Below, in pieces: positions 1 to 40,345 of a stretch of 40,345 nt of DNA. Source of the DNA: Candidatus Iainarchaeum sp. Lineage in GTDB: Archaea; Iainarchaeota; Iainarchaeia; Iainarchaeales; JAZDDZ01. The notes under the pieces were generated by a model that was given only the letters and a program-made list of their open reading frames with translations, was not told the origin of the DNA and did no database searches. The position numbers and the translations under genes are program-made. Location of the stretch: positions 1 through 40,345 of the forward strand of contig JAZDDZ010000034.1 of the NCBI GenBank assembly GCA_043809245.1. Direction: 5' to 3'. Position 1 is the first letter of the stretch, and each line of letters starts with the position of its first letter.

Positions 1-141
1 CACTACAGAAGCAATGCGCAAATACGTTACAGAAAGCCAACAAAAACACTGGACAGCAGAAAAACCCAAACCCGCGCAAACCACGCTACTACAATTCAAT
101 TAAACCAGTGACGCCTGCCGCTTCAGCGGCAGGTAGTTCAC
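1..141 (+). mobile_element. Right end of an IS200/IS605-family element (partial)
   Basis: TnpA-like C-terminal ORF ends at 103, followed by a perfect subterminal hairpin CCTGCCGC-TTCA-GCGGCAGG (114-133) and TAGTTCAC (134-141), the typical IS200/IS605 right-end layout. Confidence 0.75.
2..103 (+). CDS. tnpA: C-terminus of IS200-type Y1 (HUH) transposase TnpA, 5' truncated by the window edge
   Basis: Frame +2 reads TTEAMRKYVTESQQKHWTAEKPKPAQTTLLQFN*. The e-x-x-r-k-Y-V..Q segment matches the catalytic-Tyr helix of Y1 transposases and lies directly upstream of an IS hairpin end. Confidence 0.65.
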   Translation, partial: TTEAMRKYVTESQQKHWTAEKPKPAQTTLLQFN

Positions 142-569
142 AAATTGCATTGCTAGTTTTTGACACTATTCTGTTTTTTTTGCTAGCCTATACCAGTTTG
201 GTGTTAGCAGGTTTTTTTACAGAAAGTGCCTCCACAAGTTTGCAGTTGCCAGAAGCCGATAGCTTTATTGTTGGAACTTGGATACTTGAAGAAGAAGGAA
301 ATGTTATCGAGATGACTTTTTCTGAGCCGGGAAAAGGAACCGGGATTGCGATTGTAAAAAATTTCAATATTCACGATCCTACGGGTTATGTCGATTATTC
401 AATATTAACGCCTAAGATAATGGCATTTCAATGGGCAATCTACAATTCTGAATATCCTAAAGAAACTTTAGGAAGTGCAAGAGAAACTTACGAATATGAA
501 TTCAAAGGAAATACGCTTATTTTGACTTCTACAACAAGCGATAAAGTTATTACATTAACAAGAAAATAG
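142..569 (+). pseudogene. Membrane-anchored protein with lipocalin-like (GxW) domain, N-terminus cut by the IS
   Basis: The ORF-track start at 108 lies inside the IS end. After 141 the frame encodes a hydrophobic helix and then IVGTWILEE...YEYEFKGNTLILT, a lipocalin-like beta-barrel pattern. The DNA is AT-rich. Confidence 0.45.
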
Positions 570-589
570 CATGCTGTTGATTAAACTGT

Positions 590-853
590 TCAGAAGAATT
601 GGCTGTACCATTTTTTGTATTCCTTGTGGTTTCCGGCAAAGTAGAACCTTATTTCTTGTTTTTCTTCGAAAACCATGTACAAAATCCTGTTCTGACCCAC
701 ATTGTCAACAAAAAATTTTGCGCCGCCTCCAAGGTGCCTTTTCTGGGGGTGTTCAAGAATTTTTTGTATTTTCTTTGTAACGCGTTCCTGTATCTTGTGC
801 TCCAATTTGTCAAAATATTCAGGCCAGTCTTTGTGAAAAGTTGCTTTGTGCAT
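590..853 (-). CDS. RelE/ParE-family toxin
   Basis: 87 aa with ...KIQERVTKKIQKILEHP...VGQNRILYMV..., a RelE-like pattern; directly downstream of a small RHH gene. Confidence 0.7.
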   Translation of the reverse strand: MHKATFHKDWPEYFDKLEHKIQERVTKKIQKILEHPQKRHLGGGAKFFVDNVGQNRILYMVFEEKQEIRFYFAGNHKEYKKWYSQFF

Positions 854-860
854 ATTTTTT

Positions 861-1103
861 CTACTTCAATAATTTTGCATACTTTCCTAATGCTTCCTCA
901 GGAGTCAAAAGCCTGCTTTTTCCTTCATCTATCTCCTTATTCAGCCTGTCAAGCTTTCTGTTAACCAATTCCACTTCCCCTAAATGATGCTCCCCAAAAT
1001 CAACAATTGCAAGCCTGACCGCTTCTGACTGGGAATTGGCATAACCTTGTTTAACAAGTGTCTCCACTATTTCCTTAGTTCTGCCCTTTAAAATCACATT
1101 CAT
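861..1103 (-). CDS. Ribbon-helix-helix (CopG/ParD-like) antitoxin
   Basis: MNVILKGRTKEIVETLVKQGYANSQSEAVRLAI matches the archaeal RHH motif (LV..G.Y.s.SEavR.A). ATG at 1103 follows a GGTGG SD, and a TATA-like box lies at about 1141-1148. Confidence 0.75.
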   Translation of the reverse strand: MNVILKGRTKEIVETLVKQGYANSQSEAVRLAIVDFGEHHLGEVELVNRKLDRLNKEIDEGKSRLLTPEEALGKYAKLLK

Positions 1104-1174
1104 AAAAAAACCACCTATAACTATATTTCCCATTTAACTGATTTAAATATGTATCGTTAATGCTTCAAAGCGGA

Positions 1175-2440
1175 TTATTCAAACCTTCTCATCAGCAGCC
1201 CGCTCAGGATTTTCGGCTGGAAGCACGTTGTCTTTGGGGGCATTTTTTCTCGGCTTAAGGAAATTTTTTTCACTTGTTTTACGCTCACAGGGTTTAAGAT
1301 GAAAGCCATTTCCCCTTTGCCTTGGTTCACGGCTTCAATTGCCTCGTTTTCATCGGTTGGATAATTCGTGTAAGTTTTGTGGTCCGCTCCCTCAGGGGGG
1401 TTAAGCAATGGCTTCACTACAAGCTCTAAAAGAATCGCAGTGTCAATTTCCCCCAATTCCTTTGAATAGCCCAGTTTAGCCAATGCGTTTTTTTCCTTTA
1501 ACGACAAAAGATACAGCTTTTCTTTCGGCAGCGCAAGGCAAAACGAATGCTTTTTTTCAAGCTTTGCAAGCTGCTTAATGCAATCCTTTGCAGTGGTTTC
1601 CGAAACAATGAAATCCTTTTTCAGCCCATGCAAAAAGTTTTTCTCATTTGCCTTCAAGCCAAAAATAACTCGGTGGAATGGCTTTACATGCAGGCCCCTG
1701 TTTTTTTCCCCGGTGAGAAAAGCGCTGATGTAAGCTGAATCGCTGGAGGGGAATTGTTGGTAGAATTCCCAAGCGGTTATGTAGCGGTGGTGGCCGTCTG
1801 CAATGAAAACCCTTTTGCGTTTCAGGAACTTTTGAATTTTCCCAAGGTCCTTGGCTTTTTTGATGCGCCACACGCGGTGCTGCATTTTGTTCTCATCCAT
1901 CAAAGCAATGAACGGCTTTTCTTTTTTCATTATCCTCTTTGAAACCCTTTCAACCGCATCGCTTCCTTTTCCCTGCTCGTAAAAGCACAAAATCTGCTCT
2001 AAGTTTGCGTTTGTTGTCTTCATCAATTCAAACCTGTCCTTTTTTGGTTCGGAGTGCGTTAACTCGTGGCCGAAAACCTTTCCCTTGTCAAGTTCCTCTA
2101 ACTTCAAAAGGCAGACAATTCCCGTCCTTTCGAATTTTTTCCCATCCATTTGGAAATTCTGCGTGTAAACGTAAATGCCTGGAGCTGAATCCTTTGCAAG
2201 GACTCCGCCTGCAAGCCATTCATTCATTTGCTTTGCGGGCTTTGTGTAATCCGCAGAGCCGTTTCCCGCGCCAACCTCGCCTGCAAGAATTAGCCTCGCG
2301 GCATTGAATTCGCTTTTCTCAAGCAGTTGCTTTTGCTGTTCCGCGGAAATCATGTCATATGGCGGCGCTAAAACCTTTGCCAAAGGCCCTGTTTTGCTTT
2401 CATCGAAATAAATTGCCTTGAAAGGTTTCACTTCAGCCAA
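1175..2440 (-). CDS. DUF1015 family protein (ParB/Srx-like IADGHHR motif)
   Basis: N-terminal ..PFKAIYF..APPYD, HELT, IADGHHRY and C-terminal MPPKTTCFQPKILSGL are characteristic of DUF1015. TTG start follows a GGTGA SD. Confidence 0.85.
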   Translation of the reverse strand: MAEVKPFKAIYFDESKTGPLAKVLAPPYDMISAEQQKQLLEKSEFNAARLILAGEVGAGNGSADYTKPAKQMNEWLAGGVLAKDSAPGIYVYTQNFQMDGKKFERTGIVCLLKLEELDKGKVFGHELTHSEPKKDRFELMKTTNANLEQILCFYEQGKGSDAVERVSKRIMKKEKPFIALMDENKMQHRVWRIKKAKDLGKIQKFLKRKRVFIADGHHRYITAWEFYQQFPSSDSAYISAFLTGEKNRGLHVKPFHRVIFGLKANEKNFLHGLKKDFIVSETTAKDCIKQLAKLEKKHSFCLALPKEKLYLLSLKEKNALAKLGYSKELGEIDTAILLELVVKPLLNPPEGADHKTYTNYPTDENEAIEAVNQGKGEMAFILNPVSVKQVKKISLSREKMPPKTTCFQPKILSGLLMRRFE

Positions 2441-2484
2441 AAAAACTCACCATCAAGAGAAAGGAGAAAAAGGAATTTAAACTG

Positions 2485-3714
2485 TTATTGCTTTGAACCG
2501 ATTGAAATGAAGAATTCCATGAAATCCTTTCCCTCAATCACCCCAATTCCTTTCGCTGCAACTGTTTTCTCGTCAAAGCATTCAACGCTTTTCTCCGGCG
2601 ACCATTCGCTGGAGTAAACAAGGAAAGGCACTTTTCCGAGCACATGGGTTTTCGCCTTGATTGGCGTCAAATGGTCAGCCATTACCGCGATGCAGAACGG
2701 AATTTTTTGCGCGTTCAGCTTTTCCACAATTCTCCCTATGGCCTTTTCATCAATGTCTTCAATAGCCTTTTTCTTTAAGTCAATTCTGCCTGCGTGCCCT
2801 GCCTCATCCGGTGCCTCAATGTGAACCAAAACAAAATCCTTTTCCTTTAGCGCTTCAACCGCTGCATCGGCTTTCCCTTCGTAGTTCGTGTCCCACAGGC
2901 CAGTAGCGCCTTTCACTTTAACCGGCTCAAGTCCAGCGCTTATTCCTATGCCGAAAATCAGGTCAACTGCGGAAATCACCGCCCCACTCAAGCCAAATTT
3001 TTCTTTGAATGAAGGAATGGCTAATTTTTTTCCGCCGCTCCAAGGCCAGATTAAATTAGCTGGGTTCTTTCCCTCTTTTTTTCTTTTCTCGTTCACAGGA
3101 TGGTTTTCCAGAACGCCTTTTGATGCCTTAATCAATTCCAAAAGTTTTTTCTGCGTTGCAGCTGATGCTCCGTTGCCGTTGGCTTTCGGAAGAATTTTTT
3201 CAATCTCCGTGCCGCACCAGTCATGCGGCTGCTCGCACTGGACTTTTCCGCAGAAATTTTTTCCACTAAGTATGAGAATCTGCCTGTAGCTCACTCCCGG
3301 AAAGAATTCAACGCCATTCCCTCCGAGCTTTTCATTCAGCGCTGCCACAAGCTCTTTTCCTTCCTCGCTTGAAAGGTGCCCCGCAGAGTAATCCTCCAGC
3401 ACTCCGTTTTTTTCAGTAACCAAATTGCACCTGAAAACAGTGTCATCAGCGCTGAACTCAACTCCCGCTGCAACTGCTTCAATCGGCCCTCTTCCGGAAA
3501 AATATTTTTTTGGGTCATAACCCAAAAGCGAGAGGTTTGCCACGGAACTGCAGAAAGGCAGCCCTTCAAAAAGGTTGTTCATTTCCCCGCAGACTCCGTG
3601 TTGCGCTAAAAAATCCATGTTCTTTTTCTTTGCCGCCTCTAAAACGGTTTTGCCGTTTAATTGCTCCAATGGCCAGTCGCACATTCCGTCGGATACAACC
3701 AAAATGAATTTCAT
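2485..3714 (-). CDS. apgM: Cofactor-independent phosphoglycerate mutase family (ApgM; subfamily proposed as alternative homoserine kinase)
   Basis: DGMCD, S.VANLSLLGYDP, GRGPIEA, DYSAGH, HIEAPDEAGH, DHLTP..KTH metal-binding motifs; overlaps the thrC stop. Confidence 0.85.
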   Translation of the reverse strand: MKFILVVSDGMCDWPLEQLNGKTVLEAAKKKNMDFLAQHGVCGEMNNLFEGLPFCSSVANLSLLGYDPKKYFSGRGPIEAVAAGVEFSADDTVFRCNLVTEKNGVLEDYSAGHLSSEEGKELVAALNEKLGGNGVEFFPGVSYRQILILSGKNFCGKVQCEQPHDWCGTEIEKILPKANGNGASAATQKKLLELIKASKGVLENHPVNEKRKKEGKNPANLIWPWSGGKKLAIPSFKEKFGLSGAVISAVDLIFGIGISAGLEPVKVKGATGLWDTNYEGKADAAVEALKEKDFVLVHIEAPDEAGHAGRIDLKKKAIEDIDEKAIGRIVEKLNAQKIPFCIAVMADHLTPIKAKTHVLGKVPFLVYSSEWSPEKSVECFDEKTVAAKGIGVIEGKDFMEFFISIGSKQ

Positions 3715-5042
3715 TTTGCATACGCCTTCAGTGATTTTTCAACAGCATTTATGTCTGCGGGAATTTTTTCAGGCCTGTTTGCCTTTCCAGAAAGCCTTTC
3801 CGCGCCCTTAACGCCTTTTCCCGCGTGAAAATCCACCAATATGCCAGGGTCCTTCAAAAGGTTTCCTGTCAGAATGCAGGCGACTTTTTCTTTCCTGTCA
3901 ATTGTTCCCGCTTCAACAAGCTTTTTCATGCCTGCAATGCTTGCGCATGAGGCTGGCTCAGCGCCTATTCCCGCTGCGTCCACTTCCAATTTTGCAGCCA
4001 TTATCTCTTCATCGCTTGCCTCTTCAACTGTTCCACCGCTCCATTTCACTGCCTTGAATGCCTTTTTCCATGAAACTGGATTCCCGATTTTTATCGCGGA
4101 TGCAATCGTGTCAGGCGTAATAGGCTTTAATTCTTCCCTTCCGCTTTTCCACAGTGAGTAAAAAGGATTGGCTCCCGAAGCCTGAATTACCGCGAGGCGC
4201 GGTATTTTTTCAATCAGGCCGAGGGCTTTCAATTCCATCAGCGCTTTTCCGAATGCAGACGTGTTCCCCAGATTTCCTCCCGGCAATACAATCCAGTCAG
4301 GCGAATTCCACTGCATTTGCTGCAGCAATTCAAATACAATTGCTTTCTGGCCTTCAATGCGGAAAGGGTTGATTGAGTTCAGCAAATAAATCCTCAGCTT
4401 TGCGCAGACTTCCTGCACTAATTTCATCGCATCATCAAAATTTCCGTCAACCTCAAATGTCTTTGAACCGTATGCAAGCGCCTGCGCAAGCTTTCCGAAT
4501 GAAATATTTCCAGAGGGCACGAACACCATTGACTGCATTCCCGCGAACGCCGCGTATGAAGCCATTGAAGCGGAAGTGTTTCCAGTTGAAGCGCATGCAA
4601 CTGTTCTTGTGCCCAAAGCGTTTGCGGCTGTTATGCCTGTTGTCATTCCCCTGTCCTTGAACGAGCCAGTGGGATTTTCCCCTTCGTGCTTTAAAAAAAA
4701 TTCTTTCAATCCAACAAATTCCGCGAGTTTTCTTCCCGAAGGATAAAGCCTTGTGTTTCCCTCTAACCTTGAAACAATTGTCTTATCGCTTACTTCCGGA
4801 AGAATCAGTTCCTTGTAGCGCCAGACGCCGCTGTTCACTGGAAAAGAGCATTCATTCAGCCTTTTGTCAAAAAGCCGCAGTGAAACAGTTTCCTTTAACG
4901 CTTCAAGGTCGTGGTGCACTTCCAGCAGGCCGCTGCAATCGCAGCGGTACAATGGCTTTTCAAACAGGGGATACTCTTTTCCGCATTCAATGCATTTAAG
5001 CGCTCCCGCTGTGCTTTCGCTGATTTGTCCCACCCAAAGCAT
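3711..5042 (-). CDS. thrC: Threonine synthase
   Basis: N-terminal CxxC..CxC zinc knuckle, KHEGENPTGSFKDRG (PLP lysine), CASTGNTSAS, NSINPFRIEGQK, PGGNLGN, EPAS, ILTGNLLKDP. Confidence 0.93.
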   Translation of the reverse strand: MLWVGQISESTAGALKCIECGKEYPLFEKPLYRCDCSGLLEVHHDLEALKETVSLRLFDKRLNECSFPVNSGVWRYKELILPEVSDKTIVSRLEGNTRLYPSGRKLAEFVGLKEFFLKHEGENPTGSFKDRGMTTGITAANALGTRTVACASTGNTSASMASYAAFAGMQSMVFVPSGNISFGKLAQALAYGSKTFEVDGNFDDAMKLVQEVCAKLRIYLLNSINPFRIEGQKAIVFELLQQMQWNSPDWIVLPGGNLGNTSAFGKALMELKALGLIEKIPRLAVIQASGANPFYSLWKSGREELKPITPDTIASAIKIGNPVSWKKAFKAVKWSGGTVEEASDEEIMAAKLEVDAAGIGAEPASCASIAGMKKLVEAGTIDRKEKVACILTGNLLKDPGILVDFHAGKGVKGAERLSGKANRPEKIPADINAVEKSLKAYAK

Positions 5043-5052
5043 TTTTCTTGCA

Positions 5053-5066
5053 GAAACCTTTTTAAA
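5053..5066 (+). promoter_or_regulatory. BRE/TATA promoter for the carA leader and carAB
   Basis: GAAA-CC-TTTTTAAA, 28 nt upstream of the ATG at 5095. A divergent BRE/TATA for thrC lies on the minus strand at about 5103-5120. Confidence 0.55.
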
Positions 5067-5094
5067 CTCTGTCCAGCATTACTTCATTTTTAGG

Positions 5095-5178
5095 ATGAAG
5101 CTTTTTAAAAAAATTTTTCGCCTTTTTTTCCGCAAACCCTTATTTTTCAGCGTTCTTTTTTTGGGGGCAACTGAATGA
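5095..5178 (+). CDS. Putative U-rich leader peptide coupled to carA (MKLFKKIFRLFFRKPLFFSVLFLGATE)
   Basis: ATG at promoter-appropriate distance from the TATA box; several T5-T7 runs; stop overlaps the carA start (ATGA). Confidence 0.4.
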   Translation: MKLFKKIFRLFFRKPLFFSVLFLGATE

Positions 5179-6251
5179 AGGCAGTTAAAGGCGTTTTGTC
5201 CCTTGAAGACGGCTCAAAGTGGAGCGGCATTTCATTCGGCGCAAACAAGGCAATGGCTGGGGAAGTTGTCTTTAACACTGGAATGGTTGGCTATCCAGAA
5301 AGCCTGACTGACCCAAGCTATAAGGGCCAGATTTTATGCCTGACTTATCCCCTTATAGGCAATTATGGTGTTCCCCCTAGGAAAAAAAACCGCTTTGGCC
5401 TGCATGAATTCTTTGAATCATGCAAGATTCAGGCCTCAGGGCTTGTCGTTGCCGATTATTCAATGGATTACTCCCATTGGAATGCAGAAAAATCATTGGG
5501 GGCGTGGCTTAAAAGCGAAGGCATTCCCGCTGTAACGGGAATTGATACCCGCGCATTAACAAAAAAGCTAAGGGAAAAGGGCACAATGCTGGGCAAATTA
5601 GAGTTTGGAGCGCAAAAAACAGGTTTTTTTGACCCAAACAAGGAAAACATAGTGAAAGAGGTCAGCCCGAAAAAGTTACAGGTTTACGGCAAAAGAGGCA
5701 AGAAAATCCTGTTGCTTGACTGCGGCGCAAAAAACAATATTTTGAACAATTTTCTCAACCGCGGCTTAAGGGTCATTCGCGCGCCATGGAATTTCAATCC
5801 ATTCAAGAAAAAAATTGACTTTGACGCTTTATTCATCTCAAATGGGCCAGGGGACCCAAAACAATGCATTCAAACAATTGAAACAGTCCGCGAAGCATTA
5901 AAGCGTGAAATTCCAACTCTTGGAATCTGCCTGGGCAACCAGATTCTTGCACTTGCGGCAGGCGCAGACACTTACAAATTAAAGTACGGCCACCGCTCGC
6001 AAAACCAGCCCGCTTTACTGGTTGGCTCGCAGCGCTGTTTAATCACCTCGCAAAACCACGGCTTTGCAGTCAACGAAAAAACTCTGCCGAATGGCTGGCT
6101 GCCATGGTTCAGGAACTTAAACGACGGAAGCAACGAAGGCATCAGGCACAAATCACTTCCATTCCGCTCAGTGCAATTCCACCCCGAATCCACGCCGGGA
6201 CCGAATGACGCGAATTATTTGTTCGAGGAATTCTTGGGGGAAATGAAATGA
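5175..6251 (+). CDS. carA: Carbamoyl-phosphate synthase small subunit
   Basis: GEVVFNTGMVGYPESLTDPSYKGQIL, GIDTRALT, SNGPGDP, GICLG(N)Q, SQNHGFAV, VQFHPE. Confidence 0.97.
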   Translation: MKAVKGVLSLEDGSKWSGISFGANKAMAGEVVFNTGMVGYPESLTDPSYKGQILCLTYPLIGNYGVPPRKKNRFGLHEFFESCKIQASGLVVADYSMDYSHWNAEKSLGAWLKSEGIPAVTGIDTRALTKKLREKGTMLGKLEFGAQKTGFFDPNKENIVKEVSPKKLQVYGKRGKKILLLDCGAKNNILNNFLNRGLRVIRAPWNFNPFKKKIDFDALFISNGPGDPKQCIQTIETVREALKREIPTLGICLGNQILALAAGADTYKLKYGHRSQNQPALLVGSQRCLITSQNHGFAVNEKTLPNGWLPWFRNLNDGSNEGIRHKSLPFRSVQFHPESTPGPNDANYLFEEFLGEMK

Positions 6252-6346
6252 AAAAGCTTGAGGCGCGCGGACTTGTTGAACGCATTGGCAGAATCGCGCC
6301 AAATAGGTCGCTTATTTGGAAACTCAAAGTGGAGGTGGCAGCATAG
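6248..6346 (+). CDS. 32-aa mini-ORF between carA and carB (winged-helix-like remnant or translational relay)
   Basis: MKKLEARGLVERIGRIAPNRSLIWKLKVEVAA*. ATG overlaps the carA TGA, TAG overlaps the candidate ATA start of carB, and the ORF contains the GGAGGTG SD. Confidence 0.4.
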   Translation: MKKLEARGLVERIGRIAPNRSLIWKLKVEVAA

Positions 6347-9300
6347 AAAAAAAAGTAAAGAAAGTTTTGTTGTTGGGCTCTGGTGCCCTGCAAATCGGGC
6401 AGGCAGGCGAAAGTTTATTATGATTCGATTCATTTAAACCGTCTATTCGACTACTCCGGTTCGCAGGCAATCAAGGCGCTCAAGGAAGAGGGCATTGAGG
6501 TTGTCGTTGTAAACCCAAACATTGCAACAGTTCAAACGTCGGAGAATTTTGCTGACAAGGTTTACTTCATTCCCGTGACCCCTTTCTTTGTTGAAAAAAT
6601 TATCGCAAAAGAAAAGCCGCAGGGAATTTTGCTTGGCTTTGGCGGCCAGACTGGATTGAATTGCGGCTTGGAGCTTTCAAAAAAAGGCGTTTTTAAAAAA
6701 TTTGGCGTGAAGGTTTTGGGAACGCAGGTTAATGCGATTGAAAAAACAGAGGACAGGGAATTATTCAACAGGGAATTGAACAAGATTGGCGTCAAGGTGC
6801 CGAAAAGCATTTCCGTGACAAAACAGAAAGCAGCGCTTAATGCCGCGAAAAAAATCCGCTATCCGGTAATTGTACGCGCCGCGTTCGCTTTGGGTGGAAG
6901 GGGCAGCGGAGTCGCGGAAAACGAAAAACAATTAAAGGAACTGACTGAAAAGGTTTTCACGCACAGCCCGCAAATCCTTGTAGAAGAATATCTTGCGGGC
7001 TGGAAAGAGGTTGAATACGAAGTGGTTAGGGACGCGTTTGACAACTGCATTACAGTCTGCAACATGGAGAACTTTGACCCTTTAGGCATTCACACCGGGG
7101 AAAGCATTGTTGTCGCGCCATCGCAAACTTTGACCAACTCCGAGTACCACAAGCTGCGCGACCTCTCAATCAAAGTAATAAGGCATTTCAAAATCGTTGG
7201 AGAATGCAACATCCAGTTTGCCTTGGACCCAAAAAGCGAGGATTACCGCGTAATTGAAGTCAACGCGCGCTTAAGCAGAAGCTCTGCACTTGCTTCAAAG
7301 GCAACAGGCTATCCGCTTGCATTCATTGCAGCAAAGCTAGCGTTAGGGCATTCATTAACGGAACTGCAGAACGCCATCACAAAGAAAACAATGGCTTGCT
7401 TTGAGCCAGCGCTTGACTATATTGTTGTGAAAATTCCAAGGTGGGATCTGCAGAAATTCAGGCTTGTTTCAGACAAGATTGGCTCGGAAATGAAAAGCGT
7501 CGGCGAAGTCATGGCTATAGGCAGGACTTTTGAGGAGGCAATGCAGAAAGCAATCAGGATGCTGCAGATTGGAATGTACGGCCTTGTCGGGAACAGGATT
7601 TTCTTCAAGGAACTTGTGCACGCGTTGAAAAATCCGACTGACAAAAGGGTTTTCGCTGTAATGAATTCCCTGATTCAGGGAAAAAGCGTTGAAGAAATTC
7701 ATTCGCTTACAAAAATAGACAAATGGTTTTTGTTCAAGCTTAAAGGAGTTGTTGACACTAAAAAAAAGCTGAAAAGGCACTCGCTTGCCTCCTTGCCGAA
7801 AGCGCTTTTGCTTGAAGCCAAACAGAAAGGGTTTTCCGACAAGCAGATTGGAATGCTTTTGGGTGAAAAAGACGAATTGAAAGTGAGGGCATTGCGAAAA
7901 AAATTTGGGTTAAGGCCTTTCGTGAAGCAGATTGACACTCTTGCGGCAGAGTGGCCTGCGCAAACCAATTACCTTTACCTAACCTACAATGGGCAGGAAG
8001 ATGATGTTTCCTTTGGGCAAAAAAAGCAGGCAATGGTTTTGGGCTCTGGCGCCTACTGCATTGGCTCAAGCGTTGAATTTGACTGGTGCAGCGTGAAAAC
8101 AGTTCAGGAGCTGAAAAAACTGGGTTACGGCACGATTATGGTCAATTATAACCCTGAAACAGTTTCAACTGATTACGATGAATGCGATAGGCTTTACTTT
8201 GACGAATTAAGCTTTGAAACAGTGCTTGACATTTACGAAAAAGAAAAGCCTTTGGGCATAATTGTTTCAGTTGGCGGGCAGATTCCAAACAACCTTGCAT
8301 TGAAATGCCTTGAAGCGGGATTGAATGTTTTGGGAACCAACCCGAAAAACATCGATAAAGCAGAGGACAGGCATAAATTCAGCAAATTATGCGATTCCCT
8401 TGGAATAGACCAGCCTGAATGGAAAGAATTGAGCACAGAGTCAGAGGCATTGAAATTTGCGGAAAAAACCGGCTACCCTGTGCTTGTAAGGCCAAGCTAT
8501 GTTTTAAGCGGTTCCGCAATGCGCGTTGCATTTTCTCCGCATTCGCTGAAAGAATATCTTGAAAAGGCAACTTCTCTTTCCGCAGAATACCCTGTTGTCA
8601 TGAGCAAATTCATCCTTGATGCAAGGGAAATAGAGATTGACGCTGTTGCAGGAAAAGGCGAATTGCTTGCCTACGCCATAACCGAGCACGTTGAAAACGC
8701 AGGCGTTCACTCAGGCGATGCGACAATGGTTTTGCCTCCGCAGCGCACTTACCTGGAAACAATGAGGCGCATCAAGGAAATAGCTGAACAGCTTGCAAGG
8801 GTTTTGGAAATCACAGGCCCTTTCAACATACAGTTCATTGCAAAAGACAATGAAGTCAAAGTGATTGAATGCAATCTGCGTGCCTCCCGCTCTTTCCCAT
8901 TTGTTTCAAAGGTCTGCGGGAAAAATTTCATTTCAATCGCGGCAAAAGCAATCGTTGGAGAGGAAATTAAGCCAATCGGCAACCCCACAATTGATTTGCC
9001 TCATGTGGGGGTAAAGGCGCCGATGTTTTCCTTTTCACGCCTGCGCGGTGCAGACCCAATTCTTGGCGTTGAAATGGCTTCAACAGGGGAGGTTGGATGC
9101 ATTGGAAAGGACCTAGACGACGCCTATCTCAAGGCAGTAATCTCAACTGGCTTAAGCATTCCGGAAAAAAACATTTTGCTCACAATCAGCGGTGACGAGA
9201 ACCGCTTCAAGCTATTGAACAAGGTAAAGCAGCTCAAGGAAGCGGGCTACCATCTTTTTGCAACAGAGCATACTGCCGCATTCTATAAGCAGAACGGAAT

Positions 9301-9571
9301 TGATTGCACATTGCTTCACAAGATTCAGGAGCAGGGGAAAAAGCCGAATGTTTCCGATTTCATGCGCCAGAAAAAGATTGACTTTGTAATCACTATTCCC
9401 GATGCAAAGAAGCAGATTGATTTGGACCGCAATTATCTGCTGCGCCGCGCAGCTGTTGACCACTCAATTCCGCTTATCACGAACCTTCAGGCTGCAAAGC
9501 TTTTCATTGCCGCGATTCTGAAGAAAAAGGAATCGGATTTGGAAGTCAAGGCCTGGCAGGAATATTTTTAG
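6343..9571 (+). CDS. carB: Carbamoyl-phosphate synthase large subunit, two exons join(6343..6411,6446..9571); start is either ATA 6343 or TTG 6316
   Basis: Exon 1 reads [23 protein letters not shown] and exon 2 reads [16 protein letters not shown].... Two ATP-grasp domains (GIHTGES, GVHSGDA, IEVNARLSRSSALASKATG) and a C-terminal MGS-like domain follow. Confidence 0.93.
6412..6445 (+). other. Putative 34-nt bulge-helix-bulge (BHB) intron in carB pre-mRNA
   Basis: Central helix GGCG(6406-6409)/CGUC(6440-6443), 3-nt bulges AA^A(6410-6412) and UA^U(6444-6446), inner stems GUUUA/UAAAC and AUGA/UCAU. Removal restores [10 protein letters not shown] in frame. Confidence 0.85.
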
Positions 9572-11487
9572 CCTGCGCCGCCTCCGCCGCCACCGCCTCC
9601 TCCCCCTCCGCCGCCGCCAAAGCCGCCTCCGCCCGAGGTTCCTGAAGCGGATGCGAATGAAGAGGAGAAAGATGAAACAGCCGCGCCGAAGCCGGATGAG
9701 CTGAAATTGCTGTAGCTTGCCACGCCCACGAAAATCGAGGAATTATATGTTCCCCTGTAATCCCTGAAAACGTCGTCCATTGCCTTCTGCACTTTTTTTG
9801 CAACGCCCAATGGAATGGAGTAAACCAAATATTTTTCCCACAAGGGAAGCATGTCAGGCGGTATCTCTTTAAGGTTGCTGTATTCGTCCAAAAACTTTTT
9901 CAGCTTCATCCAGCGCGAGTAATGAAGCGCGCCAACTGGCGTCCTGTTGGGAAGGGAGTCGGGGAAAAGCAAAGGGAGGGAAAATGCTTCGATTAAAGCA
10001 AGGAAAAAACCGGCTGTGGAAAGAGTTAAAGAAAACAATAAGATAATGCCACTCCCAAAAAGATATAACAAAATTCCGTCTTTTTTGGAGAAAAAATCGA
10101 GTTTTTCAGCATCTTTTTTGACCGATTTTTGCCAGTCATCCAGGAATATTCGGCTTTCTCTCGGCTTTGCAAGGAGATGTGCCTTAAGTTCTGAAAGCAA
10201 CAATTCGTTGGGCGAGTCATCGGGAACGAATTTTTTGAAAATAAAACCCTTATAGTCACCCTTTGCCGCTTTCACTATGAGTCCAAGCAGCAATGCCTCG
10301 CTATCTGGCAAACCCTCTTGGGAAGCATTTTTAATGTGTATCTTGAATTCTCCTCTTTCGAACAATTCTGCTTTTTTTATTTCCTCAAGCTTTAATTTTC
10401 CCTTAAGGCACAGGTCAAGAAGCTCTCCGGACATTTGTTCGGCAGCTGGTTTTTTTGACCAAAGATGCATTAATGCGTTAACTACTGCAGGGCTATAATC
10501 GTAAGGCACTTCCCTTTCATATATTGACTTGTCTGTGACTTCTGGTTCCCTGCCGAAATAATTCCAAATCAAAGCGAAAAATGCAAGCTGCAACAAAATT
10601 GGAGAAATTATCTCTAAATTTTTTTGAAAGAGATATAAGCCGACCGTGATAGATAGGATAATTAAAAAGGCAATAATCTTCAAAGCCAGCTTCCTTTCCA
10701 AGCCCCACCCAGTTAAATAAACTGGAAATCTAATCGCAAGCGCAACAAATGCGAGAAAGATTAAATAAAAATGCCAGTTCTCCGCCTCAAGTTTGCGCTT
10801 GTTTTCTGCCGCATACCTATTTTCCTCTTCAATTATTTTCTCCAGCCCTGCGCCGCTTTTCACAAAAGCATTGCCGGTTGATGAAAGCAGTTGCACTGGA
10901 AATGCTGCCCTTATTTCCACAAACTGGTTTGCCCTTATCCCAAATGCCTGGAAAAGAATTTTTTTGTTTTCAATTAATCCAATTTTTCCGTTTATTTCAG
11001 GGTGCCCCCATGTGTAAACCTCGTTCGCGTCGTTGACCTCTGAGGGCAGTTCAATCCAGCCGTAAAGTTCATCCAGCCTTACGCCCCAGCTGTCACCCCA
11101 AACCTTCCAGTTTAATTCCGCAACGTCGCTGTATGCGGTTATTGCCCTGCTTAAATTGTATTTCAATGTGAAAGTCCTTTTTTCGTTTGACGCGGAATAA
11201 TGCCATTTGACCCTTTTTCCGCTGCCAGCTTCCAGCAACTCGAATCTCACAGGCATTGTGCCTTCAAGCACCTGCACATCGCTTACCTTCCACGCGCCGT
11301 AAGGGATGTCCCTGTAAGCGAAAGTAAAATCCCCTGAAAAATCAAAAGTGATGTTTTCTTCCGCCTGAACCAGCCCGTCGGGCTGAATTTTAAGGTAAAC
11401 CTCTGCCTTTGGAATGTAATAGGATTTTGCGGATGCAAACGCGAAAAGCAGCAGAAAGAATGCCGCACACAATAACCTTTTGCCCAT
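9568..11487 (-). CDS. DUF2207 family membrane protein
   Basis: Signal peptide, ..I.PDG.V...E.ITFDFSG.F..AYRDIP, YSDVAELNWKVWG, TM helices, LWEKYLVYSIPLGVAKKV and a Ser/Gly-rich tail ending GGGFGGGGGGGGGGGGGGAG. Confidence 0.9.
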   Translation of the reverse strand: MGKRLLCAAFFLLLFAFASAKSYYIPKAEVYLKIQPDGLVQAEENITFDFSGDFTFAYRDIPYGAWKVSDVQVLEGTMPVRFELLEAGSGKRVKWHYSASNEKRTFTLKYNLSRAITAYSDVAELNWKVWGDSWGVRLDELYGWIELPSEVNDANEVYTWGHPEINGKIGLIENKKILFQAFGIRANQFVEIRAAFPVQLLSSTGNAFVKSGAGLEKIIEEENRYAAENKRKLEAENWHFYLIFLAFVALAIRFPVYLTGWGLERKLALKIIAFLIILSITVGLYLFQKNLEIISPILLQLAFFALIWNYFGREPEVTDKSIYEREVPYDYSPAVVNALMHLWSKKPAAEQMSGELLDLCLKGKLKLEEIKKAELFERGEFKIHIKNASQEGLPDSEALLLGLIVKAAKGDYKGFIFKKFVPDDSPNELLLSELKAHLLAKPRESRIFLDDWQKSVKKDAEKLDFFSKKDGILLYLFGSGIILLFSLTLSTAGFFLALIEAFSLPLLFPDSLPNRTPVGALHYSRWMKLKKFLDEYSNLKEIPPDMLPLWEKYLVYSIPLGVAKKVQKAMDDVFRDYRGTYNSSIFVGVASYSNFSSSGFGAAVSSFSSSFASASGTSGGGGFGGGGGGGGGGGGGGAG

Positions 11488-11502
11488 AACCTGAATTGAG
11501 GG

Positions 11503-11521
11503 GAAAGATTTTTTAATAAAA
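11503..11521. promoter_or_regulatory. Compact bidirectional TATA element between divergent, probably leaderless genes
   Basis: GAAAG-ATTTTTTAATAAAA lies centrally in a 51-nt gap between the starts at 11487 (-) and 11539 (+). Confidence 0.45.
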
Positions 11522-11538
11522 CGCGGGTACTTTCTCTT

Positions 11539-12558
11539 ATGCCTTTGTCTTCCAAAGAGAAAAAAATCCTTAAATCAATTGTAGTGGCTTCCGAAAACGA
11601 TCCGCAAAAGCCAGAGTTTCCACCTGAATCGCCAAAATTTCCCGCAACGCCCACTTTTCAAATTGAAGTGCCCGGCTTCTCAAATGTCTGGCTTAAGGAC
11701 GAAAGCATTAACCCGACTGGAACGCACAAGGACAGGATGGCCTGGGAGATTGTGGTTACTTACCGCGATTTTTTGCTTGCGAAAAAAAGAGGTTTGGTGA
11801 AGGAATTGCCGCACATGTCGCTGATTTCCTCTGGCTCAGCTGCCATTGCAATTCAGTCAATGCTCAGAAAATACGGGCTGCCTCGCCTGAAGGTTCTTGC
11901 TGGCAACAGCCTTTCAAAAAACACAGTTAATGCAATGCGGCGCATTGGCTGCAGGATTTACTTGACTGACCTTGGCAAAAAGCCCCTTGCAGGAAATGAA
12001 ATTCTCTTGCTCACACAAAATAAAGGCGGGCTTGACATTACCTCCAGTGAATCCCTTGGCCCTACAACAAGGTTCTATGACTGGATGAGTTATGAAATAA
12101 TCAACAGTTCCCTTGATTACTGCTTCATTCCATTTGGAACAGGCAATTTGTATGAAAATATCCTGAACATAAATAAGAAAGAGGTTACAGGAAAAGAGCA
12201 TGATCCGAGGTTCAGCGGCAAAACCGATATTTTGAGGAACTGCAATTTCATCGGCGCGACAACAAACAATTCCAAAAGCAAGGCTGAGAAGCTTTTTTCT
12301 CCTCACTTGCCCTTCAAGCATTTCAACGAGCAATGGATCAGGTTTTACAGGGATTCGGGTTTTTGCGGAAAGGAATCCTCAGTGCATATCCTCAATGAAA
12401 AATTCTTGAACGAAGCAATTGGATTGGCCGAAACTCAGGGAATCAACTGCGAGCCCTCAGGAATAGCGGGCCTTGCAATGCTGCTGCAGATGAAAAACAA
12501 GCTGCCTAAAAACAGGAAAATGCTTGTTGTGAACACGGGGAAAACAAAATACCCCTAA
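11539..12558 (+). CDS. Fold-type II PLP-dependent enzyme (threonine synthase/TrpB superfamily), function unknown
   Basis: WLKDESINPTGTHKDRMA (PLP lysine), ISSGSAA, IPFGTGNL, CEPSGIAGLA, VVNTG. Confidence 0.8.
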   Translation: MPLSSKEKKILKSIVVASENDPQKPEFPPESPKFPATPTFQIEVPGFSNVWLKDESINPTGTHKDRMAWEIVVTYRDFLLAKKRGLVKELPHMSLISSGSAAIAIQSMLRKYGLPRLKVLAGNSLSKNTVNAMRRIGCRIYLTDLGKKPLAGNEILLLTQNKGGLDITSSESLGPTTRFYDWMSYEIINSSLDYCFIPFGTGNLYENILNINKKEVTGKEHDPRFSGKTDILRNCNFIGATTNNSKSKAEKLFSPHLPFKHFNEQWIRFYRDSGFCGKESSVHILNEKFLNEAIGLAETQGINCEPSGIAGLAMLLQMKNKLPKNRKMLVVNTGKTKYP

Positions 12559-12561
12559 ATT

Positions 12562-13416
12562 TTACCTTAACTCGCCTAATTTTTCCAGCAATCTGTCGCT
12601 GTGCTTCTGTGCCTTGTTCCTGTATGCGCCGAAATAGTTTGCAGATTCCTTAAAGAATTTAATGAATGCCTTCCTGTCCTTCCGGGAAATGATTCTCTCA
12701 AGTTCCTGCGCGGAGCGCATGAACTGCCTTATCGCCTTCAATGCCTTTTTGTTCTGCAGAAGAATGTCCGCGTATAGCTCTGGGTCCTGTGCCATTATTC
12801 TCCCCAAAAGAATCATCCTGGACTTGTAGATAGGCGAGCTGAATTCAAGGCTTTCGTTCAATCCGACCTTAAGCTTTTTCAATGCGTTTCCAGTTGGAAT
12901 AGTGCTGAAGTGCGTCACTCCCTGCACAACAGCCATCATTTCGTCGTGCTTTTTCGCGCTGCAAACTTTCACGCGCGCGCCTTTCCTGCGCAGTAACTTT
13001 TTCATCCAGTTAAGCCATTTTTTTCCGCGCGCAGGGCAAAGCACTACAACCTCGCCTTTAATTCCTGCAGCGCTTGGCCCGAAAACAGGGTGCATTCCAA
13101 AAACTTCTACGCCTTTTTTCGCGCCAGAAAGCATGGCCTTTAAGGGCTCTTCCTTAATTGACGTGAAATCAGCCAGCGCCTTTCCCTTTGAAGCAAACCT
13201 CGCGTATTTTTTGATTGTTTTAACCGTCACGCCGATCGGCACAGAAAAAATCACCAAATCGCTTTTTCCAATCAACTCTTTGGGCTGCAACTTTGTGTGC
13301 CGCCCACTCACAAGAACCTTGCAACCATTTGCCTCAAAAAAGCGCCTGAACCATTTTCCCATTTTCCCGGTTCCGCCGATGATTCCTATAATGGTTTTTT
13401 CAGCCAATCCATTCAC
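12562..13416 (-). CDS. tyrA: Prephenate dehydrogenase
   Basis: IGIIGGTGKMG Rossmann motif, D.TSIK, HPVFGP, HDEMMAVVQGVTHF. Confidence 0.93.
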   Translation of the reverse strand: MNGLAEKTIIGIIGGTGKMGKWFRRFFEANGCKVLVSGRHTKLQPKELIGKSDLVIFSVPIGVTVKTIKKYARFASKGKALADFTSIKEEPLKAMLSGAKKGVEVFGMHPVFGPSAAGIKGEVVVLCPARGKKWLNWMKKLLRRKGARVKVCSAKKHDEMMAVVQGVTHFSTIPTGNALKKLKVGLNESLEFSSPIYKSRMILLGRIMAQDPELYADILLQNKKALKAIRQFMRSAQELERIISRKDRKAFIKFFKESANYFGAYRNKAQKHSDRLLEKLGELR

Positions 13417-14483
13417 TTCCTTTTCCTCGCCTGCTGCTTTTCAAGCGCGTCAATCAAAACCAATGCCATCATCGCTTCCGCAACCGGAACGACTCTAGGC
13501 ACGATGCAGGGGTCGTGCCTTCCATGAACGGAAATCTTTTTGTTCCTTCCCTTTTCGTCAACGGTCCGCTGCTCCAAGGCAATGGAAGCAGTCGGCTTAA
13601 CCGCAATCCTTGCAACTATGTCCTGCCCAGTGCTTATCCCGCCAAGGATGCCGCCTGCGTTATTTGAAAGGAACTTAATTTTTCCCCCAACATTTTTTAT
13701 CTGGTCGTTGTTCTGCGCACCGGTCAATCTCGCAGCGCCAAAGCCCGCGCCGATTTCCACGCCTTTCACTGCGGGAATGCTCATCAGTGCTTTAGCTATT
13801 TGTGCATCAAGCTTGTCAAAGACAGGCTCACCCAAGCCTGCTGGAGCGCCTTTTGCAAAAACCTCAACAATTCCCCCAACAGAGTTGCCTTTTTTCTGCG
13901 CTGCAAGTATTTTTTGCTCCATTTTTTTCGCTGCGCTTTTGTCCGCGCACCTGACCGAATTCCTTTCAATTTCTTTTTCGCTGAATTTTTTCGCCTTCAC
14001 TCCAGAGATTTCCGTGGCATGCGCGATTATGCGAATGCCTTTTTCCGCAAGCATTTTTTTCCCGATTGCCCCCGCGGCAACCCTTCCAATTGTTTCCCTT
14101 CCAGAAGAACGCCCGCCGCCCCTGTGGTCGCGTATGGCAAACTTTTTGAGGTAAGTGAAATCAGCGTGCCCAGGCCTAAACAAATTTTTTATAGCCTCGT
14201 AATCGCCTGAGCGTGCCTCTTTGTTGAATACAACCAATGCGATTGGCGTGCCAAGCGTTTTTCCATTGAATACGCCTGAAAGTACCTGTACTTTATCCTC
14301 TTCTTTTCTCTGCGTGGAGATTTTGCTTTGCCCCGGCTTCCTCCTGTCAAGTTCACGCTGAATGTCCTTTTCGGAAATTTTAACGCCGGCCTTCACTCCG
14401 TCAATAACAACCCCAACCGCTTTTCCGTGGCTCTCCCCGAAAGTCATTATCCGAAAAAATTTCCCGAATGTGTTGCCGCTCAT
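13413..14483 (-). CDS. aroC: Chorismate synthase
   Basis: MSGNTFG..TFGESHG, RPGHAD, RGGGRSSGRET, NNAGGILGGISTG, GRHDPC. Confidence 0.97.
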   Translation of the reverse strand: MSGNTFGKFFRIMTFGESHGKAVGVVIDGVKAGVKISEKDIQRELDRRKPGQSKISTQRKEEDKVQVLSGVFNGKTLGTPIALVVFNKEARSGDYEAIKNLFRPGHADFTYLKKFAIRDHRGGGRSSGRETIGRVAAGAIGKKMLAEKGIRIIAHATEISGVKAKKFSEKEIERNSVRCADKSAAKKMEQKILAAQKKGNSVGGIVEVFAKGAPAGLGEPVFDKLDAQIAKALMSIPAVKGVEIGAGFGAARLTGAQNNDQIKNVGGKIKFLSNNAGGILGGISTGQDIVARIAVKPTASIALEQRTVDEKGRNKKISVHGRHDPCIVPRVVPVAEAMMALVLIDALEKQQARKRK

Positions 14484-15310
14484 TTTTTTCCCTTCTTTAA
14501 TTCCATTAAAACAACCCTTTCCATCAATTTCTTTGGGGCATTTTTTCCCGTGAACAATTCAAACTGCTTTTCCCCTTGCTCAACGAACATTTTCACTCCG
14601 TTGACTGTTTTGCATCCCTTTCTCCTTGCTTCCCGTAATAATTTTGTTTCAAGGGGATTATAAATTATATCGAATACCAGCAGCTTTTTGTGGAGAAGCG
14701 ATGCGTTCAATGGCATTGTGCTTGTTTTTGGATGCATTCCGATTGAAGTTGCGTTAACCAGAACATCAAAGCCTTCAAGCGATTTCATGCTTTTCAGGGC
14801 AACCGCTTTCCCGCCAATTTTTTTTGCCAGGCTTTTTGCCCTTGAAAAAGTCCTGTTCGCAATCGCCACCTTTGCTTTTTTCTGCTTTAATCCGAATGCG
14901 ATTGCCTTTGCAGCTCCGCCCGCTCCGAGAACAAGAGCATTTTTTCCTTTGAGTGAAATTTTTTCCTCAAGCGCGGAAATTGCGCCAAAGCAATCCGTGT
15001 TGTATCCGTAAAGCCTTCCATTGCGGTTCACAACCGTGTTGATTGCGCCGATTCTTTTCGCGAGCGGTTCAACTGAATCCATTAAATGAAGCGCGGTTTC
15101 CTTTAGCGGAATCGTGACACTGTAACCCTTTATGCCTAGGGCTTTCATTAGCCCTATTGCATCTTTTGCTTTATCTGTTTCAAGCGCAAAGTAAACCGCG
15201 TTTATTTTCTTAGCTTTGAACGCAGCGTTGTGCATTTTGGGGCTAAGCGAGTGCCCCAAAGGCTTCCCTATTACTGCAAAAAGAAGAGGCTCTTTTTTCA
15301 TTTTAATCAC
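14480..15310 (-). CDS. aroE: Shikimate dehydrogenase
   Basis: GKPLGHSLSP.MHN, SVTIPLK, IGAINT, NTD, LGAGGAA, NATSIGM, DIIYNP. Confidence 0.96.
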   Translation of the reverse strand: MIKMKKEPLLFAVIGKPLGHSLSPKMHNAAFKAKKINAVYFALETDKAKDAIGLMKALGIKGYSVTIPLKETALHLMDSVEPLAKRIGAINTVVNRNGRLYGYNTDCFGAISALEEKISLKGKNALVLGAGGAAKAIAFGLKQKKAKVAIANRTFSRAKSLAKKIGGKAVALKSMKSLEGFDVLVNATSIGMHPKTSTMPLNASLLHKKLLVFDIIYNPLETKLLREARRKGCKTVNGVKMFVEQGEKQFELFTGKNAPKKLMERVVLMELKKGKK

Positions 15311-15993
15311 AGTTTTTTCAGCATCAATGAAAGCTTTTTTGCATCAAGCTGCCCCTGCGCGGATGCCTTGTCTTTTGAAAGCGAAGCAAAACCAAGGAAA
15401 GCGCCTTCAAGCATTGAAAGCATTCTTGTGTGCCTGCCCTTTTCACCCATCGCAAAAATAATCGAGGGCTTTTTAGCTTTTTTCGCAAGCCTTAGCAGCC
15501 CTAGTATTGCAAGCGTGTCCATCGGGTTTTTTGCGTAAGTCACTATCTTCAAAATATCCGCGCCTTTCACGCGAATCATGCGCTCAAAAAGCTTCTTGAG
15601 CTCTTTCCGCGCAGGGGTTTTCTTGAAGTTATGGTATGAGAGAATAACCTTTGCATTTCCCTTCTTCCGCAGAATTTTTTTTGCAGTGCTGTTTTTTAAC
15701 GCACTGAACTCCAAATCAACCATTCTCGCCCCGAATCCAACCGCTTTCAGAAGGAAGCCAAGCCTTTTTTTTTCGCTTTCCCTGAAATAACCGCCTTCTT
15801 TTCTGCTGCGGTTTGTTACAACAGCCTTTCCCCTGCATGCCTTTATGAGCTTTTCCAGGTTTTCTTCGCTTAAGTCCATTAAATAGTCAATTCGCAGCTC
15901 CACGCATCCAGCCAGTTTTTTTGCTCCTGCAATGTCTTTCAACGCCTCTTTTGTTGTTCTGGCGGTTACAGGCACGCAAACCAATGGCTTCAA
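15307..15993 (-). CDS. aroD: Type I 3-dehydroquinate dehydratase
   Basis: ELRIDYL, TNR..KEGG, ILSYHNFKKTP, ADILK, AMGEKG..TR, A.GQL. Confidence 0.92.
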   Translation of the reverse strand: MKPLVCVPVTARTTKEALKDIAGAKKLAGCVELRIDYLMDLSEENLEKLIKACRGKAVVTNRSRKEGGYFRESEKKRLGFLLKAVGFGARMVDLEFSALKNSTAKKILRKKGNAKVILSYHNFKKTPARKELKKLFERMIRVKGADILKIVTYAKNPMDTLAILGLLRLAKKAKKPSIIFAMGEKGRHTRMLSMLEGAFLGFASLSKDKASAQGQLDAKKLSLMLKKL

Positions 15994-17102
15994 AGCGCTG
16001 CCTCCCTTAATGCTTCAAGGACACATTTATCGCTGACTTCAACTCCATAATCTCCTTTGAATGAAATCATTTTCCCGATTTTTTGCGGCAAAACGAATTT
16101 CACTTTTCCTCCAATGGCTTTCTTGTCGTGCTTCATTTCTGCAAGAATTTTTTTCGCGGAAATGCCTTTATGCAGTGTTGTGTTTAAGCCAAACTCTTCC
16201 AATAAAACCCTTATCCTTAGTCCGCTCACCCAGCTCAGGCATGAAACCATTTCCGCAACCAATGCCTCAGCGTGAAGGCCAATTGCAACCGCTTCGCCAT
16301 GGGAAAATTTTTTGAAGCCAGTGGCTGATTCAATCGCGTGCCCTATTGTGTGGCCGAAGTTTAAAATTCTGCGTAGATTCTCTTCCTTCTCGTCTTTTTC
16401 AACAACCTCTGCCTTTATCGCGCAGTTTTTTGCGATTATTTTTTCAAGAACAGCCTCGTCGCGCTTAAGTATATTCTTTACGTTGCTTTCAAGAAAAGAA
16501 AAAAGCCTTTCATCCGCTATGATTGCGTGCTTTACGACTTCGCTCAGGCCATTCCTTAACTCTTTTTCAGGCAGATTTTTCAGCAGCGAAACATCAATGA
16601 ACACTTTTTTCGGCTGGTAAAACGCACCGGAAAAATTTTTCCCTCCCTTGATGTCAACCCCGGTTTTTCCGCCGATGCTGGAGTCAACCATTGCCAAAAG
16701 AGTTGTGGGCACCTGTACAAAGGGGATTCCGCGCATGAATGTTGCGGCGCAAAAGCCAGCTAAGTCTCCTGTTACCCCTCCGCCCAATGCAATTATGCAG
16801 TCTTTTCTGTCAAAGCCTTTTGCCAGCATTTTTTCCTGCAGCTTTTCAACAGTAACAAGGGTCTTGTGCTTTTCTCCTGCGGGAAAAACAATCAATTCGC
16901 ACGCCAATTTAATGCCTTTCATTTCCCCTGCAAATTTTTTGCCGATTTTTTTTCCAACATTTGAGTCAGTGATTATGGCGTACCTATTCCCGTATTTCTT
17001 TTTTTTCAGCTCCGCAGGAATTTTTTTCAGCAGGTTCCTTCCGATAACTATTTCGTAGGAGCTGTCAAATTTTCCCCTTAGTTTTACCCTGACTTTCTTC
17101 AT
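15990..17102 (-). CDS. aroB: 3-dehydroquinate synthase
   Basis: GEKHK, ALGGGVTGDLAGF.AATFMRG, VPTTLLAMVDSSIGGKTG, LNFGHTIGHAIE, HGEAVAIG. Confidence 0.97.
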   Translation of the reverse strand: MKKVRVKLRGKFDSSYEIVIGRNLLKKIPAELKKKKYGNRYAIITDSNVGKKIGKKFAGEMKGIKLACELIVFPAGEKHKTLVTVEKLQEKMLAKGFDRKDCIIALGGGVTGDLAGFCAATFMRGIPFVQVPTTLLAMVDSSIGGKTGVDIKGGKNFSGAFYQPKKVFIDVSLLKNLPEKELRNGLSEVVKHAIIADERLFSFLESNVKNILKRDEAVLEKIIAKNCAIKAEVVEKDEKEENLRRILNFGHTIGHAIESATGFKKFSHGEAVAIGLHAEALVAEMVSCLSWVSGLRIRVLLEEFGLNTTLHKGISAKKILAEMKHDKKAIGGKVKFVLPQKIGKMISFKGDYGVEVSDKCVLEALREAAL

Positions 17103-18910
17103 TTAACCGCCTTTTTCACAATGCCTTTCCGCTTCAGCCAGCCTATTATCCTTTTTACATCCTTTGGAATGCTTGTATCAGTCGTGTCAACCGTGAAATC
17201 TGCTGCGCTTTCATAGCTTTTCCGCCTTTTTTCCTTCATGAACTTAATCTCTTCCAGTTCATCCTTATCCGTGAGCCTTGGCCTGTTCTTGTCTCCCTTA
17301 ATCCTTTCCAATGTTTTTTCTGCGGAAGCCTCCAGTAATATAATTACTGCGTTCTTTTTAAGGTTTTCAATGTTCTCAGGCATTTCAACCACGCCCCCTC
17401 CTGTTGCAATGACTGTCCCCTGCATTTCGCTTGCCTCTTCAACTATTTCTTTTTCAATTTCCCTGAAGCCCCGTTCTCCCTTATCCCTGAATATTTCCGG
17501 AACAGCCATTCCGCTCATTTCAACAATCATTTCATCAGTGTCAACGAAATCCATTTTTAGCTTTTCCGCCAGGAGCTCGCCAATCTTTCCCTTTCCCGTG
17601 CCCCTGTATCCAATCAGCGCAATGTTTTTTATCCTTCCAAGCGATTCAAGCACGCTGAAAAATTCCGGAAAGCTCTTGTTCACGCATTCAGGATTCCTTA
17701 TTTTCACGCCTTTAACCCTCAAACCCGCAACAGCGAAAGCCATTGCAATTCTGTGGTCATTATAGGTTTCAATTTCAGCGCCATGCAGGGCCTGCGCCCC
17801 TCCTGTGATTTCAATTCCATCCTTCAATTCCCTTGCCTTTGCCCCGATTCTTTTCAGTTCATTCACAGTTGCGGTTATCCTGTCGCTTTCCTTCAATCGC
17901 AGATTGCCTATGTTCTTTATCTTTGTTTTCCCCTTCGCGAAAGCGGCGACAACAGCAAGCGTCATCGCGACATCAGGCATTCCAGCCATCTCCACATTCA
18001 CTGCCTTCAATTTCCCTTTCTTCGGCCCGCTAACTTCAACAAAACCCCTTTCTTTTTTCACCATGCAGCCCATTTTTTTCAGAATTTCTAAAAATTTCCT
18101 GTCGCCCTGCGCGCTTTTCGGGTTAAGGTTTTCCACGCGCACGCTTCCGCCCGAAATTGCCGCTGCAGCGAAAAAATATGATGCACTGGAGTAATCGCCT
18201 TCAACAGCGTAATCCCTTGCCTTGTACCTCTGCCCTGCCTTCACAAGGAATTCCCTGTAGCCATTATTCCCCACTTTCACCCCAAAATCCTTCATTACCC
18301 CAATCGTCAATTCAATGTAAGGCTTTGAAGCAAGCTTTCCATTCACTTTAACCGAAACGTTTTTTTTCGCAAAAGGCGCAGCCAAAAGCAGCGAGCTGAG
18401 GTACTGCGAACTCTCCTCTCCTCTAAGCGAAGTTTTCCCGCCAATTAAGCCGCTGCCGAAAATCCTGTAAGGCGGGCAGCCGTTTTTCTTCACGCTTTCC
18501 GCTTTCACCCCCAGCTTTTTCAGCGCTTCAAGCAATTCTTTAATTGGCCTCTGCTGCATTCGCTTGTCGCCTGAAACCGTAACGCTTCCATTTTTTGCAA
18601 GCGCTGCAACCGATGCAAGAAACCTTGAAGTCACGCCTGAGTTGCCTACAAAAATTTCTTTTTCCGGCGCTGAGATTTCTCCACCTGAACCAAAAACAGT
18701 GGCTTCCTTCCCATTTATCTCTATTTTCACACCCAATGCCCTTAACGCATTGATTGCATGCAATTGGTCTTCCGCCAGAAGGCAGTTGTGCAGAGCGCTT
18801 TTTCCCCGCGCCAATGCGGCAACAAACAGTGCCCTCAAAGTGTAAGCCTTTGAGGGCGGCGCTGAAACAATCGCGTCCAATTTCTCCGCTGGCCTGATTT
18901 CAATCGACAC
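17099..18910 (-). CDS. aroA: EPSP synthase fused to a C-terminal bacterial-type shikimate kinase (AroA-AroK)
   Basis: PPSKAY..R, GNSG..SRF, RM.QRP, SSQYLS, LRLKESDR, DHRIAM, KSFPEFF, then NIALIGYRGTGK, DTD, GE..FR..E, ATGGG. GTG start at 18910 follows a GGTGA SD; the ORF-track start at 18955 overlaps the HEPN gene. Confidence 0.93.
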   Translation of the reverse strand: MSIEIRPAEKLDAIVSAPPSKAYTLRALFVAALARGKSALHNCLLAEDQLHAINALRALGVKIEINGKEATVFGSGGEISAPEKEIFVGNSGVTSRFLASVAALAKNGSVTVSGDKRMQQRPIKELLEALKKLGVKAESVKKNGCPPYRIFGSGLIGGKTSLRGEESSQYLSSLLLAAPFAKKNVSVKVNGKLASKPYIELTIGVMKDFGVKVGNNGYREFLVKAGQRYKARDYAVEGDYSSASYFFAAAAISGGSVRVENLNPKSAQGDRKFLEILKKMGCMVKKERGFVEVSGPKKGKLKAVNVEMAGMPDVAMTLAVVAAFAKGKTKIKNIGNLRLKESDRITATVNELKRIGAKARELKDGIEITGGAQALHGAEIETYNDHRIAMAFAVAGLRVKGVKIRNPECVNKSFPEFFSVLESLGRIKNIALIGYRGTGKGKIGELLAEKLKMDFVDTDEMIVEMSGMAVPEIFRDKGERGFREIEKEIVEEASEMQGTVIATGGGVVEMPENIENLKKNAVIILLEASAEKTLERIKGDKNRPRLTDKDELEEIKFMKEKRRKSYESAADFTVDTTDTSIPKDVKRIIGWLKRKGIVKKAVK

Positions 18911-18914
18911 GTTT

Positions 18915-19355
18915 TCACCTTTTTTGCGCATTAGCCAATTTTTCAACCGCTTCAATGAATTCCCTGCAGAATTCGATCATTTCCTCTGCATCTTCTTCGT
19001 TTGGCGAATAACTGACGTCGTATTGCGTGTGGCTTCTTTCGGCCTTGAACCTGTCAAGAAGGTCTATGAATGTTTCCGGCAACAATTTTGCTTTGGCGTA
19101 TTTTTCTTCAAGGTAACGGATGACGCACTCGTGGCTTTTCTCTGTCAAGCCATCCTTGAAAAGAAGCGCTCTGGCGGCATGAAATAATGCAAGGTAGGAT
19201 ACAATCACTGCGGAATTTATTCTTCCGTCGCCGAGGTCTGCTTCCGCCTCAGTAAGCAGTTCTTCCGCTTTCCCTATGCTTTGCATTGCCTTTTGCTTTG
19301 AAGCGGGAATTCGCTTGAGCAATCCCTGTTTAAGGCATTCTTCAACGTTAATCAA
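18915..19355 (-). CDS. HEPN domain protein (toxin partner of MNT)
   Basis: A..L..A..DL.....NSAV..SY.A.FHAARALL...G..EKSH, R...QY. Probable TTG start at 19355 overlapping the MNT stop. Confidence 0.85.
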   Translation of the reverse strand: MINVEECLKQGLLKRIPASKQKAMQSIGKAEELLTEAEADLGDGRINSAVIVSYLALFHAARALLFKDGLTEKSHECVIRYLEEKYAKAKLLPETFIDLLDRFKAERSHTQYDVSYSPNEEDAEEMIEFCREFIEAVEKLANAQKR

Positions 19356-19893
19356 CCTGCTCGCCCTCCAATACAAAAGAATTATGCAAAGTGCAGTAAA
19401 AAACAAAATCTTTCTCTTTCAATTCCGTCAGTCTTTTGTCGTTCAATACAATAATATTCGGTTCAACCGCCAGCCTTTCCTTCAGCTCTTTTCTCAGTTT
19501 CGCTAGCCCTCCGCGTTCAACCTGCTTTTCAACCCTGACCCACAAGTCTAAGTCGCTGTCCTCATAGTTTAACCCATTGGCCCAGCTACCGTAGATTCCA
19601 ATGCCTTTCACGCCTTTAACCGACTTTTTAATCAAATCAATTGCTTTCTTTTTTCTAAGAAGGTTAACATTGAACAAAAGCTTCAAAGCCCTGATTCTCG
19701 GGTCGAACAGGTTAAGCTTTTCCTCTGCAAGCCCCCCTTCCTTGATTCCCTTGATGAAAATTGAAGCAAGCGCAGGGCTAACCGATACCTCTTTAGCCAG
19801 CTTTCTTGCGGACAGCTCGGCATTCGGATGATTTAAAATGAATTCCGCAATCGCCATCTTCTTGTCTGAGGAAAAAAACTCGCTGAGTTCCAT
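19348..19893 (-). CDS. HTH-fused minimal nucleotidyltransferase (MNT antitoxin)
   Basis: N-terminal HTH (ARKLAKEVSVSPA) and IYGSWANG.NYEDSDLDL nucleotidyltransferase motif. Confidence 0.88.
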   Translation of the reverse strand: MELSEFFSSDKKMAIAEFILNHPNAELSARKLAKEVSVSPALASIFIKGIKEGGLAEEKLNLFDPRIRALKLLFNVNLLRKKKAIDLIKKSVKGVKGIGIYGSWANGLNYEDSDLDLWVRVEKQVERGGLAKLRKELKERLAVEPNIIVLNDKRLTELKEKDFVFYCTLHNSFVLEGEQVD

Positions 19894-19907
19894 AAACAAA
19901 AAATGCC

Positions 19908-19970
19908 TGTTTACGTTTTATAAACATATTGTTTACGATTCATAAACATTTTGTTTACGTTTTGTAAACA
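19908..19970. repeat. Three tandem 19-bp palindromic boxes TGTTTA-N7-TAAACA with 22-bp period (probable MNT-HEPN operator array)
   Basis: TGTTTACGTTTTATAAACA (19908-19926), TGTTTACGATTCATAAACA (19930-19948), TGTTTACGTTTTGTAAACA (19952-19970), immediately upstream of the HTH-MNT start. Confidence 0.8.
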
Positions 19971-20764
19971 GCGGCTTTCTTCATTTCTGCAAGGTATGCG
20001 CCTAATTCTTCAAGCATCTTTTCACAGTTGCCAATGTTTCTCTCAATGATTTTTTCCACCGCGCTTCCCACAATCGCGCAGTCAGCCCCCGCAGCGCAAA
20101 CCGCCTGAACGTGCTCCTGCTTTGAAATTCCAAAACCAACGCACAAAGGCAGCTTTGTGTGCGGCCTGACCTTTTTTATCAGGGAAACTGTTTCAGTGCC
20201 CAATTCGCTTCTCTCACCCGTAATTCCAAGCAATGAAACAAGGTAAACAAAGCCCGAAGCCTTTGACAAAATTTTTTTCATGCGCTGCGGCGTAATTGTT
20301 GGCGTCACCAAAAAAACCTGGTTCAAGCCCGATTTTTTTGCTGCCTTCAAAAGCGGTTTAGATTCCTCAACCGGCGCATCAGCTGCAAGAACTGCGTCAA
20401 CTCCCGCTTCCTTTGCCTTTGCGTAAAATGCGTCAATTCCGTTTGAGTAAATTAAATTGTAATACACAAGCAGCCCGATTGGAATTTCCGCATCCAGTTT
20501 CCTGATCTCATTAATAAGTTCAAAGCACTTATCTGAATTCATTCCATTCGCCAAAGACCTTGTGTCCGCTGCCTGGATTGTTTTTCCGTCAGCAATCGGG
20601 TCAGAGAAAGGGAAACCCAACTCCAACGCGTCCGCGTGCTTGAGCAATTCCTTCACAATCTCAAGAGATGTCTCATAATCAGGGTCGCCTAAAACAACAA
20701 ACGGCATCAAACCCTTTTCGCCTTTTTTGCGCAGCTCCGCAAAGCGTTTTTCATAGCGGTTCAT
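19955..20764 (-). CDS. trpA: Tryptophan synthase alpha subunit
   Basis: PFVVLGDP, LELGFPFSDPIADGKTIQ.A, LLVYYN, YLVS..GITG, VGFGIS, IVGSA. Confidence 0.97.
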   Translation of the reverse strand: MNRYEKRFAELRKKGEKGLMPFVVLGDPDYETSLEIVKELLKHADALELGFPFSDPIADGKTIQAADTRSLANGMNSDKCFELINEIRKLDAEIPIGLLVYYNLIYSNGIDAFYAKAKEAGVDAVLAADAPVEESKPLLKAAKKSGLNQVFLVTPTITPQRMKKILSKASGFVYLVSLLGITGERSELGTETVSLIKKVRPHTKLPLCVGFGISKQEHVQAVCAAGADCAIVGSAVEKIIERNIGNCEKMLEELGAYLAEMKKAAVYKT

Positions 20765-21501
20765 TTTACACGCCTCCTTCCAAAAAGGGTCATTTTTTTC
20801 TTTACCTTTAGTCTCGGTTTACCCGGGATTGGGGCGGTTTTTTTTATTTTGTGGGCTGGAATTCCATAAAGAATCTCCGTTGTCCTCGGGTTTATTTCCA
20901 AGCGCCTGCCATTCCTGAAAAGATTTTTATATAATACAAAAGGAATGTTTCTAAGGGTGCCGCGTTCCTTATCGTAATGAATTTTTGGTTCCCTCGTTGA
21001 AAATTCACTGCGGAGTTCCGGTATATCTAATGCTCTAACCAAGTTTCCCATCATGTCAGGCAGGCAAGGGCATGAGGCAATCACGGTTTCACCATGCCCT
21101 TCAATCCTTAATTTTTTTTTGTCAAAAGACAAATTTTTACGTTCAATGGCTTCGCGGAACATTTGGGGCGATATATCAAGGAATGAATTCCCTGAGAGCA
21201 CGATAAGCCTTTCTTTCGGGATATGCGTAATTAAGTATTTGAATAACCTGTCCTGCCTCGGGATCCTTTCTTCATTCATTACCAAAAAAAATGCAGTGTT
21301 TGGATTAGAGAACTTGCTTTTCATATCCCTGCCTATTTGATTGGCTATTTCTGCGGCTAATTTTTGTGGATTTATTGAATAGTTTCTAAAATTAAGGGTT
21401 TCATAATATGTTTCACCTTTTTCGCTTTCAGGATCCACAAGCAATCCGAATGCAGGATGCACAATCAATTCAATCTTGTCAATTGGGATCGGCTTGCTCA
21501 A
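20761..21501 (-). CDS. Hypothetical ORFan inserted between trpB and trpA
   Basis: Long open frame. Probable TTG start at 21501 overlaps the trpB TGA (TTGA), and the stop overlaps the trpA ATG (ATGA). AT-richer codons; no family recognised. Confidence 0.65.
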
Positions 21502-22691
21502 ATCTCTTCCCCCGATAATTCTTTTGCCGCGTGGAAAATGTCCTTGTCCCCGCGGCCGCTTAAATTGATTATTATTATGTCGTTTTTTTTGCATTTTTTC
21601 GCGTACTTGACAGCGTAAGCCATTGCGTGCGCTGATTCAAGCGCGGGAATAACGCCTTCCTCTTCGCTTAACAGCTTGAACGCATCAAGCGCTTCCTTGT
21701 CTGTTGCGTAAGTGTATTTCGCCCTTCCCATTTCACGCAGCATTGAGTGCTCAGGCCCAACTGCACTGTAATCCAATCCAGCGCTCACGGAATGCGTGTT
21801 GAAAATCTGACCGAACTTGTCCTGCAAAACATAAGTCAGTGTGCCGTGCAATACGCCTTTCCTTCCGAATTTTGGGTCAGCGAACCTTGCCGCGTGCTTT
21901 CCGCTTTCAATCCCCAAGCCGCCTGCTTCAACTCCAATCAATTCCACGCCTTTGTCATCCAAAAAGCCCTTGAATATTCCAATCGCATTGCTTCCGCCTC
22001 CCACGCATGCAATAACCGCTTTCGGAAGCCTTCCCTCTCTTTGCATTATCTGTTTTCTTGCCTCTTTCCCGATGCAGCTCTGGAAGTATGCAACCATTGA
22101 AGGGTAAGGGTGGGGGCCCAAAACAGAGCCAAGCAAGTAATGCGTTGTCCTGACGCTTGCAGTCCAGTCACGCAGGCATTCGTTGATTGCATCCTTCAAT
22201 GTCTTTGAGCCGGTTGCAACCGGATTAACCTTTGCTCCCTGCAGCCTCATTCTGAAGACATTGGGCTTTTGCCTTTCAATGTCAACCGTGCCCATATAAA
22301 TTTCCGCGTCCAAGCCGAGCTTTGCGCCTGCAGTTGCAACCGCTGTGCCGTGCTGGCCTGCGCCTGTTTCCGCGATGATTCTTTTCTTGCCCATTTTTTT
22401 TGCCAAGAGCGCCTGCCCAAGTGCGTTGTTTATTTTGTGCGCGCCTGTGTGAGCCAAGTCCTCGCGTTTAAGGTAGACTTTGCACCCTAACTTTCTGCTT
22501 AAATTGTCAGAAAATGTCAGCGCTGTTGGCCTTCCCACGTAATCCTTGAGCAGGCCGTCAAGCTCTTTGTTGAATTTCTTGTCTTTCTTGAACTTCAAAA
22601 AAGCGGCTTCAAGCTCCTCTAACGCGGGCATAAGCGTTTCCGGCACGAATACCCCGCCATAGCCTCCGCGAAATTTTCCAAGCGATTTCAT
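21498..22691 (-). CDS. trpB: Tryptophan synthase beta subunit (TrpB1)
   Basis: [66 protein letters not shown]. Confidence 0.98.
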
Positions 22692-24073
22692 TTGCGCGCC
22701 TCCATTATATTATTCAGCAACCTATTTAATTTCCTTTCACTTTTTTCCCCGGGCTTTTCTTCTGCGCCTGAAGCGACATCAATGCAGTAAGGCTTGAATG
22801 TGCGAAGAATTCCTTTAACGTTTTCAGGTGTTATTCCGCCTGCGAGAAAAACCTTTTTCCCGTGCATTTTCTTCAGTTCCATTAAGATTTTGGCATTGAC
22901 TTTTTTTCCTGTCCCGCCGTAAAAGCCTTCTTTTTTTGCGTCAATCAATACAAGTTCGTTTTTGAATGCATTGGCAGCGCTTAAGTCCGCTGCATTTTCC
23001 GCGCGGATTGCCTTGAACCCGTTTGGGAAAGAATTCACAAAAGCCGTGCTTTCGTCTCCCGAGAACTGCAGCATCTGCACGCCGCTTTCTCTTGCAATTT
23101 TCCCTACTTCTTCCTTGGAGTGGTTTACAAAAACCCCGACTGGAACAGCCTTTCCTTTCAGCCCTGAAATTATTTTTTTCGCCTTTTCCGGCACAACATA
23201 TCTTGGGCTTTCTTTGAAAAAATTAAAGCCAATGAAGTCCGCGCCGCTTTCCTCGCACATTTTTGCATCCACTGCATTGGTTATCCCGCATATTTTCACC
23301 AATGGAATTCCCTTCAGTTCCTTCAGCTTCGATTCGAGGTTTCGCGCTTTCATTAGCGCCGAGCCGACAAGCACTGCATCAGCCTTTCCTTCAATCGCTT
23401 CAATCTGCTGCCTTTCGCTGAAGCCGCTTTCCGCAACCAATGCAAGGGAATTTTTTTTTCTTTTAGGGATAAGCTTCTCCATCTTGTCGAAATTTTTAGG
23501 ATTTACTTTAAGGGAATGCAGGTCGCGGTTGTTTATTCCAACAATTTTTGCCCTGCTTTTCAGCACTTTCCGCAATGAATTAGGGCACTCGCATTCAACA
23601 ACAGCATCCATTCCAAGCGATTCCGTAAAGGAAATCAGGGAATTCAGCTTTTCCAGCGGCACGAGATTTGAAATGAGCAGAACAGCGTCAGCGCCGTTCT
23701 CCCTGAGCCCGATTATCTGCCTTGCGTCAATTACAAAGTCCTTTGCAAGAACCGGAAGTTTTGTGTTTTGCTTCACTTCGCGCAAAAGCGAGAGGCTGCC
23801 GTTGAAAAATTTCGGTTCAGTGACAACTGAAACCGCGTCCGCATACTTTCCGTAAACCGCAAGAGTTTCCTTCAGGTTAATTTCCTTTCTCAATTCGCCC
23901 GCGCTAGGCGAAGCCTTCTTTATTTCCGCAATCAGCCGCAATCCTTTTTTCCTGCCGCCTGAAACCGCCCTAATGAACGAATGGCCTGCCTTTTTCACTT
24001 CCTTCATCACAAAACTGTTTTCTCCGGCAAGTTCTTTTCGCTTGATTTCCCTTATTTTGTCCAAAAAATTCAT
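22688..24073 (-). CDS. trpCF: Fused indole-3-glycerol-phosphate synthase / phosphoribosylanthranilate isomerase (TrpC-TrpF)
   Basis: [38 protein letters not shown], followed by [38 protein letters not shown]. Confidence 0.93.
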
Positions 24074-25092
24074 TTGTTGCTCGCCCCTTTCAGTTGCTCC
24101 AGCTTTTTCAGCGCTGCGCCGGAATCAATTGATTTTTCCGCTGCCTTAATTCCTTTCGCAATTGTTTTCGTTTTCCCGTTCGCGTAAATTGCCGCGCCGG
24201 CGTTAAGCAAAACAATCTCTTTTTTTGCGCCTTTTTCCCTTCCTTCAAGCAGTCCCCTGATTACTGCGGCGCTTTCATCAGCGTTTTTCACCTGCAGTTC
24301 CCCAAGCGACGCTTTCCTGAAGCCGAATTCAGCTGCATCAATGGAATATTTCCTTATCTTCCCGCCCGCCACTTCAAAAACAATGTTCTCGCCTTCCAGC
24401 GTACTCAATTCATCCATTTTTCCCGAGGCGCCGTTTGCCACAAGCGCTTTTTCCACTTTGACAAGCTGGAGCGCTTTCGCGATTTTTTCCGCCATTTCAA
24501 TGCTGTAAACTCCGACAAGCCGTGTTTCCGCGTTCGCAGGGTTAACCAATGGGCCGAGAATATTGAAAATCGTCCTCACACCCAATTCTTTTCTAACAGG
24601 CATTGCGTGCTTCATCGCCTGATGGCAGCAAGGCGCAAACAAAAAGCCAATGCCAACTTTTTCAATTATCCCTGCAACTTTTTCCGCTGGCAAATCAACT
24701 TTCACTCCAAGTTTCTCAAGCACATCCGCACTTCCCGAGCCACTTGAAACCGCGCGGTTTCCGTGCTTTGCGACAATGCATCCAGCGCCCGCTGCAACAA
24801 ACGCTGCTGCGGTGCTGATGTTAAACGTATTCAGTTTGTCGCCGCCAGTGCCGCACGTGTCCAGCAGCTTTCCCTTCACTTTCGGCTTTACCGCGCTCAT
24901 AACCGCCTGCATTGACTTCACTCCAGCGGCAATTTCCCCGGGTGTTTCGCCTTTCACTCTCAAGCCAATGAGAAACGCGGAAATCTGCGCAGGCGTTGCC
25001 TCTCCGCGCATTATTTCATCAAAGGCTGCTTTTGCCTCTGCTTCGCTCAAATTTTTTCCTTCAACCAGTTTCGCGATGCATTCCTGAATCAT
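24070..25092 (-). CDS. trpD: Anthranilate phosphoribosyltransferase
   Basis: DTCGTGGD..TFNIST, AKHGNRAVSS.SGSADVLE, RTIFNILGPL.NP, DELS. Confidence 0.97.
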   Translation of the reverse strand: MIQECIAKLVEGKNLSEAEAKAAFDEIMRGEATPAQISAFLIGLRVKGETPGEIAAGVKSMQAVMSAVKPKVKGKLLDTCGTGGDKLNTFNISTAAAFVAAGAGCIVAKHGNRAVSSGSGSADVLEKLGVKVDLPAEKVAGIIEKVGIGFLFAPCCHQAMKHAMPVRKELGVRTIFNILGPLVNPANAETRLVGVYSIEMAEKIAKALQLVKVEKALVANGASGKMDELSTLEGENIVFEVAGGKIRKYSIDAAEFGFRKASLGELQVKNADESAAVIRGLLEGREKGAKKEIVLLNAGAAIYANGKTKTIAKGIKAAEKSIDSGAALKKLEQLKGASNK

Positions 25093-25096
25093 TTTT

Positions 25097-25603
25097 TCAC
25101 AGCCCTAATTCATCCATAAGCTTTCTTACTTCTTCGATATATAACCTATTAATTAGATTAGTCTTGGCGTGCATGCTGTATTGTTTTTCTGTTTCCAAAA
25201 AAATTCTTTTAACAATCGCATCATAACATTCCCCTGTTTTTCTTGTTATTTCTTCAGATGGTTTGCCTACAATGCGCCTTCCTTCAGTTAGTGCCGAGCT
25301 GTTCTGTGCGGCTGCTTCATGCTTTGATACTTTTTCAAGCAGTAGGTTCCATAAGATCGCCCCGACATTGTTTAGTGCGCTTTTATATGAAGCCATTTTA
25401 AATGGCGCGATTACTCCTGCATTTTTTATAATTTTGTAGGATTCATCAAGCCGTGTTATTTTCTCTTCAATGAGTTTCCTTGCATTTTCTTTGTGTGCAA
25501 TGTTTGCAAACTTTTTCATGGCAATTTTAACGGGAATTGCGCTAATCCTATACGTTAAGTTTGAAGTCATTCTCTTTATGCGGGGCATTATCTTTCCCAT
25601 CAA
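25097..25603 (-). CDS. Hypothetical ORFan inserted between trpG and trpD
   Basis: 168-aa basic, probably helical ORF whose start overlaps the trpG stop (TTGATG). AT-richer codons; no family recognised. Confidence 0.6.
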   Translation of the reverse strand: MMGKIMPRIKRMTSNLTYRISAIPVKIAMKKFANIAHKENARKLIEEKITRLDESYKIIKNAGVIAPFKMASYKSALNNVGAILWNLLLEKVSKHEAAAQNSSALTEGRRIVGKPSEEITRKTGECYDAIVKRIFLETEKQYSMHAKTNLINRLYIEEVRKLMDELGL

Positions 25604-26175
25604 ATCAACCCAATCAAGTTTTCAATTATTTTTCCGCCTTCGGGTGTCATAATGCTTTCCGGGTGGAACTGCACTCCCTCAACAAAGTATTTTTTGTGCC
25701 TTACAGCCATAACAACTCCGCTCTCGGTTTTCGCAGTAACCTTTAACTCGGAAGGAATTTTCAGGCCTGAAAGCGAATGGTAGCGGCCAGCCTGAAAAGG
25801 GTTCTCCAGGCCGTTGAATATATGCTCGTTGTCATGTGAAATCATTGAAGGCTTTCCATGGATTGTTTCAGGGCACTTGCCCACAATTCCCCCAAACGCC
25901 TCAACAATCGCCTGGTGCCCCAAGCACACGCCTAAAATAGGCAGCACGCCCTTGAATTCCCTAATAACTTCAAGGGAAATTCCAGCATCCTTTGGCGCAC
26001 TCGGCCCCGGGGAAATCACTATCAACTTCGGCTTGAATTCCTTAACCACTTCGTAAATTTTTTCCATCGGCGTATTGTTCCTGTAAACCAATACATTGCA
26101 TCCGCGCTTTTCAAATTCATCAACCAAATTGTAGGTGAAAGAGTCAAAGTTGTCAATGAACAAAATGTTTTTCAT
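25600..26175 (-). CDS. trpG: Anthranilate synthase component II (glutamine amidotransferase)
   Basis: IDNFDSFTYNL, ISPGP, GVCLGHQ, RYHSL, GVQFHPES. Confidence 0.96.
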   Translation of the reverse strand: MKNILFIDNFDSFTYNLVDEFEKRGCNVLVYRNNTPMEKIYEVVKEFKPKLIVISPGPSAPKDAGISLEVIREFKGVLPILGVCLGHQAIVEAFGGIVGKCPETIHGKPSMISHDNEHIFNGLENPFQAGRYHSLSGLKIPSELKVTAKTESGVVMAVRHKKYFVEGVQFHPESIMTPEGGKIIENLIGLI

Positions 26176-27797
26176 CGCCTTGCACTCTCCGCCAACTCAA
26201 TTGCCTTAATGCACGCTCGCGCCTTTTTCTCCGATTCAATGAATTCCTTTTCCGGAACCGAGTCAAAAACAATTCCCGCGCCGGCGCGTGTGACTGCTTT
26301 CCCGTTTTTCAGGCGCATGCACCTGATTGCAATGCACGAATCAAAGTCCCCTGCTGGCGTTAAATAGCCAACGCTTCCACCGTAAAATCCGCGCTTTGTT
26401 TTCTCATATTGCCTTATGAGCTTCATTGCCTCAACTTTCGGCGCGCCGGTCAAAGTGCCCATGTTCATTGACGCAAGGTAAGCATGCAATGCATCAAAAC
26501 CTTCCTTTAGCTCGCCTTTCACATTTGAAACAATGTGCTGCACGTGTGAGTATTTTTCCACAATGTAAGGCTTGTCCACGTGCCTTGTTCCCGCTTTGCA
26601 TACTCGTGCTACATCATTCCTTGCCAAATCAACAAGCATTGTGTGCTCAGCCAGTTCCTTTTCATCAAGCTTTAATTCGGTTTCAAACCTTGAATCTAAG
26701 TCTGCGTCAAGCTTTCCATTAACATATCCACGTGGCTTTGTTCCGGCAATAGGCCTGATTTCAACTGTTTTGGCTCCGTTGCCTTCAATGCGGATGAATG
26801 TCTCAGGCGAACTCCCAAGCAATACTCCTGTTGACTGATTTAAGTAAAACATGTAAGGCGAGGGATTAAACCTGCGCAGTTCTGCGTAAATTTCCAATGG
26901 CTCCGCGGAATAATTTGAAGTTATTGTGCGCGAAAGCACTAACTGGAAAACATCGCCGGCAAAAATGTTTTCCTTGGCTTTTTTCACCATTTCAACGAAT
27001 TCCTTTTCGCTTGTGTCAGTGGAAACCCTTGGCTTTGCTTTTTCCGCTTTCCACTCCTGTTTCGCTTCAATTGTTTCAGCCGAATGGAATTTTTTCTCCA
27101 GCCCATCCAGCTTTTTTTCGCATTCATCGGCAATCTCTTTGAATTCTTCGCCGAACACAAGCGCATTTGCTATTAACAGCAGTTTTTTTTGTTTGTGGTC
27201 CAAGGTGAAAAGAGAATCGTGAAAGCATAACTCGTAATCAGGCTCTTTCAGCTCATCGCGCTCGTTTTCCGGCAGTTCCTCAAACTGGTCAATGAAGTCA
27301 TAGGAGATGTTGCCAAATAATCCAGCGAAAGGCGCCAGCGGCTTGTCTTTCGGTGGCTTTAACTTGAATGCAATCGCACGCAAAATATCGGCGTGCGTTT
27401 TAAGCTTCAGCCTTTCTTCCTCGGAAAAACTCCCTTTTTTCTGCGAAAGCCTTCCTGAAATGCTTTTTTTGCCTGCGCTTACTTCATCGCAGAAAGAAAA
27501 ATCATCCGCAATGGAGTCAATGAATTTTTCACCCAGAGAATTCAGCGCGCGAATTTCAAATTCTGCTTTTCTTCCAGTCACCTTAACGCAGGGTTCGCTT
27601 GACCCAATGCTTTTCTCGCCGTACCTTGTTATGATGTCAGCTGACTCCAGGAGCATTGAATTCTCTTTTCTGCCGTAATCCGATAGCTCAGCGAAAAATG
27701 AGAGAGCATCAGGGCTGCCGCTGCCTAATCCAATTTCCCGCACAATTGGCGTGATTGAGCCTTTTCCTGCATTTGCAATTTTTTCTTCTATTTTCAT
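26172..27797 (-). CDS. trpE: Anthranilate synthase component I
   Basis: LLESA, GDVFQLVLSR, NPSPYMF, GSSPE, PIAGTKPRG, KELAEHTMLVDLARND, MNMGTLTGAPK, AGAGIVFDS. Confidence 0.96.
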   Translation of the reverse strand: MKIEEKIANAGKGSITPIVREIGLGSGSPDALSFFAELSDYGRKENSMLLESADIITRYGEKSIGSSEPCVKVTGRKAEFEIRALNSLGEKFIDSIADDFSFCDEVSAGKKSISGRLSQKKGSFSEEERLKLKTHADILRAIAFKLKPPKDKPLAPFAGLFGNISYDFIDQFEELPENERDELKEPDYELCFHDSLFTLDHKQKKLLLIANALVFGEEFKEIADECEKKLDGLEKKFHSAETIEAKQEWKAEKAKPRVSTDTSEKEFVEMVKKAKENIFAGDVFQLVLSRTITSNYSAEPLEIYAELRRFNPSPYMFYLNQSTGVLLGSSPETFIRIEGNGAKTVEIRPIAGTKPRGYVNGKLDADLDSRFETELKLDEKELAEHTMLVDLARNDVARVCKAGTRHVDKPYIVEKYSHVQHIVSNVKGELKEGFDALHAYLASMNMGTLTGAPKVEAMKLIRQYEKTKRGFYGGSVGYLTPAGDFDSCIAIRCMRLKNGKAVTRAGAGIVFDSVPEKEFIESEKKARACIKAIELAESARR

Positions 27798-27823
27798 TTT
27801 TTTCGCCTTAAAAGATTTTGGTT

Positions 27824-27896
27824 TGGGGTCGCAGGGATTTGAACCCTGATCAGCTGGTCTGGAGCCAGCCGCACTGCCTGGTTATGCTACAACCCC
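27824..27896 (-). tRNA. tRNA-Trp(CCA), intronless, 3' CCA not encoded
   Basis: Cloverleaf: acceptor GGGGTTG/CGACCCC plus A73, D-stem GCAT/GTGC, anticodon arm GCTGG-CTCCAGA-CCAGC, T-arm CAGGG-TTCAAAT-CCCTG. Confidence 0.95.
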
Positions 27897-27919
27897 TTTA
27901 ATTCCGCTGCCTTGGCGTT

Positions 27920-28031
27920 TTAGCGCCAGCGCCACGAATAAGCGCTGAAAAAAGGAACTAAAAAATTTGCCTTGCGGAAGCTAAAAAGACCTAGAAAATC
28001 AGTGAAGCCAAAGTAAATCGCCTGAATTCAT
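27920..28031 (-). promoter_or_regulatory. Putative trp leader/attenuator: uORF MNSGDLLWLH* (28031-27999) plus overlapping +1 frame ending YSWRWR* (stop 27922-27920)
   Basis: ATG lies 30 nt downstream of the TTTAAATA box. Trp codons at 28010, 27934 and 27928, U-tracts, and alternative GC-rich stems cover the WRWR codons. Confidence 0.6.
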
Positions 28032-28061
28032 GCTTCCACTCAAAAATTCTGCTGCATCATT

Positions 28062-28076
28062 TATTTAAAGCTTTCC
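28062..28076 (-). promoter_or_regulatory. BRE/TATA promoter of the leader-tRNA-Trp-trp transcript
   Basis: Minus strand reads GGAAAG-C-TTTAAATA. Confidence 0.7.
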
Positions 28077-28083
28077 CTGCGGC

Positions 28084-29376
28084 TTAACCGCCGAGCTCTT
28101 CATAGCTCTCGATTTTTCCATCTGGCTTTAGCTTGAAGGCAAAGGTCATTTTGTTGATTAAAACCATTGCCTTCCAGCCGGAATCGGTTTTCTGCATGCT
28201 CGTTATCTTTATTTCCTTGTCCGAGCCGAGCTCTGTTTTTAATGTGAAAAGAAGGTTTAGCTTTGCTGTTCCGTCATCCGACAAGGCAAGCTTGCTTTCC
28301 TGCTGTTTTGCTGCAGGCTCTGGCGCCATAGGCCTTGCCATTGGTTTTGGCGCAATCTGCTGAGGCTGCTGCGACGCTTTCGTTTCCTGCTGTTTTTGCA
28401 CTGGTTTCCAGCTTTCTTCAGGAGGCGCGAAGCCTGAGCCCATTATTTCGCGGTAAATGCCGACCGTCATAAGTGAAAAAATCAGGACGCTGAAAGCTGA
28501 AATAATAAAGCTTGAGATAAACGTTGAAACGTAAACCAAAGCGTAATACATTAACAGCCCGGCGATTTGCTCTGACCCAAGCACGGATATGCTTGAGGCT
28601 CCTGCCACTGAAGGCGCGCTTATTCCGGTTATCGCCGAAAGCGGCAGAAGGATAATCATTTGCAGCACAACCTGGATGATTCCCAAAACAATTGCGCTGA
28701 CTATTCCAACAACAATCATTGCAAGCAGAATTGAAAGCACTTTTCCATCAGTCATTTTCCAAGATGATTTAATTGCGTCAATTATTCCAATGTCCTTATG
28801 CAGGTAAATGACCGGAGACATTGACAGCCTTAAAGAATTGTAAATTACTATTATTCCGTAAACAAGCAAAAGCAGAAAAGCCAGGATAGCCAGAATCCAG
28901 CCAGCGAATAGTGCGATGATTAATATTACAACCGCTGCTGCCAAAACAAGCAGTAACTTCAAATCCAATGCCGAAAAAATTGCGGCAAAAAATTGCACTA
29001 TTACAAGCAAAACAAGCTTCAGGTATTTAACCAATGAAAACTTCGCGGGCTCTATTCCTGCCTTTTTCAAGCCATAAATTGTAACAAGCGCGTTAACGTA
29101 ATAGCTTACCAATGCGAAAACTATTCCAATCAGTGCCGCAAAAGCAATGAAAAGAAACAAATTGCTCAAAAGCACGATAGGGTTGGTTAAAAGCTGCGCC
29201 AAACTTGCCGGATTGCTTATCAGTGAGGAAATTAAATCCCCAAAAAGCAACCAGCCAATGCCGATAATTAGAAGCCATTCAATTGCGGTGATAACCCATA
29301 GGAGCACAATGTACTTCCATGCAGCCCTGTCCTTGAGCCAGGAAAAGGAAAACAGCAGAATCTTTTCGTAGTCCAT
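28084..29376 (-). CDS. Multi-pass hypothetical membrane protein with soluble C-terminal domain
   Basis: Several TM segments, a ..DAIKSSWKMTDGK.. motif typical of this membrane-domain type, a Q/P-rich linker, and its own TATA box (TTTAAATA at 29414-29407). Confidence 0.75.
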   Translation of the reverse strand: MDYEKILLFSFSWLKDRAAWKYIVLLWVITAIEWLLIIGIGWLLFGDLISSLISNPASLAQLLTNPIVLLSNLFLFIAFAALIGIVFALVSYYVNALVTIYGLKKAGIEPAKFSLVKYLKLVLLVIVQFFAAIFSALDLKLLLVLAAAVVILIIALFAGWILAILAFLLLLVYGIIVIYNSLRLSMSPVIYLHKDIGIIDAIKSSWKMTDGKVLSILLAMIVVGIVSAIVLGIIQVVLQMIILLPLSAITGISAPSVAGASSISVLGSEQIAGLLMYYALVYVSTFISSFIISAFSVLIFSLMTVGIYREIMGSGFAPPEESWKPVQKQQETKASQQPQQIAPKPMARPMAPEPAAKQQESKLALSDDGTAKLNLLFTLKTELGSDKEIKITSMQKTDSGWKAMVLINKMTFAFKLKPDGKIESYEELGG

Positions 29377-29442
29377 GCTTTTCGTTAAAATGAAGGGATA
29401 AAGATATATTTAAAGGCTTCGCCTTTGTGGAATTTGTTCTTT

Positions 29443-30456
29443 TTACATCTCCCTTCCAACTGCTTCCGCGACTTTCCTTAACTCTGCCATCAGCTTTGCG
29501 AATTCAGAGCCGACAATCTGCTGTGCTGCATCGCACTGTGCCTTTGAGGGGTCTGCGTGAACCTCTATCAGCAGCCCGTCTGCGCCCGCTGCAATTGCGG
29601 CCTTGCTTACATAGGGAACCAAATCCTTTTTTCCCATTGCATGGCTTGGGTCAACAATGACAGGCAAATGCGTGTTCGCTTTCAGCACGGGAATTGCGCC
29701 CAAATCCAGCGTGAACCTTGTGTCTGTTTCAAATGTCCTGATTCCGCGGTAGCAAAGAATTACGTTGTGGTTGCCTTCGCTCATAATGTATTCAGCGGCC
29801 ATCAAAAATTCCTTTATAGTGGAACTCAAACCGTTTTTCAGAATAACCGGCTTGTCAATTTTCCCGACTTCCTTGAGCAATTCAAAGTTCTGCATGTTCC
29901 TTGCGCCGACTCTCACAAGGTCAACGTATTTTGCGACCAATTCAACGTGCCTTGTGTCCATTACCTCTGTTTCAACCGGAAAGCCGAATTTCTCCCTGAC
30001 TTTCTGCAGCATTTTAAGGCCAGGCTCCCCCAAACCCTGAAAATCATAGGGCGATGTTCGCGGCTTGTAAGCCGAGCCGCGGAAAATATCCGCGCCCGCT
30101 TCCTTCACATATTTAGCTGACCTCATAAGCAAGTCCTCGTTCTCTATAGCGCAGGGGCCTGCAATGATTGTAAGCTTGTTTCCGCCGACCTTAACCCCAT
30201 TGATGTCAATGATTGTCGGTTCAGAGTGGAATTCTTTGCTTGCCAACTTGAAAGGCTTGAGTATGGGCATTACTTTTTCAACGCCAGGAAGCGTCTGCAA
30301 ATGCTCTGCATTCAAAACCCTTTCGTCCCCGACAGCGCCAATGATTGTGCGCTCAGTTCCCTTTGAAATGTGCGCCTTCAGGCCCGCGCGCTCTATTTCC
30401 TTCACAACGCCTTTGAGCTCTTTGTCCGAAGCTCCTTTCTTCAAAACAATAATCAT
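29443..30456 (-). CDS. aroF: DAHP synthase type I-beta with N-terminal ACT/ferredoxin-like regulatory domain
   Basis: MIIVLK..G.ERTIIGAVGD, IAGPCAIE, KPRTSPYDFQGLG, GARNMQNF.LL, DPSHA.G. ATG at 30456 follows GGTGGAG. Confidence 0.95.
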   Translation of the reverse strand: MIIVLKKGASDKELKGVVKEIERAGLKAHISKGTERTIIGAVGDERVLNAEHLQTLPGVEKVMPILKPFKLASKEFHSEPTIIDINGVKVGGNKLTIIAGPCAIENEDLLMRSAKYVKEAGADIFRGSAYKPRTSPYDFQGLGEPGLKMLQKVREKFGFPVETEVMDTRHVELVAKYVDLVRVGARNMQNFELLKEVGKIDKPVILKNGLSSTIKEFLMAAEYIMSEGNHNVILCYRGIRTFETDTRFTLDLGAIPVLKANTHLPVIVDPSHAMGKKDLVPYVSKAAIAAGADGLLIEVHADPSKAQCDAAQQIVGSEFAKLMAELRKVAEAVGREM

Positions 30457-30499
30457 ATTCTCCACCATTCCTGTGTCATTAACATCACGCTCCGTTAAT

Positions 30500-31447
30500 T
30501 TATTTCCCCTTAACTATTTTTTCCGCAGCCAAAACAATTGCCTTGGCATTCAACCCGTACTTTTCGTAAAGCTCTTCCTGTGTTCCGCTCTCGCCAAACT
30601 TGTCCCGAACCCCAATGCGCGCAACTTTGCACGGATAATTTTCCGCAACTGTTTCCGCAACCGCGCCCCCTAATCCTCCAATAACGCTGTGGTCTTCAAC
30701 CGAAACAATCGCCCCGAAACTTTTTGCAAGCGCAATAATTTTCTTCTCATCCAATGGCTTTATTGAAGCAATGTTCACGACTTCCGCTGAAATCCCTTTT
30801 TTCTGCAGTTCTTCCGCGGCTTTTAATGACTCTTCCAATACAATTCCTGTGGAAACAATTGCCAAATCATTTCCCTCGCACATTGTTCTCGATTTTCCCA
30901 GTTCAAAAGAATAATTTTTTTCATCAAATAAAAGCCTTGTTTTCGGCCTTGCCATCCGCAAATAAACCGGCCCCTCAATCTCTGCCGCTGCTTTTGTTGC
31001 GGCTTTCGCTTCAGTGAAATCCGCTGGAACAATTACTTTCATGTTCGGCAGCACCCTCATCAATGCAATGTCCTCAAGCGCCTGATGTGTTGCGCCATCC
31101 TCTCCAACGCTTAATCCCGCGTGGCTTCCGACGATTTTCACGTTTGCTTTTGCGTAAGCGACTGAAACCCTAACCTGGTCGTAAACCCTTCCAGTTGCGA
31201 AAACCGCGAAAGTGGATGCAAAGGAAATTTTTCCGCTGTAAGCCAATCCCGCGGCAATGCCAATCATGTTCGCTTCAGCCACGCCCGCGTCAAAAAACCT
31301 TTCAGGAAAACTTTTCTTAAATTTCGCTGAACCGGTGCTTTTGCTCAAGTCAGCGTCAAGCGCAACAATTCTGTTGTTTGCCGCGCCAAGCTCTGCGAGC
31401 GCTTCAGAGTATCCTTCCCTTGTTGCCTTGAGAATCGCTTCAGCCAT
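30500..31447 (-). CDS. tktB: Transketolase C-terminal subunit
   Basis: LDADLSKST, GVAEANM, GEDGATHQALED, GPVYLR, IKPLD, EDHS..GGLG. Confidence 0.93.
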   Translation of the reverse strand: MAEAILKATREGYSEALAELGAANNRIVALDADLSKSTGSAKFKKSFPERFFDAGVAEANMIGIAAGLAYSGKISFASTFAVFATGRVYDQVRVSVAYAKANVKIVGSHAGLSVGEDGATHQALEDIALMRVLPNMKVIVPADFTEAKAATKAAAEIEGPVYLRMARPKTRLLFDEKNYSFELGKSRTMCEGNDLAIVSTGIVLEESLKAAEELQKKGISAEVVNIASIKPLDEKKIIALAKSFGAIVSVEDHSVIGGLGGAVAETVAENYPCKVARIGVRDKFGESGTQEELYEKYGLNAKAIVLAAEKIVKGK

Positions 31448-32266
31448 TTACTCAGCCCCTAATTCATTTAACGCTTTCCCCAGCTCTTCTTTTGAAAGGC
31501 ATTTTCCATGATAGTCTACAATGCATTCCATGAATGAAACGCCTTTTCCCTTCACTGTTTTTGCAATAATCATTGTCGGCTTTCCCTTAAACTGCCTTGC
31601 ATTTTCAAGCGCATCAATTATCTGCGCAAAATTATGCCCGTCAATTTCCAAAACATTCCAGTTGAACGCTTTCCATTTGTCTTTCAGCGGCTCCAGGTCT
31701 ATTACTTCCTCCATTTTTCCGTCAATCTGCATTCGATTGTAATCCGTTATTCCAATCAAATTGTCCAGCTTGTGGTGCCCTGCAAACATTGCAGCCTCCC
31801 ATACCTGTCCTTCCTGGCTTTCACCGCAGCCAAGCATGCAGTAAACCTTTGACTGCTTTTTGTCCATGCGTGCAGCCAAAGCCATTCCAACCGCAACGCT
31901 TAAGCCCTGCCCCAATGAGCCAGTTGTGGCTTCAATGCCAGGGGTTTTCAACCTGTCGGGGTGGCCCTGCAGCATGCCTCCAATTTTGCGCAGGTTCTGC
32001 AATTCTTTTTTTGAAAAATATCCTTGGTCAGCGAGAACAGCGTAAAGCGCGGGAGCACAGTGCCCTTTGCTTAAGACAAACTTGTCCCTTTCATCCAACC
32101 GCGGTTTCTTTGGGTCGTGATTTAAAATTCCGCCATAGTAAAGCGCGACAATCACGTCTGTCGCGGAAAGGCTTCCTCCAGGATGACCGGAATTTGCCGC
32201 AGTTGTCATCCGCAAAATGTCCGCACGGATTCCCTTTGCCTTGGCTTCCAATTGCTTTGCGTCCAT
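31448..32266 (-). CDS. tktA: Transketolase N-terminal subunit
   Basis: SGHPGGSLS, RDKFVLSKGH, LQGHP, TGSLGQGLS, G(C)GE.QEGQVWEA ThDP motif, TVKGKG. Confidence 0.93.
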   Translation of the reverse strand: MDAKQLEAKAKGIRADILRMTTAANSGHPGGSLSATDVIVALYYGGILNHDPKKPRLDERDKFVLSKGHCAPALYAVLADQGYFSKKELQNLRKIGGMLQGHPDRLKTPGIEATTGSLGQGLSVAVGMALAARMDKKQSKVYCMLGCGESQEGQVWEAAMFAGHHKLDNLIGITDYNRMQIDGKMEEVIDLEPLKDKWKAFNWNVLEIDGHNFAQIIDALENARQFKGKPTMIIAKTVKGKGVSFMECIVDYHGKCLSKEELGKALNELGAE

Positions 32267-32272
32267 TTTTTT

Positions 32273-33343
32273 TCACTCGCTTATTGCTTCCTCGGGATAA
32301 GAGCCCAGGACCCTTAAAAACATGCAGTTTTGCTTCATTCGCTCCAATGCCTTTTTCACTTTCTCGTCTTCAATGAAGCCCTGAACATCAACAAAGAACA
32401 CATACTCCCATGTTTTCTTTTTTGTGGGCCTTGACTCAATCTTTGTCATGTTGACATTGAATTCATGGAATGCCTTTAACGCGTTGAACAAAGAGCCTGC
32501 CTCGTGTTTCACGGAGAAAACAAGGCTTGTCTTGTCCTTGCCTGTCCTCTTCATTGACGCCTTCCCGATAACGAAAAAGCGCGTGAAGTTATGCGCGCTG
32601 TCCTCAATGTTTTTTGCAAGAACATTCAAGCCAAAATCCTTTGCAGCCAACTCCGAGGCAATTGCAGCGCTTTTAAGGTAAAGCTTTGCCTCTTCCGCCG
32701 CCTTGGCGGTGCTCGGCGACTCAACGAGTTCAACTGTCGGCAAATTCTTTCCAAGCCAATTCCTGCACTGTGCAAAAGCCTGGGGATGCGAGTAAACCTT
32801 TTTCACTTCGAATAATTCAAACTTTGACAAAAGGCAGTGGTTTATCTCCAGCTGAATCTCCCCTACAATTCCCAAATCAGAGTCAATGAACATGTCAAGC
32901 GTGTGATTCACTGTTCCCTCGGTTGAATTTTCAATCGGGACAACTCCATAGGCGGCTTCTTTTTTTTCAACCGCGTCAAAAACCTCTTTAATGCTGTCCT
33001 TTGCAATGAATTCAGCCATTGAACCGAATTTTTTCAAGGCAGCCATGTGTGTAAAGGTCGTTCGGGGGCCCAAAAAAGCGATTTTCTGCCTTTCCTGCGC
33101 CTGCCTGCTCGCGCTCAAAACCTCGGAGTAAATCGCTTCAACTGCTTCCCTTGGAATCTTTCCGTTCGCGTTTTTAACAAGGCTTTCAAGCACCTCTTTT
33201 TCTCGCGCAGGCACCAAGACTTCCTCGCCTTTTTTTCTCTTCTCTTCGGCTATTTTTTTCGCTATTGCAAGCCTCTCTCCGATAAGTGAAAGCACTTTTG
33301 CGTCAATTTCGTCAATTTTTTTCCTTTCCTCTTCCAAACCCAT
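32273..33343 (-). CDS. pheA: Bifunctional chorismate mutase / prephenate dehydratase (P-protein)
   Basis: LEEERKKIDEID..R, AFLGP..TFT, VVPIENSTEG, SHPQAFAQC, N.TRF, NMTKIESRP ACT domain. ATG at 33343 follows GTGAGTGA. Confidence 0.96.
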   Translation of the reverse strand: MGLEEERKKIDEIDAKVLSLIGERLAIAKKIAEEKRKKGEEVLVPAREKEVLESLVKNANGKIPREAVEAIYSEVLSASRQAQERQKIAFLGPRTTFTHMAALKKFGSMAEFIAKDSIKEVFDAVEKKEAAYGVVPIENSTEGTVNHTLDMFIDSDLGIVGEIQLEINHCLLSKFELFEVKKVYSHPQAFAQCRNWLGKNLPTVELVESPSTAKAAEEAKLYLKSAAIASELAAKDFGLNVLAKNIEDSAHNFTRFFVIGKASMKRTGKDKTSLVFSVKHEAGSLFNALKAFHEFNVNMTKIESRPTKKKTWEYVFFVDVQGFIEDEKVKKALERMKQNCMFLRVLGSYPEEAISE

Positions 33344-33367
33344 TTCAATCACTCACTTTTTTTTATT

Positions 33368-34015
33368 TCATTTCTTCGGAACCTTTGCCCAGTCATCCAA
33401 AAATCTCTTTATACCCGCATCAGTCAGTGAATGCCTGAACATTTTTGAAAGAACGTCAAACGGAACAGTCGCGATGTGCGCCCCCATTTTCGCTGACTCC
33501 ACGACATGAATCGGGTGCCTTACGCTTGCAACAATCACTTCAGTTGCATAACCATAATTCCTGAATATTTCCATTATTTCCTTTATGAGCGCCAAGCCAT
33601 TCTCTCCCTGGTCGTCTAATCTTCCAACAAAAGGGCTCACATAGCTTGCGCCTGCCTTTGCCGCGAGCAAAGCCTGGTTTGCTGAGAAAACAAGCGTCAC
33701 ATTGGTTTTGATTCCCTCTTTTGCGAGCTTTTTCACTGCCTTCAATCCTTCGGCTGTCATTGGAATTTTCACGACAACGTTTTTGTGAATCTTCGCAAGT
33801 TGTTCGGCTTCTTTCACCATTTCCTCTGCTTTTTCGCTGACTGCTTCCGCGCTTATCGGGCCATCAACAATTGAGCAAATCTCCTTGACGACTTCCTCAA
33901 ATTTCCTGCCCTCTTTTGCCACAAGCGTGGGATTCGTTGTAACGCCGTCAATTACCCCCCATTCATTTGCCTTTTTTATTTCCTCTATATTCGCTGTATC
34001 CAAAAAAATTTTCAT
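33368..34015 (-). CDS. tal: Transaldolase (TalC/FSA family)
   Basis: [51 protein letters not shown]. Confidence 0.95.
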
Positions 34016-34037
34016 ATCTATACCCCTTTTGTTTTCG

Positions 34038-34069
34038 GCAACCCGCCCAAAAAAGCCTTGAGCAGTTGC
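34038..34069 (-). promoter_or_regulatory. Leader hairpin directly after the aromatic leader peptide stop
   Basis: GCAAC-U-GCUCAA...UUGGGC-(G)G-GUUGC stem enclosing a U6 run, 22 nt upstream of the tal ATG. Confidence 0.65.
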
Positions 34070-34165
34070 TTATTGAAAAAAGTAAGCAAAATAGTAATAA
34101 AAAGCCTTATCTGAGGCAGTCTCTTCCGTCCAAAGATAATCCCTGCCACAAACAACCGCTTTCAT
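34070..34165 (-). CDS. Putative aromatic-amino-acid leader peptide MKAVVCGRDYLWTEETASDKAFYYYFAYFFQ
   Basis: 31-aa uORF about 25 nt downstream of a TATA box (34200-34191). Eight of the last ten residues are Phe or Tyr. It lies upstream of tal-pheA-tkt-aroF. Confidence 0.75.
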   Translation of the reverse strand: MKAVVCGRDYLWTEETASDKAFYYYFAYFFQ

Positions 34166-34199
34166 GCAATCAAATTTGTAAGGCAAAAGGTTTAAATAA

Positions 34200-34424
34200 A
34201 TGATTAATTCACTTAATCAATTGGCAGGCGATGTTTTGGGCGCACTGGATGAAGCGAATGATTTGCTGCTTTCCGCAGAAAAAACAGTCAGGACAGTTGA
34301 GCGCGCAGAAGGCACTGCCAAAAAAGTTTCAGGAATGGCTGGAAAAGGCTGGCTTTACATTCTAATCGCTGCAGCCGTCCTTCTGATTCTCGCTGCGCTG
34401 TTTGTTTTGACCGGCTCGTTTTGA
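34200..34424 (+). CDS. Small hypothetical protein with C-terminal TM anchor
   Basis: 74 aa, coiled N-terminal part and hydrophobic C-terminus. Confidence 0.55.
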   Translation: MINSLNQLAGDVLGALDEANDLLLSAEKTVRTVERAEGTAKKVSGMAGKGWLYILIAAAVLLILAALFVLTGSF

Positions 34425-34466
34425 CCGGTAATTCCCCTTAAAATACTTTCCATACAGTTAAACATA

Positions 34467-34484
34467 TGTCCAGTTTATTGGACA
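34467..34484. promoter_or_regulatory. Palindromic operator TGTCCA-N6-TGGACA upstream of the second MNT-HEPN pair
   Basis: Perfect 6-bp inverted repeat abutting the ATG at 34485. Confidence 0.55.
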
Positions 34485-35096
34485 ATGGTTTTTATGCAAT
34501 TGATTCAGAAAATTATGGATTCAAAGTCAAAGATTTCCTTGCTGGCGCAACTGCTTGATAGGCCCGGCTCTTTTTCTGTTTCGGAGTTGGGGCGGCTTGC
34601 CGGGCTTCCAAAGGCAACGGTTTCACTTATTGTAAAAGACTGGCTTAACACTGGCATTGTTTTGGCTGAAGTGCAGGGCAGGAACAAAATGGTTAGGCTG
34701 AACCAAAAGTTTTACGTCCTCCCTGAAATCAGAAAGTTTTTCAGCAAAACAACGGATTTTCAGGCGCCCCTGCTAAAAAGGCTTAAATCGTCAAAGGCAT
34801 TCAGGAGCCCTAAAGTTAAGGCAATGGTTGTTTTCGGCTCTAGGGCCGGAAAAAATTTTGCGCATGCCTCTGACTTGGATGTTTTAATCGTGCCTGAAAG
34901 CAAAAAAGACAAGGCAATCGAAGGATTTGTTGTGGATTTCGTTAAAGCGACCGCTGAAAGCGGCGTTAGGTTTTCCCCTGTATTCATTGAAAAGGCTGAA
35001 TTGAAAGCGCGCCTGCAGGAACACGACAACTTCGCGGAAAATATTTTGGGTAATGGGGTGATTTTGAAGGGGGGAAAATGGCTTGAGCGCCTTTAA
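34485..35096 (+). CDS. HTH-fused minimal nucleotidyltransferase (MNT antitoxin)
   Basis: SVSELGRLAGLPKATVS winged HTH and VFGSRA......SDLDVLIV. Confidence 0.88.
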   Translation: MVFMQLIQKIMDSKSKISLLAQLLDRPGSFSVSELGRLAGLPKATVSLIVKDWLNTGIVLAEVQGRNKMVRLNQKFYVLPEIRKFFSKTTDFQAPLLKRLKSSKAFRSPKVKAMVVFGSRAGKNFAHASDLDVLIVPESKKDKAIEGFVVDFVKATAESGVRFSPVFIEKAELKARLQEHDNFAENILGNGVILKGGKWLERL

Positions 35097-35451
35097 ACAG
35101 CACCTTGACCTTGCGAATGAAAGATTTCTTGCTGCTGAAGGGCAAATGGAAGATGAAAAATTCCACACCGCCGCCCACTTGTTCATTAATGCATGCATTA
35201 ATTACCATAATGCGTTATGCCAGAAATTCCTGAACAAAATTCCCTCGCACAAGCAGCATTCCGACACAAGCTATTTTCAGGAGCTTTCAAGGTTTATGGG
35301 AAGTGATTCACACAGATACCGCAATGCATACGAATTCCTTATCGCGCACAAGGGGCAGGCTGATTACGGCGTGCATTTCTCAATCAATGCCGCGGAACAG
35401 GTTAAAAGGCGCGCCGCAATAATCAAGGGCATTGCAGAGCAACTGCTGTAA
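35083..35451 (+). CDS. HEPN domain protein
   Basis: HLDLANERF.AA......FHTAAHL...A.INY.NAL, PSHKQH, K.QADYG; overlaps the MNT stop. Confidence 0.75.
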   Translation: MSAFKQHLDLANERFLAAEGQMEDEKFHTAAHLFINACINYHNALCQKFLNKIPSHKQHSDTSYFQELSRFMGSDSHRYRNAYEFLIAHKGQADYGVHFSINAAEQVKRRAAIIKGIAEQLL

Positions 35452-35465
35452 ACAAAGGGCTTGTT

Positions 35466-35810
35466 TCAGCTTCTTTTGTAACCGAATTTTCTCTCGTATT
35501 CCTTGTGGCTAATATATTCAAGGTAGATTAGGAATAGCTTTACCTTGTCTCCGGTTATCGTGTAGATTAGCCGCCAGTTTGAGTCAAGGTTTAATTTCCA
35601 AAGGTTTGTTGCATCGTATTTTTGCAGGTATTCTTTTGGCCAGAGTTTTCTCGGAATCTTAACGCCCGCTTCAGTATTCTCTGCGAGTTTTGCTGTAGCC
35701 TTGCTTATGATTTCAAGCAAATACTTTGCTTCGCTGTTGCCTTGCCCTGTTTTTTCCTTGAGCCGTTCATAATCCTTATTGAATTCCGGCGAGTAGCGGA
35801 TTTCATGCAT
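35466..35810 (-). CDS. RelE-like toxin
   Basis: MHEIRYSPEF.KDY..L...G.KIPRKLWP...NLWKLNL...WRLIYTI...HKEYERKFGY; ATG at 35810 overlaps the partner's stop region. Confidence 0.7.
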   Translation of the reverse strand: MHEIRYSPEFNKDYERLKEKTGQGNSEAKYLLEIISKATAKLAENTEAGVKIPRKLWPKEYLQKYDATNLWKLNLDSNWRLIYTITGDKVKLFLIYLEYISHKEYERKFGYKRS

Positions 35811-36078
35811 GGGCTGGCACACTCTCATCAATCAGTTTTCTGGCTTTAGGGGAATCTGCAAAAACCCATACAAGCTTGTCGTCTTTTGTAACCATGATTT
35901 TTCTTGAATCAATCAGGTAATCAATTACAATCCTATAAGTCTGGTACATCACCTTTTTAGGCAGTTTTTGCCACAGCTTTGTCCTCTTGGGATAATCCCT
36001 TGCATTCCTTATGGCGTCCTCAATCATGAGAACAGTGTCAAGGCGGGGATAATGCAAGACAGTCGTTCTAGCAAGCAT
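35803..36078 (-). CDS. Small winged-helix-like protein, probable antitoxin of the downstream RelE-like gene
   Basis: HYPRLDTVLMIEDAI....KRTKLWQKLPKKVMYQT...IDYL..S.KI...D.KLVWV; cotranscribed with the toxin and preceded by a palindrome. Confidence 0.65.
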   Translation of the reverse strand: MLARTTVLHYPRLDTVLMIEDAIRNARDYPKRTKLWQKLPKKVMYQTYRIVIDYLIDSRKIMVTKDDKLVWVFADSPKARKLIDESVPAHA

Positions 36079-36082
36079 ATTT

Positions 36083-36120
36083 ATCATATAAGTTTATATG
36101 ATGAATATATTTAAATATAT
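36083..36120. promoter_or_regulatory. Operator palindrome ATCATATAA-GT-TTATATGAT plus palindromic TATA ATATATTTAAATATAT
   Basis: Perfect 9-bp inverted repeat at 36083-36102 and a 16-bp palindrome at 36105-36120, just upstream of the ATG at 36078. Confidence 0.6.
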
Positions 36121-36130
36121 CGCCAATGCT

Positions 36131-36427
36131 TTAGGCGAATTTCTCCAGCGCCTCGGAGCCGTTCATTCCCTCGCTTACACCCAATTCTTTTGCTTTCGCG
36201 CTAACGGAAACAATTTTCGCTTTCAGCATGCCCTCATAGCTGTCAACGCCGCGCACAATTGCAAGCGCATCCCCAAGTTTTTCCGCGGTTTCAACCGACA
36301 AATAGCCGCAGCCCAAAAAACCCTTTTTCCCTTTAATCAGCAAAAGCTTTGCGCTGTAAAGCTCCACTTTCACTGCGTCAAACTCTTTTCCCAGCCAGTG
36401 AAATTTTTTCGATTGTGCGAAGGTCAT
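36131..36427 (-). CDS. YunC / DUF1805 family protein
   Basis: LLLIKGKKGFLGCGYLSVETAEKLGDALAIVRGV.SYE.ML.AKI..VS..A.ELGV..GM.G.EAL. Confidence 0.85.
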   Translation of the reverse strand: MTFAQSKKFHWLGKEFDAVKVELYSAKLLLIKGKKGFLGCGYLSVETAEKLGDALAIVRGVDSYEGMLKAKIVSVSAKAKELGVSEGMNGSEALEKFA

Positions 36428-36447
36428 TCAGTTCACTTCAACTTTTT

Positions 36448-36732
36448 TTATGGGTGGAGTACTTGAGTCCGCCCGTTTCTGTTAACAACAACCGCCCTTT
36501 CGCCTCTTTCTCCTTTAACAAAAAAAGTAAAGTTTGGATCGCGCATAGACCTTTTCATTGATTCTACTGCCATATTTCTAAATTTTAACGCATCCTCTTT
36601 GCTCATTTGCCCGTGTTCACGAAATGAATTTATTGTTTCAACAATTTTTTCTAAAAACGGCTTGTTATATTTAGGAATCAGCGGCGGCTTTCCTGTTTTC
36701 CTTTTTCTAAAATTCTTTTTAGGCCCTTTCAC
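36448..36732 (-). CDS. Basic hypothetical ORFan downstream of leuB
   Basis: Open frame with a K/R/P-rich N-terminus; probable GTG start at 36732 overlapping the leuB 3' end; AT-rich. Confidence 0.5.
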
Positions 36733-37783
36733 AAATCTTTGCACCCATTTCTTTTGTTCCAATGAGTTTGCATCCTTCCTGCATTATGTCGCTTGTGCGA
36801 AAGCCTTGCTCAAGTGTTGCTTCAACCGCTTTCTCAATCGCTTGGGCTTCTTTTTCAAGGTTAAACGAATAGCGGAGCATCATTGCAGCGCTCAAAATTG
36901 CTGCAATCGGGTTAGCCTTGTTCTGCCCCATTATGTCAGGAGCAGAGCCGTGAATCGGTTCATAAAGGCCAAAGCCTTTGTCATTCAATGAAGCCGAGGG
37001 AAGCAGTCCGATGCTGCCTGTAATCATTGAAGCCTCGTCGCTTAAAATGTCGCCGAACATGTTGCCGCAAAGCATTACATCAAACTGCTTCGGGTTTTTC
37101 ACCAATTGCATTGAAGCGTTATCCACGTAAAGGTGATTCAATTGCACTTCAGGAAACTCCTTTGCGACTTTTTCCACTGTTTCACGCCAAAGCACGCTTA
37201 CAGTCAAAACATTTGCCTTGTCAATGGAAGTTACTTTCTTGTTTCTCTTCATTGCCGCGTCAAATGCAACGCGGGCAATCCTCTCAATTTCCGGGGCAGA
37301 GTACTTCATTTCATCGCTCGCCCAATTATCTCCTTTTGCTTTTTTGCCGAAGTAAATGCCGCCTGTCAGTTCCCTTATAATCAACATGTCAAAACCGTCG
37401 CCGATTATTTCTTTTTTGAGTGGCGAGGCGCCTGCAAGGCATTTGAACACCTTTGCAGGGCGAAGGTTTGCGAACAAGTCAAAGTGTTTCCTTAAAGGCA
37501 GAAGAGCAGCGCGCTCAGGCCTTTTCTCGGGGGGCAGCTTGTCTGCTTCAGGGCATCCGACCGCGCCGAAAAGAATCGCGTCCGATTCCTCGCAAATTTT
37601 AAGCGTTTTTTCAGGGAGGCATGTTTCAAATTTTTTGTAAGCCTCAAATCCAACGTCAGCGTGCAAAAACTCAAAGCCGCAGCCAAACTTTTTTTCAACC
37701 GCCTGAAGCACCTTAACCGCTTCAGCTGTCACCTCCAAACCAATGCCGTCCCCTGGAAGCACTGCGATTTTATGCTTTTTCAT
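36719..37783 (-). CDS. leuB: 3-isopropylmalate dehydrogenase
   Basis: [62 protein letters not shown]. Confidence 0.96.
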
Positions 37784-38274
37784 TTCCCAGCCTCCTTTTT
37801 CACATACTCCATTAACCCGCCAGCCGCAATTATTTTCTGGATGAATTCAGGCAAAGGCTTTGCCTTGAATGTTTTTCCGCTTGAAAGGTTTTTGATTTCC
37901 CCCGTCGAAGCGTTTACCTCCACTTCGTCCCCAGCGTTGATTCCCTTCACTGCCTCAACTGACTCAAAAATCGGCAGGCCTGTGTTTATTGCGTTGCGAA
38001 AGAAAATGCGCGCAAAGCTTTCCGCGACAATACAGCTTATTCCCGAAGCCTTAATGGATAGGGGTGCGTGTTCCCTGCTTGAACCGCAGCCGAAGTTTTT
38101 TCCCGCGACAATGATGTCGCCTTTTGAAACTTTTTTAACGAACTCTGCGTCAATGTCCTCCATGCAGTGCTTTGCAAGCTCTGCCGCATCAGAAGTGTTA
38201 AGGTAACGCGCTGGAATGATTACATCAGTGTCCACGTTGTCCTTGAACTTGAATGCCTTGCCTTTAAGGTTCAT
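37780..38274 (-). CDS. leuD: 3-isopropylmalate dehydratase small subunit
   Basis: [42 protein letters not shown]. Confidence 0.95.
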
Positions 38275-39549
38275 TTATTTCAACTCCTCGGGGGAAACAA
38301 TTTTTCCAGCAATCGCGGAAGCAGCTGCAACAGCTGCATTGCTCAAATAAACCTCGCTTTTTGTGTGCCCCATTCTGCCGACAAAATTCCTGTTCGTTGT
38401 GCTGATGGCTTTTTCCCCTTCTGCAAGAACCCCCATGTGCCCGCCTAAGCACGGCCCACAGGTTGGAGTGCTGAAAGCCGCTCCGGCTTTAACGAATATT
38501 TCCGCGATTCCTTCCTTAACGCATTGGAGGTAAATCTGCTGTGTTCCCGGAAGAATGATTGCCCTAACATTCTGTGAAACCTTTTTTCCTTTCATTATCT
38601 GCGCCGCAATTCTAAGGTCCTCCATTCTTCCGTTCGTACAGGAGCCTATAACCGCCTGGTCTATTTCAACTGAGCCAACCTCTGAAATCGGCTTTGCGTT
38701 TTCAGGCAAATGGGGAAAGGAAACCTGTGGCTCTATCGCCGAAGCGTCAAATGAAAATTTTTCACTGTAAGCGGCGTCTTTATCGCTTTCAAATTCTTTG
38801 AACGCAAGTTTTTTTCCAGTGGTTGCCTCCACTTCCTTCATATAAGCGCGGGTTTTTTCGTCAACTGCGATTATTCCGTTTTTCGCCCCGGCTTCAATTG
38901 CCATGTTGCATAAGCTGAACCTTGAATCCATTGAAAGCGCATCAATTCCTGTGCCCTTGAATTCCATTGCCTTGTATAATGCGCCGTCAACGCCTATTTC
39001 CCCAATTGTGTGAAGAATGAAGTCTTTTCCGTAAACCCATTTTTTTAGAGTGCCAGAGAATTCAAACAACTGGCTTTCCGGAACCTTAAACCAAAGCTTT
39101 CCTAAAGCCATTGCGGCTGCCAAATCCGTGCTTCCAACGCCTGTTGCAAACGCGCCCAAAGCGCCGTAAGTGCAGGTGTGTGAATCCGCGCCGACAATCA
39201 GCTGCCCTGGCAAAGTAAAGCCCTGCTCGTGCAGGAAAACATGCTCTATGCCTATCCTCCCCACGTCAAACCATCTGAGGCCGTGCTCTTTGGAGAATTC
39301 GCGCATTAGTTTCACCTGCTGCGCTGTCTTAATGTCCTTGTTTGGCGTGAAATGGTCAGCAATCAAAAGGATTTTTTCCCTGTCAAAAACTTTCTTCAAT
39401 CCCGCTTTGCGGAACTCGTTCACTGCAACTGGCGCAGTGATATCATTGCCGAAAGCAAAGTCAACGTGTGCCTCAATCAGCTCTCCAGGCGAAACGCTTT
39501 TTTTTCCGCAATGGGCTGCGAGAATCTTTTCGGAAATTGTCTGCGGCAT
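38275..39549 (-). CDS. leuC: 3-isopropylmalate dehydratase large subunit
   Basis: [52 protein letters not shown]. Confidence 0.95.
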
Positions 39550-39577
39550 CAATCAACCACGTATATTTTTACTGGGC

Positions 39578-40216
39578 TTACCCCTTTAATTTCTTTCTTC
39601 TCACGCTTTCCGGCTCTTCAAGGAAATTTTCCCGGGCGGAAACATTTTCCCCTGACTCGATTTCAAGTTTTTCCCTTGCTTCGCCCGCGATTTTCCCGCC
39701 AACCTTTGCCGCGGTTTCGTTTTGAACAAATCCTTTGGCATCCTTGCCCCTGGCGATTTTTGTAGTGGATGCCTCGCCGAGCATTGTGAAAATCAGCTCC
39801 AGGTCGTTCATGTGGTCGCGCAAATTTTCCTGTTTTAAGCCCTTGAATTCCTTGTATTCGCTTGGGGTCATTCCAAACGTTGCCTTTGATATTTCGGCCG
39901 TCAGAATGGAGTATTCCGTTCCCTCTTTCACGCCCCTCTTTTTCCACTCTTCCGTGAGCTCATCCCTTACAGCTATTCCCCTCGCCCTTTTCTCAATCCA
40001 CTCGTCCGAATAGCCTTTGGCTTTATAGATTTCCTTCATTCTTTTCTGCGCTAACTCTGGATTCCCAATCTCCTGAACGCGTTCATAGCCCACTTTTGCG
40101 AGCCACCTCTTGAATGGTTCGGCTTTGGAGGATGGAATAGATTGGATTAGCCGAAATGCATTTTCAGTATTGGCAAAATTAAGCGTTTGTGGCCCTCCTG
40201 AAGTATCTATAGTCAA
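39578..40216 (-). pseudogene. Bro-N / phage-antirepressor-like gene, 5' part missing
   Basis: ANTE..FRLIQSIPSSKAEPFKRWLAKVGYERVQEI.NPELA..R....Y..KGY..EWI..R, LRDHM.DLELIFTMLGE are family hallmarks. The expected N-terminal part is replaced by unrelated A/C-skewed DNA. Confidence 0.75.
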
Positions 40217-40345
40217 TGACTTATGTATTTGAACATTTTGGTGAGTCTTTTTTTGTGAGCTTGTTTTGTGGTTGCTTTTTTGTAGTCGGTGAGTGTGGAG
40301 TAGTAGGTGTTGGCGGTGGTTCTTTTGAGTGTGTGCCAGCCTGGT
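40213..40345 (-). mobile_element. Probable IS end (C-terminus of an unidentified ORF, possibly a transposase) interrupting the Bro-N gene
   Basis: Abrupt compositional switch. The minus frame 40344-40213 reads PGWHTLKRTTANTYYSTLTDYKKATTKQAHKKRLTKMFKYISH* with the same A/C coding-strand skew as the IS at the left edge. Confidence 0.4.

What the first reader, a model, noticed from the sequence alone, without database searches (positions are those of the whole stretch)
6393..6461. Bulge-helix-bulge intron inside a metabolic protein-coding gene (carB)
Seen: the highly conserved CarB motif GQAGE|FDYSG is split by 34 nt (6412-6445, AGTTTATTATGATTCGATTCATTTAAACCGTCTA), which shifts the frame and adds an in-frame TGA. 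The RNA folds as a canonical BHB: 4-bp helix GGCG/CGUC, 3-nt bulges AAA and UAU each 3' of the helix, intron stem GUUUA/UAAAC plus AUGA/UCAU, closing A6405-U6447 pair, and an imperfect exon stem AAUCGGG/UCCGGUU. Known: archaeal tRNA-splicing endonuclease cuts after the second nt of each bulge. Here that is after 6411 and after 6445, exactly the junctions that rebuild GAA-TTC (E-F). The best-established archaeal mRNA intron is in crenarchaeal cbf5. Inference: this lineage splices mRNA of a core biosynthetic gene with EndA/RtcB, possibly as a regulatory step, and more such micro-introns may be hidden as apparent frameshifts genome-wide.
Basis: partly seen in the sequence, partly recalled or inferred. 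Interest (0 to 1): 0.95.

Follow-up and report, generated by a model that had tools for sequence, protein, structure and literature searches.

The report
Spliced tRNA-type micro-intron inside carB
A 34-base intron of the kind normally found in archaeal tRNAs interrupts the carbamoyl-phosphate synthase gene of this small archaeon, and the same site is interrupted in many relatives and in ammonia-oxidising archaea, where RNA reads show the intron is cut out exactly as predicted.

Summary

It is not chance, decay or an assembly error:
- An insertion at the same nucleotide occurs in 19 of 64 carB-bearing genomes of the window's own order. Relatives there carry record titles naming Candidatus Iainarchaeum (DPANN).
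- It also occurs in about 144 of 150 listed Nitrososphaeraceae rows and in other members of that order, including complete genomes.
- Sixty unique copies (20-42 nt) keep the 4-bp helix, both 3-nt bulges and the intron stem. The stem shows many compensatory changes.
- Exon codons keep a 7-bp outer helix that uninterrupted genes lack.

RNA-seq of a Nitrososphaeraceae genome with a 33-nt copy shows the exons joined exactly at the predicted sites. One run gave 774 reads, and spliced contigs appeared in two further studies.

Not shown: splicing in the window's own organism. EndA is missing from its 91.8%-complete assembly, although RtcB and BHB tRNA introns are present.

The motif is relaxed (HBh'-like), not canonical. 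A homology scan found no second such intron in this genome. I found no paper describing a carB intron; only cbf5 is reported as a coding-sequence case.

The parts
5175..6251 (+). carA (glutamine amidotransferase subunit), intact, directly upstream
   Evidence: translation (358 aa). Pfam: CPSase_sm_chain 8e-50, GATase 3e-50.
6316..6411 (+). carB exon 1. The start is uncertain: TTG 6316, or ATA 6343 which lies 5 nt after a GGAGGTG at 6331-6337. The exon ends with ...KKVLLLGSGALQIGQAGE.
   Evidence: translation; the same peptide is contiguous with FDYSG in uninterrupted orthologues.
6412..6445 (+). 34-nt BHB-type intron; it shifts the frame and carries TGA at 6421-6423 in the exon-1 frame
   Evidence: Its boundaries are fixed by orthologues (exon 1 ends at 6411, 34 extra nt) and by the BHB register.
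6446..9571 (+). carB exon 2 (1041 codons plus stop), with all CarB domains
   Evidence: Pfam: CPSase_L_D2 1.5e-107, CPSase_L_D1, CPSase_L_D3, MGS; 63-73% identity to full-length orthologues.
6406..6409 (+). Central helix H, 5' strand (GGCG, exon 1)
   Evidence: helix 3: 96.7% of cells paired.
6440..6443 (+). Central helix H, 3' strand (CGUC, intron)
   Evidence: G-C/G-U variation, and double changes GGUG/CACY in two genomes of the order that contains Nitrososphaeraceae.
6410..6412 (+). 5' bulge AAA; predicted cut after 6411
   Evidence: AAA in 39 of 43 unique copies. The same register is seen in own tRNA introns and at the RNA-seq joint of the homologue.
6444..6446 (+). 3' bulge UAU; predicted cut after 6445
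   Evidence: NAU/NGU/AUU variants, always 3 nt in this register. Also.
6413..6439 (+). Intron stem-loop h': 6413-6417 pairs with 6435-6439; inner stem 6420-6423 pairs with 6430-6433
   Evidence: helix 4: 4 of 5 pairs show changes on both sides.
6393..6399 (+). Distal exon-exon helix, 5' strand (AAUCGGG)
   Evidence: 7/7 paired in 37 of 43 interrupted genes against 2 of 43 uninterrupted genes.
6455..6461 (+). Distal exon-exon helix, 3' strand (UCCGGUU)
   Evidence: helix 1: 91.2% of cells paired.
6390..6465 (+). Whole structured element as matched by the covariance model
   Evidence: 91.4 bits, E 9.5e-27, the only match in the window. The window's own copy was one of the six sequences used to build the model.

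Best explanation
Window 6412-6445 is a genuine archaeal bulge-helix-bulge micro-intron inside the coding sequence of carB.

Proposed mechanism: the carAB transcript folds so that exon-1 GGCG pairs with intron CGUC. Two 3-nt bulges lie on opposite strands of this helix, an intron stem-loop lies on one side and a long imperfect exon-exon arm on the other. The tRNA-splicing endonuclease (EndA) cuts after the second base of each bulge, that is after 6411 and after 6445. RtcB then joins the exons, rebuilding ...GQAGE-FDYSG... and an mRNA for a full-length CarB.

Shown here: the DNA insertion, the conserved and covarying structure, the shared cut register with this genome's own tRNA introns, and exact RNA-level excision of the homologous intron in a Nitrososphaeraceae genome.

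Inferred: that EndA and RtcB are the enzymes, and that the window's own organism splices its copy.

The intron is old or recurrent. It sits at one nucleotide position in two archaeal kingdoms and has been gained or lost many times within the window's order.
For: 1. Same-site insertions.
- 4 of 18 carB loci of 40 relatives.
- 19 of 64 carB-bearing genomes among 196 of the order, all read, 33-42 nt long.
- 23 of 24 hits of a pattern scan over species genomes are carB split at this site. These are 19 records titled Nitrososphaeraceae, Nitrososphaerales, Nitrososphaera or Thermoproteota, and 4 Iainarchaeum-like or 'uncultured archaeon' records.
- In a Nitrososphaeraceae sample, 144 of the 150 listed rows look interrupted, and 7 of 7 such loci that I read are interrupted.
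- In the order sample, 50 of 123 genomes look interrupted, and 20 of 20 that I read are interrupted, with 20-30 nt introns.

2. Structure.
- In 43 unique copies, h' pairs 1-3 are paired 43/43 with several pair types. H is GGCG/CGYC.
- On a model-fitted alignment of 61 rows, 91.9% of cells pair, against 22-49% when partners are slid. 108 cells show a change on both sides, against 32.0 +/- 9.2 in shuffles (0 of 500 shuffles reach it). The covariation score is 0.333 against 0.177 (0 of 500).

3. Exon constraint. The distal helix is 7/7 paired in 37 of 43 interrupted genes and 2 of 43 uninterrupted genes. The Gly codon before the site is GGC in 42 of 43 interrupted genes, but mixed in uninterrupted genes.

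4. RNA (laid on L109, whose 33-nt intron is 1048-1080).
- A joint 1047->1081 'skips 33' is seen in 774 reads from 82 start places in raw-read run X23.
- The same joint is in a contig of depth 1331 in X2 and in a 3222-nt contig in X14. These three runs come from three studies.
- An unspliced contig (depth 252.5) is also present in X2.
- Depth in the bin 1042-1075 is 272, against 869 and 917 in the bins beside it.

5. Machinery.
- RtcB is in the own genome (590 bits).
- EndA is in 37 of 40 relatives, including the three other intron carriers first found.
- Of the 15 tRNA introns ARAGORN predicts in the genome (11 were short enough to examine), four have a full 4-bp H helix and a 5-6-bp outer helix and are cut after the second bulge base.

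6. The gene is otherwise intact, and its branch length in the tree is ordinary.
Against: - There are no RNA data for the window's own organism or order.
- EndA was not found in the own assembly with PF01974 (even at E <= 10), with TIGR00324, or by tblastn with five relatives' EndA proteins. The assembly is 91.8% complete in 55 contigs.
- The helix beside the 3' bulge is a single A-U pair, so the motif is relaxed.
- The EndA of relatives is a single protein of about 170 aa that aligns without gaps to the M. jannaschii homotetramer. The literature describes that type as strict for canonical BHB (PMC5829648, passages read).
- In the window, the exon-2 frame is open back to GTG 6383, so an unspliced product is formally possible.
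- Covariation counts come from related sequences and from an alignment fitted to the model, so they lean towards the structure.
Confidence: 0.9

Rival explanations
1. No splicing. carB is translated from GTG 6383 in the exon-2 frame, straight through the 34 nt. This gives the 1062-aa product a gene caller would report, with a divergent N-terminus.
For: One search lists ORF 6383-9571, and one search shows it is open.
Against: - That product lacks KKVLLLGSGALQIGQAGE, which is nevertheless perfectly encoded just upstream in another frame and is contiguous with FDYSG in all uninterrupted orthologues.
- In other carriers the insertion has stops in the exon-2 frame, for example L010 and L013, so that reading is closed there.
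- It does not explain the covarying BHB.
- In the homologue, RNA reads remove the insert.
Confidence: 0.04
2. Translational recoding: a programmed frameshift or ribosomal bypass across the insertion, with the RNA left intact.
For: The exon-1 and exon-2 frames overlap between 6383 and 6420, so a single shift there could fuse them. The structured RNA could act as a stimulator.
Against: - A frameshift would add about 11 residues inside a nearly invariant motif.
- Copies of 21, 33, 39 and 42 nt are multiples of three with in-frame stops, so they would need a different mechanism.
- The homologous insert is removed from the RNA itself.
- The element has the exact BHB register of this genome's tRNA introns.
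Confidence: 0.02
3. A decaying pseudogene or a neutral insertion scar.
For: Frameshift plus premature TGA. Most genomes of the order have no detectable carB at all: 132 of 196 had no match.
Against: - Exon 2 is an unbroken 1041 codons with every domain.
- carA is intact.
- The branch length is ordinary.
- The insertion is at one nucleotide position in 60 unique copies, with compensatory changes and exon codon constraint.
Confidence: 0.02
4. An assembly or sequencing artefact.
For: The genome is a fragmented assembly of 55 contigs. DNA reads of the source sample were not examined.
Against: - Independent genomes of the same order carry 33-42-nt inserts at the same site. One is another 34-nt copy that differs at several loop positions.
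- Complete single-contig genomes in the order that contains Nitrososphaeraceae carry it too.
Confidence: 0.01

Closest known systems
cbf5 pre-mRNA intron of Crenarchaeota (Watanabe 2002; Yoshinari 2006; Yokobori 2009, PMC2738675: abstract, passages and Table 1 rows read)
   Same: - A short BHB-type intron inside a protein-coding sequence (cbf5: 22-31 nt in Sulfolobales according to their table).
- A relaxed cleavage motif.
- Removal restores the reading frame.
- Patchy distribution with lineage-specific loss.
- Gene callers mis-annotate it.
   Different: - The host gene is a metabolic enzyme (carB), not an RNA-modification enzyme.
- The lineages are Iainarchaeales (DPANN) and the order containing Nitrososphaeraceae, not Desulfurococcales or Sulfolobales.
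- The Iainarchaeales EndA looks like a single alpha4-type protein, whereas cbf5 splicing was linked to hetero-oligomeric EndA.
- Cbf5 itself (PF01509) was not found in 5 of 5 Iainarchaeales genomes searched.
Archaeal tRNA BHB introns
   Same: The geometry is the same: a 4-bp helix, two 3-nt bulges and a cut after the second bulge base. This is seen in this genome's own tRNA-Pro, tRNA-Asp, tRNA-Tyr and tRNA-Arg(tct) genes. The presumed enzymes, EndA and RtcB, are the same.
   Different: - The context is an mRNA, with no tRNA body.
- In those tRNAs the outer helix h is strong (5-6 bp) and h' is weak. In carB h' is strong, while h is a single pair plus a distal 7-bp exon helix.
BHB processing in the 5' UTR of HVO_1309 mRNA in Haloferax volcanii (PMC7714728, passages read)
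   Same: The splicing endonuclease acts on an mRNA outside tRNA and rRNA.
   Different: That site lies in an untranslated leader. Here the intron interrupts the coding sequence and must be removed to make the protein.
IRE1/RtcB unconventional splicing of XBP1/HAC1 mRNA in eukaryotes (recalled; mentioned in PMC13149111, passages read)
   Same: A small intron is removed from a coding sequence by a protein endonuclease and an RtcB-type ligation. This changes the reading frame without a spliceosome.
   Different: The endonuclease (IRE1) and the RNA motif differ. That event is a regulated stress switch, and no regulation is shown here.

Membership tests
Archaeal BHB (EndA-type) intron | Two 3-nt bulges on opposite strands, separated by a 4-bp helix | tested here: met
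   Window: GGCG/CGUC with AAA and UAU. Kept in 43 of 43 unique copies in this register; 38 have four standard pairs in H or only G-U variation at pair 2, and pair 1 is G-A in 2 and G-U in 3. Helix 3 is 96.7% paired.
Archaeal BHB (EndA-type) intron | Flanking helices h (exon side) and h' (intron side), as in the canonical hBHBh' | tested here: inconclusive
   h' is 5 bp in the window, and its first 3 pairs are paired in 43 of 43 copies. h next to the 3' bulge is only A6405-U6447 (73.8% of cells paired), followed by a loop and a 7-bp distal exon helix. This makes it a relaxed HBh'-like form.
Archaeal BHB (EndA-type) intron | Excision exactly at the symmetric bulge positions, with exon ligation | tested here: met
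   Met for the homologous 33-nt copy (L109): joint 1047->1081 with no ambiguity (both = 0), 774 reads, and contigs in 2 more runs.
Archaeal BHB (EndA-type) intron | Structure maintained by compensatory change | tested here: met
   6 pairs with changes on both sides, 108 such cells against 32.0 +/- 9.2 in shuffles, and slid controls at 22-49% paired. H-helix GGUG/CACY in L211 and L212. Caveat: the sequences are related and the alignment was fitted to the model.
Archaeal BHB (EndA-type) intron | A splicing endonuclease (EndA) encoded by the organism | tested here: inconclusive
   Not found in the own assembly, which is 91.8% complete. Found once each in 37 of 40 relatives. The genome has BHB tRNA introns, so an EndA is expected.
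Archaeal BHB (EndA-type) intron | An RtcB-type 3'-phosphate RNA ligase | tested here: met
   G000 contig C54, 30094-31398, PF01139, 590.4 bits, no stops.
Archaeal BHB (EndA-type) intron | Cleavage by purified EndA in vitro | not testable with these tools
   Needs bench work.
Archaeal pre-mRNA intron of the cbf5 kind | Lies in a coding sequence, and its removal restores one conserved open reading frame | tested here: met
   exon 1 ends in ...GQAGE and exon 2 starts with FDYSG. The two are contiguous in 43 unique uninterrupted orthologues.
Archaeal pre-mRNA intron of the cbf5 kind | Association with a hetero-oligomeric (alpha-beta)2 EndA, as proposed by Yoshinari 2006 and Yokobori 2009 | tested here: not met
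   Relatives in the order have one PF01974 match each. The G040 protein (169 aa) aligns without gaps, residues 5-168, to 1a79, the M. jannaschii homotetramer. For Thaumarchaeota, the older name covering the Nitrososphaeraceae lineage, PMC5829648 reports (alpha-beta)2; I did not test this.
Self-splicing group I or group II intron | A catalytic RNA core of hundreds of nucleotides | tested here: not met
   The insert is 34 nt (20-42 nt across copies). The Rfam gathering search of the window finds only tRNA-Trp.

The most novel reading that the evidence does not exclude
The carB element may be a site-specific, protein-less mobile micro-intron. On this reading, a BHB cassette repeatedly enters and leaves a single nucleotide position in carB across two archaeal kingdoms (Nanobdellati and Thermoproteati). 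The spliced junction at that position carries the palindrome CGAATTCG. Spread would occur by reverse action of the EndA/RtcB pair on mRNA followed by cDNA recombination, or by allele exchange.

Evidence that leaves this open:
- Interrupted genes of the two phyla do not group together in the CarB tree.
- Presence or absence needs at least 9 changes inside one order.
- Near-identical CarB proteins differ by the intron (L074 and L197).

A side reading is that a plain alpha4-type EndA handles a relaxed motif in an mRNA. That would go against the reported link between pre-mRNA splicing and hetero-oligomeric EndA.
Probability: 0.15. Interest if true: 0.9.

Novelty: new member of a known kind. Interest (0 to 1): 0.8.

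Why it matters
- In the papers I could read, cbf5 of Crenarchaeota is the only archaeal protein-coding sequence with a confirmed BHB intron (PMC2738675, PMC7714728). A second gene widens that picture: it is a core metabolic gene, it occurs in DPANN and in ammonia-oxidising archaea including complete genomes, and read-level evidence shows exact excision.
- It matters for annotation. Gene callers will report carB in these lineages as truncated, frameshifted or N-terminally odd. The window's own 6383-9571 ORF is such a call. Metabolic reconstructions of arginine and pyrimidine synthesis could go wrong as a result.
- It offers a tractable system, because public RNA-seq data sets already show the splice. 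It could be used to ask whether mRNA splicing by EndA and RtcB is regulated, how a relaxed motif is recognised outside a tRNA, and how such introns are gained and lost.

Tried and rejected
- Naive genome-wide scan for BHB plus restored ORF. It gave 50,710 structural candidates, 3,648 of which passed a loose ORF test and 628 loci a stricter one. Most were gene boundaries and chance, so I abandoned it as non-discriminating.
- Homology scan against the complete relative G016. I took 3,956 stop-to-stop ORFs and reduced them to 1,280 non-overlapping ones.
  - Six split-HSP candidates looked like antisense or gene-boundary artefacts without a convincing BHB.
  - Of 534 end-extension tests, 14 passed the thresholds, and carB was top (score 94, 34 extra nt, exon end 6411).
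  - Two of the others sit on tRNA genes that lie upstream in both genomes.
  - Five further candidates that I read are open low-complexity stretches or weak matches without a convincing BHB; six low-scoring ones were not read.
  - So there is no second BHB intron among genes shared with G016. The scan is blind to introns shared by both genomes, to exons under about 10 aa, and to genes that G016 lacks.
- Whole-gene transfer between phyla as the reason for the shared site: rejected. The CarB rows group by phylum.
- cbf5 as an in-genome comparator: PF01509 was not found in G000, G016, G040, G013 or G015.
- Other DPANN lineages. The whole phylum held here has 215 genomes, and only one further carB was found. 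It is uninterrupted.
- Literature searches for a carB intron found none in the held library. Subscription journals and supplementary files were not visible, and genome-paper supplements or GenBank notes might mention it.
- Correction: an earlier count said EndA was found in 36 of 40 relatives. One search gives 37 of 40.
Full report
**1. The observation**

The window carries carA (5175-6251) followed by carB. Reading carB in the frame that encodes ...KKVLLLGSGALQIGQAGE, the sequence reaches GAA at 6409-6411 and then enters 34 nt (6412-6445) that contain TGA at 6421-6423. FDYSGSQAIK... begins at 6446 in a different frame and stays open for 1041 codons. That stretch contains every CarB domain.

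RNAfold gives -21.3 kcal/mol with z = -2.36, which is unremarkable on its own.

One correction is needed. The helix beside the 3' bulge is only A6405-U6447, followed by an internal loop and a 7-bp exon-exon helix (6393-6399 with 6455-6461). The motif is therefore a relaxed HBh'-like form rather than a canonical hBHBh'.

**2. The organism**

- The window is contig C34 of a 1.48-Mb assembly with 55 contigs, 91.8% complete.
- ARAGORN predicts 43 tRNA genes, 15 of them with introns, which marks an archaeon.
- Relatives in the same order include records titled Candidatus Iainarchaeum. That genus belongs to Iainarchaeales, in the kingdom Nanobdellati, i.e. DPANN.
- RtcB is present.
- EndA was not found with two profile families or by tblastn with five relatives' proteins. 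It is present once in each of 37 of 40 relatives. The gene probably lies in the unassembled part of the genome, but that is an inference.
- The EndA of relative G040 (169 aa) aligns without gaps to the M. jannaschii homotetrameric enzyme 1a79.

**3. The same site is interrupted in other genomes**

Within the window's order:
- Among 40 relatives, 4 of 18 carB loci with the motif carry an insertion exactly between GE and FD: 34, 34, 39 and 39 nt.
- Across the whole order (196 genomes, 64 with carB), 19 carry it. I read all 19; they are 33-42 nt.

Across species-representative genomes:
- A pattern scan returned 24 loci. One is a chance hit.
- The other 23 are carB split at this site. Nineteen come from records titled Nitrososphaeraceae, Nitrososphaerales, Nitrososphaera or Thermoproteota. 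Four come from Iainarchaeum-like or 'uncultured archaeon' records.

Within Nitrososphaeraceae and its order:
- In a sample of 201 Nitrososphaeraceae genomes, 183 had carB. Of the 150 rows listed, only 6 are uninterrupted. This tally includes five unpublished genomes.
- All 7 interrupted loci that I read carry 21-33-nt inserts, four of them from single-contig genomes of 2.53-3.43 Mb. All 6 uninterrupted loci that I read are clean.
- In a sample of the order, 50 of 123 genomes with carB look interrupted.
- All 20 that I read there carry inserts of 20-30 nt. Seven of these come from single contigs of 1.50-1.76 Mb.

**4. Structure and covariation**

In 43 unique interrupted sequences:
- The central helix is GGCG/CGYC.
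- The 5' bulge is AAA in 39.
- The first three pairs of the intron stem are paired in all 43, with several pair types. Position 2 is U-A 22, C-G 19, U-G 2. Position 3 is C-G 24, A-U 9, U-A 6, U-G 4.

Two genomes of the order that contains Nitrososphaeraceae have GGUG/CACY in the central helix, a change on both strands.

I built a covariance model from the six 34-nt copies. It matched all 60 unique interrupted loci and, weakly, 1 of 6 uninterrupted controls. On the resulting 61-row alignment:
- 91.9% of cells form standard pairs, against 22-49% when partners are slid by 1-3 columns.
- 108 cells show changes on both sides, against 32.0 +/- 9.2 in shuffles (0 of 500 reach it).
- The covariation score is 0.333 against 0.177 (0 of 500).

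These counts lean towards the structure, because the rows are related and were fitted to the model.

The exons are constrained as well:
- The distal helix is 7/7 paired in 37 of 43 interrupted genes, against 2 of 43 uninterrupted genes.
- The glycine codon before the site is GGC in 42 of 43 interrupted genes. In uninterrupted genes it is GGA 18, GGC 14, GGG 6, GGU 4.

**5. Cut register**

In tRNA-Pro, tRNA-Asp, tRNA-Tyr and tRNA-Arg(tct) of this genome, the intron borders lie after the second base of 3-nt bulges that flank a 4-bp helix. The anticodon stem forms the 5-6-bp outer helix. The same register in carB places the cuts after 6411 and after 6445.

**6. RNA evidence**

Its carB carries a 33-nt copy at L109 1048-1080. 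Twenty RNA-seq runs from five studies hold the locus.

Four runs were laid on L109:600-1600:
- A joint from 1047 to 1081 ('skips 33', no positional ambiguity) is seen in 774 reads from 82 start places in raw-read run X23.
- The same joint is in a contig of depth 1331 in X2 and in a 3222-nt contig in X14.
- X22 did not cover the site.
- An unspliced contig (1019-1099, depth 252.5) is also present in X2.
- In X23, the bin over the intron has depth 272, against 869 and 917 in the bins beside it. My rough estimate from these figures is about five spliced molecules to one unspliced.
- The strand bias (764 against 10) fits sense transcripts in a stranded library.

This shows RNA-level excision at exactly the predicted BHB positions for a homologous copy. 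It does not show it for the window's own organism.

**7. Evolution**

I built a CarB tree of 68 unique rows, using the first 640 residues from FDYSG (IQ-TREE quick, LG+G4; 9 duplicate rows and sequences under 550 aa were left out).
- All Nitrososphaeraceae rows fall in one clade (support 100). The Iainarchaeales rows lie outside it; L018 joins the Nitrososphaeraceae side at the midpoint root.
- Interrupted genes of the two phyla do not group together.
- Inside Iainarchaeales, the interrupted state needs 13 changes, at least 9 of them forced by well-supported branches. This is barely more clustered than shuffled labels (mean 15.3; 39 of 500 shuffles are as low).
- Near-identical proteins differ by the intron (L074 and L197).
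- The five uninterrupted Nitrososphaeraceae rows sit in one subclade.

So the intron is either old with many losses, or it is gained repeatedly at one site. The data do not decide between these.

**8. Other such introns in this genome**

A structural scan alone was useless. A homology scan against the complete relative G016 recovered carB as the top candidate and found nothing else convincing. Its blind spots are listed under Tried and rejected.

**9. What is known**

- Papers read in passages state that cbf5 of Crenarchaeota is the only confirmed archaeal pre-mRNA intron (PMC2738675, conclusion).
- As of 2020, one further mRNA substrate of the endonuclease is reported, in the 5' UTR of Haloferax HVO_1309 (PMC7714728).
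- PMC5829648 links relaxed-motif cleavage to (alpha-beta)2 and epsilon2 enzymes or to inserted loops. The Iainarchaeales enzyme shows no insertion relative to 1a79.
- Eight full-text searches found no report of a carB intron.

**10. Verdict**

[quoted passage not shown] It is found here in a metabolic gene and in lineages where none was reported, and it has read-level proof of excision in a homologue. My confidence that the window's copy is spliced in the same way is 0.9.

Noticed in passing
window 6316-6345: carB exon 1 has no ATG or GTG start. The candidates are TTG 6316 and ATA 6343. ATA 6343 lies 5 nt downstream of a Shine-Dalgarno-like GGAGGTG (6331-6337), at the position where relatives have GTG or ATG.
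   Followed up: partly
G000, G016, G040, G013, G015 (whole genomes): The Cbf5/TruB_N family PF01509 was not found in 5 of 5 Iainarchaeales genomes searched, including a complete single-contig genome, while all 14 control genomes matched it. The lineage may lack the H/ACA pseudouridine synthase.
   Followed up: partly
G000 contigs C31:3579-5047 and C32:1009-2562: The same pair of genes, tRNA-Ser(tga) and an intron-bearing tRNA-Leu(gag), appears on two contigs with the same spacing and identical tRNA-Leu intron junction sequences. This is probably assembly redundancy or a recent duplication.
   Followed up: no
G000 C2:3352-3456 and C10:42032-42203: Two tRNA-Met genes are predicted with introns at non-canonical positions. 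The C2 copy has a 4-bp H helix and a 7-bp intron stem but a weak outer helix, so this organism's endonuclease must already accept relaxed motifs in tRNAs.
   Followed up: partly
window 27824-27896 (-): tRNA-Trp(cca) has no intron. A conserved tRNA upstream of the neighbouring gene produced a false 'split gene' signal in the homology scan.
   Followed up: partly
G362:C1:1140508-1141086 (L116, L203): This single-contig Nitrososphaeraceae genome has an uninterrupted carB start, but the open frame reported is only 382 aa. The gene may be broken further downstream.
   Followed up: no
order of G000: Only 64 of 196 genomes of the order have a detectable carB. Whole families lack it, for example 0 of 38, 0 of 22 and 0 of 13. 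De novo carbamoyl-phosphate synthesis is therefore patchy in this DPANN group.
   Followed up: no
window 6404-6453 after removal of 6412-6445: The exon junction created by splicing carries an 8-nt palindrome with an EcoRI-type core. It is conserved because of the Glu-Phe-Asp codons in most interrupted genes. Its meaning for intron gain, if any, is unknown.
   Followed up: no

Follow-up and report, generated by a model that had tools for sequence, protein, structure and literature searches.

How could Trp codons that lie in a frame without a start codon be reached by a ribosome, and what would be regulated if they were? The question is raised by a locus on the minus strand of a 40,345-nucleotide stretch of DNA from Candidatus Iainarchaeum sp. 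(contig JAZDDZ010000034.1 of assembly GCA_043809245.1; hereafter the window), which a preliminary description had read as a two-frame Trp leader upstream of the trp operon, on the model of the bacterial trpL attenuators. To our knowledge, the coupling of amino-acid supply to archaeal gene expression, where bacterial-style terminator hairpins are missing, is largely an open matter, and the only regulators of archaeal trp genes that we know of are protein repressors. The comparisons reported here make it somewhat probable that the leader is a sensor of Trp-charged tRNA-Trp, acting through a programmed +1 frameshift at a hungry UGG codon.

The leader and its surroundings

The first of the two frames, ORF1 (27999-28031, minus strand, as are all features below), encodes MNSGDLLWLH with a single Trp codon. 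Its ATG (28031-28029) is followed by AAT TCA GGC GAT TTA CTT TGG CTT CAC and by a TGA at 28001-27999. A TATA-like box, TTTAAATA, is seen in the sequence at 28062-28069, 30 nt 5' of the ATG. Among the 35 leaders assembled below, a TATA-like octamer lies 21-34 nt 5' of the ORF1 ATG in 30 and 43 nt 5' in one; none was found upstream of the ATG in the remaining four. Judging by this promoter placement, ORF1 looks to be translated.

The second frame, +1 relative to ORF1, occupies 27920-28009. It runs from a GGC at 28009 to a TAA at 27922-27920, contains no ATG, GTG or TTG, and is blocked by a stop six codons upstream of the GGC. The preliminary description had both frames right, including the YSWRWR end of the second, and its count of 30 open codons is correct once the stop is included, there being 29 sense codons (GFTDFLGLFSFRKANFLVPFFSAYSWRWR, GFTDF...AYSWRWR). 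The WRWR codons, UGG CGC UGG CGC, are at 27923-27934. The three tracts of five or six U that had been noticed in this frame are indeed present, together with a shorter one (T4 at 27998-27995, T5 at 27987-27983, T6 at 27965-27960 and T6 at 27953-27948, spanning 27948-27998). Three runs of at least five T in the 87 nt of the +1 ORF compare with 2.63 per kb in the long ORFs of the same genome, and across the leaders 32 such runs in ∼3.35 kb of +1 ORFs compare with the same 2.63 per kb in genes.

The frames meet at CUU UGG C (28007-28013), the heptamer that we propose as the +1 shift site. A Shine-Dalgarno (SD)-like element, AGGCGAU (28017-28023), ends 3 nt 5' of the CUU, and its predicted duplex with the organism's own 16S 3' tail has an energy of −7.4 kcal/mol, equalled by only 3.1% of background 13-mers. 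Averaged over 14 leaders, the duplex comes to −8.1 kcal/mol, where background averages range from −2.9 to −4.3, and in 11 of the 14 the element ranks with the best 10% of background windows. Since its spacing is near that of normal initiation, and is not obviously strained as in prfB, we can only infer a stimulatory role for it; the trpE gene's own ribosome binding site reads GGCG, 6 nt, ATG, and the leader reads GGCG, 5 nt, CUU. The codon pair CTT-TGG is mildly depleted in the genome's genes (77 observed, 90-111 expected), and because it is not strongly avoided the heptamer alone is probably not very shifty.

The description of the element as a leader of the trp operon had overlooked a tRNA-Trp(CCA) gene at 27824-27896 (ARAGORN; 63.5 bits with the Rfam tRNA model). 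This gene separates the leader from trpE, so the two-frame leader, while Trp-related, adjoins the tRNA-Trp gene and not trpE. It is also the single tRNA-Trp gene that ARAGORN detects in this 92%-complete genome. The operon itself (20761-27797, from Pfam matches and the list of ORFs) comprises trpE (27797-26172, Pfam), trpG, an unknown ORF of 168 aa, trpD, trpCF, and putative trpB and trpA genes. The last two (397 and 277 aa) are named from order and size only; the putative TrpB can be aligned with TrpB2-like ORFs of relatives. Two further components that matter for the proposal below, tRNA-Leu(GAG) and a homologue of aCPSF1/FttA, were found in the genome.

A trpL-type attenuator, as first suggested, does not describe this arrangement. 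The 0 frame has one Trp codon, and no terminator hairpin with a U run was found 5' of the structural gene: the U tracts precede the stems, and the tRNA starts 16 nt past the latter. A cmscan search of 27300-28500 at E ≤ 10 returned 11 matches, none of them to Trp_leader or T-box. The mutually exclusive stems described earlier (27913-27947) do both appear in predicted folds, CAGCGC (27947-27942) pairing with GCGCUG (27932-27927) or UGGCG (27928-27924) with CGCCA (27917-27913), the latter holding the +1 stop codon in its loop; however, the leader fold (−17 kcal/mol) is no more stable than shuffled sequences (z = −0.83; 41 of 200 shuffles were equally or more stable). Across leaders, a predicted stem spans the +1 stop with 5 bp or more in 11 of 31, against 15.5% of shuffled windows, and with 4 bp or more in 17 of 31, against 34% of shuffles, a modest excess that is concentrated in families f21 and f24.

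Conservation across the class

Taken singly, the open +1 frame of the window does not reach significance, the region being T-rich and poor in stops (shuffle p = 0.23, with a per-locus range of 0.06-0.35 among the leaders); its conservation in relatives is what marks it as non-random. Relatives of the same order, retrieved only by tRNA-Trp similarity, gave 20 loci, 15 of them with tRNA-Trp, and five of these 15 shared ORF1 and the open +1 frame. Among 215 class genomes, 16 had CTTTGGC 70-180 nt 5' of the tRNA-Trp anticodon arm, compared with two for a reversed-pattern control, and a stricter pattern matched in 6 of 196 genomes with no control matches.

Fourteen of the 16 pattern-matched genomes were analysed as leaders, without selection for an open +1 frame. 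In all 14 the longest frame after the CUU was +1, with 29-40 codons; frame 0 had 2-8 and frame +2 had 2-21. Of 32 TGG codons past the shift site, 29 were in the +1 frame, with one extra in frame 0 and two in +2. A WxW motif occurred in 12 of these leaders, all of which precede a trp gene (trpE in ten, trpB2-like in two), and the two leaders followed by tRNA-Trp alone, with no trp gene, retain the open frame and have no Trp codons.

A survey anchored on trpE brought the total to 35 leaders, 34 from 13 family codes of the class and one from a separately fetched archaeal record (L078); a sample taken at phylum level consisted of the same families as the class sample. The two-frame layout is conserved across all 35. 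Each has a short ORF homologous to ORF1, of the form M..[KR][GR]D.LW.., in which the P-site codon of the proposed shift is CUU (33 leaders) or CCC (two), both re-pairable in +1 before U, and is directly followed in 35 of 35 by UGG. The next base is C in 22 leaders, A in 11 and G in two, which gives a +1 codon of GGC, GGA or GGG, respectively. Stops in the 0 frame are likewise conserved after the shift site, two codons past the UGG in the window and one to seven codons past it in the 35 leaders, often doubled in a CUGAUUU(A)..UAG motif. The comparison of orthologous leaders that the preliminary description had proposed as a check has thus come out in its favour, Trp codons and frame offset both being conserved.

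The +1 frame runs into trpE, in phase with the tblastn match, in G015, G050, G093, G096 and L078, five genomes or records in all, and the class holds such fused versions side by side with tRNA-less and tRNA-containing ones. TrpE of the fused cases could start conventionally, since a GTG sits four codons before the GGN codon in 5/5. Gene callers will mis-start or truncate trpE in these genomes because it has no ATG of its own there. At least two Trp codons, mostly as WxW near the frame end, are present in the +1 ORF of 21 of the 30 non-fused leaders, and the +1 stop comes no more than a few codons past WxW in every case; four leaders that precede trpE (G120, G127, G128 and G177) have no Trp codon in this ORF and three more have one only. 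G093 and G173, whose trpE leaders include no tRNA, have tRNA-Trp genes with ordinary promoters and no leader there.

The closest pair of leaders (G027 and G172, 88% identical) differ in length by a single 3-nt indel. Over all comparisons 18 of 44 gap lengths were multiples of three, a figure that draws on unreliable alignments at 60-70% identity, so that only the 88% pair is informative. Among contigs from three DNA runs, a low-depth one of a relative, which covers 27797-27997, has 15 differences in 201 nt, with 1-nt deletions at 27897 and 27918 that are outside the +1 ORF, and is thin evidence.

Other occurrences of the motif were discarded. A second match in G015 lies inside a gene. Scanning the whole genome of the window gave 15 crude matches, with an SD-like element only at the window site and at C47:88914, and the latter is followed by no gene on the same strand. 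In a scan for analogous devices at other hungry codons, the top match is attributed to chance because it lies inside a membrane-protein gene; the filter was so strict that it missed the window's own site, which makes this a weak negative.

A proposed frameshift sensor and its rivals

Three routes to WRWR had been put forward: a +1 shift, initiation at AUU, or a single frame broken by a 1-nt indel. One single-base change would merge ORF1 and the WRWR frame into one ORF, and nothing else speaks for an assembly or sequencing error; the chance of it is negligible and we treat it as excluded, because the identical offset recurs in 35 independently assembled genomes or records, which also conserve the 0-frame stops past the shift site. 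A different possibility is that there are two overlapping ORFs and no frameshift, the +1 ORF having a weak or non-canonical initiation codon of its own within the SD-like motif (AUU here, GUG in some relatives) and ORF1 acting as a modulating upstream ORF. The near-initiation spacing of the SD-like element from the shift site fits this arrangement, as do the AUU at codon −3 of the +1 frame, shared by the window with most relatives, and the GTG at −4 seen in the fused cases and also in 5 of 30 non-fused leaders. We nevertheless regard it as unlikely. No start position is conserved: 11 of the 30 non-fused leaders lack all of ATG, GTG and TTG in the +1 frame upstream of the first Trp codon, an ATG is present in only two, and most have GCG or GGG at −4. 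Initiation at AUU is itself unlikely because the −3 codon varies (AUC, AGC, AAU and GUU also occur; contexts were read by eye) and because the SD-like element directly adjoins the AUU with no spacer. Independent initiation would also leave unexplained the CUU/CCC-UGG-non-U sequence in 35/35 leaders, with a Trp codon exactly there, and would have the wrong regulatory sign, as a ribosome stalled at the UGG would cover the start. The +1 shift is the favoured route of the three.

Alternatively, only ORF1 may be translated, into a peptide with one Trp, with the UGG-NNN-UGG sequences and hairpins serving as RNA signals (a TRAP-like site, or tRNA processing) and the open +1 frame a by-product of T-richness. 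Shuffling does produce an open +1 frame at the frequencies given above (6-35% per locus), UGG triplets at a 3-nt spacing resemble the repeated protein-binding triplets of TRAP, and part of the leaders have a hairpin over the +1 stop. The TGG codons are, however, in phase with a shift site 90-120 nt upstream despite variable leader length, the +1 frame was the longest in every one of the 14 leaders unselected for it, its stop always comes shortly after WxW, the G027/G172 pair is separated by an indel of 3 nt, and trpE itself occupies the +1 frame in five cases, all of which makes this account quite improbable. The +1 ORF might instead be an evolutionary relic, if an ancestral trpE was fused in +1, or GTG-started, and insertion of the tRNA gene left a decaying, functionless frame; the coexistence of fused, tRNA-less and tRNA-containing versions is in keeping with this, as are the two leaders with tRNA-Trp alone (G022 and G106), which have an open frame devoid of Trp codons. 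Retention of terminal WxW clusters across many families, and the exclusion of stops from one frame only while the interiors diverged to 60-70% identity, speak against it, and we hold decay to be very improbable. A C/D box sRNA or a guide for tRNA-Trp in the 5' leader, suggested by an AUGAUG...CUGA appearance, was rejected: the conserved CUGA is the 0-frame stop, the C box is poor and the spacing wrong, inspection by eye revealed no complementarity to tRNA-Trp, and no C/D family was among the Rfam matches. In haloarchaea, a C/D box guide RNA does reside within the tRNA-Trp precursor, in its intron; the features sought here were boxes C (RUGAUGA) and D (CUGA) and guides of 10-12 nt able to pair with tRNA-Trp.

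Under the favoured +1 frameshift, transcription would start a few bases 5' of ORF1, directed by the TATA box, and ribosomes would initiate at the ORF1 AUG and, with CUU (Leu) in the P site, await Trp-tRNA at the UGG. With ample Trp-tRNA the UGG would be decoded and translation would terminate at the UGA two codons on. With scarce Trp-tRNA the A site would stay empty and the peptidyl-tRNA-Leu(GAG) could shift its pairing from CUU to UUU, the slip being aided by contact of the SD-like element with the 16S tail. Gly-tRNA would then read GGC and the ribosome would continue for 29 codons in the +1 frame, over the four U tracts, up to WRWR, where a second stall could occur 23 nt 5' of the tRNA-Trp gene.

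For the output we infer, as the preferred idea, protection from U-tract or factor-dependent termination. Leader ribosomes would shield RNA polymerase from termination at the U tracts or via aCPSF1/FttA, giving more tRNA-Trp and trp mRNA, and the stall at WxW would extend the shielding to the trp genes. Attenuation at U tracts, which the preliminary description had favoured, may be that output; the tracts are enriched, yet a run of at least five T is absent from 8 of 30 leaders. Termination in the leader cannot be tight because the sole tRNA-Trp gene found is downstream of it. A frameshift at an empty A site would solve a problem of sign: where untranslated RNA invites termination, plain stalling lowers downstream expression, and a slip into a longer frame would raise it.

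The fuller proposition, to which we would give even odds, is that the leader is a set-point controller for Trp-tRNA(Trp), in which slippage at the hungry UGG switches on the tRNA-Trp gene and the Trp pathway, with TrpE made only by slippage in some relatives, as RF2 is. If this is true, it would be the first natural amino-acid sensor to use programmed frameshifting and the first documented archaeal device resembling a ribosome-mediated attenuator. At ∼110 nt and built of simple parts, the element could act as a compact sensor of tRNA charging.

Comparison with known systems

The autoregulatory frameshift site of bacterial prfB, the gene of release factor 2 (RF2), is AGGGGG-UAU-CUU-UGA-C. The leader resembles it in having a short ORF in frame 0 with its stop soon past the shift site, an A-site codon right after CUU that would be slow to decode, a P-site codon re-pairable in +1, an rRNA-complementary element 3 nt upstream, and the long or functional frame in +1, which in the window has no start; in both, the sensed entity would be the decoder of the A-site codon. 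For RF2, a 2016 review of frameshifting describes the short 0-frame ORF as serving as a sensor (PMC5009743). The two differ in that in all 35 leaders the A site holds a sense UGG, decoded by a tRNA, whereas prfB has a UGA stop there, read by a protein factor, and in that the host here is archaeal. Furthermore, the +1 product in the window is a leader peptide instead of the regulated protein, the fused relatives alone being prfB-like in this respect, and the leader's SD-like element pairs with another region of the 16S tail, spaced nearly as for initiation.

The same review gives CUU_AGG_C, with a slow A-site codon, as the Ty1 site and lists CCC_UGA as a known +1 site (PMC5009743). The leader heptamer is one base off the Ty1 heptamer (CUU UGG C against CUU AGG C) with GGC as the +1 codon in both, and in both a P-site Leu-tRNA would slip while the A-site codon awaits a scarce aminoacyl-tRNA. 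The sequence thus fits a Ty1-type CUU-NGG-C heptamer; slow decoding of UGG would depend on Trp supply, and CTT-TGG is only mildly depleted in genes. In Ty1 a constitutively rare tRNA fixes the Gag:Pol ratio, while scarcity at the leader would follow Trp supply and so regulate genes. On trans-frame products specific to starvation, the review states that 'no examples are known' (PMC5009743), and the leader would supply a natural one. No published description of a frameshift-based Trp-sensing leader was found in the literature searched, as represented by its listings and abstracts.

With trpL the leader shares a short ORF with Trp codons 5' of trp genes, Trp codons near the end of the leader peptide beside alternative hairpins, and a stop codon near or in a stem-loop. 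It differs in that its Trp cluster is reachable in +1 only, the 0 frame having one UGG, in that a tRNA gene intervenes between leader and operon, and in that the terminator hairpin with its U run and the Trp_leader match are both missing. Plain stalling of the trpL kind would have the wrong sign under factor-dependent or U-tract termination, and the frameshift would invert it.

In the tnaC leader of the tryptophanase operon, the leader ribosome blocks Rho, and free Trp is sensed through the nascent TnaC peptide at a stop codon, so that a catabolic operon is on at high Trp. Our proposed output is similar in that occupancy by leader ribosomes would decide the access of a termination factor to the polymerase; it differs in that charged tRNA would be sensed at a sense codon and biosynthesis would be on at low Trp. 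The T-box leaders of Firmicutes trp genes bind uncharged tRNA directly through RNA, with no translation, and share with the leader proposed here that it is the charging of tRNA-Trp, not free Trp, that would be sensed.

The leader, tRNA-Trp and trp operon in the window

The leader and trp features of the window all lie on the minus strand of an archaeal genome (1.48 Mb in 55 contigs, 91.8% complete), whose 16S rRNA matches the archaeal SSU model with 1417.9 bits; we place the organism in the small-genome archaea usually grouped as DPANN. As the preliminary description had claimed, a short 0-frame leader ORF (ORF1, MNSGDLLWLH*; ATG AAT TCA GGC GAT TTA CTT TGG CTT CAC TGA) is present at 28031-27999, and a +1 frame is open from its CUU-UGG site for 29 codons (GFTDFLGLFSFRKANFLVPFFSAYSWRWR; 30 in that description, which counts the stop), from GGC at 28009 to TAA at 27922-27920, crossing T4, T5, T6 and T6 tracts and containing no ATG, GTG or TTG. 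The mutually exclusive stems of that description, CAGCGC/GCGCUG and UGGCG/CGCCA, both appear in predicted folds, the energy of which is ordinary (z = -0.83). It had overlooked a tRNA-Trp(CCA) gene (27896-27824) between the leader and the trp operon, starting 23 nt past the +1 stop and ending 26 nt before the trpE ATG. This is the sole tRNA-Trp gene in the genome according to ARAGORN, and it is intronless. The tRNA-Trp genes of several relatives (L045, L055, L061, L062, L052, L054, L063, L155) carry an intron of ∼40-110 nt after the anticodon, and default ARAGORN overlooks such genes.

Pfam identifies trpE (27797-26172) as the first gene of the operon, followed by trpG, a 168-aa ORF (25097-25603) without a Pfam match, trpD and a fused trpCF; the two ORFs past trpCF are putatively trpB and trpA by their order and size only. 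Just upstream of the leader promoter is a 430-aa low-complexity ORF (28084-29376) without a Pfam match, and DAHP synthase and transketolase genes were identified by Pfam on the same side. The nearest non-archaeal relatives of TrpE are from Phycisphaerae, Pirellulales and Sedimentisphaerales MAGs (47-51% identity; L081-L112), a hint of bacterial origin for the trp genes in this group of archaea.

Taken singly, the open +1 frame of the window is no more than chance would give, as this T-rich, stop-poor stretch keeps the frame open in 23% of shuffles. The case against chance thus comes from the relatives.

Conservation of the two-frame leader

Relatives were collected by three routes. In 40 genomes of the same order, a DNA search gave matches to the tRNA and nothing else, so that this route selected on tRNA similarity alone; tRNA-Trp was present in 15 of the 20 loci fetched, trpE lay right behind it in five (the window counted in), and five loci (L001, L002, L007, L011, L012) had in common an ORF1 and an open +1 frame. 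The second route was a pattern, CTTTGGC 70-180 nt before the tRNA-Trp anticodon arm, which was found in 16 of 215 genomes of the class compared with 2 of 215 for a reversed-pattern control (stricter pattern, 6/196; control, 0). One match (G104) was dropped as due to chance, its site being 53 nt from the tRNA and its +1 frame only six codons long, and another (G107), with no tRNA found by ARAGORN in its locus, stayed outside the analysis. In the 14 leaders analysed, the stretch open after CUU spanned 29-40 codons in the +1 frame, compared with 2-8 in frame 0 and 2-21 in frame +2; of the TGG codons past the site, 29 were in the +1 frame, one in frame 0 and two in frame +2. The per-locus shuffle p values give a summed log10 of -11, which exaggerates the significance because the relatives are not independent.

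For the third route, a TrpE-like match at 1e-30 was obtained in 59 of the 215 genomes and the DNA upstream of 30 further places with at least 49% identity was fetched, three of these being cut by contig ends. This exposed leader variants that the pattern search had missed; no leader was seen upstream of trpE in G016, G025, G167, G178, L079 and L080, nor in the fetched parts upstream of trpE in G102 and G109. A uniform script applied to all loci gave 35 leaders: 34 in the class, spread over 13 family codes (f1, f2, f4, f6, f16, f19, f21, f23, f24, f25, f27, f28, f32), and one in L078, a separately fetched archaeal record. Seven further script matches, six with another codon before TGG and one a CTT site inside a normally started trpB2 gene, were evident false positives, all lacking the Shine-Dalgarno (SD)-like context described below, and were set aside. 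We regard it as close to certain that the conserved two-frame leader is real.

UGG is preceded by CUU in 33 of the 35 leaders and by CCC in two (G031, G177); the next base is C in 22 leaders, A in 11 and G in two, and the 0-frame stop follows 1-7 codons past UGG. In 30/35, a TATA-like octamer (mostly TTTAAATA) is found 21-34 nt upstream of the ORF1 ATG, which makes ORF1 the apparent first reading frame of a transcript with a short leader or none; 4-5 nt before the ATG there is often a GUGAU-like putative ribosome-binding motif. ORF1 has 8-17 codons with the consensus M..[KR][GR]D.LW, and is conserved at the nucleotide level as A(A)GG(C)GAU-NNN-CUU-UGG. The purine-rich part of this sequence, the SD-like element, is complementary to the 16S rRNA 3' tail (...GGAUCACCUCCU). 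With the tail of the window genome applied to all 14 leaders, the mean duplex energy was -8.1 kcal/mol against background means of -2.9 to -4.3, and the element ranked among the best 10% of background windows in 11/14. Its spacing is about that of initiation (GGCG+5 nt+CUU in the leader, GGCG+6 nt+ATG at trpE). Downstream of the site, frames 0 and +2 are closed by stops within a conserved motif, CUGAUUU(A)..UAG, and +1 remains open.

The site and frame offset recur in the relatives, and clustered Trp codons do so in most of them: the +1 ORF (28-68 codons) of the 30 leaders not fused to trpE has at least two Trp codons in 21, one in three and none in six. The clusters mostly take the form WxW or WxWxW and fall in the final 10 codons. 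Ahead of the first Trp codon, 11/30 have no ATG, GTG or TTG and only 2/30 have ATG, and no start position in the +1 frame is conserved among the 30. Runs of T≥5 number 32 in about 3.35 kb of summed +1 ORF, compared with 2.63 per kb in long ORFs of the window genome, and at least one occurs in 22/30, so U tracts are frequent, not universal. The +1 stop is often in a hairpin loop (a GUAG or GUAA tetraloop in family f21) with the last Trp codon in the 5' arm; over all leaders this hairpin is in modest excess over shuffles. A second leader-like ORF in the window's genome, outside the window (contig C47:88914, + strand; MRLKGEDLLWLDC*), has CUU UGG C, a 37-codon +1 frame and a strong SD-like element (-13 kcal/mol), with no gene downstream on the same strand.

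Genes downstream of the leader

The commonest layout is that of the window: leader, tRNA-Trp, trpE. A trpB2-like gene follows the tRNA in G083 and G086, and in G022 and G106, which have no TrpE match, leader and tRNA-Trp stand alone and the +1 frame runs into the tRNA without Trp codons. The leader directly precedes trpE, with no tRNA, in G173, G031, G177 and G018; where the trpE leader lacks the tRNA, tRNA-Trp is elsewhere with an ordinary promoter (G093, G173). WxW and a downstream trp gene went together in the first 14 leaders (both present, 12/12; both absent, 2/2), a link that is imperfect in the larger set, G120, G127, G128 and G177 having trpE downstream and no Trp codon in the +1 frame. 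An RRDLLW shift site in the G018 locus is followed in tandem by another that lies in its +1 frame, and the last +1 stop there overlaps with the start of trpE (TAAATG).

In G015, G050, G093, G096 and L078, and apparently in G094 (cut by a contig end), the +1 frame leads from the site into trpE and agrees with the frame of its tblastn match. These TrpE proteins may instead be started conventionally at a GTG, as one is found in the +1 frame, four codons ahead of GGN, in 5/5 fused cases compared with 5/30 non-fused leaders, although the GUG could simply improve complementarity to the rRNA tail. No ATG, GTG or TTG separates the site from the conserved N-terminal motif in G015, G050 and L078; in this interval G096 has only a TTG and G093 has an ATG.

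Other elements were seen nearby. Families f21, f24 and f27 (L012, L021, L023, L029-L031 and others) have a palindromic hairpin between tRNA-Trp and trpE (ccuuuucuuuu-AG-aaaaagaaaagg), U-rich in its 5' arm and A-rich in its 3' arm, which may be a bidirectional U-tract terminator and hence a second control point; the window has only AUCUUUUAAGG there. Extra hairpins of 60-100 nt, including a k-turn-like ccuaucgagcc...ggcgaagauagg and an aacgg...ccguu hairpin abutting the tRNA, lie between the +1 stop and the tRNA in f24 (L046, L053, L047, L044, L062) and in G016, which has only such repeats and a 75-codon ORF (UUG UGG ...) reading into the tRNA, with no CUU UGG site. In L076, which bears the title uncultured Methanosarcinales archaeon, a comparable short ORF (MKSDCRWQG*) has CGC in place of CUU before UGG, and the TAG stop of its 66-codon +1 frame overlaps the GTG start of trpE; this site may be unrelated, or of a Ty3-like kind that involves no re-pairing.

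A candidate +1 frameshift and its relation to known systems

A Trp-tRNA-sensing +1 frameshift is the best explanation of the leader, and somewhat more likely than not; the sequence features match the P-site-slippage type of programmed frameshift. UGG in the A site is potentially slow to decode, the P-site tRNA could shift its pairing by one base in the 3' direction (from CUU_U to UUU, or from CCC_U to CCU), a short frame-0 exit is set against a long start-less +1 frame, and the rRNA-complementary element lies just upstream. The genome has a tRNA-Leu(GAG), the reader of CUU, with a 40-nt intron. A weak point is that CTT-TGG is no more than mildly depleted in its genes (77 observed, 90-111 expected). 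With UGG as the codon at which the ribosome would wait, and with tRNA-Trp and trp-pathway genes downstream, the slipping rate would most naturally be read as reporting Trp-tRNA(Trp) supply. The feedback loop would set a level and never be fully off, as in RF2, which would explain how a sole tRNA-Trp gene is tolerable behind the device.

For the output we favour protection from termination, with coupling of the leader to termination as the working hypothesis. Failing a frameshift, about 200 nt of untranslated, U-tract-rich RNA would separate the ORF1 stop from the trpE start; after one, the ribosome would trail the polymerase across the U tracts and park at the WRWR codons 23 nt before the tRNA. 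The aCPSF1/FttA factor causes polarity, and a homologue (TIGR03675) is encoded outside the window at contig C44:23658-27038. The model aligns to it as two segments (positions 2-355 and 336-630) ∼1.45 kb apart in one 1142-aa frame, and the insertion looks like an intein. The fused and stop-start-overlapping relatives show, at the level of gene layout, that the same sensor would act directly on TrpE translation in other genomes.

The prfB site is AGGGGG UAU CUU UGA C, with a strained SD-like spacing, whereas that of the leader is not obviously strained. Passages of a 2016 review describe CUU_AGG_C with a slow A-site codon in Ty1, CCC_UGA as a +1 site in phages and pheL, and a short 0-frame ORF that is both sensor and effector in RF2 synthesis; on starvation-specific trans-frame products they state that 'no examples are known', and the archaeal frameshifting they list is confined to viruses, magnesium chelatase and a possible case in Sulfolobus (PMC5009743). 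An abstract-level search, with subscription journals outside its coverage, found no published description of such a device. The leader is like prfB and Ty1 in its proposed sensing step and like trpL and the T-box in its purpose, and it is outside all of these families.

Follow-up and report, generated by a model that had tools for sequence, protein, structure and literature searches.

The window analysed here, positions 1 to 40,345 of contig JAZDDZ010000034.1 in the Candidatus Iainarchaeum sp. assembly GCA_043809245.1 (40,345 nucleotides), carries on its minus strand two operons, each of which is preceded by an aromatic leader with a short ORF (Table 1). One starts with the transaldolase-family gene tal and continues with pheA, a split tkt and a DAHP synthase gene; the other starts with trpE and continues with trpG, an unknown ORF, trpD, trpCF, trpB and trpA, and between its leader and trpE lies the sole tRNA-Trp gene found in this genome. 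In archaea the TATA box lies at a usual distance from the transcript start, and this general spacing was used to place the 5' end of the tal leader: because the TATA-like box ends 26 nt before the ATG, the 5' UTR is probably about 4-5 nt long. A search of the whole window against Rfam at the gathering threshold gave a tRNA as the sole match, with neither leader matching any leader or riboswitch family.

Table 1. Features of the two leaders and of the genes that they precede, in window coordinates.
Feature	Positions	Strand	Remarks
tal leader, TATA-like box TTTATTTAAA	34191..34200	-	Sequence reading; 26 nt between box end and leader ATG
tal leader ORF, 0 frame	34070..34165	-	Product MKAVVCGRDYLWTEETASDKAFYYYFAYFFQ*; ATG 34165, TAA 34072-34070
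tal leader, SD-like element AGGGAT	34139..34144	-	3 nt 5' of the slippery codon; assigned from the cassette consensus and the 16S rRNA 3' end
tal leader, candidate shift site	34130..34135	-	CUU (P site) 34135-34133; UGG (A site) 34132-34130
tal leader, +1 reading path	34018..34134	-	After a +1 slip at CTT (34135), 37 further open codons (37 residues after Leu), then TAG 34020-34018, 2 nt 5' of the tal ATG (34015)
tal leader, Phe/Tyr codon run FYYYFAYFF	34076..34102	-	Classical stalling sensor; comparable runs in 5 relatives
tal leader, predicted 5' hairpin enclosing the cassette	34100..34163	-	MFE folds; 5' arm begins at the leader start codon
tal leader, predicted hairpin past the leader stop codon	34038..34069	-	MFE folds; contains U6, stem without trailing U-run
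Predicted helix masking the tal ribosome-binding site	34015..34093	-	MFE folds; Phe/Tyr codons 34093-34078 paired to 34030-34015 (SD and start region)
tal	33368..34015	-	Transaldolase family; first gene of its operon
trp leader, TATA box TTTAAATA	28062..28069	-	Starts 38 nt upstream of the ORF1 ATG
trp leader ORF1, 0 frame	27999..28031	-	MNSGDLLWLH*; ATG 28031, TGA 28001-27999
trp leader, SD-like element GGCGAT	28017..28022	-	3 nt 5' of CUU
trp leader, putative shift site	28008..28013	-	CUU 28013-28011; UGG 28010-28008
trp leader, +1 ORF	27920..28012	-	GFTDFLGLFSFRKANFLVPFFSAYSWRWR after Leu; ends ...SAYSWRWR, TAA 27922-27920
trp leader, predicted P1 hairpin	27974..28039	-	5' arm 28039-28027, 3' arm 27985-27974, shift site in the loop
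Three oligo-T tracts within the trp leader +1 ORF	27948..27987	-	T5 27987-27983, T6 27965-27960, T6 27953-27948
tRNA-Trp (CCA)	27824..27896	-	23 nt past the +1 ORF stop, 26 nt 5' of trpE
trpE	26172..27797	-	First of the trp genes

Both leaders contain an in-frame GAU-NNN-CUU-UGG, read on the minus strand as GAT TAT CTT TGG at 34141-34130 in the tal leader and as GAT TTA CTT TGG at 28019-28008 in the trp leader. This motif had been pointed out in an earlier inspection of the letters by themselves (the sequence-only reading), which placed both copies in their correct positions and frames and also traced the +1 frames correctly, to the TAG just ahead of the tal ATG in one leader and to WRWR* in the other. 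The full cassette comprises a short ORF whose first codon is some 8 nt away from the predicted 5' end of the transcript, an SD-like NGNGAU, three further nucleotides and an invariant CUU-UGG. Its occurrence in both leaders is not due to chance. The pattern RGNGAT-NNN-CTTTGG has four matches on both strands of the 1.48-Mb genome, two of which are the tal and trp leaders; the third (C10:50015), where no long ORF lies on the matching strand, was judged a chance match, and the fourth (C23:45870) falls inside a long ORF, in its +1 frame. When this genome was scanned for cassettes that might serve other amino acids (SD-like-NNN-CTT-TNN in short ORFs), six matches were recovered, among which the two aromatic leaders alone are convincing.

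The same cassette adjoins Trp genes or tRNA-Trp in at least 44 of the 196 genomes of this DPANN order, a recurrence that rules out an assembly error. Of the 30 TrpE loci in the order, 25 have it, while contig ends cut the remaining five (one of these has a partial copy at the contig start); 4 of 17 further loci have it as well. The pattern ATGN{3,9}RGNGAKTNACTTTGG yields 31 matches in 30 of the 196 genomes, as opposed to two for the reversed-pattern control. Among 185,579 species genomes the 18-mer core of the cassette occurs in 47 stretches, 18 of which possess the short ORF; all 18 come from archaeal MAGs and all have trp genes or tRNA-Trp downstream. One of the other 29 stretches is near a trp gene, and these 29 were set aside as chance matches, as were L181, L241, L242, L243 and the AGGGATTGACTTTGG hits in family f30.

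At the nucleotide level the slippery codon is CTT in every one of the 29 analysed cassettes, as against 29% of the Leu codons in this genome, and the identity of this codon thus does not vary freely among the relatives of the trp leader. Upstream of it G-8 and G-6 are kept in all 29 and A-5 in 28, at positions that are partly forced by the search regex. The 3' end of the 16S rRNA, ..GGATCACCTCCTT, is complementary to GGUGAU, and since the third position of the SD-like element varies (G, C or U), the element is imperfect and pairs with the rRNA at 4-5 of its 6 positions. The genome has a tRNA-Leu(GAG) gene. ORF1 begins at the 5'-proximal AUG, with a TATA box 30-42 nt upstream of this ATG in 28 of the 29 loci. 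Transcriptional slippage was ruled out, the T run being just 3-4 nt.

In the window itself the openness of the +1 frame is not significant on its own in either leader (shuffle P 0.28 for trp and 0.078 for tal, where it is weak evidence). Synonymous resampling of the 0-frame codons never closed the tal leader +1 frame, whose openness is partly a by-product, since over the coding part the amino-acid composition gives it automatically. The case is carried by the comparison with relatives: at all 29 analysed loci the +1 frame outlasts the other two and is not interrupted, whereas the 0 frame ends 1-7 codons past UGG and the -1 frame within 0-15 codons. With one locus taken per family (10 families), Fisher P is 0.0013. 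The +1 frame also bears a coding signature, in that pairwise differences (6 sequences, 16 codons) number 59 at the first codon position, 46 at the second and 103 at the third. In 17 of the 23 tRNA-type loci the +1 ORF has a W-x-W ending, with at least two Trp codons in the last eight, and in the remaining six W-x-W is absent. The trp leader of the window has these codons at 27934-27932 and 27928-27926, in a +1 ORF that contains no ATG, GTG or TTG whatsoever; at seven loci (L111, L114, L117, L127, L129, L132 and L140) no such codon precedes the first Trp codon. T-tracts are modestly enriched in the +1 ORFs (9.3 vs 5.1 per kb).

At several loci, the +1 frame is an enzyme ORF. At L158 it is TrpE, with the Pfam N-terminal domain recognizable from residue 14 and no start codon between codons -4 and +76. 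L224 has a tandem pair of cassettes; the second opens into TrpD, whose domain begins at residue 19 and in which codons -25 to +59 include no start codon. The +1 frame is likewise TrpE at L215, L238 and L239 and TrpB2 at L216 and L240, and at L159 it is a SerK-like ORF that lacks a start codon and lies in front of a TrpB-like gene. L132 again shows tandem cassettes, and the stop of its last +1 ORF overlaps the trpE ATG as ATGA. Such patterns support the view that the +1 frame downstream of CUU-UGG has been selectively kept open, with either Trp codons or the enzyme ORF itself residing in it.

We consider it likely that the shared GAU-NNN-CUU-UGG is a programmed +1 frameshift cassette resembling that of release factor 2, in which the delay at the A site would be set by the supply of Trp-tRNA rather than by RF2. 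What is observed is the conserved cassette, the architecture of its frames and its association with genes; from these we infer a slip that depends on Trp-tRNA and, in the window, both outputs, along the following lines. The short ORF would start a few nucleotides from the transcript 5' end, so that around codon 7-11 a ribosome with peptidyl-tRNA-Leu on CUU in its P site would await Trp-tRNA at UGG. With Trp-tRNA plentiful, UGG would be decoded and translation would continue in the 0 frame, to a stop two codons after UGG in the trp leader or on into the Phe/Tyr run in the tal leader. When it is scarce, the tRNA-Leu would re-pair on UUU, one base forward, presumably assisted by the SD-like NGNGAU 3 nt upstream, and decoding would resume with GGN in the +1 frame. 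In those relatives whose +1 frame encodes TrpE, TrpD or TrpB2, the slip would thereby directly permit synthesis of the enzyme. On balance we lean towards the broader view that this DPANN order governs its Trp economy (the enzymes and, in many genomes, the tRNA-Trp gene) by a modular recoding switch, whose slip rate would be set by tRNA-Trp charging and which could be transferred to further leaders, that of the tal-pheA-DAHP synthase operon being a case in point. If this is true, the response would be squared where cassettes lie in tandem.

In the trp leader the shifted ribosomes would translate 29 more codons, over the 3' arm of P1 and the three T5-6 tracts, to meet a second Trp checkpoint (WRWR followed by the stop) 23 nt 5' of tRNA-Trp and ahead of trpE. 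As already suggested by the sequence-only reading, such ribosomes would melt the hairpin and cover the U-tracts. If the oligo-T tracts serve as terminators, the slip would sustain transcription, because the RNA over the oligo-U termination sites would not be left untranslated. The 5' arm of P1 spans the transcript start region and the ORF1 AUG, and most relatives show an equivalent pairing made of different sequences. From a plain MAFFT alignment of 30 cassette regions RNAalifold derived no consensus structure, as the register of the 5' arm of P1 differs between loci; the evidence for P1 accordingly comes from duplexes predicted locus by locus, whose z-scores against shuffles are negative in 23 of 25 cases (mean about -1.4). 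Archaeal termination signals differ from the bacterial combination of a hairpin and a U-run. A scan for sigma-70 promoters and intrinsic terminators, which being of a bacterial type has little weight here, found no site in either leader and no excess over shuffles, and the predicted hairpins of both leaders lack a trailing U-run; given the difference in archaeal signals, control at the level of transcription could nonetheless operate.

The tal leader presents a different picture. Its cassette fits the trp-leader consensus and is plausible as a frameshift site, but it is unique to this genome: none of the five relatives with aromatic leaders upstream of tal has it, and their +1 frames contain stops. 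Thus, the proposal of the sequence-only reading that a +1 shift at CUU-UGG senses Trp is well supported by relatives for the trp leader and finds no such backing for the tal leader. The same reading envisaged further slips at the Tyr and Phe codons following UUU (TTT-TAT at 34102-34097 and TTT-TTT at 34081-34076). This was rejected, there being no conserved stimulator and no support from the relatives, and the codons are explained by ordinary stalling: the Phe and Tyr codons of this leader most likely act by arresting a ribosome in a way that unmasks the tal ribosome-binding site. Predicted pairing of this kind appears in the MFE folds of four of six leaders, namely that of the window and those of L002, L003 and L024, and not in those of L007 or L016. 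Ribosomes shifted to the +1 frame at the cassette would skip the Phe/Tyr run, unwind the RBS-masking helix and stop 2 nt 5' of the tal AUG, at which they might then reinitiate.

An account that dispenses with recoding altogether is that both leaders work by ordinary stalling attenuation, with the UGG of ORF1 and the Phe/Tyr run stalling the ribosome and thereby remodelling the RNA, and with the open +1 frames being coincidental. It draws strength from the five relatives that have aromatic-codon-rich leaders upstream of tal without the cassette, from the predicted pairing of the aromatic run with the tal ribosome-binding site, from the classical WWW leaders of the bacterial relatives of the window TrpE and from the lack of significance of the open +1 frame at a single locus. 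However, coincidence hardly accommodates a +1 frame that is the longest in all 29 loci, ends in W-x-W in 17 of 23 and often lacks a start codon, nor the enzyme ORFs without start codons that sit in this frame, the tandem cassettes at some loci, the invariant CTT and the clustering of substitutions at third positions of +1-frame codons; as a general account of the cassette we regard it as improbable. That the slip is real but constitutive, providing a fixed low expression or joining ORF1 to the true leader peptide, with any Trp sensing left to the downstream W-x-W alone, strikes us as similarly improbable. The W-x-W checkpoints in most tRNA-type loci would agree with this, but the A-site codon is UGG in every cassette, the cassette is restricted to the neighbourhood of Trp genes or tRNA-Trp, and the direct enzyme fusions and the loci without W-x-W have no other Trp sensor. 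Furthermore, slow decoding at the A site is the established driver of +1 shifts of this type, according to a review of recoding (PMC5009743).

A reading that we hold to be slightly less probable still is that translation of the +1 ORFs starts separately, from the GTG of AGTGAK or from non-canonical codons, and that ORF1 is an overlapping upstream ORF whose Trp codon tunes this initiation. Indeed, a GTG is found at +1 codon -3 in L115, L121, L130, L135, L136, L138, L143 and L147, and in cassettes of the AGTGAK type (L136, L138, L143, L147) it could start the downstream ORF without a slip; an ATG is found at codon -6 in G145/L188. Nevertheless, most cassettes (AGGGAT, GGCGAT, GGGGAT) have no such codon, and there is no ATG, GTG or TTG in the seven start-less loci listed above, in L158 or in the second cassette of L224. 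Additionally, stalling at UGG would leave the ribosome sitting over the GTG and so repress initiation there, the opposite of what a response to starvation requires. The ORF1 peptide, (R/G)-D-x-L-W, might instead act in the manner of TnaC, as a short arrest peptide responding to free tryptophan within the exit tunnel and with no slip, an idea to which its partial conservation at the protein level (D or E at -3, with L and W invariant) lends a little support. Yet nucleotides are better kept than residues, as -4 is R, G, S or C and -3 is D, E or G while G-8 and G-6 are retained in 29 of 29 cassettes and A-5 in 28 of 29; by the time the Trp codon is reached the peptide has grown to just 7-12 residues, and the +1 ORFs would be left unexplained. 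We therefore consider an arrest peptide very improbable and continue with the Trp-tRNA-dependent slip as the preferred reading.

In its layout the cassette is closest to that of bacterial prfB, which, as a recoding review describes it, likewise joins a short 0-frame ORF, a CUU P-site codon re-pairing on UUU, a slow A-site codon starting with U and an SD-like stimulator a few nucleotides upstream (in the cassette, a candidate stimulator) to a main ORF in the +1 frame that lacks its own start codon and whose product relieves the slow step (PMC5009743). A main ORF in the +1 frame without a start codon is found at L158 (TrpE), L224 (TrpD) and L159. However, the A site of prfB holds the UGA stop read by RF2, whereas that of the cassette is the sense codon UGG in every case; the cassette therefore falls outside the prfB family, though it apparently works alike, and the molecule sensed would be Trp-tRNA and not a release factor. 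It also differs in its archaeal host, in its targets (TrpE, TrpD, TrpB2, a tRNA gene and leader ORFs) and in occurring in tandem. The hungry-codon +1 shifts of starved E. coli and of yeast Ty1 (CUU_AGG_C) are comparable in that a tRNA-Leu slips on CUU while a scarce aminoacyl-tRNA is awaited, as the same review relates (PMC5009743). Ty1, though, uses a constitutively rare tRNA to obtain a fixed product ratio and the E. coli starvation shifts are regarded as errors, whereas the cassette would have evolved as a sensor, coupled to the very pathway that makes the scarce amino acid.

With trpL, pheL and the planctomycete WWW leaders it shares a short upstream ORF reporting the supply of charged tRNA, tandem regulatory codons (on the archaeal side, WRWR in the trp leader +1 ORF and FYYYFAYFF in the tal leader) and alternative pairings. 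Unlike in trpL, the WRWR ORF has no ATG, GTG or TTG and would be reached by the slip alone, while the tal leader shares the trpL trait for Phe and Tyr; also unlike in trpL, a scan with the bacterial-type consensus found a hairpin and U-run terminator in neither leader. In the erm-type leaders an antibiotic acts as the inducer of a translational attenuation that operates by unmasking the RBS. The tal leader resembles these in that its RBS is predicted to pair with its own regulatory codons, and because of this pairing a ribosome on those codons would free the RBS; it would differ in having the lack of charged tRNA as the inducer and a second route via the +1 frame. The antizyme +1 frameshift is a eukaryotic system, sensing free polyamines with a UGA stop in the A site and acting by negative feedback via a different output. 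It is similar in that a metabolite under the control of the pathway sets the shift efficiency and that the +1 frame encodes the regulator of the enzyme.

A full-text literature search found no published description of such a switch. To our knowledge there are few examples of natural programmed frameshifting as a metabolic sensor, RF2 and antizyme being among them, and hungry-codon frameshifting has so far been regarded either as error or as a laboratory phenomenon. A 2016 recoding review puts forward E. coli pheL (CCC_UGA) as the earlier candidate for a frameshift by which downstream mRNA is opened, and considers that case incidental (PMC5009743). A conserved version with a Trp codon, together with enzyme ORFs that could not be translated without the slip, would make this long-discussed idea directly testable. 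If the proposal is true, the cassette would be the first natural amino-acid sensor built on hungry-codon frameshifting and would place, for the first time, a tRNA gene under a translated leader. Bacterial hairpin terminators are not the rule in archaea, and the cassette might represent a route by which attenuation-like control is attained there. For genome annotation, it implies that start-less TrpE, TrpD and TrpB2 genes in these small genomes will probably be overlooked or annotated as truncated, and hence that predictions of auxotrophy in DPANN archaea are distorted. The cassette, of about 15 nt, could also be a portable Trp-responsive switch.

Finally, one relative (L033) speaks against the proposal, in that CGC-UGG replaces CUU-UGG there and yet a 67-codon +1 ORF is open up to the trpE start.

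Judged from its sequence, the cassette in the leaders of the trpE and tal operons has the features typical of programmed +1 frameshifting as in release factor 2 (RF2). It combines a short 0-frame ORF (ORF1), a G-rich element that precedes a CUU by 3 nt, a U directly after this CUU, and a main +1 ORF that is unable to start by itself. In RF2, as covered in the relevant passages of a recoding review, the CUU re-pairs on UUU with the aid of a 5' Shine-Dalgarno (SD) stimulator, and efficiency is set by the slowness of A-site UGA reading; the same passages describe +1 shifts at hungry codons and at the Ty1 site CUU_AGG_C (PMC5009743). In contrast to the UGA of RF2, the A-site codon of the cassette is always UGG, and the cassette occurs only beside Trp genes; hence, we infer that the slip rate is set by the supply of Trp-tRNA. 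All coordinates assigned to the two leaders by the sequence-only reading, which had proposed such a starvation-dependent slip, were correct upon re-reading the sequence.

Features of the two aromatic operons and their leaders
Feature	Coordinates	Strand	Remarks
tal leader ORF		-	0-frame product MKAVVCGRDYLWTEETASDKAFYYYFAYFFQ-stop
tal leader GAT TAT CTT TGG	34141-34130	-	
tal leader +1 frame	TAG 34020-34018	-	37 further codons after slip; stop 2 nt before tal ATG
tal leader Phe/Tyr codons	34093-34078	-	paired with tal SD and start region (34030-34015) in the MFE fold
tal operon		-	leader, tal, pheA (CM-PDT-ACT), split transketolase, DAHP synthase, unknown 430-aa ORF
Unmatched ORF	28084-29376	-	430 aa; no Pfam or NCBIfam match
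trp leader ORF		-	product MNSGDLLWLH-stop
P1 hairpin	28039-27974 overall	-	predicted; pairs transcript start and ORF1 AUG around the shift site
trp leader GAT TTA CTT TGG	28019-28008	-	
trp leader T5-6 tracts	27987-27948	-	three
trp leader +1 frame	stop 27922-27920	-	ends ...SWRWR-stop; ATG, GTG and TTG absent throughout
tRNA-Trp	27824-27896	-	sole tRNA-Trp gene found in the genome; between trp leader and trpE
trp operon		-	leader, tRNA-Trp, trpE, trpG, unknown ORF, trpD, trpCF, trpB, trpA; then further aro genes
Unmatched ORF	25097-25603	-	168 aa; no Pfam or NCBIfam match
Unmatched ORF	20761-21594	-	277 aa; no Pfam or NCBIfam match; overlaps end of trpB
EPSP synthase + shikimate kinase	17099-18955	-	fusion, single 618-aa ORF

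The expectation of the sequence-only reading that the CUU-UGG and an open +1 frame would be conserved is borne out by the orthologous trp leaders: in all 29 cassettes the Leu codon is CTT, which makes up 29% of Leu codons in the long ORFs of the window genome, and the +1 frame outruns the other two. These come from a comparison of trpE loci across 196 genomes of the same order, 56 of which encode TrpE. A short ORF with CTT-TGG lies 5' of trpE in 25 of the 30 best loci, the other five being cut by contig ends (one retains the site at its first bases). It recurs in 4/17 additional loci, where one more is cut by a contig end and the 12 lacking the cassette take in all seven of a distant TrpE type (~40% identical). 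The consensus is A-G-N-G-A-U-U-N-A-CUU-UGG, with the ORF1 ATG 15 or 18 nt upstream of CUU and a variable codon preceding it (TTA, TCA, CGA, TGT, TGC or TTT). Since no other Leu codon occupies the shift site at any locus with sufficient upstream sequence, the invariance of CTT is not a search artefact; a related locus outside the 29 (L033) has CGC-TGG. A pattern search of the 196 genomes returned 31 matches in 30 genomes, as against two for a reversed-pattern control, and no fewer than 44 of the 196 have the cassette beside a Trp gene or tRNA-Trp, including two (L160, L186) where it precedes tRNA-Trp and the TrpE query had no match. Among 185,579 species genomes spanning all prokaryotes, the 18-nt core was found in 47 stretches: the short ORF is present in 18, all archaeal MAGs with trp genes or tRNA-Trp downstream, and one of the other 29 has a trp gene nearby. 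The rest of the class (19 genomes) yielded one match, of a type judged to be chance. In the window's own genome, RGNGAT-NNN-CTTTGG has only four matches on both strands, namely the two leaders, one on a strand without a long ORF and one in the +1 frame inside a long ORF. Separately, CTT-TGG accounts for 48/208 Leu-Trp codon pairs in its long ORFs versus ~61 expected from CTT usage, with TTA-TGG being commoner than expected (53 versus ~28); the slippery pair could be mildly avoided in ordinary genes.

Might the open +1 frames be fortuitous? Each by itself, those of the window are unremarkable (shuffle P 0.28 for the trp and 0.078 for the tal leader). Across the loci, the 0 frame stops 1-7 codons and the -1 frame 0-15 codons after UGG, and the +1 frame remains open for 27-135 codons. 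Raw locus counts overstate independence due to kinship within families, but with one locus for each of 10 families, Fisher's combined P for +1 length is 0.0013 and the chance of +1 being longest in all ten is (1/3)^10. In 17/23 tRNA- or leader-type loci, the +1 ORF has two or more Trp codons among its final eight (e.g. ..SWHWQ-stop, ..FWVWVWRCS-stop, ..PWLWAWFTP-stop), Trp being 1% of codons genome-wide; the W-x-W is missing in six leader-type loci. Within a gap-free peptide family (six sequences, 16 codons), the differences number 59, 46 and 103 at +1-frame codon positions 1, 2 and 3, as is characteristic, in sequence terms, of a frame under translation. No ATG, GTG or TTG precedes the first Trp codon of the +1 ORF in the window's trp locus (L111), L114, L117, L127, L129, L132 or L140; cassettes of the AGTGAK type have a GTG in the +1 frame as a potential start. 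In 28/29 loci a TTTAAATA-type TATA box begins 30-42 nt 5' of the ORF1 ATG, and the usual archaeal TATA spacing puts the transcript start ~8 nt before that ATG. Therefore, ORF1 has the 5'-proximal start, and a start-less internal ORF is reachable only from it. In a single-contig genome (L115), the +1 frame stays open for 135 codons past the cassette, as far as the trpE start, crossing repeated GTAAACGG...CCGTTTA hairpins and the tRNA-Trp gene itself.

Elsewhere, the +1 frame is an enzyme. In L158 it is the entire TrpE (447 codons; Pfam N-terminal domain from residue 14), with no ATG, GTG or TTG from codon -4 to +76. The cassette is likewise fused to TrpE in its family members L238 and L239; TrpE also lies in the +1 frame in L215, and a TrpB2-like enzyme in L216, L240 and L188. 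L224 has two cassettes 100 nt apart, the second within the +1 frame of the first and its own +1 frame being TrpD (N-terminal domain from residue 19), which lacks start codons from codon -25 to +59. L132 too has two, and the stop of its last +1 ORF and the trpE ATG overlap as ATGA. The +1 frame of L159 holds a 122-aa ORF upstream of a TrpB-like gene, free of start codons between codons -5 and +26. This ORF, also cassette-fused in L192, resembles the N-terminal part of the ADP-dependent serine kinase SerK, with an E of 4e-14 that falls short of the family cut-off, and may supply phosphoserine to a TrpB2-type enzyme.

As to how the shift might act, a ribosome reading UGG in the trp leader would stop two codons on, within the P1 loop; a shifted one would cross the P1 3' arm and the T tracts to reach the WRWR-stop, 23 nt before tRNA-Trp. 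P1-equivalent pairings of differing sequence are predicted in most relatives, with negative z-scores in 23/25; as RNAalifold gave no consensus on a naive alignment, P1 stands as a prediction. T tracts of at least 5 occur in 19/23 tRNA- or leader-type +1 ORFs (9.3 per kb versus 5.1 per kb genome-wide). Translation of this stretch would prevent oligo-U termination of otherwise naked RNA, with the W-x-W codons as a second checkpoint; this is the least secure step, and a scan detected no terminator-like sites in either leader. The genome has a tRNA-Leu(GAG) gene, and its 16S rRNA end (..GGATCACCTCCTT) is complementary to GGUGAU. As AGGGAU, GGCGAU and AGUGAU fit that complement at 4-5 of 6 positions, an SD role for the G-rich element is plausible. 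Altogether, we hold it very probable that the trp cassette is functional. Among the hits of a full-text literature search, no description was found of the cassette, of a Trp-codon frameshift sensor or of leader-peptide control of archaeal trp genes. Where it touches on these topics, the recoding review considers the frameshift in pheL incidental; the archaeal frameshifts that it names are few and for the most part -1 or viral (PMC5009743). What would be new relative to RF2-type autoregulatory frameshifting is the sensed molecule, the targets and the domain of life.

In the trp leader, the shared CUU-UGG is a Trp-linked site conserved in relatives; in the tal leader, the window genome alone, of six with aromatic tal leaders examined, has the cassette. 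The open +1 frame is statistically weak here; past the Trp, the tal leader peptide has only residues whose codons cannot make +1 stops, and synonymous resampling closed the frame in no case. Nothing was found to support the further slips suggested at UUU-UAU or UUU-UUU. Folding predicts a pairing of the ribosome-binding site similar to that in the window for L002, L003 and L024, not for L007 or L016, and a stall at the Phe or Tyr codons would free it by ordinary translational attenuation. With the Trp codon 10 codons 5' of the Phe/Tyr run, a stall at this Trp codon is too far upstream to act likewise; Trp codons fall within the aromatic run itself in L002, L003, L016 and L024, not in L007. The cassette would instead have the ribosome traverse the entire leader in the +1 frame, finishing 2 nt ahead of the tal AUG. 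Trp control of this operon is biologically sensible, since Trp synthesis, too, is fed by DAHP synthase and the enzymes of the pentose-phosphate pathway, and we lean towards the tal cassette being functional.

The window is contig C34 of a 1.48-Mb genome (completeness 92%). Its nearest TrpE relatives are from archaeal MAGs (labeled Iainarchaeum, Woesearchaeota, Nanoarchaeota or plain 'archaeon'; 54-60% identity), followed by planctomycetes (45-53%), which points to the host being a DPANN archaeon with bacterial-like trp genes. The planctomycete trpE loci (L038-L069) have a classical leader peptide, typically MRQINRKNTGNWWWPxG-stop; the archaeal trp genes seem to retain bacterial-like enzymes with a leader of another kind. 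A tRNA-Trp lies between leader and trpE in about 20/25 related loci (L112-L140), several with introns of 26-136 nt. In L114, L116, L117, L119, L121, L122, L128 and L129, it is followed by a long hairpin pairing a pyrimidine with a purine tract (CCTTTTTCTTTCTCTT...AAGAGAAAGGAAAAAG) and a third purine copy as an alternative partner for the pyrimidine arm. This hairpin, absent from the window, may be a second switch or terminator before trpE. Between the +1 ORF stop and tRNA-Trp, L117 and L128 share a conserved structured segment (GCCTATCGAGCCC...GGGCGAAGATAAGGC) resembling a kink-turn hairpin, with a looser variant in L139, and a short GC-rich hairpin lies immediately 5' of the tRNA in L114, L117, L118, L139 and L140.

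Follow-up and report, generated by a model that had tools for sequence, protein, structure and literature searches.

Leader-peptide attenuation is a textbook mechanism of gene control in bacteria. Attenuators of the trpL, pheL and hisL type share with the element described here a short 5' ORF with a run of codons for the end product near its stop codon, a hairpin placed so that the position of the ribosome decides folding, and a location ahead of biosynthetic genes, including a pheA. They differ from it in several respects. The host is here an archaeon with TBP and a TATA-type promoter, and the leader appears to start leaderless, without a Shine-Dalgarno (SD) sequence. Moreover, the window, by which we mean the whole stretch of 40,345 nucleotides that was analyzed, has no hairpin-plus-U-run terminator before the first gene, and the element has no Rfam match. 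Finally, the codon cluster is a mixed Phe/Tyr/Trp one, and the operon includes a transaldolase and a transketolase.

Leaderless leader ORFs have precedents in bacteria. In mycobacteria, ribosomes that stall on leaderless poly-Cys sORFs open up a sequestered RBS downstream (Canestrari et al., bioRxiv 10.1101/834739). These sORFs are leaderless first cistrons; they resemble the present element, a putatively leaderless one, in carrying a run of codons for the regulated amino acid and in occurring at several loci per genome, and the SD exposure that we predict for the window upon stalling matches the behavior described for them (10.1101/834739). However, they belong to another domain of life, the codons here are aromatic, and the sequestering duplex in the window is a predicted one that is not general across its relatives. 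In Deinococcus deserti, leaderless leader peptides have been predicted on transcripts starting at the AUG of a short ORF (PMC4007540). These ORFs also contain codons for the very amino acid whose synthetase or biosynthesis is encoded downstream, but they are bacterial and are predicted to work via classical terminators (PMC4007540).

In archaea, the control of aromatic amino acid genes has been ascribed to TrpY in Methanothermobacter and to Tar/TK0271 in Thermococcus, which are DNA-binding proteins acting at promoters (PMC6737238). The pathways are the same as those considered here, but the candidate sensor would be a ribosome on a leader ORF and not a DNA-binding protein. A search of the open-access full-text literature returned no case of leader-peptide attenuation or uORF stalling in archaea; it returned only bacterial cases and general statements, such as an introductory sentence in PMC10219788, and an earlier description elsewhere is possible. 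Judged from sequence comparison, the element is most likely a case of ribosome-mediated attenuation in an archaeal, leaderless form, a type of control that the open-access literature has so far described only in bacteria.

Results

On the minus strand of the window, a TATA-like box (TTTATTTAAA, 34191..34200) ends 25 nt 5' of the ATG of a short upstream ORF (uORF; 34070..34165). This leader ORF comprises 31 codons plus TAA (ATG 34165-34163, stop 34072-34070) and encodes MKAVVCGRDYLWTEETASDKAFYYYFAYFFQ. Its C terminus reads AFYYYFAYFFQ, with F/Y at 8 of the 12 final residues, and codons 22-30 (F Y Y Y F A Y F F; 34076..34102, minus strand) form an aromatic cluster that we presume to be the stall site. 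The sole Trp codon of the window leader, codon 12 (34130..34132, minus strand), lies outside this C-terminal cluster. No SD-like motif was found between the TATA-like box and the leader ATG in the window, and TBP is encoded by the host genome. The distance of 25 nt between the end of the TATA-like box and the ATG of the uORF suggests a leaderless or near-leaderless transcript. A preliminary description, made from this DNA alone, had pointed to a 31-residue uORF after a TATA box, with this same C terminus and one Trp, and its coordinates and translation turned out to be correct in every detail.

We then compared this uORF with all intergenic ATG ORFs of 8-60 codons in the host genome (n = 1695). 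With 8 F/Y/W among its last 12 residues it tops the entire set, in which 13 ORFs reach at least 6, and it is the only one to contain at least 4 Tyr in 10 residues. Genome-wide, a score of 8 F/Y/W is reached by 5 of 13,348 small ORFs. Five further ORFs high in this ranking, three of them at 8 or 9, were inspected and discarded, as all lie inside longer ORFs. When the 300 nt upstream of tal were dinucleotide shuffled, none of 300 shuffles reached 8 F/Y/W, which makes a chance origin of the uORF improbable. Searching positions 33800-34400 of the window with the Rfam covariance models gave no match at E <= 1 on either strand.

The first structural gene after the leader is tal (33368..34015, minus strand; PF00923; TIGR00875, 343 bits), which belongs to the fructose-6-phosphate aldolase/transaldolase family. 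By domain matches, it is followed on the minus strand by pheA (32273..33352), which encodes chorismate mutase, prephenate dehydratase and ACT domains (CM-PDT-ACT), by a split transketolase (N-part 31448-32266, C-part 30500-31447) and by a DAHP synthase made of an FXD domain and DAHP_synth_1 (29443..30468). This is in agreement with the earlier assignment of the downstream genes as tal-pheA-tkt-aroF, serving the synthesis of E4P, DAHP and Phe precursors. Beyond the DAHP synthase gene, about 21 kb more of the window run on the same strand. The first part of this stretch holds an ORF of no known family, a tRNA-Trp gene, trpE, trpG, trpD, a trpC-trpF fusion, trpB and trpA; an aroA-aroK fusion, aroB, aroD, aroE, aroC and tyrA follow after trpA. 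The host genome measures 1.48 Mb in 55 contigs, one of which is the window, and is the sole member of its family. Its order comprises 196 of the 215 genomes of the phylum, all of them small (0.5-1.5 Mb), and the nearest relatives of its pheA outside the phylum are bacterial, at about 50% identity.

The 196 genomes of the order were searched for tal (46 positive) and for pheA (65 with a match). Setting the limit for a full-length CM-PDT pheA orthologue at E <= 1e-108 gave 32 loci in the order, and all tal loci as well as all 32 pheA loci were fetched with their flanks. We scored as a leader any ATG ORF upstream of the first gene whose last 12 residues include 6 or more F/Y/W. Such an ORF, 28-41 codons in length, was present in 23 of the 32 pheA operons, distributed over nine families. 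The layout tal-pheA-tktN-tktC occurs at 10 loci, 9 of which have the DAHP synthase next and 8 of which have the leader ORF. At the remaining 22 loci, pheA is not preceded by tal, and the leader ORF lies upstream of pheA itself in 15; here pheA is followed by tkt and DAHP synthase in 14 cases, by DAHP synthase only in 5, and by neither within the fetched stretch in 3. As for the nine loci without a leader, a same-strand ORF lies within about 80 nt upstream of the first gene in seven, indicating that this gene is internal to an operon and does not head a transcription unit. L263 has a free spacer of 245 nt with no aromatic leader ORF. In L046, the free intergenic region holds a frame rich in F/Y/W that lacks an ATG, GTG or TTG start.

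The controls gave a different picture. None of the 36 tal loci without pheA in the order reached the threshold (maximum, 4). A metagenome scan with the tal alignment yielded 80 tal loci with no pheA downstream, mostly from other lineages, and a uORF with at least 6 F/Y/W was found at one of them. A contig scan with the pheA alignment returned 77 bacterial loci, none with a leader in the 1500 nt scanned at each, along with 3 archaeal loci duplicating ones already found. Similarly, 0 of 17 loci with prephenate dehydratase only (PDT-only) had a leader, and about 0.9% of dinucleotide-shuffled upstream regions reached the threshold. Extending the search to the phylum (215 genomes) added only 2 further weak pheA matches. 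The counts leave out five more distant full-length pheA matches from the order, at 35-38% identity, as well as eight of 26 loci with PDT only and the loci L284, L361 and L154, which lie at contig ends. Because the genomes are all MAGs of related organisms, the counts are not independent of each other, and we therefore give no p-value.

The 23 leaders have a common design, although their DNA cannot be aligned across the nine families. All of them hold Phe and Tyr codons, and 21 hold a Trp codon, mostly inside the cluster. F/Y/W account for 6-9 of the 12 final residues in the 22 relatives, and the aromatic cluster ends 0-1 residue before the stop codon in all 23. In 21 leaders, the ATG is preceded at 21-29 nt by the end of a TATA-like hexamer; of the other two, one lies at a contig end and one has a distance of 17 nt. 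By eye, an SD-like motif was seen before the leader ATG in only 2 of the 23, whereas the first structural genes do have an SD. Between the leader and the first gene lies a spacer of 42-192 nt, which is often purine-rich. Within a given family, conservation of the C-terminal motif is good, FYFYFWFFK and YFNSFFYFFW being two examples.

Pairwise comparison of the leaders within families showed where changes are tolerated. Among the 42 changes that affect aromatic codons in the last 9 codons, 27 are synonymous (TTT/TTC, TAT/TAC), 12 replace one aromatic residue by another and only 3 lead from an aromatic residue to another kind. By comparison, codons 2-15 have accumulated 188 nonsynonymous and 21 synonymous changes. 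The identity of the aromatic codons and the frame are thus kept while the rest of the peptide drifts. A sensing leader would be expected to evolve in this way; a T-rich terminator read by accident or a peptide with a structured function would not. The preliminary description had proposed looking upstream of orthologues for conserved F/Y-rich uORFs with synonymous variation, and this is what we found, the frame being kept in 23 of 32 loci with F/Y codons that vary synonymously. The anatomy of the element, its conservation and its association with these operons can be read directly from the genomes, and together they strongly support, at the level of sequence, the view that the uORF encodes a leader peptide that is conserved and linked to operons for aromatic amino acids.

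In the window, the base next to the stop codon is already the first of a hairpin (GCAACUGCUCAAG/UUUGGGC-GGGUUGC; 34038..34069, minus strand). This hairpin consists of 13 bp interrupted by a single bulge, and its U6 run spans the loop and the 3' arm, which corresponds well to the hairpin of about 12 bp enclosing a U6 that had been noticed directly after the uORF. At a predicted -14.7 kcal/mol, it is only modestly more stable than shuffled sequences (z = -2.14), 6 of 200 of which fold equally well. A purine-rich spacer of 22 nt, CGAAAACAAAAGGGGTATAGAT (34016..34037, minus strand), comes next; it contains the SD-like GGGGT at 34022-34026 and leads to the tal ATG at 34015. As read from predicted folds, all 23 leaders have a hairpin whose 5' end lies -2 to +5 nt from the end of the stop codon. 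RNAalifold returned this stop-abutting hairpin as the consensus in three subgroups, with double-sided compensatory changes at 5 of 23, 8 of 11 and 4 of 19 predicted pairs. For the subgroup of the window it further predicts an outer helix, in which the U-run formed by the last Phe codons pairs with an A-run 3' of the hairpin. According to these folds, the RNA structure is placed so that a ribosome at the stop codon and a ribosome at the regulatory codons would give different folds.

We next modeled ribosome footprints codon by codon and predicted thermodynamically the probability that the tal SD is unpaired. Two U-rich stretches of the window, the Tyr/Phe codons and the U6 of the hairpin, could pair with the purine-rich tal SD region. 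The predicted partner of the Tyr/Phe codons in free RNA is AAAAGGGGUAUAGAUA, a stretch containing the tal SD. If the 5' arm of the hairpin is masked, the U6 is predicted to pair with the same SD purines (-10.3 kcal/mol). Only a ribosome stalled on the last Phe codons would remove both partners, since the codons are then covered and the U6 is locked in the hairpin. The predicted unpaired probability of the SD is 0.24 in the free RNA and 0.17 with the ribosome on the N-terminal codons; it rises to 0.39-0.46 at codons 26-28 and to 0.70-0.71 once Phe29 or Phe30 occupies the A site, and is 0.20-0.25 with the ribosome at Gln31 or at the stop codon.

This behavior did not extend to the relatives, and SD unmasking was not supported as a general read-out: the mean predicted accessibility over the leaders was 0.43 in free RNA, 0.47 with a ribosome in the cluster and 0.45 with one at the stop codon, and a gain of at least 0.15 was seen in only 5 of 23. 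The predicted pairing of an aromatic segment was no stronger with its own TIR than with a foreign one (-8.9 versus -9.6 kcal/mol; permutation p, 0.91). In a chimera test, the aromatic segment of the window paired with its downstream RNA worse than 21 of 22 foreign segments; the cognate segment was the best in only 5 of 23 loci (L040, L041, L258, L259 and L267), and the window is not among them. Phe-codon runs are inherently complementary to purine-rich SD regions, so such swap tests may lack discriminating power. Frameshift coupling, in which the +1 frame would be open from the cluster to the first gene, was also considered and rejected, as only about 5 of 23 leaders have it and the close pair L040/L041 differs in this respect.

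Discussion

From the data above we infer that the leader is translated, that ribosomes stall on it and that the RNA downstream reads out their position. The leader is most likely a leaderless leader peptide on which ribosome stalling senses charged aromatic tRNAs, and we would be fairly surprised if this were wrong. The leader ORF would sit at the 5' end of a leaderless transcript that heads the aromatic gene cluster, and a ribosome would initiate at the 5'-terminal AUG. A shortage of charged tRNA-Phe, tRNA-Tyr or tRNA-Trp would make it stall in the F/Y-rich cluster, which ends one codon short of the stop. Whether it stands in the cluster or at the stop codon would determine how the RNA immediately 3' folds, because the conserved hairpin starts at the first base past the stop. 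With a ribosome decoding the stop codon, the 5' arm of the hairpin would be melted, and with a ribosome stalled early in the cluster the hairpin would stay intact. The resulting fold would set the expression of tal, pheA, tkt and DAHP synthase. The idea that one leader integrates all three aromatic amino acids is plausible inasmuch as Phe and Tyr codons occur in 23 of 23 leaders and Trp codons in 21 of 23. It is tempered by the Trp branch, which has a Trp-codon uORF of its own and thus seems to be separately controlled; integration by the first leader alone is therefore less certain than had been proposed.

Other accounts of the ORF fare less well against the same observations. It might encode a functional aromatic micro-peptide, acting for example at the membrane or by binding an enzyme, with its codons kept for the sake of the peptide. 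The conservation of the C-terminal motifs within families would suit this, but the near-free evolution of the N-terminal two thirds, the interchange of aromatic residues and the variable length (28 to 41 residues) would not. Neither would the occurrence of the ORF only at the head of pheA-containing operons, the covariation of the hairpin abutting its stop, or the similarly laid-out Cys and Trp uORFs that precede the matching pathways, and we regard a micro-peptide as very unlikely. Arrest peptides act at their C terminus, next to the stop codon, and the cluster of the present leader lies at the extreme C terminus beside the stop. A nascent-peptide arrest in the style of TnaC or ErmCL, perhaps together with a free amino acid and with tRNA charging not being the signal, could thus be imagined. 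However, apart from its aromaticity the sequence of the cluster is loosely constrained. In addition, a biosynthetic operon needs induction under scarcity, and codon starvation supplies exactly that; arrest of this kind is in our opinion just as improbable as a micro-peptide.

The objection that the preliminary description had raised against itself was that the F/Y codons are a mere by-product of a T-rich terminator, with no conservation of the frame. In a wider form, they would be the translation of such a terminator or of an AT-rich spacer, with no functional ORF at all. Phe codons are indeed T-rich, the leaders favor TTT (87 of 125 Phe codons) and TAT (50 of 66 Tyr codons), and F-rich small ORFs do arise by chance, as the 13 intergenic ones counted above illustrate. 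The comparative data nevertheless contradict this objection. The frame, the fixed distance from TATA to ATG and the stop right after the cluster are kept in 23 loci of nine families, TTT/TTC and TAT/TAC swap with the amino acid unchanged, TGG is present in 21 of the 23 leaders, and the controls and shuffles almost never give an ORF of this kind. We consider a by-product to be the least probable account by far, with hardly any chance of being right. The preferred reading remains that of a leader on which stalling ribosomes would sense the charging of aromatic tRNAs.

How such a sensor would be read out is a separate question. Given a sensor, a translational read-out has a chance that we put slightly short of even; premature termination at an oligo-U or RNA processing comes somewhat behind it as a serious possibility, and some other read-out has a small chance. 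For the window in particular, the same stalling sensor might act mainly through premature termination at an oligo-U in or after the leader, the archaeal RNA polymerase stopping unless a stalled ribosome blocks the fold that favors termination. This would be a variant of the stalling sensor and not exclusive of it. Several observations in the relatives point in this direction. In L252 and L255, the U-run of the Phe codons is predicted to pair with an A6-8 run 3' of the hairpin, and the extended stem ends 1-3 nt before a U8-9 tract. This fold looks like a terminator that has the regulatory codons as its 5' strand and that a stalled ribosome would disable. L253 and L257 share the layout of an A-run and U6-7, the outer helix between Phe codons and A-run is predicted in the window's own subgroup, and T5-T6 runs follow the uORF ahead of tRNA-Trp in 14 of 18 loci. 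A kinetic decision would also suit a ribosome that is only briefly at each position.

The window itself agrees less well with termination. Its U6 lies within the hairpin and not after it, and there is no U-run between the hairpin and tal. An intrinsic terminator, that is, a hairpin with a direct U-run, was accordingly not found between leader and tal in the window, and the layout of hairpin, A-run and U6-9 is seen in 4 relatives. Nor are U-runs conserved, as T runs of at least 5 occur in only 11 of 23 spacers (counted by eye). For some layouts, moreover, the direction of the effect seems to us hard to square with induction on starvation. The terminator-type attenuator that had been proposed for this locus would be only one candidate mechanism, and termination as the main read-out of the window is, to our mind, somewhat unlikely. 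SD unmasking fits the window slightly better than termination in the folding models. In our reading of these models, the sensor would be conserved and the expression platform would depend on the lineage.

If confirmed, the element would mean that archaeal ribosomes serve as amino acid sensors on leaderless mRNAs. It would also tie the supply of erythrose-4-phosphate, a pentose-phosphate precursor, to the demand for aromatic amino acids, and it would offer a compact natural system for studies of archaeal transcription-translation coupling. The succession of a TATA box, an ATG about 25 nt on, a codon run, a stop and a hairpin may further serve as a signature for regulated operons in uncultured DPANN genomes.

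The genome holds two other candidate leaders. The intergenic small-ORF scan also brought up a poly-Cys leader, MSAQNNKACNCCCCCCC, ahead of a serine O-acetyltransferase gene. Its Cys codons are a mixture of TGC and TGT, a TATA-like box lies upstream, and a GC hairpin abuts the stop, followed by a T6 run and an SD. This leader was found at only 1 of the order's 24 cysE loci, the one in this genome. The other candidate is the uORF of the Trp branch, MNSGDLLWLH with one Trp codon (28031-27999, minus strand), which lies within the window ahead of tRNA-Trp and trpE. We lean towards the view that Iainarchaeota-like DPANN archaea use leader peptides sensed by ribosomes as a general device, with an F/Y/W leader for the common aromatic and Phe branch, a Trp-codon uORF linked to tRNA-Trp before trpE and a poly-Cys leader for cysE. 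These would then be the first amino-acid-sensing attenuators in Archaea, leaderless, with a hairpin abutting the stop, with read-outs that vary between lineages and with no reliance on terminators of the bacterial type.

Of 27 evaluable loci, 16 have a uORF resembling that of the Trp branch, marked by a D/G-x-L-W motif, ahead of trpE. In 17 of 30 loci, the gene next to trpE on its upstream side is tRNA-Trp. We also observed that the third codon positions of the Trp-codon element ahead of tRNA-Trp are unusually conserved.

Trp-codon uORF ahead of tRNA-Trp and trpE

A short upstream ORF (uORF) with a single Trp codon, MNSGDLLWLH*, is located at positions 27999-28031 on the minus strand of the window, 28 nt downstream of a TATA-like box. 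It is followed by T5-T6 runs, by the only tRNA-Trp gene detected in the genome (27824-27896, minus strand) and, starting 26 nt past this gene, by trpE (26172-27797, minus strand). Among the loci compared, RRD-x-LW uORFs resembling this one were found at 16 of 27 evaluable trpE loci, and tRNA-Trp stood immediately 5' of trpE in 17/30. Since the nucleotides of the uORF core are unusually conserved, third codon positions included, the element may represent an RNA motif, in addition to or in place of an ORF.

Other short ORFs in the genome

Elsewhere in this genome (G000), contig C4 encodes a poly-Cys leader, MSAQNNKACNCCCCCCC*, at 39213-39266 on the plus strand (1214-1267 of the fetched locus L084). 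Its Cys codon run mixes TGC and TGT, a TATA-like box is found 5' of it, and a GC hairpin lies directly at its stop codon. This hairpin is followed by A6 and T6 runs, a Shine-Dalgarno (SD) sequence and the gene for a serine O-acetyltransferase of 219 aa, which matched NF041874 with 204 bits, exceeding the cutoff. Within the order, the poly-Cys leader was present at 1 of 24 cysE loci. On the same contig, a tRNA-Cys gene (40100-40172, plus strand) lies approximately 125 nt 3' of the cysE-like gene, and a phage-type integrase comes next. Two tRNA genes adjoin biosynthesis genes of their own amino acid, namely, tRNA-Cys beside the cysE-like gene and tRNA-Trp beside trpE.

A 25-aa ORF, MPDKKIKSAKKELKEEKAGCCCCCD*, with its own SD sequence (contig C46, 12527-12604, minus strand, within locus L085) immediately precedes a heavy-metal P-type ATPase gene, whose product has an HMA-like N terminus. 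The small ORF could encode a metal-binding peptide or else a further leader.

Surroundings of the F/Y-rich leader

Starting at the very base where the TATA-like box of the F/Y-rich leader begins, an ORF of 74 aa runs divergently on the plus strand (34200-34424); its C terminus is hydrophobic. The TATA-like box is near-palindromic and may be used in both directions. In a relative with a complete genome (G016), no ATG leader was present at the tal locus (L046). Instead, the approximately 300 nt 5' of tal contain an F/Y/W-rich frame that lacks a start codon and reaches to 5 nt before the gene; two interleaved inverted repeats lie ahead of this frame. In G016, repeated hairpins containing GTAAACGG take the place of the Trp uORF upstream of tRNA-Trp.

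Positions 12562-34165 (minus strand) form a co-directional cluster of approximately 21.6 kb covering almost the entire aromatic amino acid pathway, including EPSP synthase-shikimate kinase and trpC-trpF fusions. Three of its ORFs, all on the minus strand, matched no Pfam family: 430 aa (28084-29376), 168 aa (25097-25603) and 277 aa (20761-21594). The first also had no NCBIfam match, and tblastn against the operons of relatives found no counterpart. The closest pheA relatives beyond the phylum are bacterial (Nitrospirota and Aquificota, approximately 50% identity), which hints at acquisition from bacteria.
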